A stretch of DNA of 64,000 nt, taken from positions 1-64,000 of IMG/VR virus record IMGVR_UViG_3300032893_000017; one strand, written 5' to 3'. The position numbers were made by a program, and so were the translations under genes. Of the stretch, positions 1 through 64,000 are shown piece after piece. How positions within the stretch are numbered: position 1 is the first letter of the stretch; each line of letters starts with the position of its first letter. The notes beneath the pieces are model-generated. The model was given only the letters and a program-made list of their open reading frames with translations. It did not search any database and was not told the origin of the DNA. This DNA is from a virus.

Positions 1-767
1 ATTTCTTGTACTGAAGTGCTTGTTCCTGCAACAAGATATATGGCAGGTGTATTTACAGTTCTAATATCCTGAATTGATGCATTTGCCAATTTAGCAATAG
101 TAACACTCAAATTAGGATGATCTAGAGTTGCATTTGTTCTATGCTGTTGCAAAGAATTTATTATAATAACTGTATTTTGTTCTTGTGTCCATCCCGTGTT
201 ATTTTCTCCAAAAGCAGAAACAACATTGTAGATGTTTGCGTTTGCTATCCCTCCATTTACCGGTACAGCTATTTCACATAGTTTCAATTTTCCTGTGTCT
301 GCTAAAGGTGCGCTTCCACTTCCCTCTGCCCCCTGTTTTACTGTTATTGTCATATCTATTAAATATTCTACAGTTGTGCTCAAGGAAGATACTATTTGAG
401 AACCTGGATCTATAAAATACCTGCTCTGCGATGTCTGAGCTGTGTATGTAAAATCTGCTTGCAGTATATCTATTCTTATACTGGATACTGGCTGTGCAAT
501 CGCTATGGTTTGCATGGCGGGGTTTATTAATACAGTCCCATCCGTTTTTATTCCTAAGTGAGGATAAACTCTAACATTGTAGTCTGATCCTGTATTCTGG
601 GTTACTATATTTTGTCCTGCTGTTGTAGGTATAATGCTTGCTTGTGCATTTGCTATACAATGAGTAACAAGATCTTTCAATAATGTTTCATAAATGAATT
701 TCGATATATTGACCATATCAGAATCTGTTGCTTGCTGATATTGACTCACTTTAACTATTTTTGCCAT
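1..767 (-). CDS. tail fibre / baseplate-attached protein, N-terminal part (runs off left edge; not in ORF track)
   Basis: ATG at 767 overlaps the upstream TAA (TAATG) and follows GGAGG. My translation is MAKIVKVSQYQQATDSD...RIDILQADF...VKQGAEGSGSAP...LCEIAV, a typical fibre N-terminal anchor; it lies directly after the baseplate wedge genes. Confidence 0.7.
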   Translation of the reverse strand, partial: MAKIVKVSQYQQATDSDMVNISKFIYETLLKDLVTHCIANAQASIIPTTAGQNIVTQNTGSDYNVRVYPHLGIKTDGTVLINPAMQTIAIAQPVSSIRIDILQADFTYTAQTSQSRYFIDPGSQIVSSLSTTVEYLIDMTITVKQGAEGSGSAPLADTGKLKLCEIAVPVNGGIANANIYNVVSAFGENNTGWTQEQNTVIIINSLQQHRTNATLDHPNLSVTIAKLANASIQDIRTVNTPAIYLVAGTSTSVQE

Positions 768-2464
768 TAACTGCCTCCTAAGAAATCTCTAGTAATAATT
801 GGGCTGGATCCCATGTTTTCACCATTCCATCCAAAGTAAAATGTTCCAAAAAATGCAGACGTTAATTGATACTGTTCCAGTATTTCTATCCTGTATCTTA
901 CTCCTGCTACTCTAAAGTCATCACATATAGATACCATCTTGATATAGTTTTCTGATATTATTGTATCAACTAATATTCTAAAGAAAAAGGGTAATCCATT
1001 AGAAGCTCCACAAAAAGCTTCTTTAACAATATTAGAATTCATTTTATATATGTTTAAATAAGGTGACGAATCACTGCCTGCAATCAAGTAATTTCTGTTA
1101 TGCGAAAAAATAGCAATCTCACTAGCACCTAAAGGCAATACATCTGGATCACTCAATTGAGTATAGACTTCTCCACTTCTTTGCCAAGTATATACATAAG
1201 GTGAGTCATCATAGGATATTGCTAAAAATATCCCATCAGACGAATAGGAAGTATAATAAGAACCTGAGGTTGTTGGTAATCCTGTAATATCTGCTATCTT
1301 TGTAAAAGTATCATTTACTCTTCTATAAACTCTTAATGGAGTCGTAGTCTCGTTAGATGCTATTGCTAAATATCCACTGTCTGGTGTGAAGGAACATCCT
1401 TCTCCTGCTCCTGTTGGAAGAGATAATGGATCTGCCAGTTTTGTGAAAGTGTCACCTGTTCTTTTGTATATAACAAAATAAGGTGCTGAATTGCAAGTGA
1501 ATACTAAATAAGTTCCACTAGGATCAAAACAGCAATTGGTGCATCCTCCAGCTGGGAGACTTACTGGATTAGTAAGCAATGTAAATACATCCCCTACTCT
1601 TTTGTAAATAGCTACCTGAGGATTTGTTTCTAAAGCAAAAGCTAAATAAGTCCCATCTGGACTCCAAGCACATCTGTATGCTGAAGCTGGAAGGGTCAAG
1701 GGATTTATCATTGCTGTAAATACATCTTGATTTCTTTTATAAATAAAAACTTCTGGACTGTTTCCGTTGTTCACTAACACTAAATAACTATTGTCTGGTG
1801 AAAATTGACAATCATAAGAACTTCCAATAGTAGGAATGCTTGTTGGGTCTGCCAGTTTTGTGAAAGTGTCACCTGTTCTTTTATAGATAATCAATTGAGG
1901 ATTTCCTGTAGATACAACTGCCAAATAAGTGTCATCAGAACTAAAGGAACATCCTACTACTCCATTTGCAGGAACATCTATTGGGTCTGTTAATCTTGTA
2001 AAAGTAAAGTTTTGGAAATAAGTGATATTATCACAAAAGGTTACATCGCAAAATGCCCCATAATTTACTCCCTCTTGCAATCTTACATTTGTTCCCAGAT
2101 CCTTTATTGCTTCGTATATTATCAAAGGTGAACATTTTAAAGCAAATATCTGTAATATAATTCTAGCATAAAATTCATCGTCTGTTTCTCCTACTTGTCT
2201 TGTTATTCCATAAAAATTCTGTGCAATATAATCTAAGTAGGTGCTTTTTGTTTTGCTTAGATCTAGTTGATCTACCAGGAAACTAGCAAAATCCATTTCA
2301 TATTGAAGCAGATTTGAAATTGAACCTTTGTTGTAATCATTTATTTTTACCAGTCCGTCTACAATTACATCTATTTTGCTTTCATCTCCAATCAGATTTA
2401 AGTATTCCCCTTCTTCTCGATTGAAAATCTGTAAAAAATCATTTAACTTCTCGAGTGAGTTCAT
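767..2464 (-). CDS. baseplate wedge protein (P2 gpI-like) with inserted 7-bladed beta-propeller
   Basis: N-terminal LDYIAQNFYGITRQVGETDDEFYARI wedge motif; seven 45-48 aa repeats (FSPDxxYL...IYKR..D.FTKL.DP); follows baseplate J. Confidence 0.75.
   Translation of the reverse strand: MNSLEKLNDFLQIFNREEGEYLNLIGDESKIDVIVDGLVKINDYNKGSISNLLQYEMDFASFLVDQLDLSKTKSTYLDYIAQNFYGITRQVGETDDEFYARIILQIFALKCSPLIIYEAIKDLGTNVRLQEGVNYGAFCDVTFCDNITYFQNFTFTRLTDPIDVPANGVVGCSFSSDDTYLAVVSTGNPQLIIYKRTGDTFTKLADPTSIPTIGSSYDCQFSPDNSYLVLVNNGNSPEVFIYKRNQDVFTAMINPLTLPASAYRCAWSPDGTYLAFALETNPQVAIYKRVGDVFTLLTNPVSLPAGGCTNCCFDPSGTYLVFTCNSAPYFVIYKRTGDTFTKLADPLSLPTGAGEGCSFTPDSGYLAIASNETTTPLRVYRRVNDTFTKIADITGLPTTSGSYYTSYSSDGIFLAISYDDSPYVYTWQRSGEVYTQLSDPDVLPLGASEIAIFSHNRNYLIAGSDSSPYLNIYKMNSNIVKEAFCGASNGLPFFFRILVDTIISENYIKMVSICDDFRVAGVRYRIEILEQYQLTSAFFGTFYFGWNGENMGSSPIITRDFLGGS
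1431..1882. repeat. 35-nt identical direct repeat between two propeller blades (1431-1465 and 1848-1882)
   Basis: tctgccagttttgtgaaagtgtcacctgttctttt occurs twice, 417 nt (139 codons) apart. Confidence 0.9.
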
Positions 2465-3573
2465 ACTCTAGTGACTCCAATTGTTATACTGTTTGTTTTT
2501 GCTTCTTCGTTTGCTAATACTGAAACATTTCCAGTAGGTGTACTTACCTGGAAGTCATAAATATCTCTATGTGAATTCATTGCAACTGTGATTGCTTCAC
2601 TTAATATCCATTGCTTTCCTATCTTTAAGGAATTTGTATATGTCTGAATTGCTGATGATGCTAAGGAAATGTACTGTGCATCGGTTAATTGTCCTGAACT
2701 TAATATGTATAGTTGACCTGTAATATTTATTTGATGTACTGTTGGTGCTGTTACTACCAAGCTTATTCCTGCAGCTCTGTAACCTGGGTAATTTGCAAAA
2801 TCATTTTGATCTCCATTTATTATTTTTTCTATCAATGTTTGCTTGTCTGGAGGAAGTGTTCCTGTTCCATCATCTGCATATATTGTTATCCATCCATAAT
2901 CTGGAAGATTTTCTACCAATGAAACACTTTTTATTCCTTCTACAGAAAGAGCTGCGTATAATACTCCTTTTACTGTGCTTCTCGCTAATGAGTTGATAAA
3001 AAGTAGGAATCTTTGAGCCCTTGCTGCATCTGATTCCTCGTCTGTTCCATTTGTAAATGCAGTAACATTTGAACAAGATTCAACTCCAGCTGGTTGATTT
3101 ATAAAACTACCCTGTCCTACTAGAGTATCTATTGCTCCCATTGAAATATTACCTTGAGTTCCAACTATTGTGCATTGAGTTGCTATAGGTGCTGAGTCGG
3201 TTGCACCATTTAAAATAGAACCTACTGCAATTGTTTCAAACTTTATTCCATTCAATATTATTTGAGTTCCTATTGCTATTGGATAATCTTGTGTTGCTGC
3301 TGTTGATCTAGAGAATACTAAGTATCCAGATGCTTTTATTCCTGGGAGTCTTGCGAAGTTAAAACCAGCATATATGGCTATCGGTATTGCTTTCAGCAAT
3401 CCTTGATAAAAATCATTCTGAGTTTCTGATGACACAAGTGAAACACCTTCCAAAATAGTTGCTAGTCTGCTTCCTGTATTAAAATTATTAAGTGCTGAAT
3501 TATTTGCTACAAGATATCTCTTAAGAGCATCGAATATCTGATCATTAGTCTTAGGTTGATATATTGCTGACAT
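2461..3573 (-). CDS. baseplate J-like protein
   Basis: A.G.L.F.R, G..GNI and GTDEESDAARAQR motifs; 370 aa; position in baseplate module. Confidence 0.9.
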   Translation of the reverse strand: MSAIYQPKTNDQIFDALKRYLVANNSALNNFNTGSRLATILEGVSLVSSETQNDFYQGLLKAIPIAIYAGFNFARLPGIKASGYLVFSRSTAATQDYPIAIGTQIILNGIKFETIAVGSILNGATDSAPIATQCTIVGTQGNISMGAIDTLVGQGSFINQPAGVESCSNVTAFTNGTDEESDAARAQRFLLFINSLARSTVKGVLYAALSVEGIKSVSLVENLPDYGWITIYADDGTGTLPPDKQTLIEKIINGDQNDFANYPGYRAAGISLVVTAPTVHQINITGQLYILSSGQLTDAQYISLASSAIQTYTNSLKIGKQWILSEAITVAMNSHRDIYDFQVSTPTGNVSVLANEEAKTNSITIGVTRV

Positions 3574-3584
3574 TCTTTTCTCCT

Positions 3585-5411
3585 TTATGTTTGTATGCTT
3601 GCATTACTTAATAGATTTCCTACATCAAGCACGTTTTCACTTCCAGAATAAGGTTTATATCTTAAATTGATTTTTATTGTATCTCCTATTTTTGTTACAT
3701 CTTTCTTATTTATGTAGCAAAAATTAGTTCTTGGGTCTAATGATACCTGCTTTGTTACTGCATCTATTAATTTAGACAGAATTACTGCTGATGGAACATT
3801 ACCTATATAAAGATTGATACCCCATTCTGGATGCAGTGGATTAAGTGAATTTGTTTGATATATTATTCTATCGAAGATATTAGCTTCATAGCAATCTTGT
3901 CCATATACCATTCCAAAATCTCCTGTTCCATCTACAACAAATTCTCTATTTGAATCCAAGTCCAAATCACTTCCAAGAACTTGAAGCTGTCTTTCTTGTG
4001 GAGTAGATATTTCTAATCTTTTGGTATAGACTAGATTTTTTGTAAGTGTGGTATAATTGATAACTGTTTGCTGTGGTATCATTATATTCTGACCTACTAT
4101 AGCATCATTTATAAAACTTTCTGTAGTTAATCCATTTGCATCTAGGATTAAATTGTATTGTGAATAGTCTCCATAAAATTTCCTTGTTATCTTGGATAAT
4201 GTATCACCAGACTGGATTGTATAATATACTGAATCTTTATAGACATAACCCCTTTGTACTGTATCAGAAGCAACAAAGTTATTAGGTATATTCTTCTCAA
4301 ACTGTTCTGCTGTTAATACTAAATCTGAAACTGATATTTCTTTCTTCTGTAAGTTATTCACAAATTTATCTATTGCTATTACTAAGGATAAAGCTAAATT
4401 CATTCCAGATATTCCTGCTAGAACATTTATATAATTTTGGTTTGTGATTAAATAGTTTGGATCTTCCTCTCTGTATTTTGTTAATATGCTGTCTATACTC
4501 TCACTAATCTTATCTGAAAATATTACTTTTGTAATATTGTAAGCAATATTAACTAATTGATCTCTTGTATTAAGTGCATTGGTAATTATTTGAGTGTAGT
4601 CTGTTATAGTATTGTCTACCAAACTCTGTACTCCTGCTATCATGTCATTTGCAAAAGATACAACCTGATTCCAGTCATCTGATATTTCTGAAGGCAGACT
4701 GGATAACTGCTGACTTATTGCTATTACATTATAGAATTGATCTCTTGCTGCTGTTAATATGTCACTCAAAGATTCTTTCTTTAATACTCTTCCTAGTCCA
4801 AGAGAATAGATTCCTGAATATTCTCTTATTGTTTTCATTTCTATAGTATAGTTTATTGTCCATGGATCTGCTTTACTTCTTGACATTGTAAAGTTGGTGA
4901 ATATTACTTCGTAATGATTATTATCATCGTAGTCGTGATAGACTATACCTATATTTTCATAAGTTGCTTTTGAACTTCCTATCAAAGCCATCAAAGCATT
5001 TATTTCTGGAAATACTGATTTTAATTCTGAATGATTATCTGTTCCATTTGGATCTCTGAATCTTGAAACTATATATCTTAATTTAAAAAATTCATCTAAA
5101 CCAGATATGCCTGTATTGACTGGAATGTTTTCTGAATTGAATATATTTCCTACATAGTAAGAATATAAAGAACCTGTTAATTTTATTACCTTAATGTCAT
5201 TTCCAAAATCATCTACCCACGCATCGCTCATTGTCTTGGTAACAGTTGCTTTATATCCTTCTTGAATTGTATATTCTTCTGGTGGGAGTAAGAAAAATAA
5301 TTCTGTCAGCCATCCTCCAAGTTGACTTGTTTGAGGATTTCTGCTAAAGAATTCAAATGAAAAAATACCTGTGAAACTGAAAGCATCACTCAAAATATCC
5401 AAAAGATTCAT
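3585..5411 (-). CDS. baseplate protein: tube-initiator-like N-terminus + LysM + gp25-like C-terminus
   Basis: LysM YTIQSGDTLSKITRKFYG...ILDANGL; C-terminal GDFGMVYG...LHPEWG...DPR sheath-initiator-like motif. Confidence 0.7.
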   Translation of the reverse strand: MNLLDILSDAFSFTGIFSFEFFSRNPQTSQLGGWLTELFFLLPPEEYTIQEGYKATVTKTMSDAWVDDFGNDIKVIKLTGSLYSYYVGNIFNSENIPVNTGISGLDEFFKLRYIVSRFRDPNGTDNHSELKSVFPEINALMALIGSSKATYENIGIVYHDYDDNNHYEVIFTNFTMSRSKADPWTINYTIEMKTIREYSGIYSLGLGRVLKKESLSDILTAARDQFYNVIAISQQLSSLPSEISDDWNQVVSFANDMIAGVQSLVDNTITDYTQIITNALNTRDQLVNIAYNITKVIFSDKISESIDSILTKYREEDPNYLITNQNYINVLAGISGMNLALSLVIAIDKFVNNLQKKEISVSDLVLTAEQFEKNIPNNFVASDTVQRGYVYKDSVYYTIQSGDTLSKITRKFYGDYSQYNLILDANGLTTESFINDAIVGQNIMIPQQTVINYTTLTKNLVYTKRLEISTPQERQLQVLGSDLDLDSNREFVVDGTGDFGMVYGQDCYEANIFDRIIYQTNSLNPLHPEWGINLYIGNVPSAVILSKLIDAVTKQVSLDPRTNFCYINKKDVTKIGDTIKINLRYKPYSGSENVLDVGNLLSNASIQT

Positions 5412-5431
5412 TCTTGTTATTCCCCTTACAT

Positions 5432-5460
5432 ATTATATATAAAAAAAGCAATTTTGTAAA
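5432..5460 (-). promoter_or_regulatory. sigma70-like promoter TTTACA-N17-TATAAT
   Basis: Read directly upstream of the 5411 start; same class as the promoters at 24113 and 43427. Confidence 0.65.
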
Positions 5461-5467
5461 TTACTTC

Positions 5468-6400
5468 TTATCCTGTTTTTGCCTTCTGTGATTGTGAAGC
5501 AGATATATCCAATGTCATTGGGGTTGCCGGAGATCCGGATGTTCCTGAACCTGTTGTAACCCCCGTATGAGTATGAGCATTCAGTAAAGCCAAGAAGGTG
5601 CTCAATGCTGTATTTAATTCTGTATAAGTAACAAATGATTTATTGCTTCCATTTACATCTACTTCACCGTTTTTTATAGTTATATAATCTCCATTCTTTG
5701 CAGTCAATTTTATATTTTCTGTTCCTGGTGTGGAATCCATTTTTACAGTTTGACCTGCTTTGTCAATTAATTCTACATATTCCTCACTGTCTTTTGAGTG
5801 CATTATAAATTGCTGATTTTTCTTATCTACAATTGTTACATCTTCCCCTGTTATTGTTATTACCAAATTATTATCAACATCGGTTATTACTTTTTTTCGT
5901 AAACTGCCTTCATACTTTATTTCTAATCTAAGAGTATGATTGACAAAATTGTTTGGAGTCTCCTCTATTCTCTTTTGAGTTTCTATACTTCCATTTGCTC
6001 TCATTATTTGTCTTGTGCCTGAGTAGTGGTAGATTCCCAAATCGTCAACACTCTCAACAATATTATAGAACAATTGTTTGTATTGATCATCATTATCATA
6101 GTTATAAGGAAGAGGTATTGCTGCAACTGGATTCTCATGGTTAGCCTTTACAAAAAGAATTAGAATCATTTGTTTCTGTCTGGGTAAATTAAATAATCCA
6201 TGAGGAAACTTTGTTAAATAGTCCATTGTTCCTCCCCATAAAGGAACTTCGGTAAATTCTCCTGAAGGAAACAAAGTAATGTCGCAGTAGATTCTCAGAT
6301 CTGCTGGATTGTTTTTGCTTCCTATATATACATTATTTACTATTCCAATTCTTGCATCATATAGTTTATCTAAAGCATCTTCATTAGATTCTATATTCAT
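5468..6400 (-). CDS. baseplate central spike (gpV/gp5-like)
   Basis: OB-fold-like N-terminus, beta-repeat middle, C-terminal LNAHTHTGV metal-binding apex motif. Confidence 0.8.
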   Translation of the reverse strand: MNIESNEDALDKLYDARIGIVNNVYIGSKNNPADLRIYCDITLFPSGEFTEVPLWGGTMDYLTKFPHGLFNLPRQKQMILILFVKANHENPVAAIPLPYNYDNDDQYKQLFYNIVESVDDLGIYHYSGTRQIMRANGSIETQKRIEETPNNFVNHTLRLEIKYEGSLRKKVITDVDNNLVITITGEDVTIVDKKNQQFIMHSKDSEEYVELIDKAGQTVKMDSTPGTENIKLTAKNGDYITIKNGEVDVNGSNKSFVTYTELNTALSTFLALLNAHTHTGVTTGSGTSGSPATPMTLDISASQSQKAKTG

Positions 6401-6409
6401 AATTTCTCC

Positions 6410-7999
6410 TTATACACTCTCTATAACTCCAAATTCTTTTTTGGATACTCCTCTTTCTACTGTTGCAAGTGTTGTATAATTCTGTCCATATATCCATCTA
6501 TTAGTTACCCCTACAATATAGTAATATCCCTCATGATATGTTTCTTCTATTTCTCCAAAGTCTGTTCTTTCATATTTTAGAACATGACCAATTCTTATTG
6601 TTTCATCTCCTTTAAGAACTATAGATCCTCTAAGGAATCTATCTAAGTTTCTGTACCACATATAGGCTTTATTCTGGAATGCTTGACATACTTGTACCAT
6701 TCCTGCTTGATCTGTTTCTTGTGGAACATTAAAATTGATAGCATTAAGATTAAACTGCATTGGATTGTATCCATATTTTCTTAATGCTATATCATCATAC
6801 AAAGGAGGTATCATTGCTTTACCTTGCAGTGCTGTTACTACTCCACCAGAAGGCATCGCATAATAAGTAGAAGGCTTCATATTCCTTCCCATTCCTAAAT
6901 CTTTTTCTATCCAGTCATCGTCTGTAATAACATGACAAGTAAGTGGATTATCTATTAGATCATTCATAGAAACTAAAGAAGGAATATTATAAGGATCACT
7001 TATAACTTTTGTTGCTGTTGTAGAGGTGTTATCATTGTTCTTCATAGCGTCTGGAACTATTACATTAGAGTCCAGATTTCTATCATCAAAAGGTGTGGGT
7101 CTTAAAACTAAGTATACTTTTCCTTGAGCTAATTGTGCTACTGAGCCACTTGTTAATACATGAGTTGTATCTCCTGTATCAACAAATAATTCATTAAAAG
7201 GAGCATTCAAAAGATGTTTTAAATAATTGTACAGATCGCATTGAGTAGACAACATAGAAAACTGCATAAGAAAATTATCATTATTACAAGTATGAGAAAT
7301 TGCTCCCTTTCCTACCAAAGATACTCCAGTTGGAACTAATTGATCTGTTCCTTCACCTAATATAACTGTATAAGATGTATTTGTGTCTTGCAATGCAACA
7401 AACTTATCTTGAATCTTGCTTCCATCTGCAAATTGAAATGGCTTTACATTAAGACTAGCACTATTTTGATTTATTACACCTATTATCCAAACATTTATTA
7501 TCTTTTCCATTAGTTGAGCTGTAGTAAGGTTCATTAAAGTTCCAAATGAACTTAATCCAGCTAATATTGAATTTTGATAAGTTCTGTTTATATTCAAATT
7601 ATCATCATACCATATTTTGTGGTCTATAAGAATAGCTCCTAAATCTCTTCCAGTAATAACCCAATTTCTAGCAGGTTTTCCATCTTGCCCAATAGATACC
7701 TTTTTTCTCACATCATCTACCATTCCAAGCATTATTTCTTTATTATTGATGTAGATGTCTACAAGTCCTGCTGGTCTGAATATCTCATAAGCTGTTTTAT
7801 CTGGTTTTGGAATATTAAAAAGATATGAAAAGTCTTTTCTGCCTATCAAGGTTATAGTAAATGTTCCCGCTGGTTGATCTATTGTTTTTGTTGTCTCTAC
7901 TGCTAAGATATCTCCTCCAAATTCTGCAGATATTAATTCTATTCTGTCTCCCGAAACTGAAGTATATGTTACATTTATTCTAGGAGATCTAGTTCTCAT
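6410..7999 (-). CDS. baseplate hub protein (gp27-like)
   Basis: AGTFTITL, ITGRDLG, GSIVLKGDETIRIG, YYIVGVTNRW motifs; follows tape measure. Confidence 0.75.
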   Translation of the reverse strand: MRTRSPRINVTYTSVSGDRIELISAEFGGDILAVETTKTIDQPAGTFTITLIGRKDFSYLFNIPKPDKTAYEIFRPAGLVDIYINNKEIMLGMVDDVRKKVSIGQDGKPARNWVITGRDLGAILIDHKIWYDDNLNINRTYQNSILAGLSSFGTLMNLTTAQLMEKIINVWIIGVINQNSASLNVKPFQFADGSKIQDKFVALQDTNTSYTVILGEGTDQLVPTGVSLVGKGAISHTCNNDNFLMQFSMLSTQCDLYNYLKHLLNAPFNELFVDTGDTTHVLTSGSVAQLAQGKVYLVLRPTPFDDRNLDSNVIVPDAMKNNDNTSTTATKVISDPYNIPSLVSMNDLIDNPLTCHVITDDDWIEKDLGMGRNMKPSTYYAMPSGGVVTALQGKAMIPPLYDDIALRKYGYNPMQFNLNAINFNVPQETDQAGMVQVCQAFQNKAYMWYRNLDRFLRGSIVLKGDETIRIGHVLKYERTDFGEIEETYHEGYYYIVGVTNRWIYGQNYTTLATVERGVSKKEFGVIESV

Positions 8000-8008
8000 C
8001 TTCTATCC

Positions 8009-9748
8009 TTAATGTGATATCTTGTGTGAAGTAGTAGGCATTGATTTTGAAAGTCCTGTTAGTTTTCCAATCCAGTCTGAGATTCCTTTAATTGTATTTT
8101 CTAGTGCATTTCTGAATTCGTTTACTGCTGCCGCACAAAGTTTATTTGCATCTATAAGAGTATTTGCACTTTCTCTTACATCCTGGAATTGAGTGTAATA
8201 CATTGATTCTCTTTGTGTTTTTAATCTATCACTAATTTCTGCTCCAACGTATCCTTTCGTTCCAGTAACAGGTGCTCCTGTTTTTATATTTTCTGCTTCT
8301 TTTAATATCTGTCTTGGATCTGTAAACTTTTCAAAACCTGGAACAACTCTTTGCATCATCATTGCTGCATTTCTTGTTCCTTTACCCATTAACTGTTCTA
8401 CTGCATCTATTGTCATTTGCTGAGTTTCTAATAAATGATCATTTAATTCGTCTTGTACATCTGATAATCCAGCTCTCATTCCTTTTTTCTGCATTCCTCT
8501 TTGTACTGCTTGGAAGACAAAACTTTCTTTTGATCCACCTTCCATCATCGCAGCTTGTCCAGTTGTCTGCATTGCTGATTGTAGTATTTCTGGACCCATA
8601 GCTTTTAATCTTTCATCTGAAGTTTTCATTAAAGCACCCAGGGATTTATCTAAGTCATCAACTGATCTTTGACTTCCTTGCATAACTGCTTGAGTAAGTG
8701 CTTCTTGCATATCTCTTATAAATTCTTCTGATCTAGCTCCACCCATTCCTACATCTTTTGCTGTCTGCATTGTCTTCATTAAAGTTGATACACCGTTTTG
8801 TCCTTGTCCAAATCTTTGATAGTTTCCAGCCCACTCACCTAATTGTCCAGGTCCAAATCCATAAGCATTTTGTAACTGTGCTAATTGATTAACAATTCCT
8901 TCTGTTTGTTTTCTTCCTCCACCCGTTTGTTTAGCATAGGAACTCATCATCTCTACTTGCTGTGAACCTGTTAATCCATAATAGGCATTCCTTGCATCTA
9001 CAACATCCTGTCCTTTCTGATTCCTCATAAATCCTCTGTAAAAACCTGCTGGACCTGTTGTACTGCCAAATCCCATTTGTTGGATTCCCTGCATTTGTGC
9101 ATTACCTGCTGTTCTGAATGCTTCTGCCCTGGCTGATAGAATACCATAAACTGCACCTATAGTTGCCATTATAATTGCACCAGCAATTCCTGCTTTACCT
9201 AAAGCTCCTCCTCCACCACCTGTTTTTCCTGTACCTGAAACATCTTTCATTTCTTCTCTTAATTTATCCTGTGCAGTTAATCCAGTTCCTCCACCTTGTA
9301 TTTTTGCTCCTGTTATTTTTGAAACAGTTAATTCCGTTGCTGTAATGGTTCTGAATTTTGCTTGTCTGGATTGTCCTCTTATATCTGAAGATGATTCATC
9401 TCCAAAACCTGTTCCACTTTTTTCTTTTCTTCTTTGCTGGAGATCTTCTTTTAAGGATTTACCTTTTTCTTTCATTGCTTGCATTAAAGCAACATCTTCT
9501 CTATTTACAGATTCTAGAACATGAGTAACACCTTCTCCTACTCCTCGTCCTTTTTTAAACTTTTTAGATTCTGTGTTTAGTGTCTTGTAGTATTTTTCTA
9601 CATCTTTTGATGCTTTTCCAAAATCTGTTTTTGAAGACCCAGAAATATTCTTAAAGAAAGTTTTAAAGTTGTCTTTTGCTCGAGCAAGATTCTTTTTGGT
9701 TTCATCAATAATATTAATCTTGAATTTAAATTCATCCATATTAAACAT
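8009..9748 (-). CDS. tape measure protein
   Basis: G/A/Q/M-rich helical protein with a hydrophobic segment, between chaperones and hub. Confidence 0.7.
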   Translation of the reverse strand: MFNMDEFKFKINIIDETKKNLARAKDNFKTFFKNISGSSKTDFGKASKDVEKYYKTLNTESKKFKKGRGVGEGVTHVLESVNREDVALMQAMKEKGKSLKEDLQQRRKEKSGTGFGDESSSDIRGQSRQAKFRTITATELTVSKITGAKIQGGGTGLTAQDKLREEMKDVSGTGKTGGGGGALGKAGIAGAIIMATIGAVYGILSARAEAFRTAGNAQMQGIQQMGFGSTTGPAGFYRGFMRNQKGQDVVDARNAYYGLTGSQQVEMMSSYAKQTGGGRKQTEGIVNQLAQLQNAYGFGPGQLGEWAGNYQRFGQGQNGVSTLMKTMQTAKDVGMGGARSEEFIRDMQEALTQAVMQGSQRSVDDLDKSLGALMKTSDERLKAMGPEILQSAMQTTGQAAMMEGGSKESFVFQAVQRGMQKKGMRAGLSDVQDELNDHLLETQQMTIDAVEQLMGKGTRNAAMMMQRVVPGFEKFTDPRQILKEAENIKTGAPVTGTKGYVGAEISDRLKTQRESMYYTQFQDVRESANTLIDANKLCAAAVNEFRNALENTIKGISDWIGKLTGLSKSMPTTSHKISH

Positions 9749-10076
9749 TGTTGAATTTCCCCTTCTCTAATTTTTCTATCTCTGCTTTCTTTAAAGTTGC
9801 AGCATATTTTTTAATCTCTAGTTCTATTTGTTCATTTGACATATTCTGTTTCTTAAATACTGTTCTCATTGTTCTGATTCTATCTTTTGGAACTAGATCT
9901 AAAGGATTCTTTCCTTTTACTTCTTCTATCTGGGTATTTATTGTAATAATTCTTTTCATTACTGCCAAATCTGGCATATCATTCAAACCCAGAAATATTG
10001 CTTCTTTTTGTTCCTCTTCTAAATCCAAAAACCTTCTATCTGTAGGAAGGATATTGAATTTATCCATTATCCACAA
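9741..10076 (-). CDS. tail assembly chaperone, downstream part (probably reached by frameshift)
   Basis: The frame stays open upstream to the A9 run at 10121-10129; TTG start without a good RBS; directly before tape measure. Confidence 0.6.
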   Translation of the reverse strand: MWIMDKFNILPTDRRFLDLEEEQKEAIFLGLNDMPDLAVMKRIITINTQIEEVKGKNPLDLVPKDRIRTMRTVFKKQNMSNEQIELEIKKYAATLKKAEIEKLEKGKFNNV

Positions 10077-10092
10077 ATCCAGAAAGTTCTCT

Positions 10093-10464
10093 TCATCCTT
10101 CCATCTTTTTTGCGTTACTATTTTTTTTTAAATTTTCCTGAAATTGTCTTTCGGAATCTATGTAGAATTTATATAGTTCCCAAAGCAAGCCTTCATCGGG
10201 ACACTTATCAGCCCCATCCCACCAATCAGGCTTTGCTACTATAACAGCATTAAGAGTGATTATCATTGTAATATAATCATAATCTTCAGGCTTAAATGAA
10301 TTTACATCCATTCCACCTGTAGCTCTCGCTATCCTTGTTATAATTTGGGATTTTTCTATAGGTAGAGGTATCTTAACTGAAAAAGTATCCTCACCTTTTG
10401 TTGTTTGAAATTCTCTTTCTGCGTTTGTAATTATAAGTTTTCTAAATTTAATTGTCTCTTCCAT
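10093..10464 (-). CDS. tail assembly chaperone
   Basis: Small acidic protein (KPDWWD motif) between tube and tape measure. Confidence 0.7.
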   Translation of the reverse strand: MEETIKFRKLIITNAEREFQTTKGEDTFSVKIPLPIEKSQIITRIARATGGMDVNSFKPEDYDYITMIITLNAVIVAKPDWWDGADKCPDEGLLWELYKFYIDSERQFQENLKKNSNAKKMEG

Positions 10465-10485
10465 TTCATGCTCCTTGGTTTATTA

Positions 10486-10968
10486 TTAACTTACTTCCAT
10501 GGGTTTCACATTCTTGCATCTCCATCTAGTTGCTTTTGTAGCTAGTGCATTAGCATCCAAAGTTGTTGCTTTTCCTCCACATTTACATCCTTGAAGAATA
10601 TAAAGTGTTTTTCCTGTTGCCAGGTCTATTACTTCAAATTCTGTCAATTTTGTGGTTAGTATAGTTGCTCTTTCTGGTGTTGGTAAAGCTCCTTCTATCT
10701 GTCCACCGGACAAAACAAAGGATCCAACATTAAAAGATGCTGTATAACCCATAGATTTAAAATCTCTATCCCCATGAAAACCTAGCGTCCTGATTCCTTG
10801 CAGCTCAAAATCTTCGTCCCAATCTATACCGGTTGCGTAGGCTATTATCTTTCCCTGAAAGCGAACTACTGCATCCAGACCTGCCATTACTGGTGTATCT
10901 GATGCATATTTAAACTTTCCAAAAAGTATTCCAATTATCAATTGAAAAAATATCTTTAAAAATTTCAT
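10486..10968 (-). CDS. tail tube protein
   Basis: Follows sheath; GKIIAYATGIDWDEDF...IRTLG pattern; strong AAGGAGG RBS. Confidence 0.75.
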   Translation of the reverse strand: MKFLKIFFQLIIGILFGKFKYASDTPVMAGLDAVVRFQGKIIAYATGIDWDEDFELQGIRTLGFHGDRDFKSMGYTASFNVGSFVLSGGQIEGALPTPERATILTTKLTEFEVIDLATGKTLYILQGCKCGGKATTLDANALATKATRWRCKNVKPMEVS

Positions 10969-10995
10969 CTTTACCTCCTTTCTATATTAAAGACT

Positions 10996-12993
10996 TTATG
11001 ATGGTATTTGTCCAATTACCACAAAGTTTGCTGTGGTAAGTATAAAGTTGATTGTAATTACTATGGTTGCTTCATAAGTTATTTTGAAAACATCTCCAGT
11101 AATAGTGAATTGAACATTCCTGTAAGCATTTCCAAATTGAGGATCTACTACAAAATATCCTTGTTCTACATAATAATCAAGTCTTGAAATTGCTGCATTC
11201 TTTAAGCTTTCTAATGCAGTTGCATCTCCGGGTTCCCCTATTCTTGATTCTACATATTGTCTATGATCCTTTGTTATGAACAATGACAGTCTTACTCCCT
11301 GCCATTCGTTTAATATTAGATCTGCTGTTTGGTATGTTGTTATTGCTCTTACTGTTCTTATTCCTCCTTGATTTGAGGATTCTGCTACCATTACTCCTGC
11401 TCTTATAAATGCTATCTTTTCTGGTGGAGTATATTTTCTTGTTGCTTTAATTGCATTTATCATTTTGTTTGTTGGAGAGAATGTTACCAAATTACCTGCT
11501 GCCATTCCTAAAATCTCGCAAGCCTTATAGTAAGCATCCCATGTTTGAAGAATTCCATTTTTGTCATACCTTTGGATTCCTGTACCACAATATCCTGCTA
11601 ATGAATTGTTTATTGCTTGTGCATTTGATTTTATTGTATCATCTGGATCTGTTAATCCACACCCAAAACATGCTTGTCTTTCATTTCTTCCTATTATACC
11701 TGACATATAGGTACAATGTGCTGATACAGCTGATTGAATTCCTAAATCACTTGTCATAACTCCTAGTAATGAAAGATCTACTGCCATACATATTTGATCT
11801 AATGCATCTTGGTAATCTTGTGTTACTGGAGTATTTCCTTCCACTCCTCCTGTTAAGAAAACATAATCAGCATCTGCTGTTGGAAGTCTTCTTACTGCTG
11901 CTGTATGTAAAGTAGCAACTAGGATTGAGGAATTAGCATTTATTTGATCTATAATTTCTTGCAGTGTTGCACATATTGTCTTTTGAGTTTTGATACTTAA
12001 TGCATCTGCTACTAGAATTTTATCTAGTTTTGAAACTAATTTTGTACCGTCGCCTATAAGTGCAACAGAATATTTTGTAAGTGTTTGTAGATAAGCTACC
12101 AAGTTTCCTACTGTATCATATCCAGTTAAATCTACTCCTATATTGTCTGCTGGAGTATCTGCTGAAGACATTGTCAACATTCCACTCTTGAAAAAGAAAG
12201 TCTTGCCTGAATTAGCATTCGTTATATGTTGATCTATTGTAATACTGGTATCTGTTACTATAGAAACAACTACACCAACAACAGGTCCAGTTATGTCTGC
12301 TGTTCCTCCTGCATATAATACCATTCCTGGTACTATTCCAGTGGTACTTGTTGTAGTTATTGTAGGAGAATCTCCACTGTTAGCTCCTGTTATTGTTACC
12401 AATACTTGAGTGCCTGGATCTAAAGCTACAACACAAGCAGCACCATTACCCGTATATTGTATTGAAAACATCTGATCAATAATGTCGTCAATAGTAATTG
12501 TAGTATCTTCTATTTTTGCTACTACTTTATAGCTGTTAGCAACATTTGTTCCTGCTGATATTTTTGTCCTGATTTGATTTGTATACAACCCATAATCTTT
12601 AGATTTAATATCTAAAACTGCTGCTGATTCTGTGTTAAGAACAGTCCTTGATGACTGTGTTGCCTTGTTGACTCTTATAACCCCTACCTGTGAAGGTCCA
12701 TTTACACCTTCTTGATTGGATGGAGTAAGAGCAAATAATGCTCCATAGTAAGCAGGTCCATCTCTAAGAATTGCATTTAATTCTAGAGTATTACTTACCC
12801 AATTTATTCTATCCTCTGGGTTTGGATAATCTGTTGTTGCATTGAATGGAATACCTGCTCTGCATTCCCCTATCAATACTATACCTGAACTTGTTGCTCC
12901 TCCAGTTGCATTTCCTTTGGTATTACGCTTAGAATAGGCGCCTGGAATATATAGATCTTGTCCTTCCCATGAGACTGCTAATACACCTGACAT
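10996..12993 (-). CDS. tail sheath protein
   Basis: YIPGAYS N-terminus, KDYGLYTNQI, LTGGVEG, VRAITTY motifs. Confidence 0.9.
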   Translation of the reverse strand: MSGVLAVSWEGQDLYIPGAYSKRNTKGNATGGATSSGIVLIGECRAGIPFNATTDYPNPEDRINWVSNTLELNAILRDGPAYYGALFALTPSNQEGVNGPSQVGVIRVNKATQSSRTVLNTESAAVLDIKSKDYGLYTNQIRTKISAGTNVANSYKVVAKIEDTTITIDDIIDQMFSIQYTGNGAACVVALDPGTQVLVTITGANSGDSPTITTTSTTGIVPGMVLYAGGTADITGPVVGVVVSIVTDTSITIDQHITNANSGKTFFFKSGMLTMSSADTPADNIGVDLTGYDTVGNLVAYLQTLTKYSVALIGDGTKLVSKLDKILVADALSIKTQKTICATLQEIIDQINANSSILVATLHTAAVRRLPTADADYVFLTGGVEGNTPVTQDYQDALDQICMAVDLSLLGVMTSDLGIQSAVSAHCTYMSGIIGRNERQACFGCGLTDPDDTIKSNAQAINNSLAGYCGTGIQRYDKNGILQTWDAYYKACEILGMAAGNLVTFSPTNKMINAIKATRKYTPPEKIAFIRAGVMVAESSNQGGIRTVRAITTYQTADLILNEWQGVRLSLFITKDHRQYVESRIGEPGDATALESLKNAAISRLDYYVEQGYFVVDPQFGNAYRNVQFTITGDVFKITYEATIVITINFILTTANFVVIGQIPS

Positions 12994-13005
12994 TTTTTAC
13001 CTCCT

Positions 13006-13278
13006 TTATTTGTTAATTGGTCTTGTCAAATATGTTTGAAGAAGTTGTTCCCAATTAGAAATTGTTCTTTTTTCTGCTGGGTCGTTCTTCTGCATGTGAA
13101 TATGCCATGCTTTAAATCCGGCTCTCATTGATACACTGGATTTTGTTTTTGCATTTTCTTCCAGAAATGTTTCCATCATATATTTAGTTTCTGGTTTCAA
13201 CTGTATAACTGGTTCTTGTTTTACTTCCTCTTTAGGATTTATATCCACAGAGGAGTTATCTAAATCTTTCTTTGCCAT
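13006..13278 (-). CDS. hypothetical protein (neck/tail module)
   Basis: ORF with RBS in the structural operon. Confidence 0.6.
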   Translation of the reverse strand: MAKKDLDNSSVDINPKEEVKQEPVIQLKPETKYMMETFLEENAKTKSSVSMRAGFKAWHIHMQKNDPAEKRTISNWEQLLQTYLTRPINK

Positions 13279-13279
13279 T

Positions 13280-14050
13280 CTATCCTCCTATTGACTTAAA
13301 AATTGGTTTTGATTCTGGATAAGGAGACTTTATAGACTCCTCTACAGATTTTATTGTATCCAAAGAATCGTCTACAATTATTTGATGATGGGTGTTGATG
13401 AAAGTAATTGTGAATTCTCCTCCATAGAGTGTGGTATTGAATTCAAAATTATAAATCGCTCCTGTTCCCTTTATTTTTAGATTCTTTACTCCATCTTTTG
13501 ATATATCATGTTTGATTCTTTTTAATAGATCTCTTACTACCACATAAAGTATTCTTGTAATCTCCCAATGATCTGACCAAATACTTATTGCTAATTGAAC
13601 GTCTTCTAAGTAAGACATTTTCTTACTCCAAAGCTTGTCTGTTCCTTTAGCTGTTTTCATTGCTTGGAGATTTGTTAAGTTTGTTTTTGATAAAATACTT
13701 CCTTGAGAAAACCTGTTTTTTATATCTATTGCTGATTCATTGTTTATAAAATCCTGTGTAATTTCTTCATTTCTATTTCCTGAACCCAAGAATTGCTGTC
13801 CTGCCTCGTCATCACTTGTAAGTTCTACACCTATTGCTGGCAATATAGAAGTATAGTTTCCTTGTTCATCTGCATTAAGCATATTACCATATTCTAGAGC
13901 TAAAGGATGGCAATTTTGAATGGAGGGAATATCCCCCATATAGTTATTGGTTAATTCAGATAATCCATATTCAGCAATATGGTCTACCATATACTTGATG
14001 AAGTAATTGATTTCTTCCACTGCGAATTTTACAATAGGAATTGTTGCCAT
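13280..14050 (-). CDS. putative tail terminator / neck protein
   Basis: LPAIGVEL...QLAISIWS pattern; position upstream of sheath. Confidence 0.55.
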   Translation of the reverse strand: MATIPIVKFAVEEINYFIKYMVDHIAEYGLSELTNNYMGDIPSIQNCHPLALEYGNMLNADEQGNYTSILPAIGVELTSDDEAGQQFLGSGNRNEEITQDFINNESAIDIKNRFSQGSILSKTNLTNLQAMKTAKGTDKLWSKKMSYLEDVQLAISIWSDHWEITRILYVVVRDLLKRIKHDISKDGVKNLKIKGTGAIYNFEFNTTLYGGEFTITFINTHHQIIVDDSLDTIKSVEESIKSPYPESKPIFKSIGG

Positions 14051-14802
14051 TATCCTGCCTCTTTCATCAATCTTTTTAAACCTACTTCTATTGTTTCTAT
14101 AGAAACTTTCTTTACTCTTCCAGGTATCATTTGTCCAACTGATGGATATATTTCTACAGCTTTAGAGCCTGGGTAAAACCATCCTTTACTTCTTTGAGTT
14201 ACTACTCTAAACGTTCCGTATCCACCAAACTTGGATTTTCCTAGTCCTTCATAATGCCCTGCTAAAATATCTTGCTTTTCTTTCTTTGTTGTATTTTTAT
14301 CTGGTTTTATATTTTGTGTATTTATTAGGAATTTACCTATTGGAAGCTGTTTTACCTTTGCATATAGTACACTGGGTATAGGAGTTCCCATGTGCTGAGT
14401 TCCTGGAGTTCCTTTTCTCATAAATATTACTCTATATAGTTCTCCAGTCTCTTCATTCCTTTTTGCTCCCTTTCCTAACAATCCACCTTTAGGTCCTTTA
14501 TTTTGTTTCATGTCAAATCTTTTAATTCCTTTTTCTATCCAAAAAGCATATTTAGAATCAGTAAATATCTCTGATGTTAATTCTGCTCCTTTTGCATCTC
14601 TTATTTGTATTGAACTTGCATATTGTCTTTTCCATCCCATTTTAGCATTAGACTTCAAAATCTGTTGCATCCATACTGATCTGATGTCATTACTTAAAGC
14701 TCTTAATAGAAATCTGGCATATAATTTAAAATTTTGTGGAGACATCTTTTTAAACATCTTATCTAGCTCTTTACTATCTTGTGATAGTTTATATAGCATC
14801 AT
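14050..14802 (-). CDS. putative neck / tail completion protein
   Basis: YASSI...YAFWIEKG..RFDMK...Y.TFRVV...GW.YPG, typical of large-myovirus neck proteins. Confidence 0.6.
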   Translation of the reverse strand: MMLYKLSQDSKELDKMFKKMSPQNFKLYARFLLRALSNDIRSVWMQQILKSNAKMGWKRQYASSIQIRDAKGAELTSEIFTDSKYAFWIEKGIKRFDMKQNKGPKGGLLGKGAKRNEETGELYRVIFMRKGTPGTQHMGTPIPSVLYAKVKQLPIGKFLINTQNIKPDKNTTKKEKQDILAGHYEGLGKSKFGGYGTFRVVTQRSKGWFYPGSKAVEIYPSVGQMIPGRVKKVSIETIEVGLKRLMKEAG

Positions 14803-14811
14803 TTTCTATTC

Positions 14812-16284
14812 CTATGGATTTATTTCTAAATCCTTTAAAGTTAATTTGTTACATAAACGAGCATAAGCTCTAAAAGGATAACGACGATTTCCTACATTGA
14901 CATTTTGAGTCTCTGCTCTGTATATCATGTAAGTAGGACGATATAAATAATTCACTCCATATTTCTTTCCTGCTGCTGGTTTTGTATTTGTTGTCCATAC
15001 CAAATTATTGTATTCTCTCAATTCAAATTGGGTAGGAGTATAAACATTACCGTCTTCATCTTCTATCTTGTCTACAATTTCTGTTACATCAAAAGCAGGA
15101 AGTTCATCAAAATCTGCACGTCCTCGAATAATAAGTGCTTGTCCTTTTAAGATAGTGGACATTACACTAAACAAATCTCCTCTAGATACAAACATAGAAC
15201 CTAGAAGAGTTAACATAACATCACCTATCTTAATATCCTCTGCCATCTTTTCTAAAGGATTGTCCAACTTTACTCTTGCTACCATAGCAAGAACTGGTTT
15301 GACATATATATAATCTACTTCCAATACATCAGTAATAAGAGGAGGGGTTTCTGTAGCCTTTAGATTCTTAACTGTTTTGATGTCTAAATTATCTCCGGAA
15401 GTTATTGCATTCAGCTTTGTTGTCAATATCCCTGTAGCACCTAATAATGTTGCTGAATAAGAAGAAATCGTGTTAATGTAATTTACAAGATCTCCTATTG
15501 TCATGTAACCAGACAAAGTAATATTTAAATTCTCCCCTCCAGGTCCTCCCATCACAGTTGTAGCAAGGCTTCCAACTGGGTTTATAGTTAAATTGCAGGC
15601 TGTTCCTGTTCCTGTATATTGTATTGAAAGAACATTTCCTAAATCACTTTGTATTGCTATAAGACTTTTATTAAAATAATCTAATGTATAAGTAAGATCT
15701 TGAGTTTTATTATATATTCTAGAAACAGAAATTATATCCCCGTAGATTTGTAAGGGGTTTGATGTTTCTTTTGTTGTATCTATTTCTGATGCTAGAGTAT
15801 ATAATAAGTAATCCAATCCCAGGTGCATTGAATTTTCATTTGTTACCTGTTCACTGTTCTGATATTTATAGGTTACTTTTAATGGTTCAAAATAATGTGC
15901 TAATTTTCCATTGTCTACAAGTTTAATTGAATTACTGCTGATTGCTTCCACATCATAGAAAACATTTCCTCCATAAGCTGGAGCCAAAAACTTCTGAACT
16001 TTTTCTACTGATGAAACAGGAACCCAATAAGGGTATACATAACCATCATCATAGTGCGGTGAATTTTCTTCCAATACTTGTATATCACTCTGGAAGAAAG
16101 TCCTGTAGCCCTTGCCTTTGCAAAGACTACAGAACAAATCTGCTTTACCATTTTTAATGCAGGCACATTTTCTAGCATGAAGCAATCTTACAAACTGTCC
16201 TTGACGATTGAGGGTTTGTTCATGTAGATCAGGACGTCCTCTGATGATTATAGCATCTGTTCCTGCATTCCTGTTAGTAGCCAT
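14812..16284 (-). CDS. putative head-closure/neck protein with CxC..CxxCxGxG zinc finger and internal sheath-like domain
   Basis: CACIKNG...CSLCKGKGY; internal segment aligns with the sheath of this phage. Confidence 0.6.
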   Translation of the reverse strand: MATNRNAGTDAIIIRGRPDLHEQTLNRQGQFVRLLHARKCACIKNGKADLFCSLCKGKGYRTFFQSDIQVLEENSPHYDDGYVYPYWVPVSSVEKVQKFLAPAYGGNVFYDVEAISSNSIKLVDNGKLAHYFEPLKVTYKYQNSEQVTNENSMHLGLDYLLYTLASEIDTTKETSNPLQIYGDIISVSRIYNKTQDLTYTLDYFNKSLIAIQSDLGNVLSIQYTGTGTACNLTINPVGSLATTVMGGPGGENLNITLSGYMTIGDLVNYINTISSYSATLLGATGILTTKLNAITSGDNLDIKTVKNLKATETPPLITDVLEVDYIYVKPVLAMVARVKLDNPLEKMAEDIKIGDVMLTLLGSMFVSRGDLFSVMSTILKGQALIIRGRADFDELPAFDVTEIVDKIEDEDGNVYTPTQFELREYNNLVWTTNTKPAAGKKYGVNYLYRPTYMIYRAETQNVNVGNRRYPFRAYARLCNKLTLKDLEINP

Positions 16285-16296
16285 TCAATAACTCCT

Positions 16297-16358
16297 TTAA
16301 ATAAGTGGGGGAATTTCTTCCCCCTACTCCTGAGACATGGAAAGAAAACCAAGGAGCT
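16297..16358 (-). terminator. double hairpin, probable terminator
   Basis: On the minus strand, a GCUCCU/AGGAGU hairpin is followed by GGGGGAA-GAAA-UUCCCCC and then ACUUAUUU. Confidence 0.5.
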
Positions 16359-16364
16359 ATGAAA

Positions 16365-16814
16365 CTATCGCTTTACAGCTAATATTGTCACGAGAGCAAT
16401 AGTATTACCTATTGTATCTCCTGCACATACTATTTCTAAAGTACCACCTTTAGCAATAGAAGAATATGCATTATCAATTGTTCCTGCTCTAGCCATTGTT
16501 TTATCAGTAGCACAGGTTATTGCATTTGTGATGTCATTTGTTCCATCAGTTATCTTTATGGTACCATTTGTTGAAGCACCTCTTGGTTGTATAATAACAT
16601 CAACAACTTCAAATGCATAAGGGGCTGCTGCATCAAATATTTTTATTGCAGCTGCACCTATAGTAACGTCATAAACAAAAGCTACTGGAATTGCTTTATA
16701 GTCTGTTGCTATACCAACCATTCTTGATTCTAATACTGCATTTGGAACGTTTTTTGGATCCACGATTCCTAAATTAGGACCTGGGTTGTTTAAATCATAA
16801 GTTGATTCACTCAT
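16365..16814 (-). CDS. hypothetical virion (decoration-like) protein
   Basis: Beta-rich, A/T/G-rich protein within the head-neck module. Confidence 0.5.
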   Translation of the reverse strand: MSESTYDLNNPGPNLGIVDPKNVPNAVLESRMVGIATDYKAIPVAFVYDVTIGAAAIKIFDAAAPYAFEVVDVIIQPRGASTNGTIKITDGTNDITNAITCATDKTMARAGTIDNAYSSIAKGGTLEIVCAGDTIGNTIALVTILAVKR

Positions 16815-17031
16815 TTAATCCTCCTTCTTTATTTTGTGAAGCTTCTGCTTCTAATCCAGATTTTACATCTGAATTTATTTGTTCTTTGAAATTCTCTTTT
16901 TCTTCTTTTGAAGCTTCTACTTTCAATAAAGGCTCTTCTAGAATCAATTCGAATTTCGTTGAATTACATTTTTCACATATATCATGTGTATCTGGTTGAA
17001 CTGTCATACAATTAAGACATTTTTTATTCAT
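16807..17031 (-). CDS. small zinc-ribbon protein
   Basis: CxxC...CxxC followed by an acidic tail. Confidence 0.55.
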   Translation of the reverse strand: MNKKCLNCMTVQPDTHDICEKCNSTKFELILEEPLLKVEASKEEKENFKEQINSDVKSGLEAEASQNKEGGLNE

Positions 17032-17042
17032 ATACTTTCCTT

Positions 17043-18044
17043 TTATTCTCTTGTGATCAATCCACCTTCTGAATAGTTTCTGCTCATCAATACAGTTGTT
17101 GGTACCTTTGCCTTTGCTTTTGCTGCTCCATAACCTGTAGATGTACCTGTATCAGCAAAGTTATTTCCTTCAAGTGTTCCAATACAACCTGTAAGATCTG
17201 CAAACCTTACAACAGAACCTGCTCCAATTGCTGGGAATGCTGTAAATGAATTATTTCTAATAATTACACCATTCATTCCACTACCTCCAGCAAGATATAA
17301 ATTACAATCTACACTTGCTGCTGGACCTGAAAAGATATTATCTTCTATAATAACATCTTGTGGTACTGAACCTCCAGTCCCTAACAACACAATATCCCCT
17401 ACATTTTTGTAGAATCTATTTCCTTGTATAAGAACCTGCCAAGCATTTCCCTGTGCTGACCACATAATTGCTCCACCTGTTCTTGCATCTGTTGCTGTTG
17501 TTCCTTTACAATTCTTAAAATGGTTGTTGACAATTGTAGTTCCAAATGCTACTTTGGTAGAACCATCATCGTCTAAAAGGATTCCTCCTCCGGTCGAACC
17601 TGCACCATTAAATCCTAAATTAGCTATTAGACAACCCGGTGCCCTTACTGTAAGTAATGGAGAACTTCCGGATCCTTTTTTAATTTCAGGTAATCCACCT
17701 TGAGTCCTACCCTTGTTATCTCCTATCAATGCTAATCCAAATTTTGCTGCTGGGATAATAAGGTTCTCTGCATAATCTACTGGGTCTGTTCCTCCTGCTG
17801 CTACAGTTGCTGCTTTAATAATAATAACATCTCTTGCACTAGCTGCATTTATTGCTGCTTGTATTGTAGCAAAAGGACTTAAAGCATCTCCTGCATTTGT
17901 ATCTGATCCATTTGTTTTATCTACATACCACTTGGTTACAAATAAACCAACTAGATTATTGTTTACTTGATCTATCCAGCTTCCAAGTTGTTCCAGCTTT
18001 AATGCAGGACAGCAATTATTTAATGATTTTAAAGTATCATTCAT
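17043..18044 (-). CDS. parallel beta-helix (pectin-lyase-like, DUF1565-type) virion protein
   Basis: WYVD..NGSDTNAG...SPFATIQAAINAA motif and repeated xxIxxNxF rungs. Confidence 0.75.
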   Translation of the reverse strand: MNDTLKSLNNCCPALKLEQLGSWIDQVNNNLVGLFVTKWYVDKTNGSDTNAGDALSPFATIQAAINAASARDVIIIKAATVAAGGTDPVDYAENLIIPAAKFGLALIGDNKGRTQGGLPEIKKGSGSSPLLTVRAPGCLIANLGFNGAGSTGGGILLDDDGSTKVAFGTTIVNNHFKNCKGTTATDARTGGAIMWSAQGNAWQVLIQGNRFYKNVGDIVLLGTGGSVPQDVIIEDNIFSGPAASVDCNLYLAGGSGMNGVIIRNNSFTAFPAIGAGSVVRFADLTGCIGTLEGNNFADTGTSTGYGAAKAKAKVPTTVLMSRNYSEGGLITRE

Positions 18045-18086
18045 TTATTTATCCTCCTTTATTATATATTAATATGAATCAACGAT

Positions 18087-18329
18087 TCAATTTTTATTCT
18101 TTTTTTTCTCTTCCTTTAATTTCTTTAATCTTGCTTCTGCTTTTTTCTTTTCATCTTCTGATCCATGATGTTGTAAATCAGTTAATTTTCCCAGATCTGT
18201 TTCTTTATAGATATATTTGTTTCCTTCCTTGCGAAGATACTTATGACTTCTTGCTTTTAGCATTCCTTGATCATCTAATCCAAAAGACTTGAAGAAGTTG
18301 TTATCTTCATTTAAAAATGGCTGTTCCAT
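18087..18329 (-). CDS. small HKY-tag protein, paralog of 37600..37929
   Basis: N-terminal ~43 aa are highly similar to those of 37600..37929. Confidence 0.7.
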   Translation of the reverse strand: MEQPFLNEDNNFFKSFGLDDQGMLKARSHKYLRKEGNKYIYKETDLGKLTDLQHHGSEDEKKKAEARLKKLKEEKKKNKN

Positions 18330-18339
18330 TAAAAACCTC

Positions 18340-19542
18340 CTAAAATGCTGCTAATTGCAACCCACTGTATTTCCATCTATTAGCTTTCATAAAGTCTGAA
18401 ACTATTTTTTGGTGATTGCGAACTTCACTCCCGTAAAAAATGTTCTCGGGCGACATGGTGGTACTATAGCTCTCCGTTATCCCCTCCATGCTTATACTCT
18501 GACTTGCTATTCCGCTTGCTCTTCCTATACTAGCATACAGTAATGCCTGAATTGCTGTTATTGAACCTATAATAGCAAACAGCTCTGGATATTTCTTTCT
18601 CATGTGTAAAACAGAATCTAACCCAGCATCATAATCTATGTAAAAAGCATCCGGATATTTTTCTGTTTGATTAATAAAATTTCCCATTACAAACCAACTG
18701 GATTGCAAGAACATCATGTTTAGATTTCCATATTGAGGAAAGAATTCAACACTTCCTCTTTCGTAATTAGGTTTACACCATGTAGTTATGTCTGCTACTG
18801 TATTGTTTAATGGATCTCTAAATATTACTTGATATACTTTGTTTATAGGTCTGTTTCTTAACTTGATGTACATGAATTTATTATTAAAGATTTCTCTATC
18901 AAAATCATAAGGTTCGTCATATTCATAATCTATTCCCGGAGTTCCTGATATTTCTGGTCTACTGTCCATATTGGGTCCTCTAGCAATAAACTTCTTTTTT
19001 ATGAGTTTGATATTTAATTCTCTTTCAACTAATCCCACTGCATTATCTATCATAACCTGTAATGCATCATCTTGTAATGCTTCTCCATTTGGAGCTACTA
19101 TTGGATTACCAAATATATAAATTAGTCTTACTTCGTCTGGTGTTATTATATTTCCCCATCCTCCATTATAGTCTAAGTCTGGATTGTTGAAACTAAAACC
19201 TTTCTTCTTTCTTACTACTCCCTCGTCTACAGCAAGTCTTACTTTTGTAGAATTATATTCTATCTGTGTTATTCCATCCCAATCTATGTAGATTTGTTTA
19301 TCATAGTATGTTTTTGGAAGTGTTACTGCATCCATTATAGCTTGATATTCACCTGTGCTTATTCTTATTATATCTGCTGGTAGAATAGTTTGAACAATAT
19401 TAGCAGATAAATTGATTCTAGGATCATCATCGTATATTTCTATTTTTGTCCAGCTAGAAACATCTATAGGATTTCCATTACTGAAGAATGTATATGTGAA
19501 TAAAATATCTTCATTTATTATCGCATAGTTTCTAGACTTCAA
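18340..19542 (-). CDS. putative head-tail adaptor/connector
   Basis: IDNAVGLVERELNI...IDYDAG...SQSISMEGITESYS pattern; downstream of the capsid gene. Confidence 0.65.
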   Translation of the reverse strand: MKSRNYAIINEDILFTYTFFSNGNPIDVSSWTKIEIYDDDPRINLSANIVQTILPADIIRISTGEYQAIMDAVTLPKTYYDKQIYIDWDGITQIEYNSTKVRLAVDEGVVRKKKGFSFNNPDLDYNGGWGNIITPDEVRLIYIFGNPIVAPNGEALQDDALQVMIDNAVGLVERELNIKLIKKKFIARGPNMDSRPEISGTPGIDYEYDEPYDFDREIFNNKFMYIKLRNRPINKVYQVIFRDPLNNTVADITTWCKPNYERGSVEFFPQYGNLNMMFLQSSWFVMGNFINQTEKYPDAFYIDYDAGLDSVLHMRKKYPELFAIIGSITAIQALLYASIGRASGIASQSISMEGITESYSTTMSPENIFYGSEVRNHQKIVSDFMKANRWKYSGLQLAAF

Positions 19543-19551
19543 TGTTAGCTC

Positions 19552-19842
19552 CTATAACCAGAAATATGTGACATAAGCAGTTGCACTAGCTGATAATTGA
19601 AATCCTCCATCTACTCTAATAGGAGTATAAAAGGAAATTGAACTAGGTACTACCATAATTGCACTTCCATCTTTGTCAGCTAGGGTAACAGTGGTTCCTA
19701 TAATAGAAGTTATAAAAAAACTACTTTCAGCATTTCCACTGTCTTTTACCGTTAATGAAGTACCTGATAATGTGTTTTGACGATTTACACTTGCTTGCTG
19801 AATGTCTTGTGGTGATATATTTCTTCTTTGTGTTTGACTCAT
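19552..19842 (-). CDS. hypothetical virion protein
   Basis: ORF after the capsid gene, with RBS. Confidence 0.55.
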   Translation of the reverse strand: MSQTQRRNISPQDIQQASVNRQNTLSGTSLTVKDSGNAESSFFITSIIGTTVTLADKDGSAIMVVPSSISFYTPIRVDGGFQLSASATAYVTYFWL

Positions 19843-19862
19843 TGTTAGTTCCTTATTTTAAT

Positions 19863-19893
19863 ATAACAGGGAGAATTTTTAACTCCCTGTTAT
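19863..19893 (-). terminator. hairpin after major capsid gene
   Basis: 11-bp inverted repeat ataacagggag / ctccctgttat; weak U-tract. Confidence 0.5.
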
Positions 19894-19906
19894 TAAATAT
19901 AAAATC

Positions 19907-21400
19907 CTACAAATCTATTAATTGATTTCGGATTAATTTGTTGACGCCAATATTTCGGAATACAACAAACCTCAAGGGCGCATAAAATTTTGGCACGCAA
20001 TAAAAATTGACCGTCCCCCATCTGTATGGACCTATTTTTGCATATTCAACTTTGTGAATAGGAGCTAATTGAGCTAAGCTTACGGTTCTCAATTCTCCTG
20101 TTGCAGTCAAGTCCATCAATACAGCCTGTGAAGTTCCAGGAAGGTCTCCATTTAGATCTGTATAAGTTGTCGTTGCTCCTGTTCCCTTCTTTATTGAACC
20201 CATATAAAGAATACTGTCTCCAGTTACATTTGGTGTAGTTCCTCTATATACTTCATAGCCTGTAGGTGCATAAGCCCCACCACCTGAAGTAATTACTATA
20301 GAAATACTTCCACCTGCTGCTACTGCGACAGATTGTGCTGCAGCTGCCATTGATTTCCCATACTGGTTAACAGCAACTACTCTGTAGTAGTATGTTCCTG
20401 CAACTGCCCCACCTGAATCTCCTGATACTGAAGACCACAAAGATCCAATAACGCCTGTATTTGCTGATAGAGTAAATGTTGGAGTTGCTGGTGCTTTTAC
20501 TGAGCTTGCCCCTTCTACAAATGAACCTGGGTTTGAAGTGTCTTTTATCTTTGGAACCCCTTGTGATTCTGGATTTATAAAAATATCTGGCTCTAGTGCA
20601 AAGTCTCCATAGGCGGTTTTTACACCTTTGATTGCATGTCCTAAATCAAAAGCTCCTCCAACTTCTTGCTGGATAAGTCTTTGTTTTGAGGAATCCAATA
20701 TATTTGTAATAGTAGACATAACAGAAAGTGAAGTGTACATCTTGGTTGGTGTACCATAGTTAGCAGCTATTACTTCTGCTCCTAACTTCATGTTGTATTC
20801 TGTTATATTTGCACCTCTTAAATCAAATATATTATTCGGTGCCAGGTTTTTGACTGTAGCTATTACTCCATCAAATGCTGAAGGAATTATAGTAGAATCG
20901 CCAAAGAACAATTGTCTTTCTGTTGTTCTTAATGCTCTCATCATAGATGCCTGAACGTTGATTACTTCTGCATCTGTAATAAGTCTAGCATACTGTAATA
21001 CATCTGAAACTCTCCACAAGGTTCTGATATATTTCATAACAGCATATTTTCTTTGAAATTCTGCATCGTCTTCTTCTGGGTTTTCCATCTGTCCTACAAA
21101 CCCACCTTCTGTTCCATAGCCATCTTGTACAGAATATTCTTCCAATGTACTGAATGCTTTATGAACACCAATGTCTTTGAAGAACTTAAGATGCTTTTCT
21201 TGGAATGTCAACATAGCTAACTGAGTTTCCAAACTCTGTGGTTGTAAGGCACCACCTGCAGCTAAATTAGCTATGTCAGTAACACCCTCTTGAGCTTGTA
21301 ATGCTTTTACAATATCAAGAATTTCTTTCTGCCCTGCCTCTCCGTAATGATTGGACATCAAGCCAATATCATTAAAAAGTTCATTTCCTGCTAAGTTCAT
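19907..21400 (-). CDS. major capsid protein (large-myovirus type) with inserted Ig/FN3-like domain
   Basis: IVKAL...GGALQPQSLE...STLEEY...ERQLFFGDS...FDG motifs; insert AGTYYYRVVAVNQYGKS. Confidence 0.9.
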   Translation of the reverse strand: MNLAGNELFNDIGLMSNHYGEAGQKEILDIVKALQAQEGVTDIANLAAGGALQPQSLETQLAMLTFQEKHLKFFKDIGVHKAFSTLEEYSVQDGYGTEGGFVGQMENPEEDDAEFQRKYAVMKYIRTLWRVSDVLQYARLITDAEVINVQASMMRALRTTERQLFFGDSTIIPSAFDGVIATVKNLAPNNIFDLRGANITEYNMKLGAEVIAANYGTPTKMYTSLSVMSTITNILDSSKQRLIQQEVGGAFDLGHAIKGVKTAYGDFALEPDIFINPESQGVPKIKDTSNPGSFVEGASSVKAPATPTFTLSANTGVIGSLWSSVSGDSGGAVAGTYYYRVVAVNQYGKSMAAAAQSVAVAAGGSISIVITSGGGAYAPTGYEVYRGTTPNVTGDSILYMGSIKKGTGATTTYTDLNGDLPGTSQAVLMDLTATGELRTVSLAQLAPIHKVEYAKIGPYRWGTVNFYCVPKFYAPLRFVVFRNIGVNKLIRNQLIDL

Positions 21401-22164
21401 CTTTTACCTCCTATCCCTCTTTCTATAACTGACAATGCTTTTGGGGAAAGTGCTTGCATATTGTAGTTATACATCTCCCATTTTGAAATCTCCATAGAAG
21501 ATAATTCTCCATCTTGTACAGATTTTAACAGGATGCTCTTAACTGATTCTAAATCTCCTCGTGATGGAACCATTGAACCTGTTTCTTCTCCAAAAGACTT
21601 ATTTAGAATTTGCTCTTTGCTAATCTTACCTTTTACTGGTAATGGTTGCTTTGCTATTTTTTCTACTTCGTCACTTATTGATTTAATAAGTTTAGATTCA
21701 TCCAAAGCAACTTTAGCAAGTGATTTCTGAAAGTCATTATTCTCCTCCAGTGATTTCTGGAGTTGTTCTACTGTATTGGTCAATCCTTCCAATACTTTTA
21801 CAAAGGATTTCAAAACTGGAACTGCGTCGATGATTTCTTCATTTTCTGATACTACATCGTCCAATGATTTTTTCATCTTTCCTTTACCTTTCTCCTCTTT
21901 TTCATCCTCATCATCCTCTCCTTCATCCTCTCCTTCGTCTGTCATTTTTTCTGCCTTCTCTATCATGTTCTTCATTTTTGCTCGCCATTTAGGATCTTTC
22001 ATTTTCTCCTCGTAATCGTCTGACCTTGCTTTAAGGATATCATCAAGATCGTTAATATTTTGTTCTAAAGATTTCTGAAGTTCAGCTTTAGGATCCAATT
22101 GAGCTTGTGTTGAATCTACATTCTGATTCTGAGTTCCTTTAGAATTTGTATTTTGCTCTGCCAT
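21397..22164 (-). CDS. capsid scaffolding protein
   Basis: Acidic coiled-coil protein with about ten xxKS/KA motifs, between protease and capsid. Confidence 0.75.
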   Translation of the reverse strand: MAEQNTNSKGTQNQNVDSTQAQLDPKAELQKSLEQNINDLDDILKARSDDYEEKMKDPKWRAKMKNMIEKAEKMTDEGEDEGEDDEDEKEEKGKGKMKKSLDDVVSENEEIIDAVPVLKSFVKVLEGLTNTVEQLQKSLEENNDFQKSLAKVALDESKLIKSISDEVEKIAKQPLPVKGKISKEQILNKSFGEETGSMVPSRGDLESVKSILLKSVQDGELSSMEISKWEMYNYNMQALSPKALSVIERGIGGKR

Positions 22165-23132
22165 TATATACCTCCATTTAATTTTATTTTTATCAATTGT
22201 GCCTTATTATTAGACAGCAATCGTATAATTTCAAGAGCTTCTGGTTTATTAAACCCTCTAGCAATTAAATAGTTATAATATGATTTTACATCGTTCATAG
22301 AGTTATTCTCAACGAGATCTCTTAGAATCGATGGAAGCATCCTCATTAATTTTTCATAGCTAACTCCTGTAAAGGTTTGTTTTGCAATCCCTCCTTCTAA
22401 TGATTGAGTTTGTATATTCTGTCCACCGGACATCCCTTGAATAGAAGTGGATGTACCAGCTTCTAATGTTTTTAGTATTGAATCGTCTTCAAATGATTTT
22501 ATAAAAGAATTGAAAGAATCAAATTGATATGTATATTTACAGTCACAATTTTTGCATTTAGTTCCTTCTTTACATTGCCCGTTATTGGAACAAGACTTTC
22601 TAAGTGATACTAAAGTATTTTGGTGTATAGCTGTCTGTCTTTTTGTAATTGCAATATGACGCAATGATATTTTAGATATGTTATTTATTTTATTTTTAGT
22701 TATTGGATCTTCTTCAATAGACTTTTGAAGTATTTTTCCTCCAACAGAAGCTCCAAAAACATTACTTCCAGCTTCTAATGCAGGTAGAATAGCTTTCATT
22801 ACATAAGGATTTTTAGCAAAAAGAAAAGCATTACAAATGGGTAACTGTCTGATGTTGTCTATAAATAATTCTTCGGGTTGTCCTATTATAGCTTCACTTT
22901 TTTCCAATTCAGTTTTACCTAAAATCGATTTATGGTCCCAGTCGATATAGCCATCATGCAGAAATGCTTCAATACATTCATTATTAAAAGCTTTTAATAA
23001 TATTCTATCATTTACTCTATCTTTTGTTGGTTCATTGGGAATTATTTCTATTGGGATACGTCCATTCTTTTCTTCTCCTGATTTTCTGAAATTAACTGGA
23101 TATGTATAACTTATATCAATAAATTCTATCAT
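22164..23132 (-). CDS. prohead protease
   Basis: DRVNDRI, GYIDWDH, IIGQP, GASVGG and HIAIT motifs of the phage prohead serine protease family. Confidence 0.85.
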   Translation of the reverse strand: MIEFIDISYTYPVNFRKSGEEKNGRIPIEIIPNEPTKDRVNDRILLKAFNNECIEAFLHDGYIDWDHKSILGKTELEKSEAIIGQPEELFIDNIRQLPICNAFLFAKNPYVMKAILPALEAGSNVFGASVGGKILQKSIEEDPITKNKINNISKISLRHIAITKRQTAIHQNTLVSLRKSCSNNGQCKEGTKCKNCDCKYTYQFDSFNSFIKSFEDDSILKTLEAGTSTSIQGMSGGQNIQTQSLEGGIAKQTFTGVSYEKLMRMLPSILRDLVENNSMNDVKSYYNYLIARGFNKPEALEIIRLLSNNKAQLIKIKLNGGI

Positions 23133-24000
23133 GTAAAATCACCACATAATTTTTTAATTTATTTATTCTTTTTGTTTTAATTCCTTTATTTATAGCTTCT
23201 TGAGATAATTTTTTGCCTTTCTTTTTTTCACTCATTCTTCTAATACTTTCGTCGGTTTCTTTTGTAAGACCTTTTCTTGATGAAGGCATTCCAATAGCAT
23301 TATGACCAGCAATATATAGTCGACCACAAATTTGATTACATCCGCAAAGGCAGGTTTCTTGGGTTTTACCTATTTTTTGCCAGTATTGCTCTTTGGACAT
23401 TCTTGTTCCAGTTCTCCAGGTAGGTTTTCCTTTTTTTGATATACTAAGATTATTTCTATGAATTTCAGATTTTGGTTTACCTTTAAGAGATTTACTTATT
23501 TTATCTCCCCAAGTAACTATTATATTTTTTTTCAATTTACTCATTTTTAGTCTATATTCTTTAGACTCCATAGTTATTTTTCTTTTTTCATTTGCTTCTG
23601 CTCCAAGATTGCCACCTTGACCACCATCAGTAATATTATATAAATCATATCCAGAATTTCTGAAAAGTTTAATAAAATATTTTTCCATAAAATCAGCTTC
23701 TTGTTTTGTTTCTGCTCTTAATATAAGTCTTCTTGAAAAATTTTCTCTTCCATATTTTTTAATAGCATTATTTATTCTAACGCCTGAACCAAGATAATTG
23801 ATATTATCAGCTTTTGTAGTTTGCCCAATATATATTTTTCTATTTGTTTTATTTTCAATTTTATAGATTTTATATTTAAATACTTTTTCTTGTCTTTCTA
23901 TTTCATTTAAACATTGAGACATTTTATTTTCTTCTCTTTCTGATTTGATTAATTCTGCTGGAAAAGAATAAAAAAAAGGCATTGACAAGTCATCTAACAT
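23116..24000 (-). mobile_element. free-standing GIY-YIG homing endonuclease with NUMOD3-like repeats
   Basis: KIYKIENKTNRKIYIGQT, YLGSG, AIKKYG, YNITDGG motifs; repeated (I)SKSLKGK units; CLCGC..GHN. Confidence 0.9.
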
Positions 24001-24049
24001 TATTCATCCTTTTTAAAACGAATAAAATTATAGGCTTATCAATGCCTTT
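23975..24049 (-). promoter_or_regulatory. RNA hairpin enclosing the RBS and AUG of the endonuclease
   Basis: Inverted repeat aaaggcattgacaagtc (23975-23991) / ggcttatcaatgccttt (24033-24049), plus an inner stem over AAGGA. Confidence 0.6.
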
Positions 24050-24112
24050 AGCTTAAGTTATTCAAAATATTGCAACTTCTCGGGTAAATAAAAAGTTGCT
24101 AATTTAGTCTTA

Positions 24113-24141
24113 ATTATAAATTATTTTAGAGGAAAAGTAAA
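24113..24141 (-). promoter_or_regulatory. promoter TTTACT-N17-TATAAT for the head/tail operon
   Basis: Read directly; lies just downstream of a terminator. Confidence 0.6.
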
Positions 24142-24178
24142 TAACTTTTTACTATTTTTTTGAAAATTATTTAGAGAC

Positions 24179-24206
24179 AAAAAAAGCTAGGCAATTTAGC
24201 CTAGCT
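24179..24206 (-). terminator. intrinsic terminator ending the small-gene operon
   Basis: AGCUAGGC-UAAAUU-GCCUAGCU followed by a U-tract. Confidence 0.85.
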
Positions 24207-24229
24207 GATTTTCTTTATTTTGTTTCTGT

Positions 24230-24574
24230 TTATGCAATTAAATATTCAATAGCTTCCTTTTCTGTATTAAAAGCTATTTTCTTTTTTTGTGCAAACATGT
24301 TGTATGTTGCCAGCATTATCTTTTTTGGCAGATCTAATCCAATTACACAGGTTTTAATTGCCTGTCTGTCAAAAATAGGCGCATACTTTTTTACTTTTTC
24401 TCTATACTCCTGATTTGCCACTGCTCCGGTAACATTTGTGAGAACTAAAAATCTCTCACATGGATTTTTTAAAAAATGATTTTTTGCTTCTTCAATTACT
24501 TTCACAGAACTTTCACCTTTTGAATAATCAATTACAAATATACTTTTCATTCTTGCTGTAATATAATATATCAT
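24230..24574 (-). CDS. STAS/SEC14-like (SpoIIAA-like) domain protein
   Basis: IFVIDYS...LVLTNVTG...TCVIGL...AFNTEKEAIEYL pattern. Confidence 0.65.
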   Translation of the reverse strand: MIYYITARMKSIFVIDYSKGESSVKVIEEAKNHFLKNPCERFLVLTNVTGAVANQEYREKVKKYAPIFDRQAIKTCVIGLDLPKKIMLATYNMFAQKKKIAFNTEKEAIEYLIA

Positions 24575-24586
24575 AGATTACCTCCT

Positions 24587-24793
24587 TTATGCAAGATCTC
24601 TATTTGGATTCAACCAAAATTCAGTATTGTCTAACTTATCGTAAACAATTACTTCTTTTACCATTTCTGGAATTTCTGTTTCCTGTAAACTATTATACAC
24701 TTTTTTTACTCTCAAGGTAAAAGCCTTTGAATTTTTATTTTCATCTTCTTCCATTTTTTTAATTGCTTTCAAGATATCTTCTTTTTTTATCAT
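24587..24793 (-). CDS. hypothetical protein
   Basis: ORF with AAGGAGG RBS. Confidence 0.6.
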   Translation of the reverse strand: MIKKEDILKAIKKMEEDENKNSKAFTLRVKKVYNSLQETEIPEMVKEVIVYDKLDNTEFWLNPNRDLA

Positions 24794-24831
24794 TTTTATT
24801 TCCTCCTTTTTCTACTCAAATTATTATACAA

Positions 24832-24966
24832 TTAAAACCAACATCTTTTATTAAGACGTTTGATAATAAAATAGCTTATTATCTTACAAAACAGATGTCT
24901 TCTTTTTTTAGAAGGCTTATTACAAAATTCACATTTTATATCTTTTTCTTTTGCTTTCTCAATCAT
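24832..24966 (-). CDS. small hypothetical protein (44 aa, CxxC; not in track)
   Basis: MIEKAKEKDIKCEFCNK...; AGGAGG RBS; ATGA overlap. Confidence 0.5.
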   Translation of the reverse strand: MIEKAKEKDIKCEFCNKPSKKRRHLFCKIISYFIIKRLNKRCWF

Positions 24967-25163
24967 AATATTATCCTCCTAACTATTTTCCCTCGATCTT
25001 CTAAAGGTAAATTATTAATTACTTCAATTAAGCGATAAGTAACTGTTTCATTATCCGGCATATTTTTTATAGTTTCATCACTTGCACTATCATCCAGAGT
25101 TTTCCAAAGTGCATAAAAAATACTTGCTCTAAAATTAGAATTTAAACATCTATTTTCTTTCAT
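24963..25163 (-). CDS. hypothetical protein
   Basis: ORF with GGAGG RBS. Confidence 0.6.
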   Translation of the reverse strand: MKENRCLNSNFRASIFYALWKTLDDSASDETIKNMPDNETVTYRLIEVINNLPLEDRGKIVRRIIL

Positions 25164-25312
25164 ATATTACCTCCTTTCTTTACTAAATCTTTTCTAATTT
25201 TTTCGTAGGAATAACATTCCTGAAAAAGTTTAAGATTTGATACCCTATCAATTGTATCTTCTAATACTTTTAAATTTTTCTGAAATTCTCCAAACCAATT
25301 AATCCTTTGCAT
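25160..25312 (-). CDS. hypothetical protein (start moved to MQRINW)
   Basis: AAGGAG RBS precedes ATG 25312. Confidence 0.5.
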   Translation of the reverse strand: MQRINWFGEFQKNLKVLEDTIDRVSNLKLFQECYSYEKIRKDLVKKGGNI

Positions 25313-25530
25313 AGTTTTCTCCTTTAAAATATTTTTCAAATTCCTCTTCTTTAAAATTCTCATGAAGAAAAATTTTATTTATATAATTTAAGTGTTCTAT
25401 ACTTTCTTTATCTAATTTTCCTTCCTCTACAATTTCTTTTCTTTCATGTCTTAACTTTAGTAACCACTGCTCTTTCTGACGTTTTTTTATCTTTACTTTC
25501 TAGATCTGAATGTTTTAAATACAGATCCAT
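25299..25530 (-). pseudogene. frameshifted small gene (extra A in A7 run)
   Basis: Strong RBS and ATG at 25530; frame 0 stops after 28 codons, but the +1 frame from the A7 run (25482-25488) continues to TAA at 25299. Confidence 0.5.
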
Positions 25531-25541
25531 AGTTACCTCCT

Positions 25542-25751
25542 TTAAATTATTTTTCTAAAACTATTAATATTTCCTGTTTGAAGATATTTATTTCCTTGAT
25601 AATGACATAAAACTAATTCAGCATATTCAAATGCATCTTTGAACAACCAAAGAGTTTTATAAGGAAAAGACTTACACGAGTCTATTACTTCTCTTTCTGT
25701 TTTTTCTTTAATTAAATCTAATGAGATTGTATTCATAATTATCATTTTCAT
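25542..25751 (-). CDS. hypothetical protein
   Basis: ORF with AAGGAG RBS. Confidence 0.55.
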   Translation of the reverse strand: MKMIIMNTISLDLIKEKTEREVIDSCKSFPYKTLWLFKDAFEYAELVLCHYQGNKYLQTGNINSFRKII

Positions 25752-25783
25752 CTCCTTGTAAAATAATTATAATTTAGAATCTT

Positions 25784-25832
25784 AAAGATTCAATTAAAGG
25801 CTCTATGTTTCAAGAGCCTAAAATTTAATCTT
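25784..25832 (-). ncRNA. conserved intergenic stem-loop element, copy A (unidentified)
   Basis: AAGAUUAAAUU-UU-AGGCUCU-loop-AGAGCCU-UU-AAUUGAAUCUUU. Confidence 0.7.
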
Positions 25833-26202
25833 AAATTATTTCTCCAGCTTCAATTTCATTCTCTGTAAGATCACTTTCTTTGATCTTTCTTTGTAACCAA
25901 TATTTGAATTCTAAAGCAACTTCCTCTGATACAGCTCCAATATGCCAATCATAAGATTTCTGATTTCTAAACTCTTCGACAGAAGGATAACCTCCATGAT
26001 ATAATTTAGTTTCTTTATAATCATATAAGGTTACAACATGACCTTTTTCAGATTCCAGTATCCATTTTGTACTTACTTTATATCCATCTGATACAGGTAA
26101 ACAACTTCCTAAAATTTTTGTCAAAATTGAATAAGAATTTTTATAATTTGTTTGGAAACTTGTTCCACAAGCATCTGCTTTTAAATTCACTTTAAATTCC
26201 AT
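25831..26202 (-). CDS. conserved phage hypothetical protein
   Basis: GTSFQ...DGYKV..KW...VTLYDYK...WHIG pattern; RBS. Confidence 0.65.
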   Translation of the reverse strand: MEFKVNLKADACGTSFQTNYKNSYSILTKILGSCLPVSDGYKVSTKWILESEKGHVVTLYDYKETKLYHGGYPSVEEFRNQKSYDWHIGAVSEEVALEFKYWLQRKIKESDLTENEIEAGEII

Positions 26203-26242
26203 AAAATCCTCCTTTTAAAATAATTTAGTTTTAGAATCCATA

Positions 26243-26291
26243 AAAGATTCAATTAAAGCCTTCAGTTGTTTGAAGGCTGAAATTCAATCTT
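26243..26291 (-). ncRNA. conserved intergenic stem-loop element, copy B
   Basis: AAGAUUGAAUU-UC-AGCCUUCA-loop-UGAAGGCU-UU-AAUUGAAUCUUU. Confidence 0.7.
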
Positions 26292-26507
26292 CTAAACTAT
26301 ATCATTTACAATAGCATCTACCTTAATGATTATTACTTTTGTCTCATACAAATTAGTAACTGGCTGCAATACTACATAGCATTCATTGTCTTGTAAGTTA
26401 TAAGTATAATCTAGTTCTTTATTTCTATCAAAGATTTTTATCTCTTTATAGTCTCTACTTATTTCTCCTACATAATAATCTTCTCCTTTAAACTTAATTT
26501 TTTCCAT
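26292..26507 (-). CDS. hypothetical protein
   Basis: ORF with AGGAGG RBS. Confidence 0.6.
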   Translation of the reverse strand: MEKIKFKGEDYYVGEISRDYKEIKIFDRNKELDYTYNLQDNECYVVLQPVTNLYETKVIIIKVDAIVNDIV

Positions 26508-26664
26508 TTAATATTTTCCTCCTTTTAATATCTTTTCTAACATCTGAATAATCTCCGCATTTTTTGAATGAACAGGTTTTATCTTTATTACTTTTATCTT
26601 CTAATTTCAATACACAGCAATCATCTGTTGTTATGAATACACATAATCTTTTTGATCTTCTCAT
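26494..26664 (-). CDS. small Cys-rich hypothetical protein (not in track)
   Basis: MRRSKRLCVFITTDDCC...; fills the gap; AAGGAG RBS. Confidence 0.5.
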   Translation of the reverse strand: MRRSKRLCVFITTDDCCVLKLEDKSNKDKTCSFKKCGDYSDVRKDIKRRKILNGKN

Positions 26665-26843
26665 GTTTTATCTCCTTTAAGATACAATTTATTTTTATTT
26701 TTTAAAATTGCCAAACATTTTGAGCATAAAAATTTTTTATTTTCTATCTTTAAAAAACTTTCTACTTCTATACTATTTCCATTTCCATTATGACATCTGC
26801 AAATTATACTATTTGTTCTTATACTGAAAGCATGTGTTTTCAT
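26661..26843 (-). CDS. hypothetical protein (His/Cys, CxxC)
   Basis: ORF with RBS. Confidence 0.55.
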   Translation of the reverse strand: MKTHAFSIRTNSIICRCHNGNGNSIEVESFLKIENKKFLCSKCLAILKNKNKLYLKGDKT

Positions 26844-26865
26844 CTTTATTTCCTTTAAGTTTTAT

Positions 26866-27237
26866 CTAATCTTTCTTCTTTTTATATTTCAAAATAATTT
26901 CTAAAGCATTGTATATCTCTTCATAATTATTTTCATTTACTTCGATCAAATTTGCAAGACTATTTATTTTTGATTTAACAGTTTCAATGTTTTTCTGTTT
27001 TATTATTTCTGGAGTTACTTCACCAAAATAAATAGAATCAAAACTTCCAAATCTTCCAGAGCTTCTTGAACCATACTGGTATCCTGAATTTTTTTCAATT
27101 TTATATTCTTTTTCTCTTACAACTACAATATGAAATTTTTCAGTTTGTCTTACTATCGTATAGATTCTTATATTTCCAGAATATTTTTCAGTAGTATAAA
27201 CTTTGTCTCCAATTTTTAAATGACTTAAATCTCTCAT
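26866..27237 (-). CDS. hypothetical protein (LKIGDKV SH3/KOW-like start)
   Basis: Strong AAGGAGGTG RBS and its own promoter. Confidence 0.65.
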   Translation of the reverse strand: MRDLSHLKIGDKVYTTEKYSGNIRIYTIVRQTEKFHIVVVREKEYKIEKNSGYQYGSRSSGRFGSFDSIYFGEVTPEIIKQKNIETVKSKINSLANLIEVNENNYEEIYNALEIILKYKKKKD

Positions 27238-27263
27238 TCAATTCACCTCCTTATTTTAAAATC

Positions 27264-27293
27264 ATTATACAATCTAAAAAATAAAAATTAACC
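27264..27293 (-). promoter_or_regulatory. promoter GGTTAATT-N13-TTGTATAAT
   Basis: Same motif and spacing at 30263-30292. Confidence 0.65.
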
Positions 27294-27294
27294 T

Positions 27295-27486
27295 TCAAAT
27301 AATAATATCTTTTTTCATGTTATATTTTTTGTAGATATGTTTCATAACTTCACTTTGCTCTGTGTTGGGTTGTTCATCTCTTTTGGCGTTACATAAAGGA
27401 CATTCATTATATATAGAAGACTTTACATAATTTTCTTTGCACTTGCAATTCCAAAAATTAGGATTAAGTTCAATTCTCTTTTTCAT
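27295..27486 (-). CDS. small zinc-binding hypothetical protein
   Basis: WNCKC...CPLC. Confidence 0.6.
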   Translation of the reverse strand: MKKRIELNPNFWNCKCKENYVKSSIYNECPLCNAKRDEQPNTEQSEVMKHIYKKYNMKKDIII

Positions 27487-27499
27487 ATATCTTGTCTCC

Positions 27500-27826
27500 T
27501 TAATTATATAAAGTTTTTATCCAGCATCTTTTGTTTGTATCTCCCCAATCATAAAGTTCTTCCATTAAATAATTAAACTCTTCTACTGCTTCTCTATTTT
27601 CTTTGTAATAATCTGGATTACAGTTTTCTTTCAGTTCTTCAAATTCAATAATTAAATTATCAATCTTATCTTCATCATTTAATGGTTTTATTTTCTTCAA
27701 TCCTGTAATAACACAATCACAAAGTTTTGAAGTTTCTTCAAAAGTAATTTCATCTTCATCTTTGTCTTTTGTTAATTCCCAAACTCCATGAATGTCTAAA
27801 GTAGCTTTCCAATTTAAATTTTTCAT
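27500..27826 (-). CDS. conserved phage hypothetical protein
   Basis: WKATLDI...FNYLMEELYDWGD..RCWI pattern. Confidence 0.65.
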   Translation of the reverse strand: MKNLNWKATLDIHGVWELTKDKDEDEITFEETSKLCDCVITGLKKIKPLNDEDKIDNLIIEFEELKENCNPDYYKENREAVEEFNYLMEELYDWGDTNKRCWIKTLYN

Positions 27827-27838
27827 TTGTTTTCTCCT

Positions 27839-27902
27839 TTGATCTATCTCATCAGTTGCAAGTGATCAATCTTGCAAGACTCCCAGTTAAGGGAGTTTCG
27901 AA
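27839..27902 (-). ncRNA. hammerhead ribozyme, type II with pseudoknot
   Basis: UC-GAAA-CUCCC(uuaacu)GGGAG-UC-UUGCAAG(auugauca)CUUGCAA-CUGAUGA-GA; loop I UUGAUC pairs with 3' GAUCAA. Confidence 0.88.
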
Positions 27903-27903
27903 T

Positions 27904-28056
27904 TTATTTAACTTTCTTTTCCAATATCTTTTTCATATCAGGACTTATTACTGCATCTGGATCAAGTAAATCTTTTATGATCTGCTGTTTTTCAGTTTCA
28001 TTGTTTGCACTGTGTAATAATACTGCAACTTCAAGGTCATTGTAATAATATTTCAT
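27904..28056 (-). CDS. small hypothetical protein (not in track)
   Basis: 50 aa MKYYYNDLEV...; AAGGAGG RBS. Confidence 0.55.
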   Translation of the reverse strand: MKYYYNDLEVAVLLHSANNETEKQQIIKDLLDPDAVISPDMKKILEKKVK

Positions 28057-28057
28057 A

Positions 28058-28234
28058 CTATTCCTCCTTATATATTTCTGATAAATATTTTATTTCTGCA
28101 CAATAACCACAATGTGCATCATAATATTTATCATTTGGAGCAAGGTATGGTTTATATCTTTTATCAATTTTTTCTTCTGGCTTTGCTCCAACTACTTTCC
28201 TATAATTTTTTAAAAATTCTTTACAAGTATTCAT
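28058..28234 (-). CDS. small hypothetical protein (not in track)
   Basis: 58 aa MNTCKEFL...HCGYC; AAGGAGG RBS. Confidence 0.55.
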   Translation of the reverse strand: MNTCKEFLKNYRKVVGAKPEEKIDKRYKPYLAPNDKYYDAHCGYCAEIKYLSEIYKEE

Positions 28235-28449
28235 AAGGCTCCTCCTTTATACTTTACATGGTGCATTATTGAAAAACTTGAATATTTTAATATTTCATCA
28301 AATTTTTCTTTTTCTAAAACATAACAGGGATTTACTTTATAACCATTTCTTCTTATTTCTGAAATAAAATTACTTTTTGTTTTACAGTCTCGTTCTAAAA
28401 ATAATTTCTCTTTAGTTTTTTTATCTGTAACCATTGCTTTGAAAATCAT
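28231..28449 (-). CDS. hypothetical protein
   Basis: ORF with AGGAGG RBS. Confidence 0.6.
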   Translation of the reverse strand: MIFKAMVTDKKTKEKLFLERDCKTKSNFISEIRRNGYKVNPCYVLEKEKFDEILKYSSFSIMHHVKYKGGAL

Positions 28450-28462
28450 AAAATCCTCCTAT

Positions 28463-28514
28463 AAAAGATTCAATTAAATCCACTCAATTAAGAGTGGACA
28501 AAGTTTAATCTTTT
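28463..28514 (-). ncRNA. conserved intergenic stem-loop element, copy C
   Basis: AAAAGAUUAAACUU-UG-UCCACUC-loop-GAGUGGA-UUU-AAUUGAAUCUUUU. Confidence 0.7.
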
Positions 28515-28696
28515 ATAAACTTAATTATTTCCATTCTGATGTTCTCATGCATTTCATGGCTTGTTGTTTCTATTGCTGTATTCTCTTTTTCATTCCACAC
28601 TACAAATGTTCCTTTTTCTCTGTCATGCTTTAGAACCTTGAATGTCTCCATTGGATCGCTTATAAAATAAAATCTAGCTCCAACTAAATCTTCCAT
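28505..28696 (-). CDS. hypothetical protein
   Basis: ORF with AAGGAG RBS; TAATG coupling. Confidence 0.6.
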   Translation of the reverse strand: MEDLVGARFYFISDPMETFKVLKHDREKGTFVVWNEKENTAIETTSHEMHENIRMEIIKFIKD

Positions 28697-28887
28697 TATT
28701 CAACTCCTTTTGACTGATAAATTAAAATACCTTTATTGATACATTCTTGTAAATCTTCTTCTTTTTCACTTTTATATGCTATTCCACCAATTATATGTAT
28801 CTCATACATTAGCTTCATTACTTTATGTTTACTAATTGATATTTTATTACCTGAAGGTACATGCAAATAAATTCCTGTTTTTATCAT
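28696..28887 (-). CDS. hypothetical protein (true start MIKTGIYL, not 29124)
   Basis: AAGGAGGAG RBS before ATG 28887; the longer track ORF overlaps another gene and a ribozyme. Confidence 0.6.
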   Translation of the reverse strand: MIKTGIYLHVPSGNKISISKHKVMKLMYEIHIIGGIAYKSEKEEDLQECINKGILIYQSKGVE

Positions 28888-28904
28888 AATCTCCTCCTTA
28901 TTTA

Positions 28905-28966
28905 TTGCTGACTTTGAACAGCTTGTTTTCACAAGTGCATTACAGGGATTGCTCCCTGTCATCTGC
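28905..28966 (-). ncRNA. twister ribozyme, circularly permuted (open at P5 position)
   Basis: GCA-GAUGA-CAGGGA(gcaa)UCCCUG-UAA-UGC-AC-UUGU(gaaa)ACAA-GCUG(UUCAAAGU)CAGC-A. P1-P4 and both pseudoknots (UCA/UGA, AC/GU) are satisfied. Confidence 0.9.
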
Positions 28967-29158
28967 CTAGGCATATTTAAGATCATTAAGTAACCACATA
29001 GCTTCTGATTTTTTTTCAAAATAATCTTTATACTCATCATATTCTTCTTTTTTATCATAAGAACTTGCTGGTTTTTCAAAAGCTTGTATTTCTTGTAATT
29101 CACCCTTAACTTTTCCATTGTCAAAAAATTTAGATATAACCAAAAAATATGTTTTCAT
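28967..29158 (-). CDS. hypothetical protein (start MKTYFLV)
   Basis: AAGGAG RBS before ATG 29158; flanked by two ribozymes. Confidence 0.6.
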   Translation of the reverse strand: MKTYFLVISKFFDNGKVKGELQEIQAFEKPASSYDKKEEYDEYKDYFEKKSEAMWLLNDLKYA

Positions 29159-29192
29159 ATTTCTCTCCTTGATCATTTCTGATCTCATATTT

Positions 29193-29244
29193 ATTGCTGA
29201 CTCCCTTTCGGGAGTTTCGTCTATTTAAGACTCATCAGAGCAAC
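29193..29244 (-). ncRNA. hammerhead ribozyme, type I
   Basis: GUUGCU-CUGAUGA-GUCU(uaaau)AGAC-GAAA-CUCCC(gaaa)GGGAG-UC-AGCAAU; full core with GUC cleavage triplet. Confidence 0.93.
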
Positions 29245-30200
29245 TATTTTTCTAAAATCTTTATTATTTCTTTTGCTTGTTCAATATTTACTTTCAATCC
29301 ATTTATAGATATTTCATAATCTAATTTATCTTCTTCAACAGGCTTTATTAAATCAACTTTTATTTTTTGGTCTTTAATAGTAATACTATATTCGTCTATC
29401 TCATAACCTGATCTTTCATGTCTTCTTCCTCTATAATAAGGATTTAATTTATATTCTTTTTTGTGTTCTACTGTAATATTTAAAATCTCTTCAAGCTTTG
29501 TTTTTGTAGAATCAATATTTTTTAAGTTATCTACTTCTTCTTTTTTCTTTTCTTTTTCTTTCGCAATTTTATCATCTACCAATTTTTTGAACGAAGAAAT
29601 TAAAGACTCTAACTTCGTAAATCTTTTTGTTTTATAATCTGATATAGAATCATTGAAACTGTATCCTGCAAAATGTGAATCCATTGACCATTTACTATTC
29701 GAAACATAATGCTCTGATACATATATTTTATTATTCTTGTATTCAACAATTACTCTATAACCTCTTAAAAAGTTATCTTCATTAAAACTTTCAACTGAAG
29801 TTTTAATTCCACTTTCCTGTAAATTATCGATTAATTTTTTTACATTATGTATCCAACATTTATCATAAGCTTTTTTTGCTTTTTCTAGTTTTACTTTTCT
29901 ATCATTTTCTTTTTTAGCTTCTAATAATGATTTATATTCTTCATACAGTACAGTTAGATCCAATTCAATTCCTAATTCTTTTAATGATTTTTCAAAAGAC
30001 TCATCAAGGAATTTTGAATTTATAAAATTACTTTTTTCTGAATTCCAATCCATAAAAAATTTAATTTCTTTTACTGCATTATTAATCTTAACACTAATAA
30101 GTGCATTGTCTGTAACATATTCCTCATTTATTCTTTTAGAAACAATAAATTCAAATTCGTTCACTTTAGAAGGTTTTAAAATTTGTTTTGTAGTATCCAT
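29244..30200 (-). CDS. hypothetical protein, first gene of small-gene operon
   Basis: 318 aa K/E-rich ORF; RBS; preceded by a promoter. Confidence 0.65.
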   Translation of the reverse strand: MDTTKQILKPSKVNEFEFIVSKRINEEYVTDNALISVKINNAVKEIKFFMDWNSEKSNFINSKFLDESFEKSLKELGIELDLTVLYEEYKSLLEAKKENDRKVKLEKAKKAYDKCWIHNVKKLIDNLQESGIKTSVESFNEDNFLRGYRVIVEYKNNKIYVSEHYVSNSKWSMDSHFAGYSFNDSISDYKTKRFTKLESLISSFKKLVDDKIAKEKEKKKEEVDNLKNIDSTKTKLEEILNITVEHKKEYKLNPYYRGRRHERSGYEIDEYSITIKDQKIKVDLIKPVEEDKLDYEISINGLKVNIEQAKEIIKILEK

Positions 30201-30262
30201 AATATTCTCCTGTTAAATAATCTAATTAAAAAGATTCATACGAATCTTCCCTTTGTAATAAT

Positions 30263-30292
30263 ATTATACAAATGAGATTGGATTAATTAACC
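30263..30292 (-). promoter_or_regulatory. promoter GGTTAATT-N13-TTGTATAAT
   Basis: Duplicate of the motif at 27264-27293. Confidence 0.65.
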
Positions 30293-30320
30293 AGAAAATA
30301 AAGAAATTTTTCCCACTATA

Positions 30321-30554
30321 TTATAGGTCTAAAATTGAGGTTTTCTTTGAAATGCTTAAATTGGAATAGACATATTGTAAAGGTAAAGTAACAAGGGTTT
30401 TGCAGGAAAGACACCTGCATAATACTTTTGAGTCCTTATTGAGAAATACAAGACGACTCTTGATGATGATGTCATCATTCTTAGAAATGTTCTTTAGATT
30501 TTTTTCTACTATTGTTTTGCCACACTTTGGGCATAGGAACTTATCTTCGTTCAT
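30321..30554 (-). CDS. zinc-ribbon protein (Com-like)
   Basis: CPKCG...CRCLSCK. Confidence 0.55.
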   Translation of the reverse strand: MNEDKFLCPKCGKTIVEKNLKNISKNDDIIIKSRLVFLNKDSKVLCRCLSCKTLVTLPLQYVYSNLSISKKTSILDL

Positions 30555-30921
30555 CTATTATCTCCACTTCCAAGTCTTGAATCTTGTTATTTACTTTCTT
30601 GTACACAAAAAAATCAAAGTTGTAAACTATCATATATAGAAAGTCTTGAAACATATTACCATAATCTGTGAGGGATAAATCTTTAAAGTTGCTATGACAA
30701 TGACAGAAGCAAACACAAGAATAATTTCCAAACAGTATTATCATAGAAAATAATAACAGTGAAAAGAACTCTACTTCATATTTATCCTCTCCACATCTTT
30801 TGGTACTGCAATGATATATTTTATTGAAGTTTTCTTTTCCATATATAAAGCAAGATTCTTCTTCTTTTAATTTCCTAAGTTCTTTTGCTATCCTCTTTGT
30901 TATTCTTATTTTACTGTTCAT
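30541..30921 (-). CDS. JAB/MPN-like domain protein
   Basis: E-S-C-F-I-Y-G near the N-terminus and HCH-x5-L-S-x-x-D, matching the JAMM E...HxH..S..D pattern. Confidence 0.6.
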   Translation of the reverse strand: MNSKIRITKRIAKELRKLKEEESCFIYGKENFNKIYHCSTKRCGEDKYEVEFFSLLLFSMIILFGNYSCVCFCHCHSNFKDLSLTDYGNMFQDFLYMIVYNFDFFVYKKVNNKIQDLEVEIIDERR

Positions 30922-31234
30922 ACATCCCTCTTACAAGATTCAAATCATTTGCTTTTATTTTATCTATATCAGACTCTAATAATTTTTGCTGTGTTCTTAG
31001 TTCATCATGTCTTACAATTAGATCCTTCATTTTGTTCATGTTATCTTCTGTAAAGAATCCAATATTTAACATATCAAAAAAGATGTCTAAATAGAAACTT
31101 CTTCTGCAAAAGTCTCTAGGTCTGTATTGCTTAATGGTTTCTTTTCTTATTACTACTTTGAATAGATCCTGTATTTCTTTTTCTATTTGCTTTATCTGGG
31201 TTAGTATTACTGAATAGTTGTTTAATTCATTCAT
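30911..31234 (-). CDS. hypothetical coiled-coil protein
   Basis: ORF, translationally coupled. Confidence 0.55.
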   Translation of the reverse strand: MNELNNYSVILTQIKQIEKEIQDLFKVVIRKETIKQYRPRDFCRRSFYLDIFFDMLNIGFFTEDNMNKMKDLIVRHDELRTQQKLLESDIDKIKANDLNLVRGMYEQ

Positions 31235-31460
31235 TTATAGTCTCCTTGCCAAAATCTAAATATTCTTGATGAGAATATTCTAAATCTTCTATCATTTGAT
31301 CTATCTCGTCAAGATCATTTTGCAGATTCAACAAAGCCTCCCCGTCAAGCTTCTTTTGTAACTGTAGCATTTTCTTTTTTTGTTCTTTTAGATGTTCCAT
31401 TTGCTTTTCTATCTCTGAATGATTCAACAATGCTAAATCTTTTATATGTTTCACTGTCAT
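31227..31460 (-). CDS. hypothetical coiled-coil protein
   Basis: ORF with ATGA overlap. Confidence 0.55.
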   Translation of the reverse strand: MTVKHIKDLALLNHSEIEKQMEHLKEQKKKMLQLQKKLDGEALLNLQNDLDEIDQMIEDLEYSHQEYLDFGKETINE

Positions 31461-34400
31461 GCTCCTTCTAATGAAGTATCTATGGATGCTAATGTTCTTT
31501 TATATTTTTGTAATTTTTTATTTAGATTTTCTTCATATATATTCGAGAATTTATATGATATAATGTTTGCGTCTTCTTTACGATTACCCCTTGTTATTCT
31601 GCCATCTACCTGTATATCTCCCATCCCGTCAAATAGAGTTCCTACTTTATGGAGGGTGTTTGCCTTCTGAAGGTTATGCCCCGCTACTTGCCCTTTAGAA
31701 ATAAATAACAATCCTGGATTTTCAGAATCATTCCAGTTAAGCTTGTTTTGTATTGCTTCTTTCTTTTTACCTAACATCGAGAATAGTTGTTCTTTAGGAT
31801 ATCCTTTATCTAGCAATACTTTTGTGATATGTTCTTGATGATTTATATCATCAACATATATTACATGCTTCTCATTTATTTTATCAAATATGTTTTTTAC
31901 TAATTGTTTTGTCTTTGGGTTTTTTATTCCATCATATTTATTAGATTCTTTTATTTGTTCTGCTACTAGGTTGTTGATAAATGTTTGCTTTCTTCTTTCT
32001 TCCCAGCTCCCTGGATAAGATTCTTTAAAATATTGAGGAGTGTTTTTTATAAACTTTTTCATCTCTGATTCTGCATTACTTATTTTCTTCTTAAGGTATA
32101 CATTCATTTCAGGAAGCATCTTTGTCTTTTCTAACTTCTTGTTTATTTTATATCCTCTCTTTGTTAGCTGGTCATTAGTAACATAATTGTCTATTATATC
32201 CCTGTAATATTCCTTCATTAGATTTTGTTGTCCAAGATTCATATCTATAAAACTGTAATTTTCCGTCTTTAACATTCCATTGATGTCATACTTTTCTTTA
32301 TCTCCAAATTGTAGTTTAAAGTTTCCTCTTTTTCCAACCCCATCAGGATCGACCCAATTTATAAGATTATATACATCACTTGGATTCTCTTGTATTGGAG
32401 TTGCTGTTAATGCTATTTTATGCTTTGTTTTTAATCCACTTATTATTTCTCTTCCTTTTGTTTTGATGTCTCCATTCTTATCAAAGAATATTTCATGTGG
32501 TTCATCTATAGTAAGATTGTCTATTTTCTTTTTTGATAGTATATCTGTATTGTTTACTAGGTCAGTATGTGAAATTACAAATATATTTCCATTTGCTGAT
32601 GTGTTTTGTAATAGCTTTCTTTTTTGATTCCTGTCCATATCTTCTGGAATTTCTGTTACCTTTAAGTTTGTGTATTTCTTTATCTCATCTACCTGCTGTT
32701 TGACATTCTTATCAGGAATAACCATTACAGTAGAATACTTTGGATCTTTTACTAATTGAGTTGCATGAAATCCTACAGCAATCATTGTCTTACCTGTTCC
32801 TACTCCTCTGCTGATTATACCCTTGCCTCCATTACTGTTTAGAAATTGAACATCATTTCTTTGGTGGGGTTTGAATTTGAATTCAGATTTGAATCCATGA
32901 ATTTTATAATTTGTGTATTCATTACCTTGTTTATCTATTAATACACCTGTGGAATTATTTTTTATTTTATTAAGTTTATCTTTCCTTTCTTTGTCTATCT
33001 TATTTATCTTGATGTAATTTGATAATAAATTAGAACTAAGTACCACTCTATTTTTGAATGGATGTAATTCTAGCTTAGCATTATTCCTGTCTGTGGAGAA
33101 TATCATATTTTTATATTCTATCTTTGCTTTGTCCGGGTCTTTTGAAAGTTCTATATCTACATGGCTTATATCTTTTTCATTTTTTATCTTCTTTAATGAA
33201 TTTAAAAGTTCACTGGTTGACTTTAATAAACCCAAAGAACTTCCAAGGATATTACGCTGCTCTATAAGATTGTCTACTAAAGATCTTTCAGCTTCTTTGT
33301 TGAATACTTTTACTTGAGTAATTTTTGTTCTTAGATTCTGTGCTTCTTTCTTTAAACCTTTTATCTTATCTAGTGCATTATTTTCTATATGTTCTACTTC
33401 ACTTTCAAAATAGGATTCTATATTATCAATGAATTTTTCATATTTGTTCTTATCTAGTGTATTTCTTAAGTGCATAGCCAATAGATTCATAGACTTCTCT
33501 AATCCTATTCCTTCTATAAGTCGCTTGAAGTCCATGTTAATATCTAAGAATTTATTTGTCAGTGCATTTACTTGTCTTGTTCCTGCTTTATTGATAAGTA
33601 AGTTTATATTTGCTAAAGAATCTCCATCACTGAGTTTTGATAATACAGTGTATAATGATTCTGAATTATTTTTATAGCTTATTTTATCAAACCGTTTTCC
33701 TATTTCCTCTACATCTTCTTTTGAAACTTCTAAGCCTTCTATTTTAATGTTCATTAGGTTCTCATATTTTTCTTTGTTTACTTTTTTATATTCCTTTTCA
33801 AATGATTCTTTTTTAGCAAGATTGTCTATATATTGTTTTGTTTTCTTTCTTATTTCACTTTTATTTTCTAATGCTTGTTTGTCTAATCCAGAATTGAATG
33901 TTATTTTTATTCCTTCTTCATTATTAAGTTCATTCTTTACATCATTAACAAGTTCCAATCCATAATGATATTCATTTGGGATGTTTACATATAGTTCGTC
34001 CTTCTTATCTGTCTGTACTTCTTTGTAGTTTGCCAGTTTGTTGCAGTCTTTTATTTTACTTTGTTTCTTTCTTCTTAATACTTCTGATAATACTGTTTGT
34101 ATAGTTTGTTCCTTTTGCTCTTCAGATAGTTTATCATTCTTGTCTAGATTTGTTTTTAATTTTGTAGCAATGGATTCTAGTTCTTTATTTTCCTTTTCTT
34201 TGTTTGTTACTTCTTTTAACACTGCTCTTCTAGAGTCTTTTATTGATTTGTCTATTTCTTTTCTGGTTTCTTTTTTCTTTGTTTTTATCTCTTCTTTAAT
34301 TCTTACTTTTTCTAATTGTCTTTCTGTAAGCTGTTTTTCTTCTTTGGGTTTTTCCAATTTGTCTTTCTTAGCATTTACTTTGAAAGTAAGATGTGATTTT

Positions 34401-35191
34401 GTTTTATCAAATTGAATATTATAACCTGCATTTCTAGCTGCTTGAAAGTCTACTGCAAATTTCTCACTACTATATCTTGTAATAGGAATATGTCTTCCTT
34501 CAATTGTCACCCATACTGTTGCCCCTATTGGAATAGAATGAAAGTCTATTCTTCCTTCTGCTGTTAATTTAGGTTTAATAAAAGCTTTCAATAATGTCAT
34601 TGATCTAGGGTTAAAGGATTTCTTTATATTCTCTCTTGCTACATCATCAATCAATTTAAATCCACAAGCACAATTATTTCTCAGCATCTCTAAATAACTC
34701 TTGTCAATTATCATTCCTTCTATATACCATTTGAATATGGTTGCAAACACCTCTTTTATATTGCTGCTTGTATGCTCATTTAAAAATAAATGATTCTTTT
34801 CTTTTCTTATTTGTATTCTCAATTTATCCAGCTTAACTTTTACAATTGTATTGTTGTCTAATCCCCATTTATGAAACATCATGTGACCCAACTCATGTAA
34901 GCAGTCTGATCTAAAGTCTGGAGAGTGTTCATACAATATAATTATATTTTCATCCAACTGTGCTCTGTCTAATTTATTGTCTTCTTTATTCTTGTATAAG
35001 TGTATTATTATAGGTTGCTTTAAATTAAGAAATGATTTTATTTTTGTAAGTAAAGGTTCCAATTCTTGTTTTACTCTGTTACCTTCTTGCCGTTTCCATT
35101 CTATATTGTCTATGTGAATGTTTTGAGATTTCTGCAATTTATTTTTATTTAATATTTTTATATCTTTTTCTTTCCAAAGAAATTTATTCAT
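31457..35191 (-). CDS. polyvalent protein: zincin-like metallopeptidase + SNF2/SF2 helicase
   Basis: LHELGH...EVFA; GVGTGKT, IDEPH, LTATP, GHNLQ, QVDGRITR. Confidence 0.8.
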   Translation of the reverse strand: MNKFLWKEKDIKILNKNKLQKSQNIHIDNIEWKRQEGNRVKQELEPLLTKIKSFLNLKQPIIIHLYKNKEDNKLDRAQLDENIIILYEHSPDFRSDCLHELGHMMFHKWGLDNNTIVKVKLDKLRIQIRKEKNHLFLNEHTSSNIKEVFATIFKWYIEGMIIDKSYLEMLRNNCACGFKLIDDVARENIKKSFNPRSMTLLKAFIKPKLTAEGRIDFHSIPIGATVWVTIEGRHIPITRYSSEKFAVDFQAARNAGYNIQFDKTKSHLTFKVNAKKDKLEKPKEEKQLTERQLEKVRIKEEIKTKKKETRKEIDKSIKDSRRAVLKEVTNKEKENKELESIATKLKTNLDKNDKLSEEQKEQTIQTVLSEVLRRKKQSKIKDCNKLANYKEVQTDKKDELYVNIPNEYHYGLELVNDVKNELNNEEGIKITFNSGLDKQALENKSEIRKKTKQYIDNLAKKESFEKEYKKVNKEKYENLMNIKIEGLEVSKEDVEEIGKRFDKISYKNNSESLYTVLSKLSDGDSLANINLLINKAGTRQVNALTNKFLDINMDFKRLIEGIGLEKSMNLLAMHLRNTLDKNKYEKFIDNIESYFESEVEHIENNALDKIKGLKKEAQNLRTKITQVKVFNKEAERSLVDNLIEQRNILGSSLGLLKSTSELLNSLKKIKNEKDISHVDIELSKDPDKAKIEYKNMIFSTDRNNAKLELHPFKNRVVLSSNLLSNYIKINKIDKERKDKLNKIKNNSTGVLIDKQGNEYTNYKIHGFKSEFKFKPHQRNDVQFLNSNGGKGIISRGVGTGKTMIAVGFHATQLVKDPKYSTVMVIPDKNVKQQVDEIKKYTNLKVTEIPEDMDRNQKRKLLQNTSANGNIFVISHTDLVNNTDILSKKKIDNLTIDEPHEIFFDKNGDIKTKGREIISGLKTKHKIALTATPIQENPSDVYNLINWVDPDGVGKRGNFKLQFGDKEKYDINGMLKTENYSFIDMNLGQQNLMKEYYRDIIDNYVTNDQLTKRGYKINKKLEKTKMLPEMNVYLKKKISNAESEMKKFIKNTPQYFKESYPGSWEERRKQTFINNLVAEQIKESNKYDGIKNPKTKQLVKNIFDKINEKHVIYVDDINHQEHITKVLLDKGYPKEQLFSMLGKKKEAIQNKLNWNDSENPGLLFISKGQVAGHNLQKANTLHKVGTLFDGMGDIQVDGRITRGNRKEDANIISYKFSNIYEENLNKKLQKYKRTLASIDTSLEGA

Positions 35192-37592
35192 TAATTACCT
35201 CAACTTCCAATATTGTTCTTCCTTTTTTACTTTTATATTTTTTTTTAATTTTAAATTTCATTCCATCTATTGCTAAAAATTCCATTTCTATACTATTAAA
35301 TCCCATTGAAACTATTCCACTATCATTTATCCTTCTTAATGCAGGAGCAACTTTACTTCCTTTAGGAAAAGTAATCTCCATTAAAGCCCCATTTTCTGAT
35401 TCATGTTTTGCAAAAGTAAAAGCAATAAATTTATCTCCTGTCCAAGAACTAAAAGATGGAGATTGAAAAATATCTCCCTCTTTTAAATCTTCTGTAAATA
35501 ATTTTCCCATTACTCCTCTATAAACAATAATATTATTTTTTAGTGGGTTATTATTTATATAATTTCTAATATTTTTTATTTGTTTATCAACAATTTTATT
35601 TGTTTCTTCTAAATCTTTTCCTTTGAATAATTTTCTATCTTTTACATTTAAAAATCTTTCTCTTACATAATCATAAGAATTTCCAGAGTAAGAAGATACG
35701 TCTTCTAAAATCTCTTTATTTTTAATATAAAATTCATCAATATACTTTTTATAATTTTCATTAACCCATTTATCATAATCTTCTTCAGTTCCTAAAAATA
35801 CAGGTTCTTTTTTTATTTCTTTATAAATGTATTCTGCATTCTTGCCTTCACCTATCTTTTTGATATATTTGTGATTTAATCTGCTTGATTTTCTTAATTC
35901 TTTCTTCTTAAAATAGAACTTCATCTCGTCTTTGAACTTCTTCAATGACATTGGTATTATTCCACCAAACATTTCTTTTGTCATTGTTTTTATGTATTTA
36001 CTTTCAAATTCCTGTGCTGTCCCAAATCCTATTCCAAACTTTAATTCATCAAACTTTCCATCTAGCTTTTGAATAAGCATGTAGATTGTACTGTATTGCT
36101 TAATAGGTCTATTGATACATACATCTATATCTTCCCCGTCTGGACTGTCTGTGTTTTTGATATATCCATAATCATATTCCATTAAATTTTTATATGGACT
36201 GCCTGGATATTCCCTTGTTTCTCCTTTTCTCCATTCTATAGCAATATCTAATCCTTTGAAGTTTATTGTTTCTTTTGTTGAATCATTTTTTAATAGGTCT
36301 AATTTTTTATCTCTAAAAGACTTCTCTACTTTCCATTCTATTGCATTTATTTCTGGGTTGTATTGCTGAAACTCTGGATGAAACTCAGACCAAAAATGCG
36401 TGCAGTGAGGATGGCTGGGAATTGCTATCCATTTCTTGCCTATTGCATCCTTTCCTACCCATATATAGTATTCTGCAAATTCGTCATTTGCTATATCTGA
36501 GTTTCTAGACTTTGGAACAAGTAAGCAAACCTTTCCTATCCACTTATTGCATGGCTGATCTGGCTTTTCTTGTTTGTTATATTCACCACTGTATATGAAG
36601 TATTTCTTTTCACCTGTTTTTAAGCTGTCCTGTAACCCTGCTGCTAAATAACCATTGTTCATTGCCATAGATGTTTCTGTTAAGATGATCCTTCTAAGAT
36701 CCCTTTCATATGCCTGCTTTGTTTCGTTTGTTAAGTCTTTTCCTAACTCGTCTTCTAAGTCTACATGGTATAATCTACTTATCATTTCTTGTTTTGACAA
36801 TCCATCTTCCAGCCCACTTACTATATTTTTTCTTACTATGTCTCTTATCTTTGTATAAGCATCTCCCTGTATTGATAGATACTTCGCTGCATTTTCTTTT
36901 GCGAACTTAATTGCTTGTGATAACTGTTCATTTCTATCTATTTCTTTTTTTATGTAGTTTTTGTCATTTATTCTCTCTCCATACTTGTCTACTATATTGT
37001 CATAAGACATTCTTTTCTGTTCTTCTTTGTCAATTCCTTCTTCATCCATCCATTTTAATAGTAATCCAAATAATCCTGCTCTTACTATTGTTTCATCCTC
37101 TAGATCAATATTGTCTTTAAAGTAGTTTACAACATCTTTATTGAAAGACTCCCACTCTGCATTGGTCATTAACTGTTTTGTCTCTGGGTTGTAGATTACT
37201 TTTCCTTTAAATTGAATTGGTTCTAACTTTTTCTTTTTTCCTATTCCAAAGGATTGAAACTTATCTATTGCTTTTTTATACTTGTCTCTAAGTTCTGTCC
37301 ACAAGGATTTCATTAGCAATGCTTCTTCTGTTATTTCACCTTGACTAGCTTTCAATAAATCATACATTGGAAAAGAATAAGACTTTCTTACTGACGAAGG
37401 ATCTACTTCCAATTTTAAACATAGTCCTATCATTATTCCTTCTGTAAGTTCATGAAGATATTCTAACAATGCTAATTGGTATTCTTGTATAAAACGAAAT
37501 TGAGAGAATTCATATTCATCTAGATTCTTTATTGCCTTCTCTAGAATATCAAAAAAGTTATTATTGTATTTTGTAGGAATTCTTAGTTTCAT
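35184..37592 (-). CDS. MuF-like minor head protein fused to inorganic pyrophosphatase-like and ADP-ribosyltransferase domains
   Basis: RDLRRIILTE...C...PSHPHCTH (MuF); IEWRKG...YDYGYI..TDSPDGEDIDV (PPase-like); VYRG, FSSWT, EMEFL (R-S-E ART). Confidence 0.85.
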   Translation of the reverse strand: MKLRIPTKYNNNFFDILEKAIKNLDEYEFSQFRFIQEYQLALLEYLHELTEGIMIGLCLKLEVDPSSVRKSYSFPMYDLLKASQGEITEEALLMKSLWTELRDKYKKAIDKFQSFGIGKKKKLEPIQFKGKVIYNPETKQLMTNAEWESFNKDVVNYFKDNIDLEDETIVRAGLFGLLLKWMDEEGIDKEEQKRMSYDNIVDKYGERINDKNYIKKEIDRNEQLSQAIKFAKENAAKYLSIQGDAYTKIRDIVRKNIVSGLEDGLSKQEMISRLYHVDLEDELGKDLTNETKQAYERDLRRIILTETSMAMNNGYLAAGLQDSLKTGEKKYFIYSGEYNKQEKPDQPCNKWIGKVCLLVPKSRNSDIANDEFAEYYIWVGKDAIGKKWIAIPSHPHCTHFWSEFHPEFQQYNPEINAIEWKVEKSFRDKKLDLLKNDSTKETINFKGLDIAIEWRKGETREYPGSPYKNLMEYDYGYIKNTDSPDGEDIDVCINRPIKQYSTIYMLIQKLDGKFDELKFGIGFGTAQEFESKYIKTMTKEMFGGIIPMSLKKFKDEMKFYFKKKELRKSSRLNHKYIKKIGEGKNAEYIYKEIKKEPVFLGTEEDYDKWVNENYKKYIDEFYIKNKEILEDVSSYSGNSYDYVRERFLNVKDRKLFKGKDLEETNKIVDKQIKNIRNYINNNPLKNNIIVYRGVMGKLFTEDLKEGDIFQSPSFSSWTGDKFIAFTFAKHESENGALMEITFPKGSKVAPALRRINDSGIVSMGFNSIEMEFLAIDGMKFKIKKKYKSKKGRTILEVEVINE

Positions 37593-37599
37593 TGCTTTC

Positions 37600-37929
37600 C
37601 TAATATTGCATTATTGGTTGCATTAATCCATGATTTCTCATCCATACTTCCCTGAATTTTTTACTAAACAGTTTTATCCACTTATGATAGATTCCTTCAC
37701 CTGGATCTGTACCTATTTTCTTTGCTATAGCTTCCCTGTATTGTTTCATAGCAGTAATTTGGTCTTGCATGAATCGATGGAAGGTTTCCTGATCCATATC
37801 TTTTTCTTTATAGATGTATCTATTTCCTTCCTTCCTTAGATACTTATGTGATAGTGCTTTTAATAATCCATTATCTTCTAGAGTAAATGACTTAAAGAAA
37901 TATTCATCGAATAAAAAAGGTTGATTCAT
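37600..37929 (-). CDS. small HKY-tag protein
   Basis: FFKS...LLKALSHKYLRKEGNRYIY plus a short C-terminal domain. Confidence 0.7.
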   Translation of the reverse strand: MNQPFLFDEYFFKSFTLEDNGLLKALSHKYLRKEGNRYIYKEKDMDQETFHRFMQDQITAMKQYREAIAKKIGTDPGEGIYHKWIKLFSKKFREVWMRNHGLMQPIMQY

Positions 37930-37930
37930 T

Positions 37931-40564
37931 CTATTCTCCTTTTTCTATACACTGTAATAATTTATCATAATATTGCTGATCTTTAATTATCCCTTTCTTT
38001 ACTTTATCTTCTGTGTCCCATCTTTTTTTTGTTATTTGTTTTCCCAAAACAAGTTCTTTATCTGAAGTAGACTTAAAAACTAAAGACTTTTGCATCTCCT
38101 GCTTAAATGCTCTCATAAATATATCTTTTAATTTTTCTAAATCACTTTTTGTAAAGTCTGAAAGGCTACCTGTAGGAGCATCTGTTACTCTTACTTCTGT
38201 TTTTTTGTTTTTTAGCAATACATCATGCAATAGCTGATTCCCAAATCTTGCTACCATTTCAGAATCATCCGCGTAATATTTACTATTACTGCTGCTTAAA
38301 AACTTTTGATAAGACTTTGTTTTCTTAACTTCTTTTACAAAAAGAACACGATCTTGATTCCAGATAGGGTTGCCGTCTTTATATCCTAATACTCTTTCTG
38401 TGTAGAACAAATGATGAAAGTATTCGTGAACAAAAGAATTCTTGAATTTAGATCCTATTGTTATACTTTTATTTGAGGGACTGTAAAAAGCTCGTGCTAC
38501 CTTATTATAAGAAATCTGTGCATAATCTTTTTGAAAAGATATTGATAAATTAGTGTGATTTGCAAAACCTAAATCTTTTAAAAGTTCTAATTGATACATA
38601 ATATTACACCATGCTTTTTTATTTTCAGGTGTAATATTATTTTGGATGCTTACTTTGAAGTTCTTATTAGCATAATCATACATTTCCTCTATTTTCATTT
38701 TCTCAAATTTTTTTATAGAAATCATTTTTTCAATATTCTCTAGAGTTTCATTTTCTTTCTTATCTGTCTCTTCATAAATATATTTTGCATTCTTGCCTTC
38801 ACCTATCTTTTTAATATACTTATGATTTATCTTTGATTTAAAGAATACTATTTGAGTTCCAATTGACTTAATTAGTATATCTATCTTTTCCATAATTGCA
38901 TTTATTGGTTGATCACTCTTAATCATTTCTGAATACTTGCTTCCTATTTCTTTTATCTTTTTGAGTATTTTATGCACCATTACTGGAGATATTTTTATTG
39001 CTGTTGCTATTTCTTTTCCTGTTTGCTTCTTTGTTAAAAGATCTACTACTTTCTTTTCATTCTTTGTTTTTAATTCTGATTTTATTTTACTTAAAAAGTC
39101 TTTTACGTTTTTAGTTCTTTCCTTCTGTTCTTGTTCATACTGTTCATTTGTTTTGTATTCCTTTGATATTAAATCTATTTTATCAATATCACTTTCTACA
39201 TTCTCGTCTAATGCAGGTGTATTAAGAATCTTTTCAAAACGTTTGTCTAGAATGTTGTCTCTGTCCACTCCCTGTATACCTACATACTCTCCAGTTTTAG
39301 GGTCTTTTATTTCTCCATGCTTCATATATCCTTTTATGTAAGTGTATAAGTAAGTAGAAAAAGTATTTGGAGGATATTTTTTAAGATTGAAATTTCTTAT
39401 TGCATGTATCATTCCCAAATTGCCATTTTGATATGCATCCTCTACATCTATCTTTCCCGTTTCATAATCCATAAGAAGATTTTTATTACGCTGAATTACT
39501 GCTGTGATATATTTTTGATTCTCTACAATAAAATTAGCTCTTGTTGCCCTATCTTCTTTTAACGTATTTATTTGTTCTGCTGATATATTGCCTATATTTA
39601 TTCCTGTTCTAAGTGTATATGATTTTCCTTCCTTTGTTATTCCTTCTACTATCTTTCCACTTTCATCTCTATACCAATATCTGTAATTTCCTTTACCTCC
39701 CTGTCTACGAATGTATTTATGTCCAGATTTCATTATTCCAGTAATATTTTTGATAAGATTGAAAAATCCTAGTTTAATTGACTTTGCCATCTCCAAAGCA
39801 TGTTGTTTTACTACAAACTCTTTTCCTGCTTCGTCTACTAATTTTACTATCCCGTCTTTTATTTCTTTTATTGTAGCAACTAATCCTCTTCCTTGGTGTT
39901 GATGAATACCTTCTTTTGATTTTGCATCTGGTTTGATTCTAACTTTTGCTCCTATTTTAATTTCTGGTTTTTGTTCCCCGTCTTTCTTTTGTGTTGTTTT
40001 CTTTTCTGCATACTGTTTTGCTTTTTCATAGTCATTTGTGATTTTTGTTTTGCCATCCCAATAGAAACCATCTTTGAATTCCAATCCTTCTATTCGTTTG
40101 GGTTCTTGTTTAGCCTTAGGCTGGTCACCTTTAGCTTCTTCATAAATATATTTATCACCTTCCTTACGAAGATATTTATGAGACATTATATTTTTAAAAA
40201 AGACTAAATTAACTTTTTTTTTTAAGTCTGTTAAAGATTTTAAGAAGCCTATTATTACATTTGGTTTAGATTTTTTTGTTAGTCCTGCTTCTGAAAGTGC
40301 AATCGCAATAGCCTGCTTTCTATTCGTAACTTTATCACCACTTCCAGACCTTAGTTTCTTTCTTTTAAATTCCCCCATGACAACATGCACCTTGTCTTGT
40401 TTGTTTTTTAGCTTTTTTCTTTTCTTAGCTCCAGCACCTAATTTATCTGGGTGCTTGTATGCTTCTTCTACTGTCATTTTTTCTGCAGCATCTACAATAT
40501 ACTTTGGAAGTGCTTCCTGTTCGTTTCCTATTTTGGATTTAATTAAAAAAACTAATTTCGTCAT
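37931..40564 (-). CDS. polyvalent protein: DUF6496-like + KOW-like + sigma70-family factor + zincin metallopeptidase
   Basis: KVHVVMGEFK...RKQAIAIALSEAG; VEDAYQNGNLGMIHAIRNF...FSTYLYTYI (region 2); TGKEIATAIKISPVMVHK (region 4 HTH); FVHEYFH...EMVAR. Confidence 0.8.
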   Translation of the reverse strand: MTKLVFLIKSKIGNEQEALPKYIVDAAEKMTVEEAYKHPDKLGAGAKKRKKLKNKQDKVHVVMGEFKRKKLRSGSGDKVTNRKQAIAIALSEAGLTKKSKPNVIIGFLKSLTDLKKKVNLVFFKNIMSHKYLRKEGDKYIYEEAKGDQPKAKQEPKRIEGLEFKDGFYWDGKTKITNDYEKAKQYAEKKTTQKKDGEQKPEIKIGAKVRIKPDAKSKEGIHQHQGRGLVATIKEIKDGIVKLVDEAGKEFVVKQHALEMAKSIKLGFFNLIKNITGIMKSGHKYIRRQGGKGNYRYWYRDESGKIVEGITKEGKSYTLRTGINIGNISAEQINTLKEDRATRANFIVENQKYITAVIQRNKNLLMDYETGKIDVEDAYQNGNLGMIHAIRNFNLKKYPPNTFSTYLYTYIKGYMKHGEIKDPKTGEYVGIQGVDRDNILDKRFEKILNTPALDENVESDIDKIDLISKEYKTNEQYEQEQKERTKNVKDFLSKIKSELKTKNEKKVVDLLTKKQTGKEIATAIKISPVMVHKILKKIKEIGSKYSEMIKSDQPINAIMEKIDILIKSIGTQIVFFKSKINHKYIKKIGEGKNAKYIYEETDKKENETLENIEKMISIKKFEKMKIEEMYDYANKNFKVSIQNNITPENKKAWCNIMYQLELLKDLGFANHTNLSISFQKDYAQISYNKVARAFYSPSNKSITIGSKFKNSFVHEYFHHLFYTERVLGYKDGNPIWNQDRVLFVKEVKKTKSYQKFLSSSNSKYYADDSEMVARFGNQLLHDVLLKNKKTEVRVTDAPTGSLSDFTKSDLEKLKDIFMRAFKQEMQKSLVFKSTSDKELVLGKQITKKRWDTEDKVKKGIIKDQQYYDKLLQCIEKGE

Positions 40565-40576
40565 ATTGTTTTATCC

Positions 40577-40777
40577 TTAATTTATTTTTTCTGGTTCTTC
40601 TACTATCTCTTTAATTAGCACTTGGTTACGAATTAAATTATCTTCTATAATTGTTACTACACTAAATCTACAATTATATTTTTTCATCAATTCGTTTACC
40701 TTTTCGCAGCATTCCTTTGCATTAGGTTCTGCTGCTTCTTTGTTTTCTTTTGGATCTATGACCTGCATTTCATCCAT
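40577..40777 (-). CDS. hypothetical protein
   Basis: ORF with AAGGAG RBS. Confidence 0.55.
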   Translation of the reverse strand: MDEMQVIDPKENKEAAEPNAKECCEKVNELMKKYNCRFSVVTIIEDNLIRNQVLIKEIVEEPEKIN

Positions 40778-40982
40778 GGTTTATCTCCTTGTCTTTCATA
40801 TTTGAACTACAAGAAGGACAATAGTTGTGCCATAAGTTATTTATCTTTTTGGCTGTCCATCCCTGCTTTTTTAGTTCCCTCATTAAAAAATTCCAATTGT
40901 TATCTGCCCAAATTTCTTTCCTGCATCCACAGTTATTGTCACAGATTATTTCATAATCGCCATCTCCAATATTTGTTATCAT
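40770..40982 (-). CDS. small zinc-binding phage protein
   Basis: ICD..CG...GW...CPSC. Confidence 0.6.
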   Translation of the reverse strand: MITNIGDGDYEIICDNNCGCRKEIWADNNWNFLMRELKKQGWTAKKINNLWHNYCPSCSSNMKDKEINHG

Positions 40983-40991
40983 TTAACACTC

Positions 40992-41267
40992 CTATATTAA
41001 ATGTTTAGTTACTTCTAGAAGTAAAGTTTCTATTTCTTCTGTTGTCTTTAATGAAAATACTTCTCTATACCAATACTTGCTCTCTACTGGAATATATGTC
41101 AATGTCAACAGATATCCATTGCTTATCATTTCTAAGGTAAAACTGAACCAGTTTATTTTGATACTATCGTCTTTAAATACTTTTATTCCCATCTCCTCTA
41201 TCATTTTTCTGTGCTTAGCTGGTATTTGTATTGGTTCTGGTTTTACTTCTATTTTCTTCTTTTCCAT
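40992..41267 (-). CDS. hypothetical protein
   Basis: ORF with RBS. Confidence 0.55.
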   Translation of the reverse strand: MEKKKIEVKPEPIQIPAKHRKMIEEMGIKVFKDDSIKINWFSFTLEMISNGYLLTLTYIPVESKYWYREVFSLKTTEEIETLLLEVTKHLI

Positions 41268-41276
41268 TGTAGTTCC

Positions 41277-41696
41277 TTAAAGCTTTAAAATGTTTTTTGT
41301 CTTTAGTATGATATATATTTTCTCTTTTGCATTTGATTTGTCATGTGCTGGTTCATACTGTAATCCTTTTTCCATCATCTCATCTACTGCTTCAGTTGTC
41401 TCATGCAATAGAACATGATAGTAAGTAACTGTTTGTAAGTTGTTGTCTATCCATACTTCATATTCTGGGATATATTTCTTTGCCATCCAGTTTCCAGCTT
41501 CATCAAAGTCCATATCATGGTTTCTTTTTACATAAGTTCCATTTACTGTAAAGACTTTTATCTTTACTTTTTTGTAGACAAGTGTTCCTATAAAGAGTTT
41601 TTGTAAACTCCCATCCATTTTTTCTTCATTGAATTTTTCTATGATATCTACTAGAGTTTTGAAGTCTTGCGCATCTTGTTTTAAATTATCTTCCAT
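41277..41696 (-). CDS. zincin-like (HExxE...H) protein
   Basis: EVWID...VLLHETTE...YEPAH. Confidence 0.55.
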   Translation of the reverse strand: MEDNLKQDAQDFKTLVDIIEKFNEEKMDGSLQKLFIGTLVYKKVKIKVFTVNGTYVKRNHDMDFDEAGNWMAKKYIPEYEVWIDNNLQTVTYYHVLLHETTEAVDEMMEKGLQYEPAHDKSNAKEKIYIILKTKNILKL

Positions 41697-41800
41697 TATT
41701 TTATCCTACTAGTAAAGATCTGTTTTTGAATTCTTCTATTATGGCCTTGCAGAAAAGTATTTTTACATTCTTGACCACAATTACAGGCGCATAAGTTCAT
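41696..41800 (-). CDS. 34-aa CxCxCG...GHN mini-protein (not in track)
   Basis: MNLCACNCGQECKNTFLQGHNRR...; AAGGA RBS; TAATG coupling. Confidence 0.45.
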   Translation of the reverse strand: MNLCACNCGQECKNTFLQGHNRRIQKQIFTSRIK

Positions 41801-41812
41801 ATAATTTCCTTC

Positions 41813-43390
41813 TTATATTATAATAGTAATATATTCCTTTTTACTTTTTTCTAATTCTTCCTCATTTATTTCAAATTGAGGTTCTTCATTTTCTTCTTTT
41901 TTATCATTTCCAAATTGCTCTTGCTGGCTTTGTTGTTGGGACATTTGATCTTGTTGTATCTTCATCTGGCGTGCTTGTAGAAAAGTAGGGTCTAATATTA
42001 TCTTTCCTTCTCCATCTGGAAGAGGAGGAAGATCTTTTTCTGCCCGTAATTCATCAATAAGTAAATAACTTTTTACTCGTTTATCGTCGATTGCAACTTC
42101 CTCAGTCTGATTCCTTGCTTCTAGTCCAGCAGGTTCTATAATGAATTTGTCCCATTCTTTATCTTTGTTTTGCTTTGCTAATACTTTATTATATACTTCA
42201 CATAGATTTGACATTATATATTTCAATCCACGATCATGACTAAATGCTATCTTCTTGTCTGCATTTTCATTCATAACATTTTGTGACTGTACTAGCCTTA
42301 TTCCTAATTCTTGACTGTCTGTTCCATGTATTGCAAATATCCAACTTGCTAGCATCTGTATATATTGATTGAATTCCATGTCCCTGTTTGATGGAGCTAT
42401 GCTTTGCCACTTTGCATTGTACTGCAAGAATGGAGTCTTCCACATTCCTTTTATCCCTCTAAACATGGATATCCATTCTCTTTGCAGTTCTTCTAAATCT
42501 TTTCTATCTAAATTCTGTCCATCAAATGTTAATATCCCTTTTGGCTGGCTTGAAGTATTAAAGAACTCTTTATTGTATGACATTCCAAATAGCCAGCTTG
42601 TTATTATGTCTATACACATTTCTATAAAGCTGTATCCGTAATCTCTTTTCCTTATGTCTGCTCTCATATTTGAACAGTAAAATACCATTTCCTCTTCTGT
42701 AAATGTTTCTGTTATCTTACTGTCTATCTCCTGAACATACTTTATTTCTTTATCACCCAGGTATCCTGTCTTCTTAACTGTCTTCTTTATTGTAGTTCCG
42801 TCTAACAGCCAGTAGTCTATCATTTCTCCTTTTCTGTTTCTTCTAGGTGTAATTGCTACTTGATCTATTGTAAGTATTTCCCTTACCATCATCTCATTCA
42901 TTCCAACTAAATGATCTTTCCTTTCTTCTGCTTCTGGAAAATCTATATAACCACTATATAGGATAAACTGTCCTATCTCTTCTGCTATTTTTTGTTCTTT
43001 CTTGTCTGGGGTTCTTTTTCTGTCTTTTAGTTTTACTACAAATCCTAATTCATCGTCGTTGTATGATATTCTTGCTGCATTTCTTATTTGCATACTTCTC
43101 AAGTTGTGAATAGATGCTATAGGACCTACTTTCTGTGCTATGTCTCTTAATACTTCAAAACTTAAATTGAAGAATCTTTCTCTTATTCCTCTGGCATTGA
43201 TGCTCCATCTAAAGAATGTTGGATCTGGTTCATAAATTCCCTGTGGTGGATTTATACTTCCTCCAGACTTAGACTTTCTTAGTATCTCTGTGTCTATACT
43301 TTTTTTGAATTCTTCTAAATCCCTGTCTATATCTATTGGAGTTGGTTCTAAATAGTCTTTTAATTTGTTTAATTCGGAAAGGTTAGCCAT
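41813..43390 (-). CDS. portal protein
   Basis: YG.S.IE, YNKEFF...PKGIL, DMEF, IDELRAEKDLPPLPDG motifs. Confidence 0.9.
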   Translation of the reverse strand: MANLSELNKLKDYLEPTPIDIDRDLEEFKKSIDTEILRKSKSGGSINPPQGIYEPDPTFFRWSINARGIRERFFNLSFEVLRDIAQKVGPIASIHNLRSMQIRNAARISYNDDELGFVVKLKDRKRTPDKKEQKIAEEIGQFILYSGYIDFPEAEERKDHLVGMNEMMVREILTIDQVAITPRRNRKGEMIDYWLLDGTTIKKTVKKTGYLGDKEIKYVQEIDSKITETFTEEEMVFYCSNMRADIRKRDYGYSFIEMCIDIITSWLFGMSYNKEFFNTSSQPKGILTFDGQNLDRKDLEELQREWISMFRGIKGMWKTPFLQYNAKWQSIAPSNRDMEFNQYIQMLASWIFAIHGTDSQELGIRLVQSQNVMNENADKKIAFSHDRGLKYIMSNLCEVYNKVLAKQNKDKEWDKFIIEPAGLEARNQTEEVAIDDKRVKSYLLIDELRAEKDLPPLPDGEGKIILDPTFLQARQMKIQQDQMSQQQSQQEQFGNDKKEENEEPQFEINEEELEKSKKEYITIII

Positions 43391-43426
43391 ATTTTATCCT
43401 CAAGGTTTGGACTTTAATATGACTAC

Positions 43427-43455
43427 ATTATAATATTTTTTTGATTGATTGTAAA
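43427..43455 (-). promoter_or_regulatory. promoter TTTACA-N17-TATAAT upstream of portal
   Basis: Read directly. Confidence 0.65.
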
Positions 43456-43472
43456 TTAATATTTATAGATAA

Positions 43473-44108
43473 TTATTTCTTTTTGTCATCTATTACTCCA
43501 AAATATTTTAATAATCTTTCCACTATATTAAAATCATGTCCTGCTAAAACAGTTCTGGTATCCAATTTTTTATTTCCAAAAATTCTTTTCAGCCATTCAA
43601 TTATATCATCATCTGGCTTTTGTGATTTCAATTTTTCTATTTCTTCAGCCTTTTCTTTTATTTCTTTTCTTAACTTCTTTCTATCATCAAAATATTCTCT
43701 TGATAAAGTTCTAATTGTATCATAATTACAGTCCATTTGATTTTCAAACAAGTCTCTTTCTTTAATTATCTGTTCTATTGCTGATTCATAATTATCAACT
43801 GTCAAATTATAAATATCTATACACATGTCATTATAATTTTCGTTTATTTTTTCAGCTTCTTTTCTTGCTTTATCCAGCATTTTTTCGCCTTTGCTTTTTT
43901 CTTTCCTATTATGAATTTCATCATAATCCTTTTTTAATTGCTCGTCTATTTCTGCTTTTGGTGGAATATAATCATTATATGAAGGGTGCATCAAATTTAA
44001 ATTATTTAGCACTTCAATTATTTCATTGATTTTATCCCATATTATAGCAAATTTTTCGATATTCCCTGGTCTTTTTCTATCATCTAATCTTTCAATCTGC
44101 TTGCTCAT
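43473..44108 (-). CDS. hypothetical coiled-coil protein
   Basis: ORF with AAGGAG RBS. Confidence 0.6.
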   Translation of the reverse strand: MSKQIERLDDRKRPGNIEKFAIIWDKINEIIEVLNNLNLMHPSYNDYIPPKAEIDEQLKKDYDEIHNRKEKSKGEKMLDKARKEAEKINENYNDMCIDIYNLTVDNYESAIEQIIKERDLFENQMDCNYDTIRTLSREYFDDRKKLRKEIKEKAEEIEKLKSQKPDDDIIEWLKRIFGNKKLDTRTVLAGHDFNIVERLLKYFGVIDDKKK

Positions 44109-44343
44109 TTTTTATCTCCTTTATTTCTTTTATCATCTCATCTATTAACATAATACATCTTCCGTAGCCTTTTATTAACATATTATTACTTCCATAAGCG
44201 TGATCTATTAACTTTTTCTTATCTGCTAATATCCTTCTTTTAAGTTCTACAAGTATTGCTTTATCTGGAATTGAATTTCTAATCATTTGTATTCCTTTAT
44301 TTAGTAAATCAATTTCTTCATTATATTTCTTATTAAAATTCAT
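44092..44343 (-). CDS. hypothetical protein
   Basis: ORF in operon. Confidence 0.55.
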   Translation of the reverse strand: MNFNKKYNEEIDLLNKGIQMIRNSIPDKAILVELKRRILADKKKLIDHAYGSNNMLIKGYGRCIMLIDEMIKEIKEIKNEQAD

Positions 44344-44351
44344 CTGTCATT

Positions 44352-44819
44352 TTATTTCCCTTCTAAATAATATTCTCTTTCATTAATCTGTGTACTATTA
44401 CATTGTCTAATAAAAGAATATTTAATTACACCTTTAACAAAGTATTTCTCTATATTCATTTCTTCATAAACTTGTTTGTCAATGTAGATCTTACTTGGGT
44501 TTTCCCAATCTTCTTTTTCTTTTATCTTTAAAAGCTTATTGTTCTTGTCTATCTTACAGTTATCAGCTATAAAGTAATATGCTTCTGGATAATCGTTTCT
44601 GTAATATCTGTATCCATCAAAAACATCTTCACATCGAGTTGTATAATATCCACTTCTACCTTTATATCCAGAAACATAAACTGGATAGCATTCTTGATGG
44701 TAATGATTCCTTTTTTCATACTCTACCTTTTGTTTTTCTATTCCTTTCTTAATAATAAAATACCCATTGTAACAATTTAAAAATAATACTGTCATTAAAA
44801 TTAAAATTAGTCTTTTCAT
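44352..44819 (-). CDS. putative lipoprotein
   Basis: MKR + hydrophobic core + LFLNC lipobox-like Cys16. Confidence 0.55.
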   Translation of the reverse strand: MKRLILILMTVLFLNCYNGYFIIKKGIEKQKVEYEKRNHYHQECYPVYVSGYKGRSGYYTTRCEDVFDGYRYYRNDYPEAYYFIADNCKIDKNNKLLKIKEKEDWENPSKIYIDKQVYEEMNIEKYFVKGVIKYSFIRQCNSTQINEREYYLEGK

Positions 44820-45073
44820 TTATTTACATCCTTTAATTTCTCAATTTCTTCTTCTTGTTTATCAAGGCACTCGTTACATATTCTTACACTCCAAACTTTT
44901 CCATTTATTTCTCTAAATACATCCCAGCCACTATCATTATCTTTATTGAATAATACATTACAATCAAAACATTTATTTAATTTCCATCTATTAGGTAATT
45001 TTAATTCTTCTGAAGATAAACCATATTTCAAATTATTTATAAACTTAATCAATTTATTATAAATCCTTTTCAT
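44816..45073 (-). CDS. zinc-binding hypothetical protein
   Basis: CFDC...CNEC. Confidence 0.55.
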   Translation of the reverse strand: MKRIYNKLIKFINNLKYGLSSEELKLPNRWKLNKCFDCNVLFNKDNDSGWDVFREINGKVWSVRICNECLDKQEEEIEKLKDVNK

Positions 45074-45225
45074 AATTCCTCCATTTTTATTTTACAGCTT
45101 TCACATATCCCTTCTAAGTATTCATTGTTTTTTAATTCTCTTCCACAACTTTCACATCTTATCTCTTCGTAATTTTTCATGTCTTTCCCTTTTCCCACTT
45201 GTTTATTATTTATTATATAACTTAT

Positions 45226-45543
45226 TTACTTTACTTGTTCTTTTATTTCTCGTTCTAATTTTGCTCTCCTTTCGTCTGTAAGTATATAGGATTCATTTAA
45301 TCTTATTTTACTCATATTCAGCATTCCACATTTATAACATTTTAATTTTGTCTGAGAATCGTCTATTTTTATTTCTTTAAAAAAGATATACTTTTCTGAT
45401 GTGTTTGTCATTATTCTAAAAGGTATTGTATCTATTGTTATTGTATCTAATGCTTTCCATTTGATTCTTAATGAATCTTCCATTGCTAAATCTTTTGTTT
45501 CCCTGCTTATTTTAATTTGAGATGTCTTGCTGATTAAAATCAT
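45226..45543 (-). CDS. hypothetical protein
   Basis: ORF with ATGA overlap. Confidence 0.5.
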   Translation of the reverse strand: MILISKTSQIKISRETKDLAMEDSLRIKWKALDTITIDTIPFRIMTNTSEKYIFFKEIKIDDSQTKLKCYKCGMLNMSKIRLNESYILTDERRAKLEREIKEQVK

Positions 45544-45830
45544 TTCTTTATCCCCTGTTCTTTCTGTATTTCAATGTCTATTTCGGATAAAATCCAATTT
45601 AATTCTTCTAGTTTTTCAGAATTATTACAAAACATAAGACCATCATGATATTTTGATCTTTCTTTAGTATCTTTATTTATTTCCTTTTTTCTATTTTCAA
45701 TTTTTTCTTTTAAATTTTCAAGTGCTGTCATAGTATTATTATATTTATCTTTCCAGTAACAAACATCACATAACCTATCATCCTTGTCTATATTAATAGC
45801 ATAACTTCCACATTTACATACACTCTTCAT
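45540..45830 (-). CDS. conserved phage hypothetical protein (CKCGSYAIN...LCDVCYW)
   Basis: Cys motif common in phage small proteins. Confidence 0.6.
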   Translation of the reverse strand: MKSVCKCGSYAINIDKDDRLCDVCYWKDKYNNTMTALENLKEKIENRKKEINKDTKERSKYHDGLMFCNNSEKLEELNWILSEIDIEIQKEQGIKK

Positions 45831-46080
45831 TTATCTTCCTCCATGATGTTTCTCTTTTTACTATTTCATCTATTTTCTTTTTAACTTCATCTTTATTGAA
45901 AACATTTTCTACTGCTTTTCTCACAGCCTCATCAAAATGCTTTATATCACAGTAATGCTTAAATAGACTATTATCAAAATCCTTATTACATATTTCACAA
46001 ATACCTTTATATCTTGTTAATATTTTGTCTTCTTTTTCTATTCTTTCTATTAGATTATAATAGTCTTTATTTGTCATCAA
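45814..46080 (-). CDS. hypothetical protein
   Basis: ORF with GAGGAGG RBS. Confidence 0.55.
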   Translation of the reverse strand: MMTNKDYYNLIERIEKEDKILTRYKGICEICNKDFDNSLFKHYCDIKHFDEAVRKAVENVFNKDEVKKKIDEIVKRETSWRKINEECM

Positions 46081-46232
46081 TTTTATCCTCCTCTAAAGGA
46101 ATAATTCCTAATATTACTATCTCAATTGATTCGCGTAAATATCTTTCACTAAGAAGTGTTTTTTACATTCTTTTTCTAACCACTTCAATTCTGAAACCGT
46201 TTTTATAGAAGATATAGACAATAATAAACTAT

Positions 46233-46460
46233 TTATCCCTCCAACACCTTCTGAAAAACTTTTCCATATTTATTCCAGTCCGTTTTAGAATTTAACATCA
46301 CATTAGTTATAATTTCTAATCTTACTAAACCATTTATTTCTGCTTCCTTTTGTGTATCATATTGAAAATCATCATATATTCTTTTATCCTTTTCTTCTGT
46401 TGTTATTGCATAACTAAATCTATGTCCGACTTTTATTATTTCTAATTTAATTACTTCCAT
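46233..46460 (-). CDS. hypothetical protein
   Basis: ORF with RBS. Confidence 0.55.
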   Translation of the reverse strand: MEVIKLEIIKVGHRFSYAITTEEKDKRIYDDFQYDTQKEAEINGLVRLEIITNVMLNSKTDWNKYGKVFQKVLEG

Positions 46461-46469
46461 TTTTTATTC

Positions 46470-47423
46470 CTATTTCACTTTATTTATATCTAGCAAAATA
46501 GAAAGCCCTTTGTCTGTTGCACAGTAAATGCTATCACCCAGCATAAATACTTTATTTACTTTATTTGATAATATATCACTATTAAATGTAGTAAAGTTTT
46601 TCCAAATTAAAGCACCTTCTGTTGCTATATATAACCCTGCATTTGTAGCTACACAGATTATATTTCCTGATACATATACTCCATTTATTATCCCTGTCAA
46701 GAAACTATCTGTTGTCAATGATACAGGATTTATTAATGATGTTCTCAATCCTCCATTAGATGCCAGATATATTTTTGTTGCTGTAACAAACATTCCATTC
46801 AATTGATTTTCTATTCCAGAACACGTATAGCTATTCCATGTAGATCCATTATTTGATGAAGTTAATAATCCATTAGCTGTAGCCAGATAAATTATCCCTC
46901 CAGTCACATAAACATCTTTTACTTTCTGAGAAGTAACGTACGTATTATAACTTGTGTAATTATTGCTTGATATTGAAAGTCCGTATTCGCTTGCTACATA
47001 AATCATATTATTGACTGTAAAGACATTATTGCAAGTATATCCATATCCCGAATTCTGAAAGTTATAATTATTCCATGTAACTCCATCGTCAATAGAGATA
47101 CTCACAACATAAAAATTAGCCAAATAAATATTATTTCCTACTGCACTGATTCCACTTATCTTCTTTCCACTTGAACCGTTATTAACAAAAGAACTTATCC
47201 ATGTTTTTCCTTTGTCTTTCGAGATCGAATATCCACTATCTGTAGCAAGATAAATTCTATCCCCTGTAACATCTACAGAATTTACAGAATAACTATTTCC
47301 CAATTCATCTACTGTTGAATAATTTTTCCATAAATTTTCTGTAATAATTTCTTTCTTATTGCTCTCTAATAAAGAACAACAGAATAAAATAAAAATAAAT
47401 AATAAACAAAGTAATTTTTTCAT
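46470..47423 (-). CDS. putative lipoprotein with BNR/Asp-box beta-propeller
   Basis: MKKLLCLLFIFILFCC signal; about seven repeats of IYLAT..GL.IS.D.G.TW. Confidence 0.75.
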   Translation of the reverse strand: MKKLLCLLFIFILFCCSLLESNKKEIITENLWKNYSTVDELGNSYSVNSVDVTGDRIYLATDSGYSISKDKGKTWISSFVNNGSSGKKISGISAVGNNIYLANFYVVSISIDDGVTWNNYNFQNSGYGYTCNNVFTVNNMIYVASEYGLSISSNNYTSYNTYVTSQKVKDVYVTGGIIYLATANGLLTSSNNGSTWNSYTCSGIENQLNGMFVTATKIYLASNGGLRTSLINPVSLTTDSFLTGIINGVYVSGNIICVATNAGLYIATEGALIWKNFTTFNSDILSNKVNKVFMLGDSIYCATDKGLSILLDINKVK

Positions 47424-47536
47424 TTTGCCCTCCTTCTGTATTTCAATTTATAAGCCAAATGTGCTATACCGCTTGCAGTCATCATTACTGCAAACATAAT
47501 AGCTAAATGAATCAAAAAGCTTTTCATGTTACCTCC

Positions 47537-48340
47537 TTATATCTCAGTATTATCTTTTTTATATATTATCTTTCCATAACTAGAATCCTTAAATGGATTA
47601 TAATATCTTTTATGTTTATCTTCTATTTTAAATAATCCAAAATGCAAATGAGTGCCAGGTTTCCCTAATACAAAACCTGTATTGCCTACAATTCCTATTA
47701 TCCCACCTCTTGCAGTTGCCTGCTTTTCTTTTATCAATATCTTTTTTAAATGCCCATAATAGCTATAAAAATATTTATGTTGAATTATAATATAATTTCC
47801 TTCATAACTATCATATCCAGTCTTTATTACTATTCCATCTTGGCAAGCATGTACTTTTTCATCTTTTGAATTTTCTTTCACATAAGCATCTACTCCCAAA
47901 TGGAAATCTAATTTCCTTCTTATCCATCTATACCCAAATTCACTTGTTATTATTGCATTATTAACTGGAAAAGAATAATCAAAAGTAAAAGTATATTTAC
48001 CTGGACTATGCTCTTTTCTCATATACTCATAATACAGATCTCCCCAGCTATCTGGTAGTTCTATCTCTTCACTTTGCTCATACTGTGCTAAAGCAAATAA
48101 TGTTCTTTCTTTTATTCCAAACCAATTTGCATATTGATCTACTTTTAACTCTATTTTACTTATCTTCTGTTCTATCTTATTTACTTTTTTTAAATTCTCT
48201 TTTAAACATATATTCTGATATTTTAATTTCTCATTTTGTATCTTTATTATAAACCAATCAATAACAAATAAAAATAGCATTATCATCACACATAAAATAA
48301 ATACCTCTTTTTCTTTAGAAATACATTTAAATTTTTTCAC
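47537..48340 (-). CDS. membrane-anchored M23 family peptidase (peptidoglycan hydrolase)
   Basis: ITSEFG.R...FHLGVD...YGHL...GNTG...HLHF; N-terminal TM helix; GTG start after AAAGGAGG. Confidence 0.85.
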   Translation of the reverse strand: MKKFKCISKEKEVFILCVMIMLFLFVIDWFIIKIQNEKLKYQNICLKENLKKVNKIEQKISKIELKVDQYANWFGIKERTLFALAQYEQSEEIELPDSWGDLYYEYMRKEHSPGKYTFTFDYSFPVNNAIITSEFGYRWIRRKLDFHLGVDAYVKENSKDEKVHACQDGIVIKTGYDSYEGNYIIIQHKYFYSYYGHLKKILIKEKQATARGGIIGIVGNTGFVLGKPGTHLHFGLFKIEDKHKRYYNPFKDSSYGKIIYKKDNTEI

Positions 48341-48353
48341 GTTTATCCTCCTT

Positions 48354-48803
48354 TCAAAATCTATATTTTTTGAAAGTTTCATTGTCACATGGTACTAATT
48401 CCCTAATTATCTCTTCTTTTGTAATCTTTGCACCATAATTAAGAGTATAATCTATGTCTTCAGATATTGAAAAATAAATAGCCCAATCTTGTATTCCTCC
48501 TTTTCTAGCTATCCAAAATATTTCTTGTATAGAGCATAATTCACTTATATATTTCTTTCCTGAACAAAGTATAGCATAAGGTTTAATATAAGAAAATTCC
48601 TTTAATGTAAGAATATCATTATGTATCCCTTTTAATTGTGATTCCAATTCCTGTATTAACTTAATATTTTCTAAAAAATGTTTCTTGGCTTGTTCTATGT
48701 CTTTATTTTCTTCGTTATGAGATGCTAATATTATAGATGTTAAAATTGTATATCCACAAATACTGTTCTGTTTTATTTCATTTATTATTTTTTTCATTGT
48801 CAT
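48354..48803 (-). CDS. hypothetical protein
   Basis: WIARKGGIQDWAIY motif; RBS. Confidence 0.55.
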   Translation of the reverse strand: MTMKKIINEIKQNSICGYTILTSIILASHNEENKDIEQAKKHFLENIKLIQELESQLKGIHNDILTLKEFSYIKPYAILCSGKKYISELCSIQEIFWIARKGGIQDWAIYFSISEDIDYTLNYGAKITKEEIIRELVPCDNETFKKYRF

Positions 48804-49057
48804 TCACTTCCTCCATCTAATAACTTTTTCTCTTTTTCTTTTATCTCTATTTCAGATTCTTCTAACTTTAAAAAAATATCTCTTGATTCTTCTAAAAGCT
48901 TTTTTGTTTTTCTTGGAAGTCTTTCTAATTTTGTTGTTGCTTTGTGTATCTGCTGACATTCTAAATTTTGACAAGTTTCTACGTCTGTAAATAAGGTAAT
49001 GAAAGGTTTTTCACAGACTTTGCATATTCTTTTGAATAGTTTTCTTTTCATATTCAT
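48800..49057 (-). CDS. zinc-binding hypothetical protein
   Basis: CKVCEKPF...C...C. Confidence 0.5.
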   Translation of the reverse strand: MNMKRKLFKRICKVCEKPFITLFTDVETCQNLECQQIHKATTKLERLPRKTKKLLEESRDIFLKLEESEIEIKEKEKKLLDGGSE

Positions 49058-49066
49058 TACTACTAA

Positions 49067-49339
49067 TTATATTATATTTTTTGTTTCTTTTAAATCATTA
49101 TTTTTATCGTTTTCTTCTTTGCACTTACACCAATAGGTTTTGTTATTTATATTTATCAATTTCACATCCTCTTTTTTACCATCAAAAGGCTTTCCACAAA
49201 TAACACATCTATATTCATTTATATTAATTTCCTCTTCTTTAAATAAATCACTTCCACAAAGTAAACAAGTTCTTCTTTTTGTTGAAGAACTATAATAAAA
49301 ACAATTACCACTACAATTTATACAAACAATTATCTTCAT
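49067..49339 (-). CDS. Cys-rich hypothetical protein
   Basis: Multiple CxxC motifs. Confidence 0.5.
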   Translation of the reverse strand: MKIIVCINCSGNCFYYSSSTKRRTCLLCGSDLFKEEEININEYRCVICGKPFDGKKEDVKLININNKTYWCKCKEENDKNNDLKETKNII

Positions 49340-49635
49340 ATCTTTTTAACTAAGTAGAAATGAAAAATTAAACTGTCATCCATAAAACTTAATGTATTTA
49401 AGTATTCTAATTTATCATATTCATCATCATATATTGAATCTCCTGTTCTGACTATTCTAAATTCTACAATATCAAAAGTATTAGTCTTAGTTAAATCAAC
49501 TTCATACCAAACACAAACAGTATCTTTCTGCATTCCTATTTTTAGAATTTTAATAAATCCATACATATTTAAATAAACATAATCTCGAACTTCACTTATA
49601 TTATCAAATATAATTTGTTTATGAACTGATTTCAT
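49336..49635 (-). CDS. conserved phage hypothetical protein
   Basis: ILKIGMQ...CVWYEVD...IVRTG...YLNT...FHFY pattern. Confidence 0.6.
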   Translation of the reverse strand: MKSVHKQIIFDNISEVRDYVYLNMYGFIKILKIGMQKDTVCVWYEVDLTKTNTFDIVEFRIVRTGDSIYDDEYDKLEYLNTLSFMDDSLIFHFYLVKKI

Positions 49636-50060
49636 TTTATATCTCCTTTTTCTATAAAAATAAGTAATTTTATTAAAATATCTAATTGTTTATTTCGTAT
49701 CATCCCTTCATTTGATATAGCTTCCATACGTATAGGTAAAGGTTTTCCTTTAATATCATCAATAAAAATTTTTATTTTTTCAATAATTTTTAATTTTACA
49801 AATTCTTTTTCTTGTTCTACTGCTAATTCATATAAATCTATTTTATCTGTTACATCTTGGGTATCATATCCTATTTCATAACTTTGATTATCTCTTAATA
49901 TATGTCCTCTTGCTTCTTCTAATTTAGTCTTTATTCTTTCTTCTACCACATAACCTTTATCTTTTAATATTTTCATTACTTCTTCTTCTTTATAACTTAT
50001 TCTGCCAGGATGAATTATTGCCTCACTGATATCTTTAACTATTTGATTTGTTATTATCAT
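49632..50060 (-). CDS. hypothetical protein
   Basis: ORF with AAGGAG RBS. Confidence 0.55.
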   Translation of the reverse strand: MIITNQIVKDISEAIIHPGRISYKEEEVMKILKDKGYVVEERIKTKLEEARGHILRDNQSYEIGYDTQDVTDKIDLYELAVEQEKEFVKLKIIEKIKIFIDDIKGKPLPIRMEAISNEGMIRNKQLDILIKLLIFIEKGDIK

Positions 50061-50201
50061 TTGCTATCTCCTTTAATGCTTCTTTTAAAGTTTTTCTATT
50101 TACTCCAACATATTCTATATCACATATTGAATAGGAATATTTTTTTATTCCATCTATTAATCCTTGTCTATATCCTTTTTCATATTCACTTTTAATTTCC
50201 A

Positions 50202-50645
50202 TTATTCAACTCCTTGACTTATTTGTTGGTCTAAAATAGCATCATAATCCAAGTCTCCATTTTTATTTTCTATCTTTCCTGTTTCAATACTTTTAATCTT
50301 AAAATTATTTTCTTTCTCTTCCTTAAATACCTCTACTTGTTCTTTTGGTCTTTGTATTACAGGAATCTCTCCACCTAAGGAACTTCCAATAATTGTTATA
50401 TTCTTACCTGCATGTATCTTTAATAATCCAAATAGTTCTTTTTCCAAATTACTAAATTCTTCTCTACATGCCTGCTTTTCTTTTTCTTTATATACTTTAT
50501 AGATATTCATTATTCTTTCTGTTCTGTCAAACTTGTTTATTCTTTTTAATATCTCATAAAGTTCTTTTTCTTGTTTATTTTTTAAATCAAAACTAAGAAA
50601 TACTTTTCTTCTAATTATTTTTTTCTTTTCCAATTTTTTATCCAA
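50202..50645 (-). CDS. putative ParR-like adaptor
   Basis: Basic beta-strand/helix N-terminus (VFLSFDL...ELYEIL) and disordered acidic tail, downstream of ParM-like gene. Confidence 0.4.
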   Translation of the reverse strand: MDKKLEKKKIIRRKVFLSFDLKNKQEKELYEILKRINKFDRTERIMNIYKVYKEKEKQACREEFSNLEKELFGLLKIHAGKNITIIGSSLGGEIPVIQRPKEQVEVFKEEKENNFKIKSIETGKIENKNGDLDYDAILDQQISQGVE

Positions 50646-50958
50646 AATATTTCTTAATATTTAATAATTTATTTTTTAGAGTAACTACTTTTAATTCTAA
50701 TTGATCTCCGGAATCTTTATACACTTCTTTCAATATCATTTCACTTTTATTTTTAGCATCTAATATCTCTGTATCTGACATCTTTTTCATCTCTTCTGGA
50801 CTTTTATAAAATGCTCCTAACATCATTCCAGTTATAGATAGCATTCTAAACTTTCTAGCTGATTCAATACCTTCCAAACCTTCCATCAACAAATCAAAAT
50901 CTTCTTTAGTAAAATTTAAATCACCTGCCATATTAAAGTCCTTTTTTATTCCATACAA
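50638..50958 (-). CDS. hypothetical protein
   Basis: ORF in the ParM operon. Confidence 0.55.
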   Translation of the reverse strand: MYGIKKDFNMAGDLNFTKEDFDLLMEGLEGIESARKFRMLSITGMMLGAFYKSPEEMKKMSDTEILDAKNKSEMILKEVYKDSGDQLELKVVTLKNKLLNIKKYFG

Positions 50959-51982
50959 ACTTTCTCATAAGCAATTTTATTATTCCTCTAGCATTACTAA
51001 AAACTGGATCCTCAATTACTTCTAGAGTAGAAAAAAGCTTTTTCATTGTTTCTCCAAACAAATAAGTTCCACCACCTGTATACAAAATCTTATCAGGAGT
51101 ATAATCTCCAAAATCTTCCATTATCTTATTTTTCAAATTCTCTAATATCTTTACCAAGGCATCTTGAACAAGATAACTTAAATCTATATTCACTCCATTC
51201 TTATTTATTGATTTATTGTGCTGGATTATATCTTCTATCTCTAAAGTTGTTTTTTTTATATTGTATTGTCTATATAATTGCTCTTTAACATATTTATAGA
51301 ATTTTTCTGTTCCTACTTCATAAGCATAGTTCTTAAGAATTCCTAATTGATTTATCAATAATGTATTTGTTGTCTTTCTCCCTGTTCCAACAATTAAGTA
51401 TTGCAATTTTACTTTCTCTTTAATGATATCAAACTTATTGTCTATACAGCTATCCATTAGTGATACCCACTCTTGGTACCATATACCTACTTTTACTATT
51501 TCAAATTTCTTTGTTGAAACTATTTTTCCAGCAGTATTATAAAAATCAACTGTCCATTTCTTTTTAAGTATATTTCTTATTTCTTCTTCTTTATGTATAT
51601 TATCTGCTGTTAGATCTAACCCTACTATTATTTCTTCATTCTCGTCTTTAACAAATCTAGCAACAGAAATTAAAGTATAATTTATACTATGCTCCAGATA
51701 TACTTCATCTACAGTAGCATATTGAATTTCTTCTGGAGGAAATAATTTATCACAACTTTCTCCATAAGCAATTGGTCTTCCTTTATTTATTGCTGCTATT
51801 ATATCATCGTCTTTTATCCAATTTAATGTTGGTGAATATTTTAAGTATCTAAAATCCACATTTGCATATTTAGCATCAAATCTTTTTCTTTCTAATTTAT
51901 CATTCAAATTTTTGCTCTTACAATTCTCATTATAATAAATAGATTTTATTCCATCTCGACCACAGTCTACAGCAATTAACAT
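50933..51982 (-). CDS. ParM/StbA-family actin-like ATPase
   Basis: IAVDCGRDGIK (phosphate 1), IVGTGRKTTN (phosphate 2 variant), LYTGGGT (adenosine), DPVFSNARG. Confidence 0.8.
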   Translation of the reverse strand: MLIAVDCGRDGIKSIYYNENCKSKNLNDKLERKRFDAKYANVDFRYLKYSPTLNWIKDDDIIAAINKGRPIAYGESCDKLFPPEEIQYATVDEVYLEHSINYTLISVARFVKDENEEIIVGLDLTADNIHKEEEIRNILKKKWTVDFYNTAGKIVSTKKFEIVKVGIWYQEWVSLMDSCIDNKFDIIKEKVKLQYLIVGTGRKTTNTLLINQLGILKNYAYEVGTEKFYKYVKEQLYRQYNIKKTTLEIEDIIQHNKSINKNGVNIDLSYLVQDALVKILENLKNKIMEDFGDYTPDKILYTGGGTYLFGETMKKLFSTLEVIEDPVFSNARGIIKLLMRKFVWNKKGL

Positions 51983-52257
51983 TTTCTTTCTCTCCTTATC
52001 TTAACTAACAAATCAATATTGTTTCCACAATTATCACATTCAATTTGTTTATCTAATTTATCCTTATCTAGTAAATTTCCTATCTCAGTATAGGATAAAT
52101 CCAAAATTACTTTATGATTTTCTGTTTTCTCAAAAAGTCTACATTCTTTCTGTGTAAGTAAACTACATGCTTTTCCACAAATAGTGCTTTCAATATTTGT
52201 GCAAATTCCATTTATTTCTTTTTCCCATTTACAATCATAGGATTTCATTTTAGCCAT
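51976..52257 (-). CDS. Cys-rich hypothetical protein
   Basis: Multiple Cys; AGGAG RBS. Confidence 0.55.
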   Translation of the reverse strand: MAKMKSYDCKWEKEINGICTNIESTICGKACSLLTQKECRLFEKTENHKVILDLSYTEIGNLLDKDKLDKQIECDNCGNNIDLLVKIRRERKC

Positions 52258-52274
52258 TTTATTCTCCTATTTAT

Positions 52275-52709
52275 TTAAAATAAAATCTTTTTTAATTTAT
52301 CTTCTATCTTCGGAAAAGTTTTTAATATTAAATCTTTATATTCTTTGCTTGTTTCTTTTAGTTTATTTTTCATAATAAGTTCAACATCATTTTTATATTT
52401 TTCTGGAACTTTAAAGCTGAATGTACAATAAGTAGAATCAAAATCATCATCTATTCTACTTATACAATTTTCTTGATTCTCAATCTCATTTGCTTGACAT
52501 GCAGGACAATCACATTCTGCTTTTGCTGCTTCCCAGCATTCTCTATTCCCACCACCCATTCTACTATAAACTTTAATTGTCTTTTCATCTTCACTCACAA
52601 AACAATCTCTGAATCTTGGAAAACTATCAGGGTGATTTTCAAATAATGTAGGATAAATTAAAAATGTAGCTATATTAGCTCCAAAAAGCATATTATACAT
52701 ATTTCCCAT
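52275..52709 (-). CDS. conserved phage hypothetical protein
   Basis: MYNMLFG...PRFRD...VYSRMGGGNRE...DDDFDSTY pattern. Confidence 0.65.
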   Translation of the reverse strand: MGNMYNMLFGANIATFLIYPTLFENHPDSFPRFRDCFVSEDEKTIKVYSRMGGGNRECWEAAKAECDCPACQANEIENQENCISRIDDDFDSTYCTFSFKVPEKYKNDVELIMKNKLKETSKEYKDLILKTFPKIEDKLKKILF

Positions 52710-52724
52710 TTTTATTCTCCTATT

Positions 52725-52758
52725 TAATTATATAACCTTTATTAACAATTTGTAACAA
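52725..52758 (-). promoter_or_regulatory. promoter motif TTGTTACAAA-N14-TATATAATTA
   Basis: Identical boxes and spacing at 61976-62009. Confidence 0.7.
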
Positions 52759-52764
52759 GAAATT

Positions 52765-54696
52765 TTAATTATTATCAAGTCCATGGATATTTTTGTAAAC
52801 ATCCTCCAATAAATCCTCATTAAAATTCTTCTCTGTATTATGTATAACTCCAGGGATTCTATCACTTATTGTATTAATCAATTTCTGGAATCCAATAAGG
52901 GAATAATTACAAGCATGTAAATAATGATCTGCTCCTGTCTTTCCTACTATTTCATATATTGCACCTGTAGTTTCATCTTCAAACTTTTCTATAACAATAT
53001 TGCTTCCATGCTTTATGAATTCTTCTATTTCTGGATCTAGTCTGGGTAATTCGAATCTCCTCTCTGCAAATTCTTGCAATACTGTTTTTATTGTTGATAG
53101 TCTGCTTACAGTTACTACTCTTGCAGCCTCATTCCATTTTGGTATTATCAATTTCATTTTTCTTCTTTGCTTTTCATTCTCTCCTGTATCATAAAAACAT
53201 CCATAACTCTTTGTTGGAAACCTTCTAGCTAAATAACTATTTCTATCTATTCCTATTCCATTAGCATCATTTATAATTATCTTAGCATTAAAAAATTCTG
53301 CTATCTGTTCCACTCTTTTTACATGATCTGTTTGGATACCTGGAAACCCATAAAGCTTTAATGAGGAGGAATCTATTCTTTCTATATAAAATATTTTTGC
53401 TTTATTCCTGTCTGTAAAACTTCTGCACATACAAACAACCCAACTAACAACACCCCAATCCACTCCTATACTAACATTTCTCATTCCACCTATTTTCTGA
53501 TATTGATTAACAAAAGATAAATCTATACATTGTTCAAATATGTCTCTGCTTACTTCTGAATCCTTTGTAACATAAGCAACTCCGACTACCTCATTGAAGA
53601 ATTGATTTATAAATCTAAATGTATGATATTTATAAGTTATCTCTTTCCCTGTTTTCCAGGGAAGCATAAAATATGAAACTCTATAAGAACTTTTTATGGG
53701 TATTAAACTTTCTTTTCTTGCTATCCATCTAGAGGATTTTAAATAATGTTCACTTACTTTATTTATATAAGTCCCACAGTGTTTGCAACCTATATATACT
53801 TTATCCAATTTTTTATTGTAGTTCTCTGTTCCTATATCATTTGGACTACTTATCTCAAAGAAATTAATAAGATTATCTGGAAATGTCATTATTTGTTCTC
53901 TTTTACATTTTGGACAAGTTATATGCCATTCAAATTGACATCCTCTATTAAACATCAAATCAATTCCACTTCCTGGAAACTTTGGAGTAGATATTCTTGT
54001 TCTCCTACCCATTTCACTATGCGAAGTTGATTCTGAAAATATTTCTTCTATTTGTGGATTCTGTGTTTCATATTCATCAAAAGTTAATTTATCTGAACTA
54101 GGTCCTCTTCCTTGATAGTCTGTCCAGCTAGAATCTATTGTATAAAAACTTCCATTTTTAAATTCCTTAGATCTTAAATTAAAAGGTCTAACTACATTCT
54201 CTACAATTTTTGGGCTTTGTTCTATTGCTGGACTTATTTTTTCTTTTGATATTTGATTTGCTAATCCTGCTGTTGGAAATATATGTCTGATATTTGTAAA
54301 TGGTCTACTTACACAAAGATATATATTTTCATTTATCTCGGATTCTGTAAATTCGCTCTGTCTGCATTTTATACACGTCTTCTCTTTTGCAACATCATTT
54401 ATATATTGTCTCAAATAAACTCTTGGAGCTTTTTTTAATTTTTCGTCTTTCTCTCCAAGCATCATTGCTACTTGAGCATCTTCATAACTAAATGGTCTTC
54501 CTTGTATTATTCTATTTTCACTTATCCATTTTTGAACATCGCTTATTCCCTTTTTAAAATTAAGATAAAAAGAAATTTGCTTTCTCATGCTATCAAAGAT
54601 TTCGTATTCAGCTTCTTTTGTTTTATTTTCATATTCTAAAAGTCCCTGAATATCTGAAATTACTTTAGATACTTGATTCTTAGATATTTCTTTCAT
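52765..54696 (-). CDS. terminase large subunit (GpA-like)
   Basis: IKCRQSEFTE (Walker A variant), LTFDEYE (Walker B), ISTP, CPKC zinc ribbon, IGVDWG, ADHYLHA. Confidence 0.9.
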   Translation of the reverse strand: MKEISKNQVSKVISDIQGLLEYENKTKEAEYEIFDSMRKQISFYLNFKKGISDVQKWISENRIIQGRPFSYEDAQVAMMLGEKDEKLKKAPRVYLRQYINDVAKEKTCIKCRQSEFTESEINENIYLCVSRPFTNIRHIFPTAGLANQISKEKISPAIEQSPKIVENVVRPFNLRSKEFKNGSFYTIDSSWTDYQGRGPSSDKLTFDEYETQNPQIEEIFSESTSHSEMGRRTRISTPKFPGSGIDLMFNRGCQFEWHITCPKCKREQIMTFPDNLINFFEISSPNDIGTENYNKKLDKVYIGCKHCGTYINKVSEHYLKSSRWIARKESLIPIKSSYRVSYFMLPWKTGKEITYKYHTFRFINQFFNEVVGVAYVTKDSEVSRDIFEQCIDLSFVNQYQKIGGMRNVSIGVDWGVVSWVVCMCRSFTDRNKAKIFYIERIDSSSLKLYGFPGIQTDHVKRVEQIAEFFNAKIIINDANGIGIDRNSYLARRFPTKSYGCFYDTGENEKQRRKMKLIIPKWNEAARVVTVSRLSTIKTVLQEFAERRFELPRLDPEIEEFIKHGSNIVIEKFEDETTGAIYEIVGKTGADHYLHACNYSLIGFQKLINTISDRIPGVIHNTEKNFNEDLLEDVYKNIHGLDNN

Positions 54697-55403
54697 TTTC
54701 TCTCGTCGTGTTCTTTTTTTGTCTCTAATATAATTAGCTGAAGATCATCAGCAATTTGCTGTAATAACACATCATCTTTAATTCTTTTAATTAAAACATT
54801 TTTAAACTTTAAAAACATTGTTTCAACTGCATCTCTTGAAAATACTACTTTAGGTGAATAAACTATATCATGGTGAGTTTTTTTCAACTGCATTAAACAA
54901 GATAATATTCCATCTCTTCCTACTAACAGCCATGGTTTCTTTTTTATTTCTCTATCTGAATAATTCTCAAGAACATATCTAAAATATGCTAGTATTACTT
55001 TTATTTCATCTTCTAAAGTTTCTAACTTCTCTCTAGGAAGTTGCTCCATTTGTTCTATTTCGTTTTTAAATAATTTTAAATTCTCTTTTCTTAGAATTCC
55101 AAATTGTTGATATAATTGAATCTCTTTTTCAACTTTTTTTTGAGGAGTATGTTTACCAAAATGTTTACCACAAAATAATTTACCTCTTATTGCTTCTTTT
55201 GAACATTGCTGATTTTTTTCTCCTACTTTTAAAATTGCCTGACATCTTATCCCTATACCTTTTTTATTAGATAATAATTTTTCCCATTTCATATTCTGCA
55301 ATCTATAGATTATTTGTTCTTTAGATTGTTTATTATTCTCTAGTAGTTCATCAAATTCTTTTTCTTTTTGTTGAATCTTTTTTTTATTGTTTTTATCTGT
55401 CAT
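54693..55403 (-). CDS. putative terminase small subunit
   Basis: RCQA...QC...FCGKHFG zinc motif; directly upstream of and overlapping TerL. Confidence 0.6.
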   Translation of the reverse strand: MTDKNNKKKIQQKEKEFDELLENNKQSKEQIIYRLQNMKWEKLLSNKKGIGIRCQAILKVGEKNQQCSKEAIRGKLFCGKHFGKHTPQKKVEKEIQLYQQFGILRKENLKLFKNEIEQMEQLPREKLETLEDEIKVILAYFRYVLENYSDREIKKKPWLLVGRDGILSCLMQLKKTHHDIVYSPKVVFSRDAVETMFLKFKNVLIKRIKDDVLLQQIADDLQLIILETKKEHDERK

Positions 55404-55690
55404 TTCTCTTTTCTTTCTATAGTTAATGTATAGAACTCTCTATTTTCAATTTTATCTACATTGTTATATATCGTTTTATAACATTTTTTATCATCACTTG
55501 AATTTTGTATAAAATAGATATACTTCTTAGCTGAGTTAGTAACAATATCAAACATTTCATTATCAATATAAATATGTCCCAAATAAACCCATTTTATTTT
55601 TTTACTGGATTCCAATGTAGGTTTCTCAGAAGATTGTATTTTAATAAATATATTATTTCTATTTATTTTCATTTTTTGTTTTCTAACCAA
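55400..55690 (-). CDS. hypothetical protein
   Basis: ORF; start uncertain. Confidence 0.45.
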   Translation of the reverse strand: MVRKQKMKINRNNIFIKIQSSEKPTLESSKKIKWVYLGHIYIDNEMFDIVTNSAKKYIYFIQNSSDDKKCYKTIYNNVDKIENREFYTLTIERKEK

Positions 55691-55935
55691 AGAACATAAT
55701 GAGGGATAAAATCAACAATACATTTCAAACCTGCTTTTTCTTGAATGTAAGCATCTTGTCCTGTTTCTTTTTTGTACTGTTCTCTTTTATCCTGACTGTC
55801 TTTTGTTATTTTTTCAAAAATACAATCGGTAACATTACATCCTTTAATTTTATCTTTGCATACATATTCTTCTAGACTTTCATTGTTGTTTATTTTTATC
55901 ATATTTTTGCATTTTAATTTCTTCTTCTCTGTCAT
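55669..55935 (-). CDS. hypothetical protein
   Basis: ORF with AAGGAG RBS. Confidence 0.55.
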   Translation of the reverse strand: MTEKKKLKCKNMIKINNNESLEEYVCKDKIKGCNVTDCIFEKITKDSQDKREQYKKETGQDAYIQEKAGLKCIVDFIPHYVLWLENKK

Positions 55936-55938
55936 AAT

Positions 55939-56583
55939 TTACTCCTTTATTAATAAATTAAAATATGGTAACTTCTCAATATATTCACAAAATTGTGACC
56001 AATAGAACATTTTATGATTTTTCCTTGTATTATAAATATTTCTTAATACCTCATAATTTGCTGTCCAATGAGATTCTAAAAGATAACCAGATGGAAGATT
56101 AGCATCTATAAGTTCAAATAAAACTTTTATATCTCCAGCTTCATTTGGTAACTTATTATATTTTCTAATAAGCTCGTTTAGTTTATTCAACATTTCAGGC
56201 AATATATTTCTTTCAAAATCATCCTGAGTAACCTCGCCTTTAGTTAGACAGTGCATAGTAGACTCAGAATTTCTAACTGTTCCTATTTTAAAAGTATCCA
56301 TTTGAGCCCAAAACTTAATAGATCCTTTAATATCCATTGAAACTAAAATCTGTCTAAGAAACTTTCTCTCTGCTGAAGTCTTCAATAATTTTTTAATAAG
56401 CTTTTCATCTTCTTCGCCTATTTCACAATGATTAAAAGATTCCCATAATATAGGTTCAGTTGCTATTTGACTAGAATAATATTTGGATTGAATACTATCA
56501 CTTTTATCTTTTGATTTAAAACTATTCCTTATTCCCAGAATTGCTGGATACATATTATAGATAGCTATATTTTTTACCTGCAT
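55939..56583 (-). CDS. ThyX-like (FAD-dependent thymidylate synthase fold) protein
   Basis: RKFLRQI.V..DI...W.Q.DTFKIG...NSESTMH...LPSGY...NYEVLRNIY..RKNH pattern. Confidence 0.65.
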   Translation of the reverse strand: MQVKNIAIYNMYPAILGIRNSFKSKDKSDSIQSKYYSSQIATEPILWESFNHCEIGEEDEKLIKKLLKTSAERKFLRQILVSMDIKGSIKFWAQMDTFKIGTVRNSESTMHCLTKGEVTQDDFERNILPEMLNKLNELIRKYNKLPNEAGDIKVLFELIDANLPSGYLLESHWTANYEVLRNIYNTRKNHKMFYWSQFCEYIEKLPYFNLLIKE

Positions 56584-56954
56584 ATTTCCTCCTGTATTTC
56601 CACGTTATGTTCTTCCTGTTCTGCAGCTTTAAAATGTTTCTTGGGATGTTCTCCTTTCATAAATTCTAACAACATTAAATTAGCTACATCTACTAGATAT
56701 TCTGTATTTCCTGTAAATAAGTATTCTTGTAATTTACTTTTTGCATATTTCACATAATTATATTTCTTTGCTTTTCCATATCTAAAAAATCCCATTATCA
56801 TTCTATTTTTCATAAGAGTTTCAAATTCAACAGACCAATTTTCTTTTAATATTTCTTTTAAAGATAAAGCTTTTAAATTATTTAATATTGATAATTCATT
56901 TTCTTTCATACTACATTTCCACTTCCATAAATTCTTATAAAATTCTCTTATCAT
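56574..56954 (-). CDS. conserved phage protein (possible all-alpha nucleotide pyrophosphatase-like)
   Basis: LMKNRMIMGFFRYG...TGNTEYLVDVANLMLLEF. Confidence 0.5.
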   Translation of the reverse strand: MIREFYKNLWKWKCSMKENELSILNNLKALSLKEILKENWSVEFETLMKNRMIMGFFRYGKAKKYNYVKYAKSKLQEYLFTGNTEYLVDVANLMLLEFMKGEHPKKHFKAAEQEEHNVEIQEEICR

Positions 56955-57059
56955 TTGCTTCTTTTAAATGTTGCTATAATAGGATTTTTCATCCATTCAT
57001 TTATTCTTTTATGAAAAGCATTTAAAGATTGAAATATTTCTATCCATTCTTTGTCTGTT

Positions 57060-57578
57060 TTAATGTTTTTCTTCTTCTTCATATTTTATAAACCCACAGT
57101 TTCTCATAATTCTTTCTTCATGCTCATCTAATAAAGGAAGATTATCTACTAAACAATAATATATATCTATATCTACTTGTTCGTTTAAGAGTTTATTATA
57201 TTCTTGTTGTTTTGTATCCCATTCTTCTTGAGTGGATACTATTCTAGTATCATTGATTTCTATTTTCTCTTCCTTTGCTTCTCCTACTGGAACAGCTTCT
57301 TCTTTTGATTCTGGCTTTTCGTCTTTCGGAATTTCTTTTACTTCTGTATCTTTTAATGTTGGATCTGCTAATTTATGAGTCTGTAACCAAAGACATAATT
57401 CTACAAAAGATTTATTGGCTCTTATTGCTCTAATTAAAACTTCCCTTGTTCTGTCTTTTGCATAAAAGAATTTTGAACTACATTTCCCCCAAGCAGGCAT
57501 TCCTTTAGCGTGTGCTTCTGCTTCCCTTCTGTCAAAAACTTCTAGCAATAAAGTAATAGATAAAAAATTCAATTTCAT
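57060..57578 (-). CDS. hypothetical protein
   Basis: ORF with AAGGAG RBS. Confidence 0.6.
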   Translation of the reverse strand: MKLNFLSITLLLEVFDRREAEAHAKGMPAWGKCSSKFFYAKDRTREVLIRAIRANKSFVELCLWLQTHKLADPTLKDTEVKEIPKDEKPESKEEAVPVGEAKEEKIEINDTRIVSTQEEWDTKQQEYNKLLNEQVDIDIYYCLVDNLPLLDEHEERIMRNCGFIKYEEEEKH

Positions 57579-57596
57579 TTAAAACTCCTTATATAA

Positions 57597-58037
57597 TTAT
57601 TTTTGTAATTCATTAAATATATTTTTCTCTTTTACTAATTCAAATGTTTCTGGTTGCCATTTTTTCTTTCTTCCACATTTCAAAGATTCCTTAATTAAAT
57701 CATATCCTGAGTGTCCTTTAAATTTTATTTCTTCTTCTCTATTTATTTTATAAAACTCATGAGGATCCTTAATATTTATTGAAACAGCATACAATTCAAA
57801 CTCGTCTATAATCCTTACATTCTTTTCTTTATGAAACTTTTTGATTATTCCTATACATTCCATTTTTATTTTATCTTTTAATTTTTTATTATAATAATCT
57901 CTTATCTGCTCTCTTATGAACCTATCAAAAATCATTTCTTGCTTTGTTTTGCATTCTTTATACAGTTCAAAAATAGCTTTAATAAAAAGAGATACAAAAA
58001 TAACTACTAACATAAAAATCAAAAAATTATTTAACAT
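57597..58037 (-). CDS. hypothetical membrane-anchored protein
   Basis: N-terminal hydrophobic helix. Confidence 0.55.
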   Translation of the reverse strand: MLNNFLIFMLVVIFVSLFIKAIFELYKECKTKQEMIFDRFIREQIRDYYNKKLKDKIKMECIGIIKKFHKEKNVRIIDEFELYAVSINIKDPHEFYKINREEEIKFKGHSGYDLIKESLKCGRKKKWQPETFELVKEKNIFNELQK

Positions 58038-58049
58038 AATCTTATTTCC

Positions 58050-58457
58050 TTATACAAATTCTGGATTTTCATAAATATCTCCTATAATCTCTATTATTTC
58101 ATTTTCAAAATTCCCAAAAGCTAATCCATTTCTATAATCCTCACCAATTGTAATATAACAAGCCATATTTTCATCATAAGATATATATCCTGTCATAATA
58201 TAATCCAATTTATTTTTACAAGTTTCACATTTACAATTTGGTTTATTATATCTTTTTATAATATCACCCTCATAAATCTCTTTCCCATTTTTATCTTTTA
58301 ATCCGGTATATTGCATAAGTTCAAAATTTTCTTTTTTTAAATCATCATATTCATCCAAATCTAAAATATATAACCTTAATATTCTTAATAATTGAATATC
58401 AGAATACCACATAAATTTATCTATTTTATTCCAAGCACGAAATTTAATTTCTCTCAT
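58050..58457 (-). CDS. YopX-family protein
   Basis: MREIKFRAW...LMQYTGLKDKNGKEIYEGDII...EIIGDIYENPE. Confidence 0.9.
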   Translation of the reverse strand: MREIKFRAWNKIDKFMWYSDIQLLRILRLYILDLDEYDDLKKENFELMQYTGLKDKNGKEIYEGDIIKRYNKPNCKCETCKNKLDYIMTGYISYDENMACYITIGEDYRNGLAFGNFENEIIEIIGDIYENPEFV

Positions 58458-58618
58458 ACCTCTTCCTTCTCAATAAAATCTATACATCCATATTCTTCAT
58501 AAATACATGGACTTAAAAATAATCTCCATCTCCATTTGCCCTTTATATGTCTTTGACATCTTTTGCAACGTTTACTTTTTTTACCATGACAATAAAATAT
58601 TATCATTTTAATCACCTT

Positions 58619-58843
58619 TTATTTTTTAATATAAGCTAGCATTTCATTAATATTCTTTCTAAGAGTATTGTATATATGCCGGTTAAAAAGCCTCTCATTT
58701 ATATCAATAAAATTAACACAGAATCTTTCCATCTTTCCTTTATGATCACATTCTACTTGAAATTCTGATTTCTTTGAATCTTGTATTGGAACAATCTTTA
58801 ATGCTGGAAAATCTTTTCTTAGTCTTTCTATATATACATTCAT
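58619..58843 (-). CDS. hypothetical protein
   Basis: ORF. Confidence 0.5.
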   Translation of the reverse strand: MNVYIERLRKDFPALKIVPIQDSKKSEFQVECDHKGKMERFCVNFIDINERLFNRHIYNTLRKNINEMLAYIKK

Positions 58844-58844
58844 A

Positions 58845-59102
58845 TTATTTTCCTAACAAATCATTCATCTTCTGCTCTAAATTCTCCGTTACCCTGGAGG
58901 TTCCTATAATTTGTTCATCATATTTAATTTTGCATTTCAAATGAACAAATCCAGTAGGTAGATTTTTTGCTTCTATTGGAATATTTTGTTTTTCAACCTT
59001 ATTTCCTTCTTTATCTATTATAGTATAGATATCTGTAGGTAAAATGGGTTTCCAACAAACTGAACATTTATGATACATTCTTCTTTCCTTTTTTTGTTGC
59101 AA
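58845..59102 (-). CDS. hypothetical protein (CxxC...HxxC)
   Basis: ORF; probable start at MYHKC. Confidence 0.5.
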   Translation of the reverse strand: MQQKKERRMYHKCSVCWKPILPTDIYTIIDKEGNKVEKQNIPIEAKNLPTGFVHLKCKIKYDEQIIGTSRVTENLEQKMNDLLGK

Positions 59103-59520
59103 GATTCTTATGTTGTCTTTGATACCCGTTTAGATCCTCTTCTAATAAATCTTCATTTTCTTTAAGTTCTTGTAAATCAGGATCCAGTGGTTCTACTTGT
59201 TCTGGTTCTTCCATTTTCTCTTTTGTTACTTTATCTTCGATTTTCTGTTCTTGTATTACTTCTGATCCTTTTATTTCTCCTGCATTTGTCGCATCCAAAT
59301 AACCTTTTTCATGTGCAGACTTTTCTCTAATTACAAAATTATCCAATATTGTAGAAGCAAATCTTTCAAAGTTACTTCCTTTCCTGAAATCATATTCAGT
59401 AATTGGATCATTCGGATTGAAAGCTTTTCCATATTTAGCTATACCCAAAACTTTCATCAATTCAACTTTTAATAATTCTTCCCCGTCCATCAATTTTAAA
59501 TCTTTGTCTAATTTTAACAT
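59068..59520 (-). CDS. hypothetical protein
   Basis: ORF with AAGGAG RBS. Confidence 0.6.
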   Translation of the reverse strand: MLKLDKDLKLMDGEELLKVELMKVLGIAKYGKAFNPNDPITEYDFRKGSNFERFASTILDNFVIREKSAHEKGYLDATNAGEIKGSEVIQEQKIEDKVTKEKMEEPEQVEPLDPDLQELKENEDLLEEDLNGYQRQHKNLATKKGKKNVS

Positions 59521-59533
59521 ATTTATTCTCCTT

Positions 59534-60622
59534 TCATTTTATTTGATTAACTATTTCTTCTTTTAAACTATTATTCTTTTCAAATAGTTCAAAAAAATCA
59601 ACAGTATTATAAGCTTTCTTTTTATATTTTAATTTTGTTCTTTCTTTATTACTGTCTACTATTCCTTTTATAGCAAGAAAATTAGCTAAATCCCAGACTT
59701 CATCAAAACCAAATCCATACAATAATTTCAATTGGCAAGTCTTTTGTGGAATATAAAGTTTATTCTTAACTGTTTTGCAGTTTACTAAAATACCTACTTC
59801 TTCCTTTTCTTTTTTATTCTCTTCTTCGTCTTCTACGGTTTCCTCTTTTGACTCTACTACATCATCTAAAGTTTTAACTTTTGAAACTATTTTATTTGCT
59901 CTTAATGTTTTACATTGTATTCTACACCACTCGAAGAATTTAAGCGATTTTCCCCCTTTCGTATCTTCTGTCTTTCCATATTGTCCTATCACAGAAGATA
60001 GCTGATTTATTAAAATAAAAGCAAATTGTTTTTTATCTGCAAGTTTTGAAAATCTTGTTGATACTTTTCCAAATAATCTAGAATGAACTCCCATATTTTC
60101 TTTACTGTAATTTCCTTCCATTTGACTTCGAGTTCTTGCCCCACCTACACTATCACAAATAAATAAATCAAAATTAAACTTATTTATAAGTTCCTCTGCC
60201 ATATCAAAACCTTGTTCTCCAAAGTCCGGTTTAAAATAATAAAAGTATTCTGGATCTATATTCATTTGACTTGCATAGTATTGATTTAATCCTCTTTCAA
60301 AGTCACCATAAAGAACTCTTGCTCCATTTTTAGCAGCATGTTTTGATATTGATAAAGCTATTGAAGTCTTTCCTACAGATTCACTTCCAAAGAATTCTAT
60401 CATCTTTCCTTTAGGAGCACCACACATCATATCTCCTGTAATAATATAATTAAGATAATAAGAACCTGTATGAATAAAATCTAATGAACTGTATTTCTCA
60501 TTTTTATCTGGGAGTTTAAAAACATAGTTACCAAACTTTTTCTTTGAGTATTCTAGAATGTCGTCTTTTTTCTTATTGGACTTTTTCTTTTTTTCATCTA
60601 TCTCGTTTAAGTTCTTTTTCAT
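59534..60622 (-). CDS. recA: RecA/UvsX-like recombinase
   Basis: HTGS..L, IEFFGSESVGKTS, PDFGEQ, ICDSVG, INQL, GGKSLKF, VKNK. Confidence 0.9.
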   Translation of the reverse strand: MKKNLNEIDEKKKKSNKKKDDILEYSKKKFGNYVFKLPDKNEKYSSLDFIHTGSYYLNYIITGDMMCGAPKGKMIEFFGSESVGKTSIALSISKHAAKNGARVLYGDFERGLNQYYASQMNIDPEYFYYFKPDFGEQGFDMAEELINKFNFDLFICDSVGGARTRSQMEGNYSKENMGVHSRLFGKVSTRFSKLADKKQFAFILINQLSSVIGQYGKTEDTKGGKSLKFFEWCRIQCKTLRANKIVSKVKTLDDVVESKEETVEDEEENKKEKEEVGILVNCKTVKNKLYIPQKTCQLKLLYGFGFDEVWDLANFLAIKGIVDSNKERTKLKYKKKAYNTVDFFELFEKNNSLKEEIVNQIK

Positions 60623-60783
60623 TACTTTCTATTCTCCAATACTTTTTGAACTTCTTCTTGACTACATTCTTTCAAAAACTTCTTTCCTTTTCTCCTAAAA
60701 TATTTTGGAGCCAAATCTTCTCCATTTTTATTTCTTCTTATTCCATATATATTTTGCTGTGATTTACTTTTTCCTGCTGCCAT
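60622..60783 (-). CDS. small basic hypothetical protein (not in track)
   Basis: 53 aa MAAGKSKSQQ...; AAGGAG RBS; TAATG coupling to recA. Confidence 0.55.
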   Translation of the reverse strand: MAAGKSKSQQNIYGIRRNKNGEDLAPKYFRRKGKKFLKECSQEEVQKVLENRK

Positions 60784-60797
60784 TTTATCTCCTTAAT

Positions 60798-60901
60798 AAA
60801 AAAATAGTGTAGATTGGAAGGTAAACAACCAATAACAATTAGTTTCTATTATTTTAAGACATTATAGCTAATTGCTTCTCATCCAACAAGACTACACTAT
60901 T
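60798..60901 (-). other. long irregular RNA hairpin with U-tract (terminator or structured RNA)
   Basis: Nested pairings AAUAGUGUAG/CUACACUAUU, UUGGA/UCCAA, CAAUUAG/CUAAUUG. Confidence 0.55.
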
Positions 60902-60906
60902 AGATC

Positions 60907-61935
60907 TTAAAACTCATCGTCTTCTTCGTCTTTTTTCTTAGAACTTTTCTTTACTTTTCCTATAGGTTTCTTTTTTCCTTTATCTCTATTAACTTTCTTT
61001 CTTGGTTGCTCTTCTACTTCATCCTCAAATTCATCTTCTACAGAATCTGTTTCGCCATCGTCATCTTGTATTTCTTCTTCTGGCTCATCTTCAAAGTCAT
61101 CGTCCTCAAAATCATTATCCTGTTCTTCCTCAACTTCCTCATCTTCAAACTCTACTTCTCCAGATAAAAATTCCTTCATGATTTTTTTAACTTCAGCATC
61201 TGTTTTATAATAAAATGTTTTATCTATATCAGGTAAGTCTCCTTCTGCTTTAGGACTTTTACTTATCTTATCGCATGGAACAATTTCTACAGGTGTATTC
61301 TGTTTTGTCACTTCACCTTTTGGAGCTTCTTTAACAAACATCAAATTTCTATTAACCAAATCATCCGATGTTTTCATAAAGGAGTATTTCTCAAAGATAC
61401 TTAATGTAAGCTTATCAAACTGTATCTTTGATAACTGTAATATTTTAGGCTGTGTTTCCCATTCTGGAACATACTCTACAATAAAACCTTTCTTTGTTTT
61501 TATCTTTTCTTTTACTGCTTCTCCAGCAACAGCAACAAACTTTGTAGTTTGTTTTGTTATCAACATCTTTCCTTGCTTTTTCATTTCGTCAATTTCCATT
61601 TCAAGTTGCTTTGCTTTTTTAGCATCGTTTTTTTGCTTTAATATTTCTACTTTGTCTTTTAATTCCTTAATTGGATCCCAGAAATGTTCTTTTGCTACTT
61701 GACAAGCAGGACAAGAATCTGGAGCATAACCTTTACTCTCCAATCCCCCTAAACAAACAAAAGAATAAAACTTCTTTCCTATTTCAAAAGAATGAAGAAA
61801 TTCAGAAACAAACTCTTTTCCTAGAAGCCTTACAAAAATCCTTCCTTTTTTAAACTTAATATAGCTGTTCTTCCCTCGATCCCCTGCATGGGAAGTTGAA
61901 TCTATATCTTTTTTATTATCGATTGAACCTTTCAT
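60907..61935 (-). CDS. single-stranded DNA-binding protein (gp32-like)
   Basis: VRLL...H...C...CPAC zinc motif; very acidic C-terminus; next to RecA. Confidence 0.7.
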   Translation of the reverse strand: MKGSIDNKKDIDSTSHAGDRGKNSYIKFKKGRIFVRLLGKEFVSEFLHSFEIGKKFYSFVCLGGLESKGYAPDSCPACQVAKEHFWDPIKELKDKVEILKQKNDAKKAKQLEMEIDEMKKQGKMLITKQTTKFVAVAGEAVKEKIKTKKGFIVEYVPEWETQPKILQLSKIQFDKLTLSIFEKYSFMKTSDDLVNRNLMFVKEAPKGEVTKQNTPVEIVPCDKISKSPKAEGDLPDIDKTFYYKTDAEVKKIMKEFLSGEVEFEDEEVEEEQDNDFEDDDFEDEPEEEIQDDDGETDSVEDEFEDEVEEQPRKKVNRDKGKKKPIGKVKKSSKKKDEEDDEF

Positions 61936-61975
61936 AAATATATCCTCCTTTATTTTGGTTTCTTTCCTATATAAG

Positions 61976-62009
61976 TAATTATATACTCTTTTATAAGATT
62001 TTGTAACAA
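61976..62009 (-). promoter_or_regulatory. promoter motif TTGTTACAAA-N14-TATATAATTA
   Basis: Duplicate of 52725-52758. Confidence 0.7.
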
Positions 62010-62013
62010 AAAT

Positions 62014-62526
62014 TTATATATTTTTTCTTCTAAAGTATTCCCCCATCAATAAACTATCTCCATCTCCATGTTTCTCTATTTCTTTTTTATATTTTGGAAA
62101 TAATCTACTTGCTATATCACAACTAGCTTTTTTTAATTCTCCTTTTTCTAACCCCTTTGGGAGCATTCCTTTTTGCCATTCACGACTATCAACATAATTT
62201 AAAGAAAATCGCATTTGTTCAATTATAATTAGAGTTGCTTCCAACGCCCTTATAGCAGATACAGAAGCCTTCCACCTCATAGGATTTATCATAGGTCTTT
62301 CTAAATATACTTTTACATTGAAATTGTTTTTAGATTCTACTGTTAATGTAAAAGCTGAAAATATAACTTTCAATCTATTTATATCTATTCTAGTAATAAA
62401 TTGTTTCTGTTTCGTATAACTTAATTCTTTTCTTACAGGAGTTAAATGAAAACTATATAACCCATCAAAGAAAATAGCTATACTACCTGAAATTCCGTTA
62501 TCGATAGCAATTATCGTCTCTTTCAT
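62014..62526 (-). CDS. RuvC-like Holliday junction resolvase
   Basis: IAIDNG.SG, VYLER, WQK, DGDSLLM. Confidence 0.75.
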   Translation of the reverse strand: MKETIIAIDNGISGSIAIFFDGLYSFHLTPVRKELSYTKQKQFITRIDINRLKVIFSAFTLTVESKNNFNVKVYLERPMINPMRWKASVSAIRALEATLIIIEQMRFSLNYVDSREWQKGMLPKGLEKGELKKASCDIASRLFPKYKKEIEKHGDGDSLLMGEYFRRKNI

Positions 62527-63167
62527 TTTTTATCCTTTGAATTTAAAACATATTTATTATTATCTATCCATTTTATTATTGGAATGCCTACTGGAAGAAC
62601 ACTTTTAAAGTATTTAATATTTTCCCAAATAAACCATGCATATACCATCATTCCTGTTTTATATTTTCCATCTTTCCTTCTTGTTTCTTCCAATAATGGA
62701 TATCTTGTAAAAATATAAATTTTTGTTAATGGATAACTTTCATCAAGAAATATTTTTTGTTCATATCTTTTTTGACCATGCAAATATGAAAGTGGAAGTA
62801 ACATTGCAAATTTTTCTTTTGCTATTTCTTTTGATTTCTGAATAAATTCAAATGCTAACCTAAAAGGTGGATTCGTTATTATATAATCAACGGGTGTAAT
62901 ACAATCATTAGTTAAAAAATTTTGATATTTATGATATAGAATATCACTTGAATAAATATTTTCTTCATTAAAAAATTTTTTTAATATTTTTCTTATTGCT
63001 CCTTTTCCACATGCAGGTTCTCTTATTTTTTTATTATAATCAAATTTTTCATTCTCTAATAATTGTTCTGTCATACTGTAAGGTGTTTGATAAAAATCTG
63101 ATTTATGTCTTTGCCCTCTATTACAAGCACTAAAACATTTACCTTTCATTTTATTTCCTTTAAACAT
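62523..63167 (-). CDS. N6-adenine DNA methyltransferase
   Basis: DFYQTP, EPACGKG (SAM-binding), ITNPPF (catalytic). Confidence 0.85.
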   Translation of the reverse strand: MFKGNKMKGKCFSACNRGQRHKSDFYQTPYSMTEQLLENEKFDYNKKIREPACGKGAIRKILKKFFNEENIYSSDILYHKYQNFLTNDCITPVDYIITNPPFRLAFEFIQKSKEIAKEKFAMLLPLSYLHGQKRYEQKIFLDESYPLTKIYIFTRYPLLEETRRKDGKYKTGMMVYAWFIWENIKYFKSVLPVGIPIIKWIDNNKYVLNSKDKK

Positions 63168-64000
63168 ATTTCTTTATTTTTTCTATCAAATGTTTCATTT
63201 CGTAACTTTCTAATTTTTTAAAAAATTCCTTCTTGTTCTTTTTTCTTCTTATACTATTCATTTCGCCATTTAACTCTTGAAATTTAACTAGCTCATAATT
63301 TTCTCTTATCTTATCTATATTATCTATAATAAAATTCTTTAATAAAGATGTTCCATTTGAGAATCTTAAATTATCAATAAATAATAAATCTCCTTTTATT
63401 TCTTCTAGAATAGAAATTAACTCTTTTATTGTTTTCTTATTTTCTGTTTGCTTTGCTCTGAATATCCCATGTATATTATCGCAGGCATCTCCTATAATTG
63501 CTTTAAACAGTGGATAATATTTTATATCCATTCCCAAACTTTCTTCTATCTCCGATTTACAGTAGACTTTATCTTCTATTTGAATTAACTTTTTATCATT
63601 TATAATATTTATAAGCCAGTCATTATCTTTAGAAATAAATAATACATTCCTTTCTTTATATTGCTTAGCAAAATAATATGCTAAATCATCTGCTTCCATT
63701 CCTTCTTTATAATATTGTTCTACATCTAAATAAGATAATAAATTCTCGAGCTCTTTTACTTTTTGTATAAAACTATCTTCAGCAGTTTTTCTGTTTGCTT
63801 TGTATTCTTTTGATATTTTCTTTTTATTACTATTTCTATCCCATAAGAAAATTATTCTTACTTGTTCTCCATATTTCATTTTTAAACCACAATAGAAATT
63901 CAATATCCCATAAAAGATCCCTGTATCTCTTCCTTTACTGTCTTTTAGGTTTCTCATACTCCAATTATAACGGTGTACTAAATTAAGAGCATCTATTATT
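63160..64000 (-). CDS. 5'-3' exonuclease / RNase H (FEN-like), N-terminus off window
   Basis: YKANR, EADD, SKDND, GDACDNIHG; frame open to the edge (IIDALNLVHRY). Confidence 0.85.
   Translation of the reverse strand, partial: IIDALNLVHRYNWSMRNLKDSKGRDTGIFYGILNFYCGLKMKYGEQVRIIFLWDRNSNKKKISKEYKANRKTAEDSFIQKVKELENLLSYLDVEQYYKEGMEADDLAYYFAKQYKERNVLFISKDNDWLINIINDKKLIQIEDKVYCKSEIEESLGMDIKYYPLFKAIIGDACDNIHGIFRAKQTENKKTIKELISILEEIKGDLLFIDNLRFSNGTSLLKNFIIDNIDKIRENYELVKFQELNGEMNSIRRKKNKKEFFKKLESYEMKHLIEKIKKYV

What the first reader, a model, noticed from the sequence alone, without database searches (positions are those of the whole stretch)
25784..29244. Small-gene operon punctuated by an array of self-cleaving ribozymes and conserved hairpins
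Seen: within 3.5 kb, six intergenic gaps hold a structured RNA that starts at or overlaps the upstream stop codon and ends just before the next RBS. These are hammerhead I (29193-29244), twister (28905-28966), hairpin C, hammerhead II (27839-27902), and hairpins B and A. Established: hammerhead and twister ribozymes self-cleave, leaving 2',3'-cyclic phosphate and 5'-OH ends. Inference: the polycistronic early transcript is cut into short, separately stabilised messages without host RNases. The gene at 28967-29158, with a ribozyme on each side, would be excised as a ~257-nt RNA with ligatable ends (possible circular mRNA). The elements may also act as recombination anchors for shuffling small-gene cassettes.
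Basis: partly seen in the sequence, partly recalled or inferred. Interest (0 to 1): 0.92.

Follow-up and report, generated by a model that had tools for sequence, protein, structure and literature searches.

The report
Ribozyme-punctuated accessory operon in a phage
Three genuine self-cutting RNA motifs (two hammerheads and a twister) and three copies of a phage-specific hairpin sit between the small genes of an add-on operon in an uncultured 97-kb wetland phage; this layout has been described in phages since 2011, so it is a clean new example and not a new phenomenon.

Summary
Rfam supports a type II hammerhead (27838-27903, 42.6 bits, above gathering), a type-P5 twister (28907-28967, 37.5 vs 37.6) and a type I hammerhead (29193-29244, 28.4 vs 34, E 5e-4). 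All lie on the coding (-) strand, start at a stop codon and end before the next RBS. All catalytic cores are intact. The twister's three departures from consensus are compensated inside pseudoknots T1/T2. The type II hammerhead has the family's 6-bp loop I/tail pseudoknot. Hairpins A-C are one 49-nt module with a conserved lower helix and a covarying upper stem. They match no catalogued RNA and occur only in this phage.

Syntenic relatives lack the ~6-kb stretch with its own promoter-like element and terminator. "Early" timing, "no host RNases", circular mRNA and recombination anchors are unsupported: there is no RNA data, and the phage has no RNA ligase, RtcB, RNase III or recombinase.

Clustered ribozymes flanking single phage genes, the processing idea and the circle idea are all in Perreault 2011 and later reviews. 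This scan has noted the same layout on other DNA (107 notes, at least 92 genomes). Verdict: new member of a known kind, with low to moderate interest. The hairpin module is the only unexplained part.

The parts
30263..30292 (-). Promoter-like element GGTTAATT-N14-TGTATAAT at the upstream edge of the accessory cluster
   Evidence: A 32-nt identical copy lies at genome position 90491-90462 and a related copy at 27293-27264. All three minus-strand copies of TTGTATAAT in the window are in intergenic gaps of this cluster. Function is inferred.
30231..30248 (-). Leader hairpin AAGAUUC-GUAU-GAAUCUU followed by UUUAAUU. It reuses the lower-helix words of hairpins A-C.
   Evidence: Read directly from the sequence.
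29244..30200 (-). First gene of the unit, 318 aa, no family match
   Evidence: ORF list and Pfam/PHROG scans. No relatives found in viral contigs.
29193..29244 (-). Type I hammerhead ribozyme. Predicted cut at C29199^A29198. Its first base is the G of the upstream TAG stop.
   Evidence: Rfam Hammerhead_1, 28.4 bits, E 5e-4. CUGAUGA, GAAA and GUC cores are intact, all three stems are present, and the MFE fold is the hammerhead fold with z -4.1.
29171..29184 (-). Small hairpin GAUCA-GAAA-UGAUC just upstream of the RBS of the 63-aa gene
   Evidence: Folds.
28967..29158 (-). 63-aa orphan gene bracketed by hammerhead I and the twister. It would be released as a 257-nt RNA (29198-28942).
   Evidence: ORF and RBS. 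Matches only itself in 5.8 billion proteins. Length confirmed.
28907..28967 (-). Type-P5 twister ribozyme with P3. Predicted cut at U28942^A28941. Its first base is the G of the upstream TAG stop.
   Evidence: Rfam Twister-P5, 37.5 bits vs gathering 37.6. P1, P2 (3 bp), P3, P4, T1 (3 Watson-Crick pairs), T2 (2 Watson-Crick pairs), the G-C and U.A extension of P4, the A-A pair and the sheared A.G pair are all present, judged against the rules in PMC5408937.
28505..28887 (-). Two overlapping 63-aa genes (28887-28696 and 28696-28505)
   Evidence: No family match.
28464..28512 (-). Hairpin module C. Its 5' arm overlaps the last codons and the stop of the upstream gene, and the next RBS follows directly.
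   Evidence: 72.7 bits with model R1.
27904..28449 (-). Three tightly packed small genes (72, 58 and 50 aa)
27838..27903 (-). Type II hammerhead ribozyme. Predicted cut at C27878^U27877. Loop I UUGAUC (27869-27864) pairs with the 3' tail GAUCAA (27844-27839), which abuts the next Shine-Dalgarno.
   Evidence: Rfam Hammerhead_II, 42.6 bits, above gathering 37. Pseudoknot located. It matches the family feature described in PMC3088659.
27295..27826 (-). 108-aa gene (phrog_6318, unknown function) and a 63-aa CxxC gene
27264..27293 (-). Second promoter-like element, GGTTAATT-N14-TGTATAAT, in an unstructured 57-nt gap
   Evidence: (z +0.26).
26292..27237 (-). Four small genes (123, 60, 56 and 71 aa)
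26243..26291 (-). Hairpin module B. It starts right after the TAG stop and is followed by a 45-nt spacer shared with module A.
   Evidence: 72.5 bits.
25831..26202 (-). 123-aa gene between modules B and A
25784..25832 (-). Hairpin module A. It starts within the TAA stop. Its 3' arm plus spacer also reads as TTGAAT-16-TATAAT.
   Evidence: 73.1 bits.
24185..24206 (-). Strong intrinsic terminator (8-bp stem with 5 G-C pairs, then a run of seven U) closing the accessory cluster

Best explanation
The locus is a self-contained accessory operon of about 6 kb, from a promoter-like box near 30.29 kb to a terminator at 24.2 kb. It sits in a variable slot of the head region of a 97-kb contractile-tailed phage.

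Three of its stop-to-RBS gaps hold active-looking self-cleaving ribozymes of known classes. As the RNA is made, they would cut at C29199^A29198, U28942^A28941 and C27878^U27877. This splits the message into four pieces:
(i) leader plus the 318-aa gene;
(ii) a 257-nt single-gene RNA;
(iii) a 1,064-nt five-gene piece;
(iv) the rest.
Each upstream piece ends in a hairpin flush with a 2',3'-cyclic phosphate. Each downstream piece starts with a 5'-OH. Neighbouring genes would therefore become independent in decay and translation.

Three further gaps hold a phage-specific 49-nt hairpin. Its conserved AAGAUU/AAUCUU lower helix is most likely read at the RNA level by a host double-strand-specific nuclease or another protein, or it acts as a leaky terminator. 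On that reading it does the same punctuation job without catalysis.

Shown: the motifs, their cores, their pairings and their positions. Inferred: cleavage, the consequences for stability, and the role of the hairpins.
For: Rfam hits for three ribozyme classes, all sense-strand and all intergenic. Intact catalytic cores and stems. The twister's three deviations from consensus are compensatory in T1/T2 (against PMC5408937). The type II hammerhead has a 6-bp loop I/tail pseudoknot, as the family description requires. The products end or start in flush hairpins. The hairpin module shows 6 doubly compensated pairs in 3 copies. It scores 72-73 bits on the sense strand against 36-42 on the antisense, and has a sense-only G.U pair. 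The same helix words recur with a 4-nt loop in the leader, so arm spacing varies from 4 to 37 nt. That spacing range fits an RNA helix, not a dimeric DNA operator. Cluster boundaries are set by a duplicated promoter-like box and a terminator. Clustered hammerheads in prophages were shown to cleave in about 2-kb polycistronic transcripts in vitro and in E. coli (PMC3088659).
Against: There is no RNA evidence at all: only the source DNA run holds this sequence. Hammerhead I is below Rfam's gathering score and shows no obvious loop-loop or pseudoknot contact, so it may be slow at cellular Mg2+. Twister P2 has 3 pairs instead of 4, although P2 imperfections were well tolerated in PMC11662667. No relative carries these elements, so selection on them cannot be shown by comparison. 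Internal promoter-like boxes mean that downstream genes may not depend on processing. The role of the hairpins is the weakest step.
Confidence: 0.7

Rival explanations
1. The ribozymes are active but are neutral passengers. They arrived with horizontally acquired gene cassettes and persist because cleavage between genes is harmless, not because processing is useful.
For: The whole cluster is absent from syntenic relatives. The flanked genes are orphans. The one recurrent gene family (phrog_6318) has a homologue in Sinorhizobium phage phiN3 with no room for a ribozyme upstream. The published record also says the flanked genes are not constant (PMC3088659).
Against: The placement is exact from stop codon to RBS in all three cases. 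Three different ribozyme classes occupy the same kind of slot. All cores and tertiary pairs are intact, which argues for maintenance by selection.
Confidence: 0.12
2. Hairpins A-C are leaky intrinsic terminators or attenuators that grade transcription along the operon. Their conserved arms are simply the A-tract and U-tract.
For: The upper stem is G+C-rich with 7-8 bp and is followed by UUUAAUU and more U. Module A is followed by a good TTGAAT-16-TATAAT promoter match. The leader hairpins behind the duplicated promoter box are also followed by U-runs.
Against: The consensus terminator scan did not call them, although it called the true operon-end terminator with its run of seven U. The arms are conserved in exact sequence, including G and C, and pair with each other, which A/U tracts need not do. 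Modules B and C have no usable promoter after them.
Confidence: 0.3
3. The 257-nt piece between hammerhead I and the twister is joined by a host RtcB-type ligase into a circular, exonuclease-proof mRNA.
For: The two cuts would leave the 5'-OH and 2',3'-cyclic-phosphate ends that RtcB joins. The idea of spliced or circular products was raised for clustered hammerheads in PMC3088659.
Against: The phage encodes no RtcB or RNA ligase. The ends derive from two different ribozymes, so reverse ribozyme ligation is excluded. The predicted fold leaves the first 11 nt free and does not juxtapose the termini. The passage read in PMC3088659 (cut off in the excerpt) indicates the authors could not show such products.
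Confidence: 0.04
4. The ribozymes and hairpins are DNA-level cassette boundaries (recombination anchors) that let small genes be shuffled, in the manner of integron attC sites.
For: The hairpin has an attC-like layout, with conserved paired arms, a small mismatch and a variable top. A 14-nt identical string, GUCAGCAAUAAAUA, follows both hammerhead I and the twister. The modules are conserved although their neighbouring genes are unrelated.
Against: The genome has no tyrosine or serine recombinase. There is no GTTRRRY-type core. No other phage or metagenome contig has the module. Relatives show absence, not rearrangement. The sense strand is favoured over the antisense.
Confidence: 0.05

Closest known systems
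Clustered hammerhead ribozymes flanking single genes or short gene blocks in prophages (Perreault et al. 2011, PMC3088659)
   Same: Several self-cleaving ribozymes lie within 1-2 kb, each between consecutive small genes of a phage transcript, and the flanked genes are not conserved. Type II hammerheads carry a loop I/3'-tail pseudoknot. The processing and circular-RNA ideas are both stated there.
   Different: Here the array mixes a twister with two hammerheads. It lies in a virulent-looking uncultured 97-kb phage, not a prophage. Further slots are filled by a non-catalytic hairpin module.
Twister ribozyme, type P5 (Rfam RF02684; class of Roth et al. 2014 as reviewed in PMC5408937 and PMC6154101)
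   Same: P1, P2 and P4 plus the optional P3, the double pseudoknot T1/T2, the U^A scissile step, the extended P4 and the sheared A.G pair.
   Different: P2 has 3 pairs, not 4. T1 and T2 use A-U pairs where the consensus has G-C, which puts the score 0.1 bit under Rfam's gathering threshold.
Association of self-cleaving ribozymes with each other and with phage-like genes in bacteria, the basis on which pistol, hatchet and twister-sister were discovered (review PMC6765202)
   Same: Different ribozyme classes are neighbours in one gene cluster near phage genes, and the proposed role is processing of polycistronic transcripts.
   Different: Nothing substantive. This is another instance.
RNase III processing hairpins between phage T7 early genes (from general knowledge, not tested here)
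   Same: Intergenic hairpins of about two helical turns with small internal loops. They are conserved in part among copies and positioned between cistrons, so that the cut leaves a 3' hairpin on the upstream message.
   Different: There is no sequence resemblance. Cleavage is untested, the host is unknown, and the phage encodes no RNase III.

Membership tests
Hammerhead ribozyme, type II (RF02276) | Score at or above Rfam's gathering threshold | tested here: met
   42.6 bits against 37.
Hammerhead ribozyme, type II (RF02276) | Core CUGANGA, GAA, A15.1-U16.1 and C17 (H), with core-adjacent pairs 10.1-11.1 and 1.1-2.1. Stems I and III are closed and stem II is open. | tested here: met
   Alignment and sequence. 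Stem II has only 2 pairs, as in the family consensus.
Hammerhead ribozyme, type II (RF02276) | Pseudoknot of 4 or more pairs between loop I and the tail 3' of stem II (present in the majority of members, PMC3088659) | tested here: met
   UUGAUC 27869-27864 pairs with GAUCAA 27844-27839, 6 pairs.
Hammerhead ribozyme, type I (RF00163) | Score at or above Rfam's gathering threshold | tested here: not met
   28.4 bits against 34, E 5e-4 for the region and 7.9e-3 for the window. The model treats most of the stem III hairpin as an insertion. This is a model cut-off, not a structural feature of the class.
Hammerhead ribozyme, type I (RF00163) | Complete catalytic core and three stems with core-adjacent pairs (acceptance rules of PMC3088659) | tested here: met
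   CUGAUGA, G10.1-C11.1, GAA, A15.1-U16.1, C17 and A1.1-U2.1 are all present. Stems have 5-6, 4 and 5-6 pairs. The MFE fold equals the hammerhead fold.
Hammerhead ribozyme, type I (RF00163) | [quoted passage not shown] | tested here: inconclusive
   No convincing pseudoknot or loop-bulge contact was seen. The A/U-rich flanks allow only trivial pairings.
Twister ribozyme, type P5 (RF02684) | Score at or above Rfam's gathering threshold | tested here: inconclusive
   37.5 bits against 37.6. The model cannot score the pseudoknots, which is where the deviations are compensated.
Twister ribozyme, type P5 (RF02684) | Double pseudoknot: T1 (L1 with L4, 3 Watson-Crick pairs) and T2 (L2 dinucleotide with two bulged L4 bases) | tested here: met
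   UGA 28961-28959 pairs with UCA 28917-28915. AC 28936-28935 pairs with GU 28912-28911. Rules taken from PMC5408937.
Twister ribozyme, type P5 (RF02684) | U^A scissile step next to P1, conserved A, sheared A.G between T1 and P2, and P4 extended by G-C and U.A | tested here: met
Twister ribozyme, type P5 (RF02684) | P2 of four Watson-Crick pairs | tested here: not met
   Three pairs; the fourth position is G opposite A. PMC11662667 reports no dependence of cleavage on P2 length or imperfections, so this is not disqualifying.
All three ribozymes | Site-specific self-cleavage | not testable with these tools
   No RNA run holds the locus.
Any Rfam family, for hairpins A-C | Match to a curated covariance model | tested here: not met
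   No match at E up to 10 apart from one chance sRNA hit at E 4.
Intrinsic (Rho-independent) terminator, for hairpins A-C | G+C-rich stem-loop followed directly by a U-rich tract | tested here: inconclusive
   The stem is adequate. The tract UUUAAUUG is borderline and the consensus scan did not call it, while it did call the terminator at 24206-24185.
Integron attC-type recombination site, for hairpins A-C | Partner integrase and a conserved R'/R'' core | tested here: not met
   No tyrosine or serine recombinase in the genome, and no GTTRRRY core in the arms.

The most novel reading that the evidence does not exclude
The 49-nt AAGAUU/AAUCUU hairpin module is an undescribed RNA-processing signal that substitutes for a ribozyme in the same stop-to-RBS slot. 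It would be either a recognition site for a specific, possibly phage-encoded, endoribonuclease or RNA-binding protein, or, less likely, a very small new self-cleaving motif. Phage operons would then mix catalytic and protein-dependent punctuation interchangeably.
Probability: 0.15. Interest if true: 0.6.

Novelty: new member of a known kind. Interest (0 to 1): 0.3.

Why it matters
The biological purpose of clustered self-cleaving ribozymes in phages is still open fifteen years after they were described. This locus is compact: three ribozyme classes and a non-catalytic hairpin share one kind of slot within 3.5 kb, and the unit is bounded by its own promoter-like box and terminator. That makes it a convenient construct for a direct test of whether cleavage changes the stability or translation of neighbouring genes. 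It does not change what is known. Its value is as a clean test case, plus a record of one small uncatalogued hairpin motif.

Tried and rejected
(1) Relatives. The 318-aa gene gave no relatives in viral contigs. Four contigs with about 60% capsid identity carry no ribozyme or hairpin module. They share only the three genes just upstream of the cluster and the capsid-module genes downstream.

(2) Phage GenBank collection by blastn: no match.

(3) The 15-mer TTTAATTGAATCTTT in viral contigs gave more than 117 single hits, which are chance matches or unrelated terminators.

(4) The full hairpin pattern gave 0 hits in viral contigs. In metagenome contigs it gave 56 hits that score 20-38 bits with the model, against 72-73 for the real copies, and lie in unrelated, often coding, contexts. 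I judged these to be chance.

(5) Gene-family association. The ribozyme-flanked 63-aa gene is an orphan. The 108-aa gene has 37 distant representatives, but alignments were too divergent for locus retrieval. The only annotated phage homologue has no upstream gap.

(7) No RNA holder is listed for the locus; one DNA run was found, probably the source.

(8) A 17-nt near-copy of the hammerhead II 3' part near 31.30 kb lies in a coding frame and lacks core base C3, so it is not a ribozyme.

(9) I first read TTGTATAAT as a canonical extended -10. It is not, because the TG abuts TATAAT. I now call it only a promoter-like box.

(10) RAGATH-1 hammerhead membership was rejected: 31.1 bits against 56.3.

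Full report
**What the window is.** The window is the first 64 kb of a 97,318-bp IMG/VR virus record with direct terminal repeats, rated complete. PHROG matches to large terminase, portal, major head protein and tail sheath show a contractile-tailed phage. All long ORFs are on the minus strand, and G+C is 30%. The only public run holding the locus is a wetland DNA metagenome, probably the source.

**The three ribozymes are real motifs at the stated places.**
- At gathering thresholds, Rfam finds Hammerhead_II at 27838-27903 (42.6 bits against 37).
- With permissive filters it adds Twister-P5 at 28907-28967 (37.5 bits against 37.6) and Hammerhead_1 at 29193-29244 (28.4 bits against 34; E 5e-4 for the region, 7.9e-3 for the window).
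- Nothing else in the 97 kb matches any Rfam family at E up to 1.
- All three are on the coding strand and in intergenic gaps. Two begin with the G of the upstream TAG stop and the third begins right after a TAA stop.
The RNA between the first two is 257 nt.

**Checks beyond the covariance scores.**
- Hammerhead I meets the acceptance rules of Perreault et al.. It has CUGAUGA, GAA, A15.1-U16.1 and C17, and all core-adjacent pairs. Its minimum-energy fold is the hammerhead fold, with z -4.1.
- Hammerhead II has the very short stem II of its family. It also has a 6-bp pseudoknot between loop I (27869-27864) and the 3' tail (27844-27839). That paper describes this feature for most type II members and shows it is needed for fast cleavage.
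- For the twister I took the tertiary rules from Gebetsberger and Micura and tested them base by base. T1 has 3 Watson-Crick pairs and T2 has 2. The G-C and U.A extension of P4, the A-A pair and the sheared A.G pair are all present.
- The three positions where this twister departs from the Rfam consensus (two in T1, one in T2) are each matched by a change in the partner base. The model cannot score these pairs, which explains a score 0.1 bit under threshold.
- The one blemish is a 3-bp P2 where 4 are usual. A high-throughput assay of natural twisters found no dependence of cleavage on P2 length or imperfections.

**The three hairpins are one module.** It is the 3' arm of a longer hairpin. AAGAUU.AAYU pairs with AAUU.AAUCUU to form a lower helix that is conserved in sequence, with a purine-purine mismatch and a 2x2 U-rich loop. 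The 7-8-bp upper stem differs completely between copies but always pairs.
- On the three-row alignment, 96% of cells pair and six pairs change on both sides. No shuffle of 500 reaches this, and the signal disappears when partners are slid.
- A covariance model built from the copies finds only those three in the whole genome and none in the relatives. The sense strand scores about twice the antisense, helped by a G.U pair that exists only in the sense RNA.
- No Rfam family matches.
- The module was not found elsewhere. There were zero hits in viral contigs. The 56 pattern hits in metagenomes score far lower and sit in unrelated contexts.
- The flanking genes are not paralogous, so the modules are not relics of gene duplication.
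- The helix words recur as a short hairpin (AAGAUUC-GUAU-GAAUCUU) in the leader at 30248-30231. Arm spacing therefore ranges from 4 to 37 nt, which fits recognition of a folded RNA helix better than a dimeric DNA operator.

**Context.** The cluster is a lineage-specific insertion. In two related contigs (61% capsid identity), the three small genes just upstream (31234-30321) and the capsid-module genes downstream (from 23132) are conserved and syntenic. The stretch between them is 2.9 kb of unrelated genes there, against 7.2 kb here, and no gene from 30200 to 23116 has a counterpart.
- The insertion starts with a promoter-like box, GGTTAATT-N14-TGTATAAT (30292-30263). A 32-nt identical copy lies at 90.49 kb and a related copy at 27293-27264. 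A further TTGTATAAT lies at 24831-24823.
- It ends at a strong terminator at 24206-24185.
- The 877-aa gene upstream carries a Sigma70 region 2 domain, so which polymerase holoenzyme reads these boxes is open.
- 'Early' expression is therefore possible but not shown, and the cluster may be read from more than one start.

**Mechanism.**
- Shown: the motifs, cores, pairings and positions.
- Inferred from established ribozyme chemistry: cleavage leaves a 2',3'-cyclic phosphate and a 5'-OH.
- Each predicted upstream product ends in a hairpin flush with the cut (hammerhead stem III or twister P1). The product downstream of hammerhead II begins with the stem I hairpin. This fits protection of the new ends and uncoupling of neighbouring cistrons.
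- This is the hypothesis already in the literature. Clustered hammerheads from three bacteria cleaved within about 2-kb transcripts in vitro, and one set also cleaved in E. coli.
- For the hairpins I favour an RNA-level processing or protection signal read through the conserved lower helix. A leaky terminator is a close rival.
- The phage encodes no RNase III, so a nuclease would have to come from the host or be an unrecognised phage protein.

**Ideas not supported.**
- Circular mRNA: the phage has no RtcB or RNA ligase. The ends come from two different ribozymes, and the fold does not juxtapose them.
- Recombination anchors: the phage has no recombinase, and no rearranged relatives were found.
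- The only oddity pointing that way is a 14-nt identical string after both hammerhead I and the twister, which remains unexplained.

**Novelty.** The arrangement, the processing idea and the circle idea are all in Perreault et al. 2011, and they are restated in a 2019 review. Earlier work in this scan lists 107 notes of the same layout in at least 92 other genomes. This is a tidy new member of a known kind. The hairpin module is uncatalogued but so far has three copies in one phage.

Noticed in passing
window 29201-29188 and 28912-28899 (- strand): An identical 14-nt string, GUCAGCAAUAAAUA, follows both ribozymes. In hammerhead I it spans G16.2-U16.1-C17 plus the 3' strand of stem I. In the twister it spans the end of L4 plus the 3' strand of P4. 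It occurs nowhere else in the window. It could be chance, a shared leader, or a junction left by recombination.
   Followed up: partly
window 30292-30263 and genome 90491-90462 (outside the window): A 32-nt identical promoter-like block, CTGGTTAATTAATCCAATCTCATTTGTATAAT, lies at two distant loci, each followed by a leader hairpin and a U-run. A third related copy lies at 27293-27264. This looks like a phage promoter family, possibly read by the phage's own sigma-like protein.
   Followed up: partly
window 37931-40564 (-): The 877-aa protein carries a Sigma70 region 2 domain (25.1 bits, cut-off 24) and a DUF6496. The neighbouring 802-aa protein has inorganic pyrophosphatase and ADP-ribosyltransferase-like domains. 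The 1244-aa protein has an SNF2/DEAD helicase domain. These are multi-domain proteins next to the portal gene.
   Followed up: partly
window 31310-31290 (-): UGACGAGAUAGAUCAAA, a 16-of-17 match to the 3' core and tail of hammerhead II, lies inside the coding frame of a 77-aa gene. It lacks core base C3 and the rest of the motif. It is either a coincidence or a relic.
   Followed up: yes
window 30554-30321, 27486-27295, 26843-26661, 28234-28058 (-): Several of the small proteins carry paired CxxC motifs (small zinc-ribbon-like proteins). The one at 30554-30321 is conserved in the related contigs.
   Followed up: no
window 25752-25781 and 26209-26238: Modules A and B share a further spacer of about 45 nt (GAUUCUAAA...UAAAUUAUUUUA.AAGGAG) between hairpin and RBS, so they are about 95-nt repeats. 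Module C lacks it and runs straight into the RBS. In C the 3' arm can alternatively pair with the Shine-Dalgarno region.
   Followed up: partly

What the first reader, a model, noticed from the sequence alone, without database searches (positions are those of the whole stretch)
25784..28514. Three copies of an unidentified covarying stem-loop sitting where ribozymes sit: candidate new RNA motif
Seen: copies at 25784-25832, 26243-26291 and 28463-28514 share an invariant 15-mer (RNA UUUAAUUGAAUCUUU) and a 5' arm AAGAUU(A/G)AA(U/C)UU. These form a lower stem with a purine-purine mismatch and a U-rich internal loop. The upper 7-8 bp stem differs in sequence in each copy but always pairs (AGGCUCU/AGAGCCU, AGCCUUCA/UGAAGGCU, UCCACUC/GAGUGGA). 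Copies A and B also have a downstream GAUUC that can pair alternatively with GAAUC. I could not match it to hammerhead, twister, pistol, hatchet, HDV-like or hairpin cores. Inference: it is an RNA-processing element (novel ribozyme, RNase III-type site or protein-binding site), given its positional equivalence to real ribozymes.
Basis: partly seen in the sequence, partly recalled or inferred. Interest (0 to 1): 0.85.

Follow-up and report, generated by a model that had tools for sequence, protein, structure and literature searches.

The report
Conserved RNA hairpins between phage genes
Three copies of a 49-base RNA hairpin sit between small genes of an uncultivated wetland phage, in the kind of slot where the same operon carries self-cutting ribozymes; they most likely mark where a host enzyme cuts or stabilises the long message, and are unlikely to be a new ribozyme.

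Summary
Three 49-nt elements lie at 25784-25832, 26243-26291 and 28464-28512 on the minus (coding) strand. They share an invariant 15-mer and a near-invariant 5' arm, which pair into a 10-bp lower stem with an R.G mismatch and a UU/UU loop. The 22-nt apical hairpin differs in every copy yet always pairs: 6 of 8 pairs change on both sides. No other copy exists in the 97-kb phage genome.

No homolog was found in Rfam 15, IMG/VR, JGI metagenomes, 185,579 species genomes, six related phage contigs or Bacillus phage SP8. Structural support therefore rests on three paralogs only.

The elements lie in a lineage-specific island of about 7 kb. It has its own promoter and a canonical terminator. Three ribozymes (hammerhead II, twister, hammerhead I) and the three hairpins each begin at an upstream stop codon.

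The conserved bases are base-paired and the loops vary, which is the reverse of a ribozyme core. Terminator scores are negative.

Best reading (about 0.5): an intercistronic processing or stability hairpin of roughly two helical turns, analogous to the RNase III sites of T7 and SP82. Cleavage is untested.

The parts
25784..25832 (-). Copy A: 5' arm AAGAUUAAAUUU, apical hairpin AGGCUCU/AGAGCCU with an 8-nt loop, 3' arm UUUAAUUGAAUCUUU. It overlaps the UAA stop of gene 25831-26202 by 2 nt.
   Evidence: 73.1 bits
26243..26291 (-). Copy B: 5' arm AAGAUUGAAUUU, apical hairpin AGCCUUCA/UGAAGGCU with a 6-nt loop, same 3' arm. It starts immediately after the UAG stop of gene 26292-26507.
   Evidence: 72.5 bits
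28464..28512 (-). Copy C: 5' arm AAGAUUAAACUU, apical hairpin (G)UCCACUC/GAGUGGA(U) including a G.U pair, same 3' arm. The UAA stop of gene 28505-28696 lies inside the 5' arm, and the 3' arm is 5 nt from the GGAGG of gene 28231-28449.
   Evidence: (72.7 bits)
25777..25783 (-). AAGAUUC directly downstream of copy A. It is an alternative partner for the GAAUCUU of the 3' arm.
26233..26238 (-). GGAUUC downstream of copy B, an alternative partner for GAAUC. Copies A and B also share about 45 nt of leader up to the Shine-Dalgarno sequence.
30231..30248 (-). Leader hairpin AAGAUUC-GUAU-GAAUCUU followed by U5, just downstream of the island's promoter. It has the same basal-stem words as the elements; whether it is related is uncertain.
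30263..30296 (-). Promoter block of the island (..CTCATTTGTATAAT). The same 34 nt occur at 90462-90495(-) of the genome.
   Evidence: the Logan unitig ending at 30262-30296
24185..24206 (-). Canonical intrinsic terminator that ends the small-gene operon: 8-bp stem with 5 G-C pairs, then U7.
   Evidence: d = +30
27838..27903 (-). Context: type II hammerhead ribozyme at a gene junction of the same operon.
   Evidence: 42.6 bits, gathering score 37
28907..28967 (-). Context: probable type-P5 twister ribozyme at a gene junction.
   Evidence: 37.5 bits against 37.6, E 3e-5
29193..29244 (-). Context: probable type I hammerhead overlapping the stop of gene 29244-30200.
   Evidence: 28.4 bits against 34, E 7e-4; fold

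Best explanation
The three elements are paralogous copies of a phage-specific intercistronic RNA hairpin that punctuates a polycistronic mRNA of about 6 kb.

Each copy forms one coaxial helix of about 21 stacked positions, roughly two turns of A-form RNA. The base is sequence-fixed: 6 bp, an R.G mismatch, 4 bp and a UU/UU loop. The tip is free in sequence but fixed in length.

The most likely role is as a recognition site for a double-strand-specific endoribonuclease, the host's RNase III. After cutting, or even without it, the hairpin would cap the ends of the resulting one- to four-gene segments. That is the job the hammerhead and twister ribozymes do by themselves at the other junctions of this operon.

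Shown: the fold, the covariation, the sense-strand orientation, the placement at stop codons, and the absence of a terminator-grade U tract.

Inferred: that an enzyme cuts here, and which enzyme.
For: (1) Six upper-stem pairs change on both sides while 96% of cells stay paired. Substitutions avoid the arms. So the structure is selected in the tip and the sequence in the base.

(2) One G.U pair in copy C becomes C.A on the other strand. The minus-strand folds are also 2-5 kcal/mol more stable than the plus-strand folds. Every listed ORF of 150 aa or more is on the minus strand.

(3) Helix length: 18 base pairs plus 3 non-canonical steps. The apex is always 22 nt despite 55-77% sequence change, which is what a ruler-like double-strand RNA reader would demand.

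(4) All six structured elements of the operon (three ribozymes, three hairpins) begin within 0-8 nt of an upstream stop codon and are followed by the next RBS.

(5) The operon has its own promoter and a canonical terminator, so the hairpins lie inside one transcription unit.

(6) The phage is a distant relative of SPO1/SP8/K-like myoviruses of Bacillota. Early mRNA of phage SP82 is a characterised target of B. subtilis RNase III, a narrow-specificity enzyme that cuts stable stem-loops with small internal bulges (PMC4838370).

(7) Clustered phage ribozymes are thought to process long transcripts into gene-length mRNAs (PMC3088659; PMC6765202).

(8) The phage itself encodes no RNase III domain or dsRBD, so a host enzyme is implied.
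Against: There are no cleavage data and no RNA-seq for this phage.

Only three paralogs exist, all in one genome, so covariation has no phylogenetic depth.

No sequence similarity to SP8 was found, so this is an analogy, not homology.

Strict conservation of both arms is more than E. coli-type RNase III is known to need.

The host is unknown, so its RNase III determinants cannot be checked.

A plain protective or insulating hairpin with no cut would look the same in sequence.
Confidence: 0.5

Rival explanations
1. Leaky, factor-dependent intrinsic terminators or attenuators that step transcription down along the operon. The G+C-rich apical hairpin followed by UUUAAUU would be the terminator, and the conserved arms would be a legacy of duplication.
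For: The apical hairpins have -10.3 to -12.1 kcal/mol and are followed by UUU. The model's next-best hit in the genome is a true terminator. The island's leader and a second operon both carry a hairpin plus U run right after the promoter, so hairpin-based control of transcription may be used by this phage.
Against: The terminator scan did not flag the elements but did flag 24185-24206. The d-score (formula recalled from d'Aubenton-Carafa 1990) is -21 to -60 against +30 for the real terminator. A terminator does not need a 15-nt invariant tail, a conserved complementary 5' arm or a fixed apex length. Neutral descent from a duplicate cannot explain a centre that is 55-77% changed between arms that are 4-7% changed.
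Confidence: 0.17
2. A DNA-level element: junction sequences of mobile gene cassettes or recombination hot spots (like the promoter-stem-loop cassettes of T4-type phages, or attC/REP-type hairpin sites), or a protein-binding palindrome.
For: The elements lie in a lineage-specific accessory island. The slot is empty in relative L341 and holds unrelated genes in L342/L344. Copies B and A exactly bracket one gene, 25831-26202, whose family is widespread in other phages. Copies A and B also share their downstream leader. Copy A has TTGAAT-16-TATAAT.
Against: Homologs of the bracketed gene in six other viral loci lack the element. The phage encodes no tyrosine recombinase or Y1 transposase. No GTTRRRY-type core is present. 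Promoter-like spacing is not kept in copy B and is impossible in copy C, where the RBS follows at once. Promoter-like sites are no more frequent than in shuffles. Compensatory changes and the G.U pair argue for a single-stranded fold.
Confidence: 0.12
3. A translational coupling or regulatory switch. A ribosome terminating at the stop codon in or next to the 5' arm melts the lower stem. The freed 3' arm GAAUCUUU then re-pairs with the downstream GAUUC or the Shine-Dalgarno region and changes initiation of the next gene.
For: The stop codons overlap or abut the 5' arm in all three copies. With the 5' arm masked, the 3' arm pairs with AGAUUC/GGAUUC in copies A and B. In a fold that begins at the upstream stop codon, so without the first 5 nt of the 5' arm, the 3' arm of copy C pairs with GGAGGAUUU of the next gene.
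Against: The logic differs between copies. In copy B the alternative fold would free the RBS, in copy C it would hide it, and in copy A it does not touch it. The alternative helices are short and weak. A pyrimidine-rich arm pairing with a purine-rich RBS is expected by composition alone.
Confidence: 0.08
4. A new class of self-cleaving ribozyme, or a partner-dependent one.
For: The elements share their genomic neighbourhood with three ribozymes. This is the association that led to pistol, hatchet and twister-sister (my own knowledge of Weinberg et al. 2015; the paper could not be opened). There is no Rfam match.
Against: It is an unbranched 49-nt hairpin with no junction and no conserved loop or pseudoknot partner. 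Only about 5 conserved unpaired bases are available, and the conserved bases are paired. No match to any ribozyme model was found at E up to 10.
Confidence: 0.03

Closest known systems
RNase III processing signals of the phage T7 early polycistronic mRNA (R0.3, R0.5, R1, R1.1, R1.3)
   Same: Both are hairpins of about two helical turns interrupted by small internal loops. Both are placed between the small genes of one phage transcript, and the sites within a genome resemble each other in sequence (established knowledge, from memory).
   Different: There is no sequence relation, the host is unknown and cleavage has not been shown. Here the conserved part is the base of the helix and the tip is free. 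The same operon also uses ribozymes.
[quoted passage not shown]
   Same: These are intercistronic stem-loops in the early mRNA of an SPO1-type myovirus of Bacillota, and this phage is a distant relative of that group.
   Different: The covariance model finds nothing in the close SP82 relative SP8 (17.5 bits, E 0.67). TerL and MCP are only 25-30% identical.
Clustered hammerhead and twister ribozymes flanking phage genes (Perreault et al. 2011, PMC3088659)
   Same: They occupy the same slots in the same operon, and the presumed purpose is the same: cutting a long transcript into gene-length pieces.
   Different: There is no catalytic core, and no match to any ribozyme model.
Intrinsic (Rho-independent) terminators
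   Same: A G+C-rich stem-loop followed by U residues.
   Different: The U tract is interrupted after 3 U. The scores are negative, the sites are internal to the operon, and the flanks are sequence-conserved.

Membership tests
Known self-cleaving ribozyme classes (Rfam 15 models, including RAGATH-1-hammerhead and RAGATH-2-HDV) | Match to a family covariance model | tested here: not met
   At E up to 10 the only overlapping hit is SpF43_sRNA at 18.8 bits (gathering score 70), which is noise.
Known self-cleaving ribozyme classes | Multi-helix junction or pseudoknot with a conserved unpaired core | tested here: not met
   a single unbranched hairpin whose conserved bases are paired and whose loop varies.
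Known self-cleaving ribozyme classes | Site-specific self-cleavage | not testable with these tools
   Needs in vitro transcription.
RNase III processing signals (T7 early, SP82) | Double-stranded helix of about 20 bp or more, small internal loops tolerated | tested here: met
   18 pairs plus 3 non-canonical steps stack into about 21 positions.
RNase III processing signals (T7 early, SP82) | Intercistronic position on the sense strand of a polycistronic phage transcript | tested here: met
   promoter; terminator.
RNase III processing signals (T7 early, SP82) | Cleavage by RNase III | not testable with these tools
   No RNA data are available, and the host is unknown.
RNase III processing signals (T7 early, SP82) | Sequence homology to characterised sites | tested here: not met
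   no hit in SP8. This makes it an analog, not a member by descent.
Intrinsic terminators | Stable G+C-rich stem-loop | tested here: met
   apical hairpins of -10.3 to -12.1 kcal/mol.
Intrinsic terminators | U-rich tract directly after the stem | tested here: not met
   The scan does not flag the elements. In one search, nT is 2.3 against 4.7 and d is below 0 against +30 for 24185-24206.
Hairpin recombination sites (integron attC, REP/RAYT) | Cognate tyrosine recombinase or Y1 HUH enzyme | tested here: not met
   none in the complete phage genome. A host-encoded enzyme is not excluded.
Promoter-stem-loop cassettes (T4-type PeSL) | A conserved promoter attached to the stem-loop | tested here: not met
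   and the sequence: a -35/-10 arrangement with good spacing is found only in copy A, and in copy C the RBS follows directly.

The most novel reading that the evidence does not exclude
The hairpin may be a sequence-specific processing signal that is functionally interchangeable with ribozymes. It could be read by a dedicated factor rather than by generic RNase III, for example a phage protein such as the ProQ-C-terminal-like protein encoded in the same operon (26866-27237). Less likely, it is a minimal new self-cleaving motif.
Probability: 0.08. Interest if true: 0.75.

Novelty: new member of a known kind. Interest (0 to 1): 0.33.

Why it matters
One operon uses three ribozyme classes and a protein-dependent-looking hairpin in equivalent slots. 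If the hairpins are cut, the phage would show directly that ribozymes and nuclease sites are interchangeable ways to segment a phage message. That bears on the still open question of what clustered phage ribozymes are for.

On its own, though, the element is a three-copy, single-genome motif of an ordinary kind.

Tried and rejected
Homolog searches that found nothing convincing:
- A strict gapped pattern in IMG/VR gave 0 hits.
- The 15-mer alone in IMG/VR gave 117 or more chance hits in a truncated scan. The best model score was 34 bits, inside a DnaB-like coding region.
- A looser pattern in JGI metagenomes gave 119 or more hits in a truncated scan, mostly generic palindromes or terminators of at most 32 bits.
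- A pattern in 185,579 species genomes gave 89 hits, none with the architecture.
- Close-relative protein scans with the genes at 25834-26202, 29247-30200 and the SNF2 gene found nothing.
- Loci holding homologs of the bracketed gene carry no element and no ribozyme.
- Six MCP-related phage loci and their whole records gave no hit.
- SP8 gave no hit.
- blastn of the island against GenBank phages gave no match.

Access problems:
The contigs of the closest relatives (MCP 62-74% identical: P0037, P0042, P0047, P0048, P0051) could therefore not be read.
- No RNA holder was listed for this DNA; the only run is the probable source wetland metagenome. Laying its contigs did not cover the elements.
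- Weinberg et al. 2015 could not be opened.

Ideas considered and dropped:
- CRISPR-repeat mimic: AUUGAAUC resembles the common AUUGAAAC handle, but the stems differ between copies.
- N4-type hairpin promoter: the loop is too large and is not conserved.
- k-turn, nut/boxB or MS2-type operators: the loop is not conserved.
- A trans-pairing partner: the complement of the 15-mer occurs nowhere else in the genome.
- Other GAATCTT sites (41 in the genome) lie in coding DNA and are chance.
Full report
**What is there**

The window is the first 64 kb of a complete 97,318-bp IMG/VR phage record with direct terminal repeats and 29% G+C, from a wetland metagenome. Every listed ORF of 150 aa or more, and the small genes of the island, read on the minus strand.

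On that strand three 49-nt elements lie at 25784-25832 (A), 26243-26291 (B) and 28464-28512 (C). Each has three parts:
- a 5' arm AAGAUU-R-AAYUU;
- a 22-nt centre;
- the invariant 15-mer UUUAAUUGAAUCUUU, which occurs exactly three times in the genome.

**The fold**

RNAfold gives one unbranched hairpin for each copy. From base to tip it has 6 bp, an A.G or G.G mismatch, 4 bp, a UU/UU (or UC/UU) internal loop, a 7-8 bp G+C-rich stem and a 6-8 nt loop. MFE is -18.2 to -24 kcal/mol, z -3.9 to -5.5.

On the three-way alignment, 96% of pair cells are standard pairs and 6 of the 8 apical pairs change on both sides. No shuffle of 500 reaches these values, and sliding the register destroys the signal.

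Differences are not spread evenly. Between copies, 1-2 of 27 arm positions differ against 12-17 of 22 centre positions (Fisher p 7e-5 to 6e-7). No indel has occurred. So the tip is constrained in structure and length, and the base is constrained in sequence.

One G.U pair in copy C, together with the 2-5 kcal/mol better folds of the minus strand, points to the sense RNA.

**Is it more than chance, and is it known?**

A covariance model built from the three copies scores them at 72-73 bits. The next hit in the genome, at 26 bits, is the operon's real terminator.

Rfam 15 gives nothing for the elements even at E up to 10. It does find three ribozymes close by:
- type II hammerhead at 27838-27903 (42.6 bits);
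- type-P5 twister at 28907-28967 (37.5 bits against a threshold of 37.6);
- type I hammerhead at 29193-29244 (28.4 bits against 34).

**Search for relatives**

No copy was found anywhere else:
- IMG/VR;
- 185,579 species genomes;
- loci with homologs of the gene bracketed by B and A;
- six phage contigs whose major capsid protein is 44-61% identical, and their whole records;
- Bacillus phage SP8.

The best apparent hit, L011, lies inside a DnaB-like gene.

The structural evidence therefore rests on three paralogs. R-scape-type statistics have no power here.

**Context**

By terminase and capsid (25-30% identity) the phage is a distant relative of SPO1/SP8/K-type myoviruses of Bacillota. It has a tail sheath and strong GGAGG ribosome-binding sites.

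Synteny with the relatives shows that window 23116-30320 is a lineage-specific accessory island. It holds a GIY-YIG homing endonuclease gene plus about 22 small genes. In L341 the homolog of gene 30321-30554 is followed directly by the homolog of the protease-like gene 22164-23132, with only a terminator between them. In L342/L344 the slot holds five unrelated genes.

The island has its own promoter block, 30263-30296. The same 34 nt are repeated at 90462-90495 in front of another operon. The island ends at a canonical terminator, 24185-24206.

Inside this unit six junctions carry a structured RNA: three ribozymes and three hairpins. Each starts within 0-8 nt of the upstream stop codon and is followed by the next ribosome-binding site.

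**What it most likely does**

The pattern of conservation is paired, sequence-fixed arms under a free, non-conserved tip and loop. This is the opposite of a ribozyme core, and there is no junction or pseudoknot. I put a new ribozyme at about 3%.

It is also not a good terminator. The scan that finds 24185-24206 does not flag the elements. A discriminant recalled from d'Aubenton-Carafa 1990 gives -21 to -60 against +30 for the real terminator.

A coaxial helix of about 21 positions with small non-canonical interruptions, placed between cistrons of a phage message and repeated with sequence similarity, is the anatomy of RNase III processing signals. Such signals are known from the T7 early region and, in the group to which this phage is distantly related, from SP82 early mRNA cut by B. 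subtilis RNase III. That enzyme is described as narrow in specificity and as cutting stable stem-loops with small bulges (PMC4838370).

Phage ribozyme clusters are thought to cut long transcripts into gene-length mRNAs (PMC3088659; PMC6765202). The hairpins would do the same with a host enzyme; the phage encodes no RNase III or dsRBD. They would also leave hairpin-capped ends.

I give this processing or stability reading 0.5, of which RNase III cleavage proper is about 0.3.

**Rivals**

- A leaky terminator (0.17) is weakened by the scores above and by the conserved arms.
- A DNA-level cassette junction (0.12) gains from the island's plasticity and from B and A bracketing one widespread gene with a shared leader. 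It loses because homolog loci lack the element, no recombinase is encoded, and the compensatory changes indicate a single-stranded fold.
- A translational switch (0.08) is suggested by the stop codons in the 5' arm and by the alternative GAAUC-GAUUC pairing. However, the alternative folds act differently in the three copies.

**Comparison and novelty**

This is an analog of the T7 and SP82 sites, not a member by descent. It is uncatalogued in Rfam.

Earlier notes of this scan describe similar two-turn hairpins at ribozyme-type junctions in other phages. Those are unchecked AI notes; they agree with this reading but are not evidence.

I class the element as a new member of a known kind, with modest interest. 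Its main value is as a test case, inside a single operon, for whether ribozymes and nuclease sites are interchangeable.

Noticed in passing
window 23116-30320: The whole block (a GIY-YIG homing endonuclease gene, about 22 small genes, three ribozymes and three hairpins) is a lineage-specific insertion in the head-gene module. Relative L341 has only a terminator in this slot, and L342/L344 have five unrelated genes.
   Followed up: partly
window 30263-30296 (-) and genome 90462-90495 (-): An exact 34-nt repeat ending in CTCATTTGTATAAT lies in front of two operons. Each copy is followed at once by a hairpin plus U run, which could be a promoter-proximal attenuator or a 5' stabiliser.
   Followed up: partly
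window 30231-30248 (-): The leader hairpin AAGAUUC-GUAU-GAAUCUU followed by U5 uses the same words as the basal stem of the three elements. This may be chance, since GAATCTT occurs 41 times in the genome.
   Followed up: partly
window 26866-27237 (-): The 123-aa protein resembles the Phage_ProQ_C_like family: Pfam E 0.004, below the cut-off; Atlas feature score 0.92 and structure TM 0.65-0.73. It is a possible RNA-associated protein within the same operon.
   Followed up: partly
window 25831-26202 (-): The 123-aa protein bracketed by copies B and A belongs to a widespread phage family with no Pfam or PHROG entry. Invariant motifs are DxYKVSTxW, YDYKxT, FR and WH.
   Followed up: partly
window 28696-28887 (-) and 25446-25532 (-): Two probable small genes are missed by the longest-ORF list. 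One is an ORF of about 63 aa starting at an AUG with GGAGG just after the twister. The other is a 28-aa ORF with AGGAGG inside the 178-nt gap 25364-25541.
   Followed up: no
window 19851-19906 (-): A strong hairpin (AACAGGGAG...CUCCCUGUU) lies directly after the major capsid gene and has no U tract. It looks like a 3' stabiliser.
   Followed up: no
L346 12384-12453 (+): A DUF3800-IX RNA (RF02968, 42.6 bits) lies downstream of the capsid gene in a related phage contig.
   Followed up: no
L342 6781-6895 (+): A large, very stable intergenic structure (-35 kcal/mol) lies in the equivalent accessory slot of a related phage. It is unrelated in sequence to the elements studied here.
   Followed up: no

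Follow-up and report, generated by a model that had tools for sequence, protein, structure and literature searches.

We identified a type-P5 twister ribozyme core at 28907..28967 on the minus strand of the analysed window, which comprises the first 64 kb (64,000 nucleotides) of a virus record from IMG/VR. Its assignment is based on a match to the Rfam family RF02684, on the minimum-free-energy fold and on covariation among 20 sequences. The element belongs to the twister family by both sequence and structure, and it is situated between two cistrons. Judging from its sequence, we consider it very probable that this is a functional type-P5 twister within a co-directional operon of small genes, cutting between U28942 and A28941, and its function would likely be the processing of a polycistronic small-gene transcript. 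Ribozymes between phage genes are an arrangement known since 2011-2014, and the present copy is a clean but ordinary case of it; as far as its bases tell, it falls into a type-P5 subclass that recurs in phages, and its T1 pseudoknot is uncommon.

The record is an uncultured 97,318-bp virus with direct terminal repeats and is estimated to be complete. Only one sequencing run, of DNA from a wetland metagenome and probably the source of the record, was found to contain the region. All long ORFs are located on the minus strand, and the structural genes identified among them code for the major head protein, tail sheath, portal and large terminase, which points to a contractile-tailed phage. The part between 24 and 32 kb is the AT-richest (26-27% GC) and is packed with small ORFs; promoter-like sites were not more frequent than in shuffled sequence. 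Terminator-like hairpins followed by U-runs were seen at 24185-24206 (both strands) and 24072-24099 (minus strand), and likely mark the 3' end of the small-gene operon, just ahead of the structural module. No orthologous copy of the twister was found in close relatives of the phage: blastn of the region 27500-31500 against the phage collection gave no match, the 318-aa and 73-aa flanking proteins had no relatives among viral contigs, and four phage fragments sharing the major head protein (58-61% identity; 18-43% complete) had no twister in them.

The element is composed of a P2 strand, the L1 strand of T1, the P1 hairpin, the cleavage site, the other P2 strand, the T2 strand, P3 and, finally, P4 with its loop L4. 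Read on the minus strand after the TAG codon, it runs G, GCA, G, A, UGA, then CAGGGA-GCAA-UCCCUG, U^AA, UGC and AC, and continues with UUGU-GAAA-ACAA, GCU, the loop G-U-UCA-AA-GU-C and AGC. As read from the sequence, P2 is formed by GCA 28966-28964 with UGC 28939-28937, i.e. three Watson-Crick pairs versus the canonical four; P1 by CAGGGA 28958-28953 with UCCCUG 28948-28943, closed by a GCAA loop; and P4 by GCU(G) 28922-28919 with (C)AGC 28910-28907. The pseudoknots were read in the same way, T1 joining UGA 28961-28959 in L1 with UCA 28917-28915 in L4, and T2 joining AC 28936-28935 in L2 with GU 28912-28911 in L4. The optional P3 hairpin (UUGU-GAAA-ACAA, 28934-28923) comes from the minimum-free-energy fold and is an insertion in the Rfam model; P3 hairpins occur at the equivalent place in other members of the subclass. 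All these parts are on the minus strand, as are the predicted scissile bond U28942^A28941 and the A28940 that follows it, which were placed by the UAA that is invariant in the Rfam consensus and in our alignment of 20 sequences (A1, see below). The adenine A28941 lies on the 3' side of the scissile bond, and the conserved guanine 28963, next to the P2 strand in GCAG-A, which is upper case in the Rfam consensus and forms the invariant column G5 of A1, corresponds to the guanine implicated in catalysis (PMC5408937). Unconstrained minimum-free-energy folding recovered P1, P2, P3 and P4 at -23.4 kcal/mol (z = -2.45), with 1 of 200 shuffled sequences being as stable.

The initial annotation had folded the element by hand as a circularly permuted twister starting right after a stop codon. 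Every part that it listed was found in the sequence at the place it gave, with P1 to P4 returned by the fold as well. The permutation is that of type P5, where P1 is closed by a loop and the ends lie between P4 and P2, and the element does begin at the stop codon: the TAG of the upstream gene (28969-28967) abuts the ribozyme, and its last G is position 1 of the Rfam model. The assignment to twister ribozymes was likewise upheld, as the pseudoknots are paired, the invariant bases are present, siblings with the same core score over the family cut-off and the stems covary in A1.

The search with the twister-P5 model, which the same annotation had proposed as a check, resulted in a full-length match (model positions 1-58 of RF02684) at 28907-28967 on the minus strand with 37.5 bits, 0.1 below the curated gathering cut-off of 37.6, which is an operational threshold and not a structural feature. 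The E-value was 3.6e-6 for a stretch of 701 nt and 3.3e-4 for the 64-kb window, and the match was unique in the 97-kb genome. With a score 0.1 bit under the Rfam cut-off, the twister would be missed by standard annotation; a search at gathering thresholds reports the type II hammerhead at 27838-27903 alone, and the twister surfaces with E-value reporting. No further ribozymes were found at E <= 0.5 in the window and in the remaining 33 kb. The score was lost at P1, which has 6-7 bp versus 8 in the model, at the P3 insertion and at the deleted fourth pair of P2. It was also lost at the T1 and T2 bases, which are non-consensus and are read as mismatches; a covariance model cannot score these pseudoknots as pairs. 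Outside T1 and T2, every upper-case position of the Rfam consensus is matched by the window copy, and the conserved GCAGA, UAAUGC and GU..AA..C (the latter in L4) are all present.

The consensus of T1 is GGG/CCC and that of T2 is GC/GC, versus UGA/UCA and AC/GU here; both sides of each pseudoknot are altered together, and pairing of T1 and T2 is thus kept via compensatory changes. Scanning the viral collection with T1 left open and T2 fixed gave 76 unique sequences with a P1 hairpin and P4, of which 72 were fully complementary in T1, with 18 pair types, UGA/UCA among them; when the loop triplets were reshuffled among these sequences, the number of complementary ones averaged 32 and never exceeded 42. 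The converse scan of the viral collection, with T2 open and T1 fixed as GUG/CAC, gave 99 unique sequences, and T2 was paired in all 99: GC/GC in 44, GG/CC in 20, AC/GU in 19, GC/GU in 9, GG/UC in 4 and CC/GG in 3. Given these spectra, the pseudoknots of the window copy are ordinary members of the natural range. UGA/UCA is nevertheless an uncommon T1: only three copies combining it with the AC/GU T2 turned up in the viral and metagenome collections taken together, and none in the genome collection; one more copy has it with a GC/GC T2. Since the base before GCAG has no covariation in the subclass, the UAAUGC-AC arrangement accompanies a 3-bp P2, and this design of a 3-bp P2 with AC/GU is present in at least 19 independent phage copies.

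Covariation was further assessed in alignment A1, consisting of 20 sequences of the UAAUGCAC subclass with P2, T1, P1, T2 and P4 entered by hand. In this set, where T1 had been held constant in the retrieval of most rows and pairing is favoured by the P1 and P4 filters of the sample, 98.4% of the cells were paired, versus 69.2% in column shuffles (0 of 500 reached the observed value) and 28-38% when partner columns were slid. Two-sided changes were seen in 14 of the 19 pairs (P1 8/8, T1 3/3, P4 3/3), for T1 of which the T1-open scan is the cleaner test. Pairing reached 96% in P1 and 100% in P4; P2 (3 bp) and T2 were invariant, and the fourth canonical P2 pair is missing throughout the subclass, the window copy included. 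At the 20 invariant columns of A1 the window copy holds the invariant base in every case (20/20), including G28963, A28941 and U28942.

Sibling copies were sought in viral DNA with the L1 and L2 bases of the window copy fixed and the pseudoknot bases of L4 left open. The scan returned 19 viral stretches, about as many as a rough chance estimate, and 18 of them were chance matches without a P1 hairpin. The sole real twister among them, on contig L011, has the same core and the same loop L4 (GUUCAAAGUC) and differs in its stems (P1 CAGGCGGG/CCCGCUUG, P4 GCC/GGC). In metagenome_contigs the one match, L028, has the same core with P1 CAGGGGC/GCCCCUG and a P4 that differs as well, and the exact-variant pattern had 0 matches in genome_contigs. 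Both siblings score above the RF02684 cut-off (43.0 bits for L011, 47.3 bits for L028), and both lie on GC-rich environmental contigs, each in the gap from a stop codon to a ribosome-binding site. That a phage of 27% GC has its catalytic core in common with GC-rich contigs speaks for selection at the RNA level. An A after P4, held to be conserved in the initial annotation, is replaced by G in both siblings, and this detail of the description had to be dropped. All 16 of the scanned members of the UAAUGCAC subclass, namely 15 from the sample with GUG/CAC in T1 plus L028, were above the cut-off, with 46.6-58.6 bits. Pistol ribozymes, hammerhead II or several twisters were found close to sibling loci.

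The name of the type comes from stem P5, which is formed by the 5' and 3' flanks and is excluded from the Rfam model. The only candidates for P5 here are CCU/AGG and an A-U-rich pairing of 8 bp, neither of them better than chance. For 132-138 phage copies, the energies of flank-to-flank duplexes at flank lengths of 10, 20, 35 and 50 nt were the same as those of mismatched or shuffled flanks, and the window flanks ranged between the 26th and 85th percentile of controls across the lengths used. P5 is thus undetectable in phage copies generally, and its apparent absence here need not count against membership. It should be mentioned that the "type-P5" twisters of phages, with no detectable pairing of flanks, are effectively open between P4 and P2. 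We also considered a P5 that masks the Shine-Dalgarno sequence until cleavage; the corresponding fold of 146 nt, with AUGAUCUU/GAGAUUAU and CCU/AGG, was unexceptional (z = -1.4), and the candidate was rejected as unsupported.

The gene upstream of the ribozyme is a small ORF of 73 aa (28967..29188, minus strand), taken from the ORF list and the sequence. It has three in-frame ATGs (29156-29188), and a Shine-Dalgarno sequence, AAGGAGAG, precedes the third of them alone (29158), therefore the protein is probably 63 aa long. The downstream gene, delimited by sequence and context analysis, also codes for 63 aa (28696..28887, minus strand); it has AAGGAGG at 28899-28893, and its ATG at 28887 begins 19 nt past P4. 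Neither of the two small proteins had a match in Pfam and PHROG, and the flanking genes are unrelated orphans. A 142-aa ORF with a TTG start (28696..29124, minus strand) runs across the element and shares its frame and stop codon with the gene starting at ATG 28887. It overlaps the upstream gene out of frame, has no ribosome-binding site and was rejected as an artefact, in agreement with the earlier remark that the ribozyme had been hidden inside a spurious long ORF. An intrinsic terminator was discarded as well, there being no terminator-like site on the minus strand at the element.

Phage twisters normally occupy such a position, with a stop codon before them and a ribosome-binding site after them. 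Among 119 phage twister-P5 copies with enough flank, 82% were preceded within 60 nt by an ORF end (ORFs of at least 40 codons; median gap 3 nt), and in 87% a Shine-Dalgarno sequence with a start codon followed within 80 nt (median 26 nt); both placements applied to 69% of the copies versus 14% of random positions in the same loci. The gap between stop codon and ribozyme, usually 0-3 nt in phage twisters, is 0 nt here.

Two hammerhead ribozymes accompany the twister. The type I hammerhead (29193..29244, minus strand) scored 28.4 bits with Hammerhead_1 (cut-off 34) and 31.1 bits with RAGATH-1-hammerhead (cut-off 56.3), and being below both Rfam cut-offs it would also be missed by standard annotation. 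With an intact core of CUGAUGA, GAAA and GUC, it forms a clean three-way junction on folding; it begins at the TAG of the 318-aa gene, and the predicted cut is C29199^A29198. With the upstream small gene starting at 29158, the leader left after this cut would be about 40 nt. The type II hammerhead (27838..27903, minus strand) scored 42.6 bits with Hammerhead_II, above the cut-off of 37. It follows a TAA stop codon directly and ends 11 nt ahead of the next ATG, with the predicted cut at C27878^U27877, and its stem II has only about three weak pairs. The twister and both hammerheads are thus on one strand (minus) within 1.4 kb, each beginning at a stop codon.

A 14-mer, GTCAGCAATAAATA, was observed at 28899-28912 and 29188-29201 (minus strand), covering the 3' end and the downstream junction of the twister and of the type I hammerhead; the window has no other exact copies. 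An exchange of junction modules may have left it there, or it may be a shared leader element. Furthermore, a long interrupted hairpin occurs in three intergenic copies of the same operon (28450-28504, 26203-26291 and 25752-25830, minus strand), composed of AAGAUU..AAUU..GC-rich stem..AAUUGAAUCUU, with z-scores from -3.8 to -5.0. The three copies occupy slots where ribozymes sit elsewhere in the operon, and they matched no family of Rfam.

The class chemistry is an internal transesterification at a U-A step, leaving 2',3'-cyclic phosphate and 5'-OH ends (PMC5408937, PMC8782182). In the mechanism that we propose, P2-P1 and P3/P4 would fold once P4 has been transcribed and would be locked by T1 (UGA/UCA) and T2 (AC/GU), and the RNA would then cut itself co-transcriptionally at U28942^A28941. 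Of the two products, the upstream message would extend 26 nt past the stop codon of its gene and finish in the P1 hairpin, its 3' end being a 2',3'-cyclic phosphate, and the downstream one would have a 5'-OH and a 54-nt leader with the P3 and P4 hairpins before AAGGAGG and the ATG. As the predicted cut of the type I hammerhead lies 257 nt upstream and that of the type II hammerhead 1064 nt downstream of the twister cut, the three cuts would release one RNA with a single gene (about 257 nt) and another with five genes (about 1.06 kb, or 1064 nt). Stability and translation could then differ between the RNA segments.

Several published observations bear on this proposal. Twisters and hammerheads are often found within a few kb of one another (PMC5408937), clustered hammerheads of prophages flank genes and cut constructs of a polycistronic transcript of about 2 kb in vitro and in E. 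coli (PMC3088659), and the processing of mRNA is a role proposed before (PMC6765202). In an engineered E. coli reporter, however, twister cleavage in the 5'-UTR caused no noticeable change in mRNA stability or expression (PMC5052635), and an effect on expression is therefore not a given.

Other explanations for the element have to be considered. It is quite unlikely, in our opinion, that it represents a decayed or very slow relic of a twister, persisting as an intergenic spacer or a set of hairpins. Such a reading would accommodate the score just below the Rfam cut-off, the P2 of 3 bp, the P1 of only 6-7 bp and the undetected P5, and it has a precedent in some ribozyme variants of phages that are slow or possibly non-functional (Perreault et al., PMC3088659). 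However, decay in a 27%-GC genome is not expected to keep all invariant core bases and both pseudoknots, as is the case here; the same combination of 3-bp P2 and AC/GU recurs in at least 19 independent phage copies, and the core is identical to that of the copies in GC-rich contigs. A chance resemblance, with the sequence being part of the 142-aa TTG ORF or forming generic hairpins such as a terminator or a nuclease site, is very improbable indeed. One reading frame is open across the element and the fold energy is only moderately unusual (z = -2.45), but an E-value of 3.3e-4 would have to coincide with the pairing of two pseudoknots that the model does not score, for which we estimate about 0.05 x 0.14 (6/16 pairs per position). 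Moreover, the 142-aa ORF overlaps the 73-aa gene out of frame and lacks a ribosome-binding site, and a perfect AAGGAGG stands before ATG 28887; the minus strand has no terminator-like site here, and the structure covaries over 20 homologues.

The element may also be active and not constitutive, with cleavage gated by or reporting the translation of the upstream gene, or it may serve as the boundary marker of exchangeable gene cassettes; to this we assign a small probability. The stop codon abuts the P2/T1 strand, so that a terminating ribosome would mask it, and the gap between stop codon and ribozyme, with a median of 3 nt over 119 phage copies, is reduced to 0 nt in the window. For exchange, the 14-mer common to the 3' ends of the twister and the type I hammerhead hints at a transfer of junction modules, and the flanking genes are orphans unrelated to each other. 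Against both versions, genes of any compact phage genome should be closely packed and the abutment needs no special explanation, and no signal of P5 or of Shine-Dalgarno sequestration was found. In a more general form, twister-P5 ribozymes of phages would be translation-sensing switches of processing that couple the fate of the downstream cistron to translation of the upstream one, which we regard as an unlikely generalisation. Altogether, we prefer a functional twister that would process the small-gene transcript.

As described by Roth et al. (2014) in the account given in PMC5408937, type-P5 twisters (RF02684, clan CL00120) have the same permutation as the window copy and share with it GCAGA, UAAUGC and GU..AA..C, stems P1, P2, P4 and the optional P3, both pseudoknots and the U-A site. 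The window copy departs from the norm of the type in its score, 0.1 bit under the cut-off, and in the uncommon UGA/UCA of T1; its AC/GU in T2 as opposed to the "conserved GC", its P2 of three pairs as opposed to four and its lack of a detectable P5 are common among phage copies. The closest parallel in arrangement is offered by prophage hammerheads (Perreault et al. 2011, PMC3088659), which are likewise same-strand ribozymes between small unrelated phage genes, and for which the same proposal was made, i.e. that long phage transcripts are cut to gene-length mRNAs. In contrast to that array, ribozymes of mixed classes (hammerhead I, twister and hammerhead II) occur here, their cleavage being predicted from sequence, three non-ribozyme hairpins occupy equivalent slots, and the phage is a free one of 97 kb and not an integrated prophage. 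A further likeness exists outside the ribozymes. The RNase III sites of the T7 early mRNA are also structured RNAs between genes; they too divide a polycistronic phage message, the new ends of which carry hairpins. RNase III is, however, an enzyme of the host that leaves 3'-OH and 5'-phosphate ends, whereas the cut proposed here would be autocatalytic and would leave 2',3'-cyclic phosphate and 5'-OH ends.

The twister class counts thousands of members, to which one is added here. The copy is, at the same time, a case study of how covariance models undervalue members with compensatory changes in pseudoknots, and as a natural variant combining T1 UGA/UCA, T2 AC/GU and a 3-bp P2 it provides a ready-made test for pseudoknot models. 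The abutment to stop codons, the undetected P5 of phage copies and the spectra of T1 and T2 may help to settle the role of these ribozymes in phages.

Finally, some loci encountered in the scans are of interest in their own right. Twisters form dense arrays in other contigs, such as L047:3270-5402 (plus strand), where five copies spaced by about 540 nt share 2.1 kb, and L203:1192-5663 (minus strand), with four in 4.5 kb. On unrelated phage contigs, twister-P5 members of the subclass to which the window copy belongs have other ribozymes at a distance of 1-4 kb, namely pistol ribozymes at L156:2626-2690 and L195:7070-7143 (both plus strand; 59 and 53.8 bits) and a type II hammerhead at L186:12751-12814 (minus strand; 51.1 bits).

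Follow-up and report, generated by a model that had tools for sequence, protein, structure and literature searches.

What does a small, apparently self-cleaving RNA do between two genes of a phage message? The question is raised by a 52-nt motif on the minus strand of IMG/VR virus record IMGVR_UViG_3300032893_000017, of which positions 1 to 64,000 (64,000 nucleotides, hereafter the window) were analysed. An earlier reading made from the letters alone, the sequence-only reading, had taken the motif for a type I hammerhead ribozyme after the first gene of an operon. The role of bacterial and phage self-cleaving ribozymes was called largely elusive in a 2019 review (PMC6765202).

The whole record is a complete genome of 97,318 bp with direct terminal repeats, from an uncultured phage. 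Its genes include a tail sheath, a portal and a large terminase, the closest cultured relatives of the latter being SPO1-like myoviruses of Firmicutes at about 25% identity; the phage is tailed, myovirus-like and lytic-looking. No close relative was found among viral or metagenome contigs with the 318-aa protein encoded upstream of the motif, with an SNF2-type 1,244-aa protein (searched in viral contigs and metagenomes) or with the large terminase, the best partial relatives being a 13-kb fragment whose terminase is 55% identical and two helicase matches at 23–24%. Megablast of 27–31 kb against cultured phages gave no match, and one further viral contig (L075) was rejected as a relative, as no window protein matched in the 9 kb of it that was examined. 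Near the head genes (35184–37592 / 37931–40564 region, minus strand), an 802-aa protein carries an inorganic pyrophosphatase-like domain and a weak, sub-threshold match to ADP-ribosyltransferase, and an 877-aa protein carries an internal sigma-70 region 2; these large proteins are unrelated to the ribozyme.

Every large ORF of the window lies on the minus strand. Around the motif about 25 small ORFs form a run at 24–31.5 kb, for almost none of which a family is known. The block has a GC content of about 26% (25–28% regionally), and the motif itself of 44%. A scan of 25.5–31.6 kb found no minus-strand terminators, its terminator-like matches being plus-strand mirror images of the ribozyme stems, and the block is therefore consistent with co-transcription. 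The motif and the features around it are as follows, with the basis of each assignment in brackets.

30231..30268, minus strand: possible transcript start (sequence only)
29244..30200, minus strand: upstream orphan gene, 318 aa (ORF list)
29193..29244, minus strand: type I hammerhead ribozyme (sequence, minimum free energy (MFE) fold, Rfam RF00163, own covariance model, shuffles)
29244..29239, minus strand: stem I, 5′ arm (sequence)
29238..29232, minus strand: CUGAUGA core (sequence)
29231..29219, minus strand: stem II with loop UAAAU (sequence)
29218..29215, minus strand: GAAA core (sequence)
29215..29200, minus strand: stem III with GAAA loop (sequence)
29199, minus strand: cleavage-site C17, the GUC being 29201–29199 (sequence)
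29198..29193, minus strand: stem I, 3′ arm (sequence)
29171..29184, minus strand: 5-bp hairpin GAUCA-GAAA-UGAUC (sequence, MFE fold)
29165..29170, minus strand: Shine–Dalgarno (SD) sequence AAGGAG of the 63-aa gene (sequence; unpaired in predicted folds)
28967..29158, minus strand: downstream orphan gene, 63 aa (AUG with SD, form found in the protein database)
28907..28967, minus strand: twister ribozyme, type P5 (Rfam RF02684, 37.5 bits against a cut-off of 37.6, E = 2.3e-5)
27838..27903, minus strand: type II hammerhead (Rfam RF02276, 42.6 bits, over the cut-off of 37; sequence)

The possible transcript start lies in the 120-nt gap upstream of the 318-aa gene, where a perfect −10 box, TATAAT (30268..30263), stands with a weak −35 and is followed by the hairpin AAGAUUC-GUAU-GAAUCUU (30248..30231, minus) and then a U run. 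A generic promoter scan of 25.5–31.6 kb stayed at background (39 sites against 40.7 expected) and its sites did not include this TATAAT, which, judged by its letters, is a possible candidate for the start of a transcript running into the 318-aa gene. Three intergenic hairpins elsewhere in the block (25784–25832, 26243–26291 and 28463–28514, minus) align with one another, sharing an invariant frame, AAGAUU..AA..UU and UUUAAUUGAAUCUUU, on either side of a variable stem-loop of 7–8 bp; a fourth, shorter copy upstream of the 318-aa gene consists of the lower stem alone (AAGAUUC-GUAU-GAAUCUUUUU, about 30229–30248). Rfam matched none of this hairpin set above noise. Each stem with its U run could act as a leaky terminator, be cut by RNase III or stabilise an RNA end.

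First, we asked whether the motif has what a hammerhead needs. Read 5′ to 3′ on the minus strand, 29244..29193 is GUUGCU-CUGAUGA-GUCU-UAAAU-AGAC-GAAA-CUCCC-GAAA-GGGAG-UC-AGCAAU (52 nt), and the CUGAUGA, GAAA and GUC core and the stems I, II and III that the sequence-only reading had described are all present. Perreault et al. 2011 (PMC3088659) accept hammerheads by their core, the pairs adjacent to it and their helices. On the first count, C3 U4 G5 A6 N7 G8 A9 / G12 A13 A14 / A15.1, U16.1 and H17 are intact; on the second, the core-adjacent pairs 10.1–11.1, 1.1–2.1 and 15.1–16.1 are the standard pairs G29231–C29219, A29198–U29239 and A29215–U29200; and on the third, the three helices are free of multiple mispairs or bulges. 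Indeed, all stems run uninterrupted, with 6 bp in stem I (one of them a terminal G–U), 4 bp in stem II and 6 bp in stem III, including A15.1–U16.1. The topology is that of type I: stem I is open and formed by the ends of the motif, the UAAAU and GAAA loops cap stems II and III, and the cleavage site is 3′ of the ribozyme body. The cut is predicted between C29199 and A29198, the position that the sequence-only reading had also given.

The MFE fold of a 66-nt stretch is exactly this three-way junction (−17.4 kcal/mol, z = −3.6). A descriptor requiring the core, at least 5 bp in stem I, at least 3 bp in each of stems II and III, U16.1 and H17 matched the window once, whereas 300 dinucleotide-preserving shuffles of it gave no match, which excludes chance. 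Together, these features identify 29193..29244 as a genuine type I hammerhead, for which cleavage is predicted.

An Rfam search had been proposed as a check in the sequence-only reading. A permissive match to Hammerhead_1 (RF00163) spans exactly 29193..29244, but at 28.4 bits it stays under the cut-off of 34 (E = 5.5e-4 in a 4.5-kb scan and 0.0079 in the whole window), and a scan at gathering thresholds did not report the hammerhead. The 34-bit gathering score is the curators' cut-off and not a defining property. Ten other copies of the phage type I class described below scored 25.1–31.4 bits, every RF00163 match being under the cut-off, and the low score thus stems from the model, not from a flaw in the window copy. 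Topology, the 6-bp stem I and stem II with its loop (GUCx-xAAAUA-xGAC) are close to the model consensus, whereas for stem III the model expects a very short hairpin and the window copy has one of 6 bp, capped by GAAA. As copies throughout the phage class score too low with the Rfam type I model, routine annotation misses such elements. The RAGATH-1 hammerhead (RF03152) has core, stem II and stem III in common with the window copy, but membership was rejected at 31.1 bits against a cut-off of 56.3; the extra hairpin 5′ of stem I that defines RAGATH-1 is absent, and the stretch upstream of stem I aligns to it as weak A/U pairs only. Matches to snoZ118, SpF43 and freshwater-2 were dismissed as sub-threshold noise overlapping the ribozymes or a hairpin.

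Next, we compared the motif with other viral copies. Seven other viral contigs contain the 25-nt stretch of core and stem II letter for letter; they amount to three further distinct versions, and their stem I sequences differ from that of the window yet remain paired (GUAAAA/UUUUAC, GCACAA/UUGUGC and GUCCUU/AAGGAC); the same holds for stem III. The looser pattern CTGATGAGTC-N4-7-GACGAAAC, which leaves the flanks unconstrained, matched at least 120 viral contigs. Among the matches listed, 103 of 134 cores complete the type I fold (the window's own core and those of the exact 25-mer counted in), and stem I is exactly 6 bp long in 84 of these 103 copies. As a control on the flanks, 88 of 122 listed cores complete a hammerhead with their real flanks, compared with a mean of 1.04 when the flanks are shuffled.

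In an alignment of 72 sequences drawn from the matches listed, 98.9% of cells are paired, a value that is partly given by construction because the set was chosen by a pairing descriptor, a point that the shuffled-flank control addresses. Three pairs of the alignment are fixed by the search pattern. Changes on both sides were found in 10 of the 12 pairs that are not, and still in nine of ten when the core A15.1–U16.1 pair and the adjoining C–G are also set aside. The covariation score of the 72 sequences was 0.80, whereas shuffles gave 0.15 and slid partners no more than 0.12. The stems are free to vary across the 72 copies while the core is invariant, although the search itself prescribed most of the core; U16.1 and C17, on which it placed no constraint, are kept in at least 90% of the aligned copies. 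A covariance model of our own (R1), built from the same alignment, matched the 97-kb genome solely at 29193..29244, where the alignment covers the full motif and has no mispair; its score of 67.4 bits is inflated by the presence of this site in the training set.

The helices are thus backed by compensatory changes at the level of the class, across 72 phage copies rather than across orthologous sites. By its sequence the window hammerhead belongs to an abundant, covarying phage type I class, and the type I assignment of the sequence-only reading holds on this ground as well as on its core, pairs and helices. Fast hammerhead cleavage at cellular Mg2+ requires a tertiary contact between stem I and loop II. 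The window copy shares class features that may supply this contact, namely a 6-bp stem I, an A flanking it on both sides and an A/U-rich loop II of 5–7 nt.

The wider distribution of the core and stem II signature differs between viral and cellular DNA. Among the matches listed, 87 of 126 in viral contigs (loci L012–L131) are type I and 103 of 133 in cellular genomes (L134 onward) are type III, both proportions being rough; the cellular genomes, again among the matches listed, are mostly Patescibacteria/CPR assemblies. In one 76.7-kb viral contig (L055), a type I hammerhead of the same class (575–631, plus strand) sits within an array of 11 tRNAs, between those at 496–569 and 741–814, which hints at a role in tRNA precursor processing. 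In another viral locus (L023), five sub-threshold matches to the type I hammerhead fall within a stretch of 1.5 kb (2403–3880, plus strand).

The hammerhead is not the sole ribozyme of its block. Rfam ribozyme matches in the 97-kb genome number three, all on the minus strand within 1.4 kb. Going downstream from the type I hammerhead, the twister-P5 follows after 257 nt and the type II hammerhead after 1.3 kb. Each of the three begins at a stop codon or one base after it and ends just before the next SD. The final G of the UAG that ends the 63-aa gene is also the first base of the twister, so that this gene has the hammerhead on its upstream side and the twister on its downstream side; the twister is followed by AAGGAGG and then the AUG at 28887. 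Its cut is predicted at U28942|A28941, and in both pseudoknots of the L4–L1 and L4–L2 pairing scheme (PMC6154101) departures from the Rfam consensus compensate each other, so that pairing is kept (T1, UCA/UGA; T2, GU/AC). The type II hammerhead lies directly 3′ of the UAA stop at 27906..27904, with a predicted cut at C27878|U27877. Its loop I, UUGAUC (27869..27864), can form 6 bp with GAUCAA (27844..27839) just before the SD, a pseudoknot between loop I and the 3′ tail being typical of type II hammerheads (PMC3088659). At 29.2, 28.9 and 27.9 kb alike, the ribozymes lie on the coding strand, between genes and bracketing single genes or short blocks of them, the arrangement that marks clustered phage and prophage ribozymes.

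An association of twisters with hammerheads in bacterial and phage DNA has been described before, its biological reason being left unexplained (Weinberg et al. 2019, PMC6765202), and the locus resembles those cases in having a twister and hammerheads in one neighbourhood, with nothing essential differing. An independent viral contig (L065) also carries a type I hammerhead and a twister-P5 (48.4 bits), at 132–180 and 1199–1253 on its minus strand, about 1 kb apart. Type P5 is a rare permutation of the twister, and, because its score is 0.1 bit under the Rfam cut-off, standard annotation would miss the copy at 28907..28967. The 13-mer GUCAGCAAUAAAU occurs exactly twice in the window (28900–28912 and 29189–29201, minus), at the 3′ ends of the twister and of the type I hammerhead; in the hammerhead it comprises the GUC and the 3′ arm of stem I, and in the twister a part of the P4 loop and the 3′ arm of P4. 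That two unrelated ribozymes share this 3′ junction points to recombination, or to a single origin of the stretch that joins them to the leader downstream.

The genes on either side of the type I hammerhead are both orphans. The 318-aa protein matched no Pfam or PHROG family, found itself as the single match among 5.8 billion proteins and had no usable relative in viral contigs. For the 63-aa gene the ORF lister begins at an in-frame AUG at 29188; the AUG at 29158 is preferred, as it has the SD, and the protein database contains this 63-aa form exactly and no other related entry. The hammerhead is placed 28 nt upstream of this SD. A 10-bp A/U-rich hairpin predicted at 29142–29166 (minus) takes up the start codon of the 63-aa gene together with its spacer, while the SD stays unpaired; in sequence of 26% GC, such a hairpin may be due to chance.

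The UAG stop of the 318-aa gene occupies 29246..29244, and its third base, G29244, is also the first base of stem I, in agreement with the overlap noted in the sequence-only reading. After the predicted cut this stop would remain on the 5′ product, 45 nt before the cleavage site. Among 69 distinct type I sites (the listed matches with enough flank), none has a same-strand ORF that contains the ribozyme, the upstream stop overlaps or abuts the ribozyme 5′ end in 29 (about 40%), and the next start codon is at most 60 nt away in 46. As the sites of the class lie between a stop and the next start codon, the placement of the window copy is typical.

This placement allows other accounts of what the hammerhead does. 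We give a small chance to the view that the overlap of stop and stem I is itself functional, the ribozyme sensing upstream translation and deciding whether downstream accessory genes stay linked, or, in a variant, that hammerhead and twister release a ligatable unit with the 63-aa gene. The first of these, taken by itself, is unlikely. On this view, each ribosome that terminates at the overlapping UAG would open up stem I together with some of the core, and only messages untranslated at that moment would be cut; the fate of the downstream genes would then be coupled to translation of the 318-aa gene. The overlap in the window copy and its counterparts in the 29 listed sites fit such gating, but compact phage genomes pack tightly anyway, so that abutment needs no special function, and a hammerhead cleaving co-transcriptionally could act ahead of the first ribosome.

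We regard it as distinctly improbable that the folded hammerhead serves as a structural element, a 3′ stabiliser or a barrier to exonucleases, with cleavage slow or irrelevant in vivo. The fold is compact and GC-rich (44% against 25–28% in the region) and is placed like the conserved hairpins of neighbouring intergenic gaps. A mere hairpin, however, would not need all 13 invariant core nucleotides, and across the 72 copies the core, mostly fixed by the pattern, is invariant and the stems are variable, with U16.1 and C17 kept as stated above; related clustered hammerheads do cleave (PMC3088659).

Still less probable is the variant in which hammerhead and twister excise an RNA of about 257 nt (29198..28942) with the 63-aa gene alone, to be circularised or re-joined by an RtcB-type host ligase or by reversal of the ribozymes. 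The two predicted cuts do bracket exactly one gene, the predicted 5′-hydroxyl and 2′,3′-cyclic phosphate ends are substrates of RtcB ligases, and the possibility was raised by Perreault et al. (PMC3088659). The same authors sought spliced or circular products and found none. In the phage at hand no RtcB ligase gene was found, so that the enzyme would not be phage-encoded, and no sequence feature brings the two RNA ends together.

That the motif is a chance match or a decayed, inactive relic is hardly credible: its score is under the Rfam gathering threshold and it has no orthologous site for comparison, but none of the 300 shuffles matches, core mutations and mispairs are absent, and it is typical of a large covarying class.

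A self-cutting hammerhead also raises the matter of the new RNA end. The hairpin GAUCA-GAAA-UGAUC, placed by the sequence-only reading just before the next ribosome-binding site, is indeed at 29184..29171 with AAGGAG directly after it. It starts 14 nt into the predicted 3′ product and appears in the MFE fold of uncleaved and cleaved RNA alike, although it is weak (−5.1 kcal/mol alone, z = −2.5; five of 200 shuffles fold equally well). Cleavage by the twister or by the type II hammerhead would leave part of the ribozyme as a hairpin 0–7 nt from the new 5′ end. No such hairpin results from a type I cut, so that a separate one could fill that role, and the one at 29184..29171 might protect the new 5′ end. 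As a general partner of type I hammerheads such a hairpin was rejected, the 40 nt after the ribozyme having a mean z of −0.49 against −0.33 in controls (78 sites, from the matches listed); at many type I sites the next start codon is so near that a hairpin has no room.

Finally, these observations allow us to propose a role for the element. We think it very likely that 29193..29244 is a genuine type I hammerhead within a co-transcribed block of small genes, which cuts itself and, with the two ribozymes downstream, divides the phage message. The sequences show the motif, its fit to the family, the family-wide covariation and the stop-to-start placement; that it would cleave in vivo and affect the fate of the mRNA is inferred. 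We suggest that the nascent polycistronic RNA folds the 52-nt motif into the three-way junction and that the backbone is then cut 3′ of C29199. The 5′ product would carry the 318-aa gene with its intact stop and would end in nearly the whole ribozyme, as a compact 3′ end with a 2′,3′-cyclic phosphate. The 3′ product would begin with a 5′-hydroxyl at A29198 and continue with a 14-nt leader, the small GAAA hairpin, a free AAGGAG and the 63-aa gene. The twister cut at 28942|28941 and the type II cut at 27878|27877 would likewise keep the stop on the upstream piece and the SD on the downstream one. Three cuts could then divide one long message into gene-sized units that differ in stability and translation.

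Cutting of long phage transcripts into gene-length mRNAs was proposed for clustered prophage hammerheads by Perreault et al. 2011 (PMC3088659), whose clusters flank single prophage genes and cleave in vitro and in E. coli. The intergenic arrangement of phage hammerheads has been known since that work, and the window copy is a further example of it. The locus shares with those clusters the intergenic, co-oriented placement, the presence of several ribozymes within 1–2 kb that bracket genes of unknown function, the canonical core and the proposed role. It differs in that the 2011 clusters consist of hammerheads only, whereas three architectures, a type I hammerhead, a twister-P5 and a type II hammerhead, occur together here; unlike the earlier cases, it also belongs to an uncultured, lytic-looking myovirus with orphan cargo genes.

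A single hammerhead matters little alone, and the value of this one is that of a clean test case, as the locus is compact enough to be cloned whole for measuring the effects of cleavage on the stability and translation of each gene. Within 1.4 kb, three unrelated ribozyme architectures stand at equivalent positions between a stop codon and an SD, which argues for selection on where the RNA is cut, and on its being cut at all, rather than on any one RNA fold.
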